A stretch of DNA of 31,770 bases. Source: Eledone cirrhosa. Its lineage: Eukaryota. The stretch is taken from positions 1-31,770 of the forward strand of contig CAXHJY010000512.1 of the NCBI GenBank assembly GCA_964016885.1. Reading direction: 5' to 3'. Of this stretch, positions 1-31,770 are shown piece after piece. A model generated the notes under the pieces. The model worked only from the letters and a program-made list of their open reading frames with translations, was not told where the DNA came from and did no database searches. The translations under genes were made by a program, and so were the position numbers. The number at the start of each line of letters is the position of its first letter. Position 1 is the stretch's first letter.

Positions 1-144
1 ATATATATATATGTATACATATATATATATACATATATATATATAGACATATATATATACATATATAGATTTATACATATATATATATATACATATATAT
101 ATATACATATATATACATATATATATATACATATATATATATAC

Positions 145-186
<42 letters not shown>

Positions 187-252
187 ACATATACATATAG
201 ATATATATACATATATATATATATACATATACATGTATATATATACATATAT
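1..252. repeat. degenerate (AT)n/(ATAC)n microsatellite
   Basis: Seen directly: TA runs punctuated by C. Confidence 0.97.
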
Positions 253-596
253 GGAGGCACATGGCTTAGTGGTTAGAGCATTGGCCTTGCAATCGAAAGG
301 TTGTGAGTTCAATTCCCAGACCGGGTGATGTGTTGTTTCCTTGAGCAAGACACTTTATTTCACATTGCGCCAGTTTACTCAGCTGTAGAAATGAGATGAT
401 AGGGACTGGGATCCCTATCATTCCACTGCAAAGTGGTCGTGGAGGTGCCACGGCAAAAAAGCACCCAGCACTCACTGTAAATGAGGTTGGTGGTAGGAAG
501 GGCATCCAACTGTAGAAATCAAGCCAGAATCAGTTCCCGTCCCACCCTTGCAAGCAGGGAAAAGTGGACGTAAAATGAAATGATGATGAATGATGA
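253..596 (+). mobile_element. tRNA-derived CORE-type SINE with RTE-LINE-derived 3' tail
   Basis: Pol III A box TGGCTTAGTGG (262-272) and B box GTTCAATTCC (307-316). Central CCTTGAGCAAGACACTT...CAGTTTACTCAGCTGTAGAAATG resembles the MIR/CORE domain. 433-596 matches the LINE 3' UTR at about 17842-18105 and ends in (TGA)n. Confidence 0.88.
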
Positions 597-735
597 TATA
601 TATACATATATATATATACATATATATATATACATATATATATATACATATATATACATATATATATATATATACATAGATATATATCCATATATATATA
701 TACATATATATATACATATATATATATACATATAA

Positions 736-939
736 CTATACGAACATGCCAGACAACAACACAACATTAACAGAGACAACATAGAAATTAGAAAAATATC
801 TAAACATAGAAATGACCCAGCAGATAGGCAAATCAGAGAGGACATTAAAATAGAACTTAGAAGGCCAAGGCTAAACAGAAAAAATGAATGGAATAACAAC
901 AACACCCAAACAAACAACACTGACCTAAGAGAAGTATAA
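736..939 (+). pseudogene. C-terminal fragment of a Penelope-like element GIY-YIG endonuclease
   Basis: Hand translation [52 protein letters not shown]...* fits the PLE EN C-terminal pattern (EH..H, R.IRE.I.I...P.LN); a hammerhead-like motif follows downstream. Confidence 0.65.
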
Positions 940-1200
940 ATAAATAAATAAATAGATAAATAAATAAATACATACACAAGCAGAATAACAAAAAACACAT
1001 ATGAACACACACTAGTTAAGATAGAATACAATAACCAATACACAGCCACCCAATCACGAACACACATCAAACAAAACACTATACACACATGCAAACGCAT
1101 GCGCAAAGAAGACAAAATAAAATAAACAAATAAATAAATATATAAACAAACTAATTAAAGATGGCGTAGAAAATACAATGCAACGGGAGGAAACAATACA

Positions 1201-1242
1201 ACCACTGACGATGTTGCAGTTGTGCAACGAAAGAACTTTGAT
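1201..1242 (+). ncRNA. degenerate minimal type I hammerhead ribozyme motif
   Basis: CTGACGA(T) 1205-1212, perfect stem II GTTGCA/TGCAAC, GAAA 1229-1232, minimal stem III, CUU site; stem I only 3 of 4 pairs. Confidence 0.5.
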
Positions 1243-1268
1243 ATACTATATATATGTGTTTGTGTCTA

Positions 1269-1435
1269 TATTGTATCTGTATTTGAGCGTTGGTCAGTCA
1301 ATGGTAACATTGAGGACCGAATAAATTAGAATACCGATATAAAAGACACAGAAGCGAAAACCAACCAAACAGTGAGTGTGTTCTGTTATTAATTCTGGCA
1401 ATATTACACAAATATGACCCTCCCCAAGTATAACA
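1269..1435 (+). mobile_element. possible short solo-LTR remnant
   Basis: Ends in TATAACA with an imperfect inverted match at the left end; internal AATAAA and TATAAAA; no TG start and no clear TSD. Confidence 0.25.
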
Positions 1436-4576
<3,141 letters not shown>

Positions 4577-5129
4577 GGTGGCTGCCAACTCGTTTTCGAG
4601 TACGGCCACTACTTTATATCCATGTAGGAGAACCCCTACTGATGCGCTGAACGAGTGTGACTTTTTAGTCCAGCCAGCGACTTGAAAGCTCTGGTACAAA
4701 CACTACACTTGTGACAATTATTGACACATAGTGCTGGGCCATGGTACCATGTGACGACAAATGCAGAGAGATCTCCAGATACAAAGCAATGCCTGTGCCG
4801 TGAAGCTTTTATAGTGAGCAAGGCACTGCACAATGCCAGTCCCACTCTCTTAACCAAGATGATATTTACCAAAAAGAAGAACAAGTCAACATCATTGGAT
4901 ACCATCAGGGTTGCAGGTGTTATATCAGAGTTTTCCTTCTCCTAGAATTCCGCCTTGACAAAGGCTAAGGGGTCATCTCTCCCGGTGATTTTGGATGGCC
5001 ATTGACTCTTAAGAGCTCCTTTGCCTTTTGACAGGTTTTGTTTTTAGTCCTGCAGGATGTCCAAAGTCACCCTCCTCACCAAGAAACCTTGGTGGGGTTG
5101 CCAGTTTAGTCGCCAACGACCCGACCATG

Positions 5130-5132
<3 letters not shown>
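4577..5132 (-). mobile_element. bipartite non-autonomous RTE (BovB-like) element, copy 1
   Basis: Minus strand: RTE 5'UTR motif CTAGGAGAAGGAAAACTCTG, then C2H2 remnant [22 protein letters not shown], then 3' hairpin GGCCGTACTCGAAAACGAG; near-identical copy at 8065-8655. Confidence 0.85.
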
Positions 5133-8064
<2,932 letters not shown>

Positions 8065-8655
8065 GGTGGCTGCCAACTCGTTTTCGAGTACGGCCACTAC
8101 TTTACATCCATGTAGGATAACCCCTACCGAAGCGCTGAACGAGTGTGACTTTTTAGTCCAGCCAGCGACTTGAAACCTCTGGTACAAACACTACACCTGT
8201 GACAATCATTGACACATAGTGCTAGGCCCATGGTAGGACAATTATTGACACATAGTGCTGGGCCCATGTGAGGACAAGTGCAGAGAGATCTCCAGATATA
8301 AAGCAATGCCTGTGCCGTGAAGCTTTTATAGTGAGCAAAGGCACTGCACAAAGCCAGTCCCACTCTCTTAACCAAGATGCTATTTACCAAAAAGAAGAAC
8401 AAGTCAACGTCATTGGATACCATCAGGGTTGCAGGTGTTATATCAGAGTTTTCCTTCTCCTAGAATTCTGCCTTGACTAAGGCTAAAGGGGTCATCTCTC
8501 CCGGTGATTTTGGATGGCCATTGACTCTTAAGAGCTCCTTTGCCCTTTGACAGGTTTTGTTTTTAGTCCTGCAGGATGTCCAAAGTCACCCTCCTCACCA
8601 AGAAACCTTGGTGGGGTTGCCAGTTTAGTCGCCAACGACCCGACCATGAGACAGG
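8065..8655 (-). mobile_element. bipartite non-autonomous RTE (BovB-like) element, copy 2
   Basis: Highly similar to 4577-5132, with an extra GACAATTATTGACACATAGTGCTGGGCCCATG-type repeat unit at about 8200-8268. Confidence 0.85.
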
Positions 8656-8745
<90 letters not shown>

Positions 8746-9100
8746 CATATATATATATATCTACATATATATATATATCTACATATATATATATATCTAC
8801 ATATATATATATATCTACATATATATATATATCTACATATATATATATCTACATATATATACATTATATATATATACATATATATATATACATATATATA
8901 TATACATATATATATATACCATATATATATATACATATATATATATATACATATATATATATACATACATATACATATATATACATACATATACATATAT
9001 ATACATACATATACATAAATATATACATATATATATATACATATATACATATATATATATACACATATATATATACATATATACATATATATATATACAT
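8656..9100. repeat. (AT)n/(ATAC)n/(ATCT) microsatellite
   Basis: Seen directly. Confidence 0.95.
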
Positions 9101-10820
9101 ATTGACCTAGATGAAATGCAGTTCGGGTTTGTGTCAGGCAAAAGCACCACAGACGCTCTTTTCATAGTACGGACAACTACAGGAGAAGTACCTAGCTAAA
9201 GGTAAACCCCTCTACTTAGCTTTTGTCGACCTGGAGAAAGCCTTCGACAGAGTCCCCCGCTCCATTATCTGGTGGGCTCTTAGAAAACTAGGCGTTGACG
9301 GATGGCTTGTGAGGGCTATACAAGCCATGTATAAAGAAACAGTCAGCAAGGTTAGAATTAACAACGAATATAGTGAAGAGTTTAGCGTAAAAGTTGGCGT
9401 CCATCAGGGCTCTGTTCTCAGCCCCCTACTATTTATTATTGCCCTTCAGGCTATAACAGAGGAGTTCAAGACAGGCTGCCCATGGGAACTCCTATACGCA
9501 GACGACCTGACACTCATAGCGGAATCAATGGCCGAGCTAGAGAAGAAATTCCAAACATGGAAGCACGGGCCTAGAGTCAAAAGGACTTAAAATTAACCCT
9601 GGCTAAGACTAAAGTTCTAGTTTGTAGGAAAGAAAACAAGGCGGCGGTCCCTTCTGGAAATGGTCGTGCTCGGTATGTAGGAAAGGCGTAGGTAGAAACT
9701 CCATCTTATGTCCTAAATGCAAAGTATGGGTGCATAAAGATGTAGTGGGATCACAGGTAAGCTAACTAAGAACATAGACTTTACATGTGGCCGGTGTTCT
9801 GGTGCAATAAGTAGCAGCAAGTGCCCACAAAATACTAGCTCTTTCAATTGCGCAGAGGGTTCTATAGAAATAGTGGACAGCTTCCGTTACCTGGGCGATA
9901 AAATCAGCAGTGGGGGAGGGTGCTCTGAAAGTACTGTAGCTAGAGTCAGAACTGGTTGGAAAAAGTTCAGAGAGCTTATACCACTATTAGCTGCTAAAGG
10001 GTTCTCCCTAAAAATGAAAGGCAGGTTGTACGATGCCTGCATACGAACAGCAATGTTGCATGGTAGTGAGACCTGGGCATTGTGTGCAGAGGATATACGC
10101 AGACTAGAGAGGAACGAAGCTTGCATGCTCCGCTGGATGTGTAACAGTAATATACTGTGAACGGCAAAGCATAAACGAACTAAGGAAAAAATAGAGATAA
10201 GAGGGATCAGATGTTGTTTACTCGAGAGAAGGCTGCGTTGGTATGGACACGTGATGCGCATGAAAGTCGATAGCTGTATTACAAAGTGCAGGGCAATAAA
10301 GATAGACGGTAGCCACGGAATAGGCAGACCTAGAAAAACATGGGATGAGCTGATAAACTCCGACCTCACACACTTACACCTCTCAAGACAATGTCCACTG
10401 GACCGAGACCTTTGGCGGTACTCAGTAACAGAGAAGACCCGCCTTGCCAGTAGGCATCTCTAACAAAATACACCCCGTCCCGCCACCACCCACACCCCAT
10501 CCACACCACCCCGTTCTATGTAAAGTTATGTTGGTGCCGCGCCATCCAGCCGAAACAAATGAGATCGTGTAGGTGTCACGACAAAAAAAACACACCAGTC
10601 CACGCTGTAACTGTGGCCGTGTAGGCAACACGGTAAAAACCTCCCAGACCCACACTGTAAATGTGGTTGGTGTTAGGAAGGGCATCCAACTGTAGAAAAC
10701 CTGCCAGACAGTCCTATGCGAGCAAGACAATCACTCTTGCCTCAAGTGGGACTACCCCCGTCCAAACCCATGCAAGCGTGGAACACGGACCTTAAACGTT
10801 GATGATGATGATGATGATGA
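9101..10820 (+). mobile_element. 5'-truncated RTE-clade LINE, family A copy 1 (frameshifted RT)
   Basis: DEMQFGF, DLEKAFDRVP, GVHQGSVLSPLLF, YADD, RRLRWYGHV across several frames; 3' UTR 10464-10800; (GAT)n tail. Confidence 0.95.
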
Positions 10821-10858
10821 TATATATATATACATATATATGATGGCTGTATATATAC

Positions 10859-10890
<32 letters not shown>

Positions 10891-10914
10891 ATATATGATA
10901 CATATATAAATATA

Positions 10915-10960
10915 TGATTGCTGCCCCCTCGTTATCGAGTATGGCCATTGCACGAGGAGA
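10915..10960 (-). mobile_element. isolated BovB-like RTE 3' terminus
   Basis: Minus strand GGCCATACTCGATAACGAGGGGGCAGCAATCAT, homologous to the 3' ends at 4577-4606 and 8065-8094. Confidence 0.75.
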
Positions 10961-10984
10961 AAAAAAAAAAAATAATAATAATAA

Positions 10985-11015
<31 letters not shown>

Positions 11016-11017
11016 AA

Positions 11018-11560
11018 AAATGATCCACTGGCACCTGTGCAAAGTAAACAATTTACCACATTCTGAGAAATGGTATGAGCATAGGCCAGAGGCGGTGATG
11101 GAGAACAATCAGGTGAAGGTGCTGTGGGATTTTAGGATACAGACGGACAAAAAACTGGAACACAATAGACCTGACCTGGTGGTTGTGGACAAAGAAAAAA
11201 GATTGTGTCTGATTGTGGATGTGGCCTGCCCGTTCGACACGAGAGTGCAAGAGAAGGAGAGGGAGAAAATTAACCGATACCAGGACGTAAAGTGGGAGGT
11301 GAAAAGGATTTGGAACTGCCATGAAGTCAAAGTGATCCCGATTGTCATAGGCGCACTGGGGGACTATCTCCAAAGTTTCCAGGGATGGTTGAAGAAGATC
11401 GGCCCCTTCACGCTTTTTGGAACGCTTCAAAAGGCATGCTTGCTTGGAACAGCAAGAACCCTCCGATACGTCCTGAATATCTGAGGCTGCAGGTAGTGGC
11501 TTGATATTCAATCCAACGGACTTTCCAGTTAACCAACATCAATGACTGAGATTCAAGGAA
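11018..11560 (+). mobile_element. 3' fragment of R4/Dong-clade non-LTR retrotransposon (restriction-like endonuclease domain)
   Basis: IHW.LCK, KWYEH.P, LWDF.IQTD, NRPDLVVVDK, IVDVACP, EK..RY, IPIVIGALG, QKACLLGTA; stop at 11484; (AAT)n on both sides. Confidence 0.9.
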
Positions 11561-11790
11561 TAATAACAACAATAATAAAAATAATAATAATAATAAATAA
11601 ATAAAAATTAAAAAAAAAAAATATATATATATATATATATACATATACATACACACACACACACATACATTAATAATAATAATAATAACAACAACAATAA
11701 TAATAATGACAACAACAATAATAATATACATATACATCTACACACACACGCACACACACAAGCATATCTACACACACACACACACACACG
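11561..11790. repeat. compound (AAT)n/(A)n/(AT)n/(CA)n microsatellite
   Basis: Seen directly. Confidence 0.9.
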
Positions 11791-12870
11791 ATAGCAACTA
11801 ACAGCGCTGCGATCGAATATGGCTTTTAACCCAGCCAATGATCTAAAATGTCTTGCATAGAGTCGGCAACCAAAACATTTACTGGGAATAGTCGGCTGTG
11901 GTTGGAGTTTGTGTACTTTTGCATGTCGCTTGAGCCCTCCTGCTGATTTACATTCTCTACCACATGTTTGGCAAGCATGATGAGTAGCATCTCCAACAGC
12001 AGCCTGGTCGTCAACCACTGGTCTTACTTTATGACTGCGAAGATGACTTTCGAGTCCAGCTTTGCTTAGGCAGAGTCTCGCACATACGCTGCATGTCAGC
12101 ACCATAGGAGGACCCTCGCCGTCTGGAAGTGCAACAGCAATGCCCTTCCTCACATCCCGCTTTACTTTCTCGTATGCGATTCGAGATGCCTCAAAGGCAA
12201 CTTTTCCCTCATATACAGTCCTTTCTCCATTTATTACGATCAGGCAGATATGTTAGCGTCTTTCAGAGAGGCTTTCAAGGAATCCTTATACCTCTTTTTT
12301 GGTTTATGTGGCGGTCGTTTTCCTTTAACCAACTCTCCATAAAAGAGTTGTTTTGATATTCTAGAATCCTTCATCCTGGCAAGGTGACCACTCCAACGGA
12401 GTCGTTGCTTAAGCACAACGGCTTCTATACTGTCACACAAAGGGCTTTCCAAAATAATTTGTTCACAAGCGCAGTCTTAACAGCAAATCCTACCCCAGCC
12501 TCTCTTCTGGTTCCTTCATCTCTTCCTTTCCAGAAGAATGTATATTCTCCACAAAATTCCGTAAGATGACCATCTCCAGCTAGCCTCGTCTCAGATAAAG
12601 CCACGATGTCAGATCGCAACGTCGAAGCTCCTTTCAACAAGAGCGGTCCTTCGTTCAGGACGCCCCAAGGAATCCCTGTCAAGCAGCGTCCGTACGTTCC
12701 AGCAGCCAAGACTAAATGCCTTGTTTGGCTCTATTACAATGGCACGATGACGAGCGGGCCCAGGCTGTGATAACCTGGGGGCCCCTGCCCCTTATTGCCA
12801 ATGATCTTTTTTTGTTCCAGAACCTAAATTGCCAATTATCTTTTATATTGTTCTGGAACATCATTGAATT
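11791..12870 (-). mobile_element. internally deleted BovB-like RTE: APE N-terminus fused to post-RT C-terminus with three C2H2 fingers
   Basis: GCWNVRTL, RPERRTA, DIVALSETRL, YTFFWKG, GVGFAVK, then an abrupt jump near 12455 to QRLRWSGHLARM..KQLFYGEL..KRYKDSLK; fingers CSVC..HLRSH, CQTC..HAKVH and a decayed third. Confidence 0.88.
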
Positions 12871-12892
12871 GGGAAAAAAAAAAAAAAAAAAA

Positions 12893-12932
<40 letters not shown>

Positions 12933-12949
12933 ACTATTAATAATTATTA

Positions 12950-13230
12950 ATGCACTCGTGCAATGCCTGTGCGTGACAAATATTTTAAAGTGAGGAAAGA
13001 CTGTGCACTGAGCCAATCCCACTCTCTGAGCGACGGTAGCTATAACCCGAAAAGAAGAAAAGATCAACATCATCTGTAACTACTGAGCCGCAGGTTTTAT
13101 GTCGGAGTTAACCAGTTTCCTGAGATGCCTTCTCCTAGAAGAATGCCCTGACAAGGGCTAGGGGTTCTTCACTCCCAGTGGTTTAAATGCGCGATCGGGC
13201 ATCCAGCCCGATTATTTCTATGTCCCCACG
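12950..13230 (-). mobile_element. BovB-like RTE 5'UTR fragment
   Basis: CCCCTAGCCCTTGTCAGGGC..CTAGGAGAAGG, GATGATGTTGA, AGAGAGTGGGATTGGC and GCACAGGCATTGC are colinear with 4790-4975. Confidence 0.78.
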
Positions 13231-13380
13231 CAAAAAAAAAAAAAAAAAAAAATCACTTATTGACACTTATACGTACGACATACACACACACACGCATACA
13301 TATGCGCGCACACAGCAACACTCATACATAGAAACAAACACACACACGCTACTCTTCTCACTTCCACACACTTACACACA

Positions 13381-13427
<47 letters not shown>

Positions 13428-13489
13428 CCGTCATTACTGATACAAGATTACAAGATTATGTCAACATATATATATACATATATATATAT

Positions 13490-13520
<31 letters not shown>

Positions 13521-13650
13521 TACATATATATATACATATATATATATATGTATATATATTTATATGTATATATATATATATGTATTATATATGTTATATA
13601 TATATATATGTATATATATATGTATATATATATATACAATATATATATAC

Positions 13651-13683
<33 letters not shown>

Positions 13684-13708
13684 CATATATATATACATAT
13701 ATATATAC

Positions 13709-13739
<31 letters not shown>

Positions 13740-13824
13740 CATATATATATACATATATATATATATATACATATATATATACATATATATATATATACAT
13801 ATATATATATACATATATATATAC

Positions 13825-13891
<67 letters not shown>

Positions 13892-14077
13892 CATATATAC
13901 ATATATATATATAATATACATATATATATATACATACATATATATACATATATATACATATATATATATACATACATATATATACATATATATACATATA
14001 TACATATATATATACATATATATATATATACATACATATATATACATATATACATCTATATATATATACATATATAT
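13231..14077. repeat. poly(A), (CA)n and (AT)n/(ATAC)n arrays
   Basis: Seen directly. Confidence 0.92.
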
Positions 14078-14305
14078 AATCCTGCTGTCACAGAACTAAA
14101 AACCTTTTTCCACTACAAGCCGAATATTACATAAAAGAGGGACATCCCCCAACTATATAAACCTTAATCTAGTTAGAAAAATATAAAAACAATCTCTTCT
14201 CAACATATATTAATAACCTTAAATTACCACAGTAATAATGGAAAGATATGCTGTTGAGAATAGGTGCAAATATGCGATAATGAATGTGTCTAAAAACGTC
14301 CATAA

Positions 14306-14441
14306 GTATGTATATATATGTGAAAATGTATATAAATAAGTAAATATATATATATATGTTTGATGTGTATAGTTAGATGTAAGTGTATTCATGTATTAAA
14401 GTGCTTATATATATATGTATATATTATGTGTGTATATATGT

Positions 14442-14509
<68 letters not shown>

Positions 14510-14790
14510 GTATATATGTGTATATGTATGTATATATGTGTATATAGATGTGTATGTATGTGTATGTGTGTACACATGAACTAGAGTAAGTATGTATATA
14601 TGTGTGTGTCTATACGTGTGTATATAAAGATAAGTTGAGTTATGAAAATGTATACACATGAGCGCGTAAGTATGTACATGAATACATGTGTGTATATATA
14701 TGTGTATGCATGTGTATATATATGTAGTATGAATATGTGAATTGTGAGTATATGTATTTTGTAGAGTGTGCAAATATATTTGTGTGTGAA
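14306..14790. repeat. decayed (AT)n/(ATGT)n/(GT)n array, opposite polarity to most arrays here
   Basis: Seen directly. Confidence 0.85.
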
Positions 14791-15086
14791 TGCGTGGTGA
14801 AAGGATACGTACACTTGAAAGAAAAATTTAAGTCTGAATGTTAATTAAGTGCAAACACAAAACCAACCACGCATATCTTTACTATCTCTAATCCTTCTAT
14901 AAATTTAGAAAATAACCAATAATATATTCTATAAAAAATGTCAAAACAACAGATGGGAATCTAATTACTCACTGCCACCAAGAATTCTCACTGCTATCGA
15001 AAAACCACTCCTTCAACTATTCTTCTAACAACTTCACCCCTCCCTCCTAATATTCTCTATAAAAACTAAATAGGTCCTCAGTAATA

Positions 15087-15206
15087 TTATTCTGATGAAT
15101 TGACAGTAAATAATAACATTGAAATATTGAATGTCTGCATAACTAAAAGTTTGTAGATAGCAGCTGTTTTAGGTTATGTAACTGTTATAGAAACACGTGT
15201 CAATAA
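15087..15206 (+). ncRNA. type I hammerhead-like motif with extended stem II (Penelope-type)
   Basis: TTATT-CTGATGA (15092-15098) ... GAAAC-ACGT-GTC (15190-15201)-AATAA; stem II TGACAGT/ACTGTTA, with the two positions next to the core mismatched. Confidence 0.6.
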
Positions 15207-15362
15207 ATTCCTTTCAACTAAACTGTATCCATTCAAATCTTTCTATTTTTCTCCGGATTACTTTTGGAACTACAACTGGAACCGTCGAGCAAACTCTACG
15301 TGAGCTGATAATCTACTGTGTGTAATATTTATATTACAACACAACGGAAAATACTGTATACA

Positions 15363-15468
<106 letters not shown>

Positions 15469-15487
15469 CATTATATAATATATATAC

Positions 15488-15534
<47 letters not shown>

Positions 15535-15570
15535 CATATATATATACATACATATATATATATATACAGT

Positions 15571-15794
15571 GAAGGCGTGTGGCTGAGTGGTTAGAGTATT
15601 GGATTCACAATCGTGAGGTAGTGAGTTCGATTGCCTGAACACAGGCGATGCGTTATGTCCTTGAGCAAGACACTTTATTTCACGTTGCTCCTTCTACCTG
15701 GAGTTGCGACCGATAGATAGTATTAGCAATTGGAAAGACCAACGGAAACATAGTTTTCCTCGGTCCGATTTGACGAAAGTCGATCGACTAGAAC
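15571..15794 (+). mobile_element. tRNA-derived SINE with partial CORE and a different 3' tail
   Basis: A box TGGCTGAGTGG 15580-15590, B box GTTCGATTGC 15625-15634; CCTTGAGCAAGACACTTTATTTCAC identical to the SINE at 253; unrelated tail. Confidence 0.85.
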
Positions 15795-15824
15795 ATATAT
15801 ATATATACATATATTTATATATAC

Positions 15825-15871
<47 letters not shown>

Positions 15872-16276
15872 CATATACATATATACATATATATATATAC
15901 AGTACATATATATACATATACTTATATATATATACATATATATACATATATATATACATATATATATATACATATATATATATACATATATATATATACA
16001 TATATATACATATATATATATACAAATATATATATACATATATATATATACATATATACATATATATATATACATATATATACTACATATATATATCCAT
16101 ATATATATACATATATACATATATATATACATATATACATATATATATACATATATATATACATATATATATACATATATATATACATATTATATATATA
16201 CATATATATATACATATATATATATATATACATATATATAAATATATATACATATATATATACATAATACATCTAC

Positions 16277-16309
<33 letters not shown>

Positions 16310-16326
16310 TATATATATACATATAT
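15795..16326. repeat. (AT)n/(ATAC)n array
   Basis: Seen directly. Confidence 0.95.
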
Positions 16327-16413
16327 AGTACGTTATTCCGGGTTGAATCGGAGGTAACCACAGTAAGTAAGGTACTCAATACATTGCAGAGTATAAAAGT
16401 TTTAATATAGATG

Positions 16414-16464
16414 AGATTCTACAGGACTAGAACTGTTTCATTCTTTAGAAATCATCAGGAATCT
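16414..16464 (-). ncRNA. type I hammerhead ribozyme motif in a probable Penelope-like terminal repeat (about 16328-16710)
   Basis: Minus strand AGATTC-CTGATGA-T-TTC TAAA GAA-T-GAAA-CAG ttctagtc CTG-TA-GAATCT: 6-bp stem I, 4-bp stem III, GUA site. Confidence 0.72.
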
Positions 16465-16737
16465 GGGTATCAAAAAATAAATATGGTATTTATAGGTCTC
16501 TACAAGTGGTAGGAGAGGGTGGGGAGTGGGATGGGTGTAGGTCATTGGTTGATAGAAAAGGGAATTCATTAAAAGCTAATTCTACAAAGCTATAGTTTAT
16601 TTTTATTAATTTTTGTTTTTAGAGTAACAAAGGCAGACAGAATTCTATAAACAGGTTCCGGATGGCATACCATTCCTTGTCATTAAGTTTCTCTTAAGCT
16701 AACAGATGTCTATAAGATCAGTGGGGGGTCAGTCATT

Positions 16738-18105
16738 ATTGGGGTCCACCAGGGCTCTGTTCTTAGCCCTCTCCTGTTCATCATAGTCCTGCAGGCAATA
16801 ACGGAGGAGTTTAAGACCGGATGCCCATGGGAACTCCTGTATGCTGATGACCTCACACTCATAGCTGAATCTATGGTAGAACTAGAGAATAAATTCCAAA
16901 CTTGGAAGCAGGGACTAGAAAGAAAGGGTCTCAAAGTCAACATGACAAAGACTAAGGTCCTAGTAAGTAGACAAGAAAACAGAACCCAGATCCCCTCCGG
17001 GAAATGGCCTTGCTCAGTATGTAGGAAAGGTGTAGGTAGGAACTCCATTCTCTGCCCCAAATGCAAACAATGGGTACACAAGAGATGTAGCGGGATTTCA
17101 GGAAGCTTAATTAAGAATGTAGGATTCACATGCAGCAGCTGTGCTGAGACAGCAAGCAGCAAACAGCCACAGGAAACAAGTACCACCAATCTCTGGGAGG
17201 GCCCTGTAGAAACAGTAGACAGCTTCTGCTACCTAGGTGACCGAATTAGCAACGGAGGTGGGTGTTCAGAAAGTACAATAACTAGGGTAAGAACGGGATG
17301 GAAGAAGTTTAGGGAACTAATACCACTGCTAGCTGCAAAAGGCTTCTCCCTCAGAATGAAAGGCAGACTGTCTGATGAGTGTATCCGAACAGCGATGTTG
17401 CATGGTAGTGAGACCTGGGCGCTGAAGGTGGAAGACTTACGTAGATTAGAGAGAAACGAAGCCTGCATGCTCCGATGGATGTGTAACAGTAATATACGTG
17501 AACGACAAAGCATAAATGAATTGAGAGAGAGACTGAGCATAAGAGGAATCAAATGCTGTGTGCAGGAGAGGCGGTTGCGCTGGTATGGACATGTGATGCG
17601 TATGAAGGATGACAGCTGCATAAAAAGGTGCAGAGCACTAGAAGTTGATGGAAACCGCGGAGTGGGGAGACCCAAGATGACCTGGGATGAGGTGAAAAAG
17701 CCGACCTTACCCAATTACACCCCTCAAAGGCAATGACACACGACCGTGACTTCTGGCGTCACGCAGTAATACAGAGTACCCGACCTCCCATGGGTACAAG
17801 CTGAAGCATATAGACAATATGCCCCCACACCCCCACCGCAAGGTGGTCGTGGAGGTGCCACGGCAAAAAAGCACCCAGCCCACACTGTAAAGTGGACGTG
17901 TAGGCACCACGAAAAAGCACCCAGCACTCACTGTAAATGAGGTTGGTGCTAGGAAGGGCAGCCAGCTGTAGAAATCAAGCCAGATCAGTTCCTGTATGAG
18001 CAAGGCATGGTCAGCCGACCAGACACTGCCCACAACAGGACAACCCGTCTAACCCATGCTAGCGTGGAAGAACGGACGGTGATGATGATGATGATGATGA
18101 TGATG
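16738..18105 (+). mobile_element. 5'-truncated RTE-clade LINE, family B (diverged relative of family A)
   Basis: GVHQGSVLSPLLF, YADD, Cys/His insert, RRLRWYGHV; frameshift near 17700; 3' UTR and (GAT)n tail. Confidence 0.95.
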
Positions 18106-18509
18106 ATACATATACATATACATACATATACATATATATATATATATATATATACATATATATACATATATTAATACATATATATATATATATACATATA
18201 TGTATATATACATATATATATACATATATATATACATATATATACACATATATATACATATACATATATATACACATATATATACATATACATATACATA
18301 TATATACATATACATATATATACATACATATATATACATATATATATATATATACATATATGTATATATAGATATATATATACATATATATACATATACA
18401 TACATATATATATATATATAAATATACATATATATATATATATACATATATATATACATATATATACATATATGTATATATACGTATATATATATATACA
18501 TATATATGT

Positions 18510-18578
<69 letters not shown>
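18106..18578. repeat. (AT)n/(ATAC)n array
   Basis: Seen directly. Confidence 0.95.
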
Positions 18579-18580
<2 letters not shown>

Positions 18581-18582
<2 letters not shown>

Positions 18583-18797
18583 AATAAAAGGAATTTCAAT
18601 TTTCAACCTTCAGTTGAAAATTGAAAACTTGACTGTCACCACACATTATGAAGATTGCGAAAGCATGAAAGTACTTGTTCAATTAACAGTTAGCATTTAA
18701 TATTCTACCATACTATTTCATTCTAATACCATTATAAATTTTAAGGGATTGTAAATAAAATGAGTAAATCAGACAAAGTTGGAATTCCTTTTATTAA
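18581..18797. mobile_element. MITE-like element with terminal inverted repeats
   Basis: TTAATAAAAGGAATT (18581-18595) and AATTCCTTTTATTAA (18783-18797) form a perfect 15-bp IR, extendable to about 23 bp with 2 mismatches; TA-rich flanks. Confidence 0.55.
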
Positions 18798-18840
18798 TAT
18801 AATCTTCTATACACAATCATACACACCTGTGTAAATTTAT

Positions 18841-18917
18841 CTATCTATCTATATATTTATATATATATATATATCTATATACACATATATATAACTTTGA
18901 ATAACTTTGATATATAC

Positions 18918-18949
<32 letters not shown>

Positions 18950-19037
18950 GTATATACACATATATATACATATATGTATATACACATATATATACATATA
19001 TATATATACACATATATATACATATATATATATACAC

Positions 19038-19068
<31 letters not shown>

Positions 19069-19155
19069 CATATATACACATATATATATACATATATATA
19101 TATACACATATATATACATATATATATATACACATATATATACATATATATATAT

Positions 19156-19206
<51 letters not shown>

Positions 19207-19399
19207 CACATATATATATACATATATATATATATGTATATACACATATATATACATATATATATACATATATATACATATATATATACATATATATACA
19301 CATATATACATATATATATACATATATATATACATATATATACACATATATACATATATATATACACATATATACATATATATATACATATATATATAC

Positions 19400-19431
<32 letters not shown>

Positions 19432-19433
19432 AC

Positions 19434-19468
<35 letters not shown>

Positions 19469-20965
19469 CATATATATACATATACATATAAATACATATA
19501 TATATACATATATATATATATACATATACATATATATACATATACACATATATATATACATACATATATATACATATACACATATATATATATATATATA
19601 CATATATACATATATATATACATATATATATACATATATATATATATACATATATATATACATATATATATACATATACATATATACATATATATATATA
19701 TATACATATACACATATATATATATATATACATATACACATATATATATATATATATATACATATATACATATATATATACATATATATATACATATATA
19801 TATATATACATATATATATACATATATATATATATACATATATATATACATATATATATACATATATATATATATACATATATATATACATATATATATA
19901 CATATATATATACATATATATATATATACATATATATACATATATATATACATATATATATACATATATATATATATACATATATATACATATATATATA
20001 TACATATATACATACATATACATATATATATATACATATATACATACATATACATATATACATATATATATACAAATATACATATACATATATATATACA
20101 TGTATATATACAAATATATATACATATATATACATATACATATACATATATATATACATGTATATATACAAATATATATACATATATATACATATACATA
20201 TATATACATATATATACATATATATATACAAATATATATATACATATATATATACATGTATATATACAAATATATATACATATATATACATATATATACA
20301 TATATATATACAAATATATATACATATACATATATATACATATATATATACAAATATATATACATATACATATATAAATATATATACATATATATATATA
20401 CATATATATATATACAAATATATATACATATACATATATATATATACATATATATATACAAATATATATACATATACATATATATACATATATATATACA
20501 AATAGATATACATATACATATATATATACATATATATATACATATATATATACATATATATATACATATATATATATATACAAATATATATACATATACA
20601 TATATATACATATATATATATACATATATATATACATATACATATATATATATACATATATATATACATATATACAAATATATATACATATATATATATA
20701 CAAATATATATACATATACATACATATATATATACATATATATATATACATATACATATACATATATATATATACATATATATATACATATATATATACA
20801 TATATATATATACATATATATATATACATATATATATACATATATATATATACATATATATATACATATATATACATATATATATATACATATATATATA
20901 TATACATATATATATACATATATATACATATATATATATATACATATATATACATATATATATAC

Positions 20966-21008
<43 letters not shown>

Positions 21009-21283
21009 TATATACATATATATATACATATATATATACATATATATATACATATATATATATATACATATATATACATATATACATATACATATATATA
21101 CATATTTACATATACATATATATATATATATATATATACATATATACATATATACATATACATATATACATATATATATACATATATATATATACATATA
21201 TATATATATACATATATACATATACATATATACATATATATATACATATATATATATACATATATATATACATATATATATAC

Positions 21284-21346
<63 letters not shown>

Positions 21347-21359
21347 CATACATATATAC

Positions 21360-21392
<33 letters not shown>

Positions 21393-21405
21393 CAAACATA
21401 TATAC

Positions 21406-21458
<53 letters not shown>

Positions 21459-21471
21459 CATACATATATAC

Positions 21472-21507
<36 letters not shown>

Positions 21508-21519
21508 ATACATATATAC

Positions 21520-21590
<71 letters not shown>

Positions 21591-21612
21591 CATATATATA
21601 TATACATATATA
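18841..21612. repeat. 2.8 kb (AT)n/(ATAC)n array with ACAAAT variant block at about 20070-20710
   Basis: Seen directly. Confidence 0.97.
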
Positions 21613-23970
21613 TATGACTTGGGCTTTGGTGTTGGTATAGAGCAGTGATATCAGGTCCACTATCCTCTTGGGGATTCCATAAGCCTGTAAGATCTTCATC
21701 AGGCAGTAACAGTCCACAGAATCAAAGGCCTTCCTAAAGTCAATGAAAACCATGACCGCAGGAAGGCACTTTGCTCTAGCTCCCTCTAATATCCTTCTCA
21801 GCATCAGGATGTGACTGGTGGTTGATCTACCCTCTCTGAAGCCGTTCTGGTTGTCCCTGAGCTTCTTCTCCATCTCAGGCTGGATCCTGTTAAGAATCAT
21901 CCTGTTGGGGGTCTTTGCCACAAGTGACGTCAGTGAGATCCCCCGGTAGTTGTTGGTGTTAGAGAGATCTCCCTTCTTTGGCACTGGGACGATGTTACTG
22001 ATCCTCCACTGATTCGGGGCAACTCCTTTCTCCAGTGCCCCGTTACAGAACCCCAGGATGATATCATCAAAATCACACCTCTTCATCACCTCTGATGCCA
22101 CTCCATCTTCTCCATGAGCCTTGCCCTCCTTGATCTTCTTATTGGCTCTCTGAAGCTCCTCTCTGGTGAAGGGCTCTGTCTCAACATCCAGTTCCTCAAA
22201 CAGCCGCCTGATCTCCCCGGTGCTCTGGGCTGTGGAGGGTGGCTCTCCTAGTAGGGTCCTAAAATGGTCTAGCCATTTCCTCTTCCTATCCTCGGGCCCC
22301 GTTCCCTGGATCTGACTCGAACACCTTTTCTTCCTCCCTGTGATCTCGTTGATGATCATCCAGCTCCCCTTACATCCAGATCTGTCAACCGCTCTCTCCA
22401 CACTTCTGATCTTCTCTATCAGTGCCTCCTCTCTGACCTCAGTGTAAGCGGTACAGAGCTCTTCCCTCATCACCTCCACAGTCTCCATCCTCTCCTCCGT
22501 AGGATCAGCATAGAATTGGTCCCTGGCAGCTTTCAGGTGTTCTCTGGCTGCACACACTTTTGGGTTTGCAGAGCTGACGTGCTTCCCTTTGTTCTTTTTC
22601 CTCGGCACCAGGGTTTCACTTGCTTTCGCCACTGCATTGGTGAAGTGCCCGTACCTCCTCGTCACACTCTCCTCAGTCCATCCAATCTCTCTCTCCTCTG
22701 ACTCTCCACACAGAGCACTAAACCTGTTTCTCACTTCCACTGTGAACCTCTCCTGTAGCTTATCATCTTCCTTGAAAGCTCCCCAGTCATAGATTGTTCT
22801 CCGGGGCTGAGCCTTGCTCTTTCTTAAGCTTATGCGGACCTCACTCATAACAAGCCAGTGGTCACTACCCAGTGTACTGAAATAGCTGTATGGTTCCGTG
22901 TTCAGAACACTATTCCGCCACTTTTTCCTCACCAGAATGAAATCAATCTGGGACTTGGACAGGTGCATATCTGAGATGTAGGTCCACATCTTCCCCAGAT
23001 TCTTCCTAAACCTTAGGTTGGTCGCCATCAAGTTCGCCTCCAGCAGGGTGTCACTCAGTAGTCTTCCATTTCGGTTGGTGTTGTTATGGAAGTACCAGCA
23101 AGGATCTTCACTGCCCTCCTTACTCAGATGTGCATTGAAGTCCCCCAAAACAAGCAGGATATTGTGTGCCTGAGTGGTGTTGACAGCTCTACACACCTCC
23201 TCATGGAACTCCTCGGCATTCACATCACTGTCCCCCTCGGTTGGACTATAGGCTGAGATGACTGTCAGTCTTGGGTTTCCATTGAAGGTCACCCTCAACA
23301 CTCGCGGGGAGATAGGCATTATTTCCCTCACCAACAGATTGGTTTTTGCACTGAACACAAAACCCACTCCTCCTACTGCAGCATTTGTTGTGTTCTTCAC
23401 TGCCGATGTAGTGATGAGCTGGCTCTTCCTCCCGATCATCACACTCCTCACGGGCTCATCGTGTAGAATCCTGTGTTCTTGGATCGCAAGTATCTGTATA
23501 CCACTCTCCTCGAACAGATGTCCCTACTCCTCTCTCTTCTCCAGCGTTCGAATAGTCCTCACATTCAAAGTGCCCATTTTGATGGCTCTTCTACAGGACA
23601 AAACTGCATTCGTTATATTTGTCTCAGAGACAGCTGATCCATCATCCACTGGCCCTCTCTGTGGCTCTAAGCCAGCAGAGTCATAACGACCAGGCTGCTC
23701 CTTGACAGTGTAATTAGGGGCTCTAACCCTAGTGCTGTTAGATCGACTCTCCATATTTCTTTTCAATGGCTTACAATACCTTACCGGCGCCACTCGAATA
23801 AGGTAGATATTTAACCCATAAATGGAGCCCTAATAGGTACTACCACCCCGGGCCAGGGCAGACCTGGGAGTCATGACAACTAAGGGGTAACTCCACATTC
23901 CCCACATCTCCTGAACTCCCGAACTGGAGCCTTGCCACTGGATGTAGTTTAATGTCATACCCAGGACACC
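21613..23970 (-). mobile_element. inverted 5' part of a full-length RTE LINE (family C): 5'UTR, APE endonuclease, N-terminal RT
   Basis: ATG 23754; GTLNVRT, in-frame TAG at 23526-23524, [54 protein letters not shown]; ends [11 protein letters not shown]. Confidence 0.95.
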
Positions 23971-24931
23971 TGATGGGATGACAGAGTTCTTTGAGATACT
24001 GGCTGGAGTGCTCCAGGGAGATACATTGGCTCCCTACCTTTTTATCATCGTAGTGGACTATTGTATGCGCCTTGCACTGGAGAAACACCAGGACTCTGGC
24101 TTTACTGTAGCACCGGCTCAGAGCAGGAGAGTTGGGGCGAAAAAGGTATCGGATGCTGAATTTGCCGACGACATAGTTTTGGTGACAAATACAGTGAAGG
24201 AGGCAGAGGATTTGATGCGGGAGGTTGAGACTGTGTCGATGAGTGTGGGGCTGAGAATGAATGAGACTAAAACAAAATATCTGGTAGAGAATGTTGAGAA
24301 GCCAGAGGGGATCACTAATGTAGGCGGGAAGCCGCTGGAATTGGTTGAGGACTTCCTGTATTTGGGAGCAAAGATTGGGAATACGGAAGATAATGTGGTT
24401 GAGAGGAAGAGCAAGGCCTGGGCGGCGTGTCACAGCTTGAGATCGGTCTGGAAGTCGGACCTTCGTAGAGACCTGAAAATCCGCTTCTTCATTGCTGTAG
24501 TGGAGTCTGTGCTGCTGTATGGGTCTGAGACTTGGACACTGACCAAGAGACTCACTCAGATGGTGGATGGGTGCTACACGAGAATGCTGAGGATGGCTCT
24601 GAACATTAATCAGTATACACTGAGGATGAAAAACTCAGAGCTGTATGGGAGCATCCCAAAAGTCAGCTCAAAAGTGACACAGAGGAGACTGAGGTTGGCT
24701 GGACATGCTGACCGACATCCAGAGTTGACATTGCACTCAGTGCTCCTTTGGGAGCCCCTACATGGACACACTAGAAGAGGAAGACTAAGGATAACATATG
24801 TTGATGCCCTAAGGACAGACACTGGTCTGTTGGAGATGCAGGATATGGCAGCGATAATGAGGGACAGAGACCGCTGGAGAGAACTCGTCCATGGATCTCG
24901 GGAATTTTACCCGCCTTAGAGATAGATAGAT
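23966..24931 (+). mobile_element. 3' part of the same family C RTE: C-terminal RT and short (GATA)n tail
   Basis: TPDGMTEFFEILAGVLQGDTLAPYLF, FADD, DFLYLG, YGSETWTL, RRLRLAGH; stop at 24919 followed by AGATAGATAGAT. Confidence 0.95.
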
Positions 24932-25076
24932 ATATATATATACATATATATATATACATATATACGTATATATATACATATATATATATACATATATATG
25001 TATATATATACATATATATATATATATATACATATATATAGAAACATATATATATATATACATATATATGGAAACA

Positions 25077-25141
<65 letters not shown>

Positions 25142-25185
25142 ATACATATACATATATATATACATACATATACATACATACATAT

Positions 25186-26547
25186 ATCATCATCATCATC
25201 ATCATCAACGTTTAACGTCCGTGTTCCACGCTTGCATGGGTTTGGACGGGGGTAGTCCCACTTGAGGCAAGAGTGATTGTCTTGCTCGCATAGGACTGTC
25301 TGGCAGGTTTTCTACAGTTGGATGCCCTTCCTAACACCAACCACATTTACAGTGTGGGTCTGGGAGGTTTTTACCGTGTTGCCTACACGGCCACATTACA
25401 GCGTGGACTGTGTGTTTTTTTGTCGTGACACCTACACGATCTCGTTTGTTTCGGCCTGGATGGCGCGGCACCAACATAACTTTACATGGAACGGGGTGGT
25501 GTGGATGGGGTGGGGGTGGTGGCGGGACGGGGTCTAGTTTGTTAGAGATGCCTACTGGCAAGGCGGGTCTTCTCTGTTACTGAGTACCGCCAAAGGTCAC
25601 GGTCCAGTGACATTGTCTTGGAGAGGTGTAAGTGTGTGAGGTCGGAGTTTATCAGCTCATCCCATGTTTTTCTAGGTCTGCCTATTCCGTGGCTACCGTC
25701 TATCTTTATTGCCCTGCACTTTGTAATACAGCTATCGACTTTCATGCGCATCACGTGTCCATACCAACGCAGCCTTCTCTCGAGTAAACAACATCTGATC
25801 CCTCTTATCTCTAATTTTTTCCTTAGTTCGTTTATGCTTTGCCGTTCACGTATATTATTGTTACACATCCAGCGGAGCATGCAAGCTTCGTTCCTCTCTA
25901 GTCTGCGTATATCCTCTGCACACAATGCCCAGGTCTCACTACCATGCAACATTGCTGTTCGTATGCAGGCATCGTACAACCTGCCTTTCATTTTTAGGGA
26001 GAACCCTTTAGCAGCTAATAGTGGTATAAGCTCTCTGAACTTTTTCCAACCAGTTCTGACTCTAGCTACAGTACTTTCAGAGCACCCTCCCCCACTGCTG
26101 ATTTTATCGCCCAGGTAATGGAAGCTGTCCACTATTTCTATAGAACCCTCTGCGCAATTGAAAGAGCTAGTATTTTGTGGGCACTTGCTGCTACTTATTG
26201 CACCAGAACACCGGCCACATGTAAAGTCTATGTTCTTCTGTGATCCCACTACATCTTTTATGCACCCATACTTTGCATTTAGGACATAAGATGGAGTTTC
26301 TACCTACGCCTTTCCTACATACCGAGCACGACCATTTCCCAGAAGGGACCGCCGCCTTGTTTTCTTTCCTACAAACTAGAACTTTGGTCTTAGCCAGGTT
26401 AATTTTAAGTCCTTTTGACTCTAGGCCGTGCTTCCATGTTTGGAATTTCTTCTCTAGCTCGGCCATTGATTCCGCTATGAGTGTCAGGTCGTCTGCGTAT
26501 AGGAGTTCCCATGGGCAGCCTGTCTTGAACTCCTCTGTTATAGCCTG
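25186..26547 (-). mobile_element. 5'-truncated RTE LINE, family A copy 2
   Basis: Reverse complement of about 9448-10820 at very high identity; small deletion near 26238; (GAT)n tail. Confidence 0.95.
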
Positions 26548-26582
26548 TATGTATATATATATATACATATATATATACATAC

Positions 26583-26613
<31 letters not shown>

Positions 26614-27097
26614 CATACATATATATATACATACATATACATATACATACATATATATATACATACATATATATATACATACATATATATATATATATAT
26701 ACATACATCATCATCATCATCATCATCGTTTAACGTCCGTGTTCCAAGCTTGCATGGGTTTGGATGGAGGGTTTTCCCACTTGAGGCAAGAGTGGTTATC
26801 TTGCTCGCATAGGACTATCTGGCGGGTTTTCTACAGCTGGATGCCCTTCCTAACACCAACCACATTTACAGTGTGGGGCTGGGAGGTTTTTACCGTGTTG
26901 CCTACACGGCCATATTACAGCGTGAACTGTGTGTTTTTTGACGTGACACCTACACGATCTCATTTGTTTCGGCCTGGATGTTGTGGCACCAACATAACTT
27001 TACATTGAAAGGGGCGGTGTGGATGAGATGGGGGTGGTGGGACGGGAGTGTATTTTGTTAGAGATGCCAACTGACTGTAGTAGGTTTTACTTTGTAC

Positions 27098-30000
27098 TTA
27101 GGTAAGGCGGGTCTTCTCTATTACTGAGTACCGCCAAAGGTCTCGGTCCAGTGACATTGTCTTGGAGAGGTGTAAGTGTGTGAGGTCGGAATTTATCAGC
27201 TCGTCCCAGGTTTTTCTGGCTCTGCCTATTCCGTGGCTACCGTCTATCTTTATTGCCCTGCACTTTGTTATACAGCTATCGTCCTTCATGCGCATCACGT
27301 GACCATACCAACGTAGCCTTCTCTCGAGTAAACAACATCTGATCCCTCTTATTTCTAATTTTTTCCTTAGTTCGTTTATGCTTTGCCGTTCACGTATATT
27401 ACTATTACACATCCAGCGGAGCATGCAAGCTTCGTTTCTCTCTAGTCTGCGTATATCCTCTGCACACAATGCCCAGGTCTCACTGCCATGCAACATTGCT
27501 GTTCGTATGCAGGCATCGTACAACCTGCCTTTCATTTTTAGGGAGAACCCTTTAGCGGCTAATAGTGGTATAAGCTCTCTGAACTTTTTCCATCCAGTTC
27601 TGACTCTAGCTACTGTACTTTCAGAGCACCCTCCCCCACTGCTGATTTTGTCACCCAGGTAACGGAAGCTGTCCACTATTTCTATAGAACCCTCTGCGCA
27701 GTTGAAAGAGCTAGTATTTTTGGGGCACCTGCTGCTACTTATTGCCCCAGAACACCGGCCACATGTAAAATTTATGTTCTTAGTTAGCTTACCTGTGATC
27801 CCACTACATCTTTTATGCACCCATACTTTGCATTTGGGACACAAAATGGTGTTTCTACCTACGCCTTTCCTACACACTGAGCATGGCCACTTCCTGGAGG
27901 GGACCGCCGCCTTATTTTCTTTCTTACAAACTAGAACTTTAGTCTTAGCCAGGTTAATTTTAAGGCCTTTTGATTCTAGGCCGTGCTTCCATGTTTGGAA
28001 TTTCTTCTCTAGCTCGGCCATTGATTCAGCTATGAGCGTTAGATCATCTGCGTATAGGAGTTCCCATGGGCAGCCGGTCTTGAACTCCACTGTTATAGCC
28101 TGGAGGGCAATAATAAATAGTAGGGGGCTAAGAACAGAGCCCTGATGAACACCAACTTTTACGCTAAACTCTTCACTATATTCGTTGTTAATTCTAACCT
28201 TGCTGACTGTTTCTTTATACATGGCTTGTATAGCCCTCACAAGCCATTCGTCAACGCCTAGTTTTCTAAGAGCCCACCAGATAATGGAGCAGGGGACTCT
28301 GTCGAAGGCTTTCTCCAAGTCGACAAAAGCTAAGTAGAGGGGTTTACCTTTAGCTAGGTACTTCTCCTGTAGTTGTCGTACTATGAAAAGAGCGTCTGTG
28401 GTACTTTTGCCTGACACAAACCCGAACTGCATTTCATCTAGGTCAATTCTCTCTCTGATTAGTTGCGCTATTACTTTTTCCGTGACCTTCATGACCTGGT
28501 CGATTAATTTAATGCCTCTATAGTTACTCCTATCTAGGGCGTCTCCTTTACCCTTATAACAGTTAACGATGATGCTGCTATGCCAGTCCTTCGGAACAAC
28601 CCCATTCTGTACGACTTGGTTAACTATGCGGGTGACCATGGTGTGTCCCACCGTGCCAGATGCCTTCAGCATCTCAGCAACTATTTCCGAAGGCCCAGCC
28701 GCCTTACCCGTCTTCATATCCTTGATTGCCTTACTTATTATACTCCCCTCGACTAACACTGCTGGTCCCTCTATTGGGTCGATATGGGGGAGACTGTCTT
28801 TCTCCCATTTATTCTCCTCATTTAGTAGCCTTTCATAGTGACACTTCCAAGCTACCTTCTTATCAGCGTCGGTGATGGCAAGTGTGCCATCGTCGTTTAG
28901 TACACACTTCTCCCCGACAATATCACGGTTTTCCTTGACGCATTGCCTAGCAATCCTGAACACCTCACGTTTTTGGTCATCGCGTTGTAGAACATGCTTG
29001 AACTTTCTTTCCTCAGCTTCCCTTCTTGCTAAGTACACTTGTCTCCTAGCTTCCCTCCTGGCCACTTGATAGTCTTCTCTACTTCCCCCATCCCGCCATA
29101 CTTTCCAAGCCTGCTTTTTGGCCTTAATTGACCCCTCCACCTTACTGTTCCACCACCATGTTACTCTCCTCCTGCCTACAGGCCTGCTCCAGCCACAGAC
29201 TTCGTCTGTCGCCAACAGCAGGTTTGCTTTCAGAAATTCCCACTCTCCCTCTATATTGTCCGACTCTAAATGTTCTTCCTTACTGTCGAAAGCATCAAGT
29301 AATATGCTTTGAAATTTATTCCTGGCTGTGGGGTCCTTTAGCTTCCATATTTTTCTCCTGAGGATAGTCCTCTTCTGCTGTCGAGTACGTCTCGTCCTGA
29401 CTATGAGGTCGCTAATTATCAGTCTATGTTGGGAGGTGCATTCTTCATGGGGGAGGGATTTAGTGTTTACAACAGACACTCTGTCACGTCTTCTGGTAAG
29501 GATATAATCTACCTGGCTTGTGTGTTCCCCGGATCTATAGGTGATCAGGTGATTGTCACGTTTTTTGAAGTTAGTGTTACAGATAGTTAGGTTATTTGCA
29601 TCACAGAATTCCAGGATTCTGGAGCCTTCCTCATTTCTAGTACCAAACCATAGCCTCCATGGATTTCGTCGTAGCCGTCACAATGTTGTCCAACGTGACC
29701 ATTTAGGTCGCCTGCAATAATTATATAGTCACTGTCGGATATTTGGGAGGTAGTTAGCATCAGTGTCTCATAGAATCTGTCTTTTATTGTGCCGGGCAGT
29801 CCGGATTGGGGTGCGTACGCAGATATTACTGTCACCGTAGTTCTATTGAGGACAAGTCGTATTTTAATTATTCTGTCGTTCACTCTATTTACGTCTATTA
29901 TCTTATCTACCCACTTTTCTGCTACCATGATTCCTACTCCACCCAGCCCATCGTCGTTTCCCACCCAGAAAAGCTTATAACATCGTTTTTTACCCTCAAT

Positions 30001-30267
30001 GAATCTAGCAGACCCACCCCTCCACCTGGTCTCTTGAATACAACAAACATCGACCTCCTTACGTTCAAGCATTTCTACAACCTCGTTAGCGCGACCCTTT
30101 AGGGTGCCTACATTTATGGTACCAACTCTAAAGTTTTGGATTGCGTTTGGGGGTTGGGGGCGGTGGGGGACGGGGGGCGATGGTGTTATGTTAGCCCTCA
30201 GCGGTCGAAACAATGAGGAGTGCTCGCATTCTCGTCCAAGAGGTGAATTTGTCTTTATCTTTGGCAT
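27098..30267 (-). pseudogene. APE endonuclease-reverse transcriptase polyprotein (about 1056 aa if one frameshift is repaired)
   Basis: ORFs 29587-30360 and 27098-29479 join by adding one T at 29645-29647 (GGYG-F-GTRNEEG); start codon uncertain (30267 or 30327). Confidence 0.88.
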
Positions 30268-30374
30268 TGTCGCTGAGCGTCCAGATTTTTCTCTCTCTCC
30301 TCCACTTTCCAGGATTCCGCAGTCCATCCATCCATCATATATCGAAAGGCAACCAGGCAAGCGATAGTATAGGC

Positions 30375-30453
30375 CTCTGGCTTCTGATTGGTCCGCGTAA
30401 TAATAATACGGGTGATGCGTGGGGGCTCTGGGTTATGATTGGTCCACGTAATA
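30375..30453. promoter_or_regulatory. two 28-bp direct repeats, each with a CCAAT box and CC(A/G)CGT core (ERSE-II-like)
   Basis: CTCTGG-N4-TGATTGGTCC(G/A)CGTAATA at 30375 and 30426; function inferred only. Confidence 0.45.
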
Positions 30454-30547
30454 GCAATGGGGGGGGCGAGGGGGCGGGAGGGAGGGGGTGGGGGAGCAGT
30501 GTTTTTTGGGTTGGTGGGATGGGGGAGCGACGGGCTGTGGGAGGTGA

Positions 30548-31770
30548 TGTGTGTGTGTGTGTATGGTGTGTGTATGTGGGTGTGTATGTGTGTGTGTGTA
30601 TGTGTGTGTGTGTATGTGTGTCTATGTGTGTGTGTGTATGTGTGTGTGTGTATGTGTGTGTATACTGTGTGTGTGTATGTGTGTGTGTGTATGTGTGTGT
30701 GTGTATGTGTGTGTATCGTGTGTGTGTGTATGTGTGTGTGTGTAAGTGTGTGTGTGTATGTGTGTATATGTGTGTGTGTGTCATGGTAGTGTGTGTGTAT
30801 GTGTGCTGTATAGTGTGTGTGTATGTGTGTGTGTGTATGTGTGTGTGTGTATGTGTGTGTATGTGTGTGTGTGTATGTGTGTGTATGTGTGTGTGTGTAT
30901 GTGTGTGTAGTGTAAGTGTGTGAGTGTCTGTGTGTGTGTGTATGTGTGTGTGTGTATGTGTGTGTAGTGTATGTGTGTGTGTGTCTGTGTGTGTCTGTGT
31001 AGTGTGTGTATGTGTGTGTTGTGTGTCTATGTGTGTGTGGTGTGTGTGTCTGTGTGTGTGTGTATAAGTGTGTGAATGTGTGTGTGTGTGTATGTGTGTG
31101 TATCTGTGTGTGAAAGTGTGTGTGTGTAATGTGTGTCTATGTGTGTGTATGTGTGTGTGTGTGTTGTCTTTGTGTATATGTGTGTGTATGTGTGTGTGTG
31201 TGTATGTGTGTGTATATGTGAGTGTATAGGTGTGTGTGTATGTGTGGTATGCTGTGTGGTGTGTGTCTGTGTGTGTATGTGTGTGTGTGTGTATATGTGT
31301 CGTGTGTGTGTGTGTGAGTATATGTACGTGTATGTGTGTGTGTGTGTATATGTGTGTATGTGTGTGTGTGTATGTGTGTGTAATGTGTGTGTGTGTATGT
31401 GTGTAGTGTGTGTATATGTGTGTGTATGTGTGTGAGTATGGTGTGTGTATGTTTGTGTGTATGTGTGTGTGTATGTGTAGTGTGTGTGTACTGTGTTGTC
31501 AGTGTATGTGTGTATGTGTGTGTGTGTACTGTGTGTATGTGTGTGTGTATGAGTGTATGTGTGTGTGTATGTGTGTGTGTCTGATGTGTGTGTCTGTGTG
31601 TGTGTAGTGTGTGTGTGTGAGTGTATGGTGTGTGAGTGTGTGTGAGTGAGTGTGTGTGTGGGTATGTGTGTGTGTCTGTGTGTGTGGTGTAGTGTGTGTG
31701 TTGTGTGTGTATGTGTGTGTACTGTGTGTGAGTGTCGTGTAATTGTGTGTATGTGTGTGTTGTATGTGTG
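30548..31770. repeat. degenerate (GT)n/(ATGT)n array running off the window end
   Basis: Seen directly. Confidence 0.97.

What the first reader, a model, noticed from the sequence alone, without database searches (positions are those of the whole stretch)
21613..24931. Complete RTE LINE with a lossless twin-priming-type 5' inversion
Seen: the minus-strand ORF stops at ...[10 protein letters not shown] (21613) against the AT array. The plus-strand piece starts T-P-D-G-M-T-E-F-F (23966), the expected continuation, so the halves rebuild one ORF of about 1031 codons with apparently nothing lost. The apparent 5' end (GGTGTCCTGGG...) sits at the internal junction, and ACACC (23966-23970) can be read as belonging to both halves. 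The left junction has ATA microhomology to the TA target. Established: this geometry is the twin-priming signature of mammalian L1, where the inverted part is usually truncated. Inference: twin priming by an invertebrate RTE, primed from a TA microsatellite, with the second cDNA running to the RNA 5' end. The only other lesion I found is one premature stop (23524-23526).
Basis: partly seen in the sequence, partly recalled or inferred. Interest (0 to 1): 0.78.

Follow-up and report, generated by a model that had tools for sequence, protein, structure and literature searches.

The report
Mollusc RTE family flips like L1
This dead jumping-gene copy has its whole front 2.4 kb flipped, and about a third of sampled copies of its family in this mollusc genome have a flipped front, likely because both cut DNA ends start copying the same RNA ("twin priming"), an accident so far described mainly for mammalian L1.

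Summary
The inversion is real. Against an intact genomic copy, the minus half is element nt 2355→1 and the plus half nt 2357→3319; both halves carry the same subfamily alleles. Corrections: one base is lost, the 5' end is TGTCC, and the microhomologies are AT and ACA. The copy is not a one-off. In a position-ordered sample of 80 of 6,309 copies, 29 are 5'-inverted (27 of 77 without probable duplicates; human L1 18-30%), against 1 of 58 for a second LINE family in the same genome. Twin-priming hallmarks hold: breakpoints within 20 nt (18 of 27), target-RNA microhomology (14 of 21, 13% expected), 10-12-bp TSDs enclosing two complete inversions, no flank DNA at 21 inner junctions. Completeness needs no extra mechanism: 3 of 27 inverted copies reach the 5' end, as do 6 of 48 colinear ones. 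The host is a mollusc. Raw reads were not available, RTE placement rests on anatomy, and three key papers could not be read. The scan noted RTE 5' inversions before in two other genomes (unchecked notes).

The parts
21614..23968 (-). Inverted 5' part of the LINE (element nt 1-2355), inferred product of the internally primed second cDNA, running to the element's 5' end
   Evidence: BLASTN to intact copy L102, 98.9%, no gaps
23755..23968 (-). 5' UTR (214 nt); element starts TGTCC at 23968; ORF start codon at 23754
22849..23265 (-). APE-type endonuclease domain (Pfam Exo_endo_phos_2 match)
   Evidence: E=4.8e-7; coordinates converted from residues 87-225
21631..21984 (-). N-terminal part of reverse transcriptase (RVT_1 profile 1-108)
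   Evidence: E=2.3e-16
23524..23526 (-). Premature stop at codon 77, private to this copy (likely arose after insertion)
   Evidence: 0 of 85 other copies share the base
21614..21615 (.). Outer junction: 2-nt AT microhomology between the AT array and element nt 2354-2355 (inferred internal priming site)
23966..23968 (.). Inner (inversion) junction: 3-nt ACA microhomology shared by element nt 1-3 (antisense) and nt 2357-2359; nt 2356 is missing
23966..24919 (+). Non-inverted 3' part (element nt 2357-3310): rest of RT (RVT_1 113-194 at 23990-24301, with FADD) and C-terminus; stop at 24917-24919
24920..24931 (+). Short (GATA)n tail directly after the stop codon, grading into the AT array
   Evidence: same tail type in most copies
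18106..21615 (.). Left AT-rich microsatellite array (target site)
24922..25187 (.). Right AT-rich array; a TSD cannot be resolved here because of low complexity

Best explanation
This is a full-length single-ORF (endonuclease + RT) LINE copy whose first 2,355 nt are inverted, most likely by twin priming during one insertion, which this family appears to do in about a third of its insertions. Inferred steps: (1) the endonuclease nicks an AT-rich target with a 10-12-nt stagger; (2) the bottom-strand end primes cDNA 1 on the (GATA)n tail and copies to nt 2357; (3) the top-strand end, here ...AT-3', anneals to an AT in the same RNA at nt 2354-2355 and primes cDNA 2, which runs off the RNA 5' end; (4) the two cDNA ends join through ACA microhomology, losing one base; (5) the copy is dead on arrival because RT is split before its catalytic motif, and it later gained a stop codon. 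Shown: geometry, breakpoints, microhomologies, same subfamily, recurrence, TSDs in other copies. Inferred: order of events, enzyme, one RNA molecule.
For: Geometry and 1-nt gap. Both halves carry the linked subfamily haplotype A421-C754-G2525-T2821-G2940, found in 19 of the 53 sequences covering all five sites, the window included; distances of the two halves to 47 long copies correlate (rho 0.83). Recurrence: 29 of 80 3'-anchored copies inverted (27 of 77 after collapsing probable duplicates, 95% CI 25-47%) and 14 of 90 5'-anchored loci have the 5' end at an inner junction. Breakpoints adjacent on the RNA: 18 of 27 within 20 nt, 10 overlaps, 15 gaps, permutation maximum 10. Outer-junction microhomology of 2 nt or more in 14 of 21 evaluable inversions vs 13% simulated (p=3e-8), but only 4 of 16 simple truncations (p=0.14), the same order as in human L1 (PMC2912911). 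Independent insertions reuse the same AT-containing priming sites (nt 3037-3038, 3007-3008, 2671, 2439-2440). Inner microhomology of 2 nt or more in 15 of 42 vs 16% (p=0.002). TSDs of about 10-12 bp enclose two complete inversions in non-repetitive flanks (L163, L179) as they do colinear copies (L100, L115, L123, L145). Segment lengths mirror somatic human L1: medians 253 nt forward and 264 nt inverted vs 253 and 292 (PMC12016303, section 8).
Against: No raw reads were seen for this junction, which is unique in the assembly and lies on a 31.8-kb contig. This copy has no resolvable TSD. The 2- and 3-nt microhomologies of this single copy are weak alone. 20 of 41 inversions could not be scored for outer microhomology. 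16 of 42 inner junctions scored as insertions, partly from substitutions near the junction. Five of 27 inversions have gaps above 100 nt and could involve two RNAs or later deletion. Rates come from the first 87 Mb of one chromosome and require an exact 3' 30-mer.
Confidence: 0.87

Rival explanations
1. One RNA, but broken first: the RNA is cut at the breakpoint, and each nicked DNA end primes on the 3' end of one fragment (end-priming instead of internal annealing). This is a variant of twin priming.
For: Would explain near-zero gaps (window 1 nt; L163 and L040 0 nt) and the 2 of 21 outer junctions without microhomology.
Against: 10 of 27 inversions have overlapping halves (up to 24 nt), which needs both primers to read the same intact stretch; outer junctions are enriched for target-RNA microhomology and reuse AT sites.
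Confidence: 0.05
2. A normal full-length copy inserted, and its front was inverted later by DNA recombination or repair, for example through the self-complementary (TA)n flank.
For: The copy lies in long palindromic AT arrays; an inversion inside the element would keep a TSD.
Against: In 21 of 21 copies with the 5' end at the inner junction, the break is at nt 1-6 and no (TA)n run is carried inside. 24 of 27 sampled inversions are also 5'-truncated with the outer break at the flank. A second family in the same arrays shows 1 of 58. Both halves have similar private divergence (12 of 2355 and 3 of 954 nt).
Confidence: 0.03
3. Two independent insertions (or two RNAs at one nick) joined head to head.
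For: Two sampled copies (L151, L220) do have two 3' ends joined head to head; some inversions have gaps of 0.6-2.3 kb.
Against: The window halves abut within 1 nt on the RNA map, share a haplotype, and the left half has no 3' tail; adjacency across copies far exceeds permutation.
Confidence: 0.02
4. Assembly or read artefact (chimeric read, misjoin between repeats), or cDNA snap-back.
For: Small unplaced contig rich in microsatellites; junction seen once; no reads examined. Snap-back is described for R2 (PMC11371274) and fits L037 and L077.
Against: The same architecture occurs with distinct breakpoints at dozens of loci on chromosome-scale scaffolds, with TSDs and junction statistics an assembler would not create; the control family lacks it. 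Snap-back and fold-back chimeras duplicate sequence, whereas here the inverted part is sequence that the forward part lacks.
Confidence: 0.03

Closest known systems
Twin-primed (5'-inverted) mammalian L1 insertions (model of Ostertag & Kazazian 2001; original not readable here, taken from PMC2912911, PMC12016303 and bioRxiv 10.1101/2024.08.27.596794)
   Same: Antisense 5' segment joined to a sense 3' segment inside one TSD; breakpoints close on the RNA with small gaps or overlaps; microhomology stronger at the outer junction than in plain truncations; similar segment lengths; reused priming sites.
   Different: Single-ORF 3.3-kb element with no ORF1, a (GATA)n tail and AT-rich targets instead of poly(A) and T-tracts; TSD about 10-12 bp instead of about 15; mollusc host; rate 35% (CI 25-47%) vs 18-22% (PMC12016303) or about 30% (PMC2912911); about one inversion in nine reaches the 5' end, whereas L1 inversions are typically 5'-deleted.
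RTE-clade LINEs (RTE/BovB type), including octopus RTE-2_OV (PMC9115989)
   Same: Single ORF with APE endonuclease and RT, about 3.3 kb, microsatellite 3' end, TSD in the RTE range of 7-15 bp (range as cited in PMC6007223); RTE-BovB is reported as expanded in cephalopods (PMC10294476).
   Different: RTE-2_OV has a 1109-aa ORF, a zinc finger and UTRs of about 600 nt; this family has 1031 aa, no C-terminal zinc finger and a 214-nt 5' UTR, so it is probably another family. Term searches of PMC9115989 and PMC13282606 found no 'inversion' in the main text.
R2 cDNA snap-back 5' junctions (PMC11371274)
   Same: Antisense element sequence at the 5' junction.
   Different: Snap-back copies sequence already in the cDNA; here the inverted part is the missing upstream part. 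Only L037 and L077, and possibly L151 and L220, look like snap-back.
Zebrafish ZfL2-1 and Nimb-2_DR de novo inserts (PMC4245944)
   Same: Non-L1 APE-type LINEs examined for 5' inversions.
   Different: They gave none (one Nimb exception), and the authors tied inversion to L1 features, host factors and 10-20-bp TSDs. This family inverts at L1 level outside mammals; its 10-12-bp TSD fits their overhang-length argument.

Membership tests
Twin-priming 5' inversion | Antisense 5' segment, then sense 3' segment with tail | tested here: met
Twin-priming 5' inversion | Inverted segment starts next to where the forward segment ends on the RNA | tested here: met
   1-nt gap in the window; 18 of 27 within 20 nt in the family
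Twin-priming 5' inversion | Microhomology between target and RNA at the outer junction | tested here: met
   AT in the window; 14 of 21 evaluable vs 13% expected
Twin-priming 5' inversion | Microhomology at the inner junction | tested here: met
   ACA in the window; 15 of 42 vs 16% expected
Twin-priming 5' inversion | Whole insertion enclosed by one TSD | tested here: inconclusive
   Unresolvable in the window's AT array; met in L163 and L179
Twin-priming 5' inversion | No flanking DNA inside the inversion | tested here: met
   21 of 21 complete-type inner junctions carry no (TA)n run
Twin-priming 5' inversion | Both halves from one RNA | tested here: inconclusive
   Same subfamily haplotype in both halves; one molecule cannot be proven from sequence
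Twin-priming 5' inversion | Arises de novo from the element's own TPRT reaction | not testable with these tools
   Needs a retrotransposition or in vitro assay
RTE clade LINE | Single ORF with N-terminal APE endonuclease and RT, no ORF1 (feature list recalled; single protein also stated in PMC13708176) | tested here: met
   1031-aa ORF after a 214-nt UTR; other frames at most 69 aa
RTE clade LINE | Short element (about 3.2-3.6 kb) with a very short 3' UTR ending in a short tandem repeat | tested here: met
   3.32 kb; (GATA)n directly after the stop; length range from PMC10294476
RTE clade LINE | TSD 7-15 bp, mostly 10-12 | tested here: met
   About 10-12 bp in six copies with informative flanks; range as cited in PMC6007223
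RTE clade LINE | No C-terminal CCHC finger, no RNase H (recalled) | tested here: met
RTE clade LINE | RT phylogeny places it with named RTE elements | not tested
   No named RTE reference came from the tools: best homologues are unnamed or hypothetical (78% unnamed, 51% Mnemiopsis, 45% Branchiostoma); PDB gave only distant L1 and R2 proteins; Atlas names were generic
L1 clade | Two ORFs, poly(A) tail, T-tract target, about 6 kb | tested here: not met
   One ORF, (GATA)n tail, AT-rich targets, 3.3 kb; only a distant match to L1 ORF2p (E=4e-31)

The most novel reading that the evidence does not exclude
Twin priming at or above the human L1 rate is an intrinsic property of a single-ORF RTE-type protein in a mollusc. 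It needs no ORF1p, poly(A) tail, T-tract or mammalian host factors, and it is family-specific within one genome (about 35% vs about 2%). Roughly 2,000 inverted and about 100 complete-inverted copies would give a natural dataset for second-strand nicking and internal priming, and inversion propensity may be a trait of this RTE lineage that has not been described in print.
Probability: 0.6. Interest if true: 0.72.

Novelty: new variant of a known kind. Interest (0 to 1): 0.62.

Why it matters
[quoted passage not shown] A minimal one-protein element that does it at L1 frequency, beside a LINE family that does not, separates element-encoded from host-encoded causes and makes the timing of second-strand cleavage, an open question in TPRT (PMC2881922, PMC6895275), comparable between two families in the same cells. 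It also bears on RTE-derived gene-writing tools, whose truncation rates are undisclosed according to PMC13708176, and on repeat annotation, where such copies are counted as two fragments. The single copy in the window is an ordinary member of that class.

Tried and rejected
Palindromic-target idea (self-complementary TA makes both nicks equivalent): not supported; 20 of 27 inverted vs 29 of 48 colinear copies have AT-array flanks (p=0.31), L163 lies in non-array DNA, and family B in TA arrays rarely inverts. Cap-derived extra G at the inner junction: not seen; among the 9 of 14 complete inversions that keep TG before TCC, the preceding base is A in 5, T in 2, C in 1, G in 1; the window's G is explained by the 3' half. 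Special mechanism for completeness: rejected (3 of 27 vs 6 of 48, p=1.0). Daughter copies of this inverted copy: none, the junction is unique. TSD in the window: a 35-nt match exists but is low-complexity AT and was not accepted. Clade by phylogeny: no named references obtained. Papers not held: Ichiyanagi 2007, Ichiyanagi & Okada 2008, Ostertag & Kazazian 2001. The search engine cannot match the phrase with its prime sign, so '5 inversion' terms counted zero and say nothing. Earlier notes by sequence and by place returned nothing.

Full report
Observation. The window is the whole 31,770-bp contig C539 of a 3.0-Gb genome. The genome holds 39 matches to the molluscan haemocyanin beta-sandwich family, so the host is a mollusc; the AT-microsatellite-rich composition recalls octopods (recalled, not tested). 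Between two AT arrays lie a minus-strand piece with endonuclease and the first half of RT and a plus-strand piece with the second half of RT. I used a real colinear copy, L102, as reference: 3.32 kb, one ORF of 1031 codons at nt 215-3310. The window maps as nt 2355→1 (21614-23968, 98.9%) and nt 2357→3319 (23966-24928, 98.5%), with no indels. Colinear copies have one T between the two halves, so one base is lost. The family 5' end is TGTCC, usually after an AT run. The inner microhomology is therefore ACA and the outer one AT. The stop at 23524-23526 is private, 0 of 85. Both halves carry the same five-site subfamily haplotype, found in 19 of the 53 sequences that cover all five sites, the window included.

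The family. Exact-pattern counts give 676 copies of a 5'-end 29-mer and 6,309 of a 3'-end 30-mer. I fetched 90 loci covering the first 91 of the 100 listed 5' hits: 14 of 90 have the 5' end fused to an internal sense piece as in the window (CI 9-25%), which extrapolates to about 100 such copies. Nine of the 14 have breakpoints within 25 nt, three have gaps of 1.5-2.3 kb, one overlaps by 77 nt, and one was cut by the fetch. I then fetched the first 80 of the 100 listed 3' hits (first 87 Mb of C1): 29 are 5'-inverted, 2 have two 3' ends head to head, 49 are colinear. Dropping three probable duplicates (L168, L216, L204) leaves 27 of 77, CI 25-47%, or roughly 2,200 copies if the rate holds genome-wide (extrapolation).

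Control. A second LINE family, nearly full length in the window at about 26750-30480 (27% protein identity to the first, PHD finger, (GAT)n tail), has 13,482 exact 3' motifs. Of the first 30 loci, 11 were dropped because their 5' junction lay beyond the 1.5 kb fetched; 1 of the other 19 was inverted. Of 39 further loci fetched to 4 kb, none was. That is 1 of 58 against 29 of 80 (p=2e-7), or 1 of 55 against 27 of 77 (p=8e-7). Limits: this sample comes from the first 9 Mb of C1, 25 of the 39 lie in a satellite region, and the family's clade was not determined.

Mechanism tests. Breakpoint adjacency: 18 of 27 within 20 nt by BLAST ends, against a permutation mean of 2.0 and maximum of 10; 10 overlaps, 15 gaps, 2 exact. 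An exact-match method gives 16 of 27 (my count). Outer microhomology, scored only where the flank ends in alternating AT: 14 of 21 pooled inversions have 2 nt or more vs 13% in simulated junctions (p=3e-8; 20 of 41 not scorable); plain truncations 4 of 16 (p=0.14; 25 of 41 not scorable). Independent insertions reuse priming sites at AT-containing positions. Inner microhomology of 2 nt or more: 15 of 42 vs 16%. TSDs of about 10-12 bp enclose the complete inversions L163 and L179 and the colinear copies L100, L115, L123 and L145. None of 21 complete-type inner junctions carries a (TA)n run, which argues against later DNA inversion. The inverted part is sequence that the forward part lacks, which argues against snap-back. 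Median forward and inverted lengths are 253 and 264 nt, colinear 314 nt. Complete inversions are as common among inverted copies (3 of 27) as full-length copies are among colinear ones (6 of 48). Results against my first idea: AT-array flanks are not significantly enriched among inversions (p=0.31), and no cap-G signal was found.

How it most likely works. Inferred: staggered nicks 10-12 nt apart in AT-rich DNA; first cDNA from the tail; the top-strand end, freed early, anneals by 2-4 nt to an AT site in the same RNA and primes a second cDNA; the cDNA ends join by microhomology. In this copy the second cDNA ran 2,355 nt to the RNA end. The product cannot encode a whole RT (split between profile positions 108 and 113) and left no daughter with this junction. 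Why this family and not the other is open; overhang length and timing of the second nick, as argued in PMC4245944, is the most likely cause.

Comparison with print. What I saw: passages of PMC4245944, PMC2912911, PMC6007223, bioRxiv 10.1101/2024.08.27.596794, PMC9115989, PMC13282606, PMC10294476, PMC13708176, PMC4476161, PMC2881922, PMC6895275, PMC11371274, PMC5389967 (reference-list hit only); passages and section 8 of PMC12016303. No supplements were read; they could hold relevant counts. Ostertag & Kazazian 2001, Ichiyanagi 2007 and Ichiyanagi & Okada 2008 were not held, and Kojima & Okada 2009 is recalled only; the vertebrate RTE survey among them could report inversions. Searches: 'twin priming' is in 106 papers, 40 listed, whose titles concern mammalian genomes or R2; with 'invertebrate' 3 papers, all on mammals by title and abstract; with 'BovB' 1 paper, where the term is only in the reference list; one search listed 30 of 105. 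I found no report of frequent twin priming in an RTE or mollusc element in these searches, which cannot match the phrase with its prime sign and miss most subscription journals.

Earlier scan notes. Two unchecked notes report RTE-type 5' inversions in other genomes, one with about one in ten long copies. They agree with this reading but were not tested here and are not counted as support; none matched this sequence or this genome.

Verdict. The copy works like a twin-primed L1 and is an RTE-type LINE by anatomy; phylogeny was not tested. The single copy is ordinary for its family. The notable result is the family-level rate and the contrast with a neighbouring family.

Noticed in passing
L151:2753-3942 and L220:3264-3947 (coordinates with the locus oriented to the element): Two copies have a 3' end at both sides, joined head to head (antisense 3321→3045 plus sense 2407→3321; antisense 3325→3285 plus sense 2682→3325): two RNAs primed from the two nicks, or a long snap-back.
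   Followed up: partly
L037 (C4:377400538-377400595) and L077: Fold-back 5' ends: a short antisense copy of nt 1-27 or 1-39 next to the 5' end, resembling R2 snap-back junctions.
   Followed up: partly
L094, L124, L127, L142: 5'-UTR-only copies ending at nt 213 with a short A-rich extension; possibly a non-autonomous derivative or internal priming at an A-rich site.
   Followed up: partly
L133, L138, L143, L061, L129-L132: Short internally deleted derivatives (5' 160-490 nt joined to the last 40-170 nt) and older 162-nt 5' fragments.
   Followed up: no
window 26750-30480 (-), with pieces at 9101-10725 (+), 25282-26547 (-), 16739-18003 (+): Second LINE family (endonuclease, RT, PHD finger after RT, (GAT)n tail), 13,482 exact 3' motifs genome-wide; the long copy has its ORF broken near 29590-29677. 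Used as control.
   Followed up: yes
L276-L300 (C1 7.4-9.0 Mb): Dense cluster of second-family copies inside a satellite of about 18-bp period, most on one strand.
   Followed up: no
window 4636-5110 and 8124-8650: Two related fragments of a third repeat with a zinc-finger-like C-terminus between very long AT arrays.
   Followed up: no
window 10918-11484 (+) and 11608-12730 (-): Fragments of further non-LTR elements, one resembling a restriction-like endonuclease C-terminus (recalled motif) and one an APE endonuclease with C2H2 fingers.
   Followed up: no
C2:69698028/69698197, C2:156870182/156870333, C3:150358755/150358915: Tandem duplications of the first 150-170 nt of the element's 5' end at several loci.
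   Followed up: no
L252, L257, L268, L282: Second-family copies share a 122-nt tandem duplication in the 3' UTR, apparently a subfamily trait.
   Followed up: no
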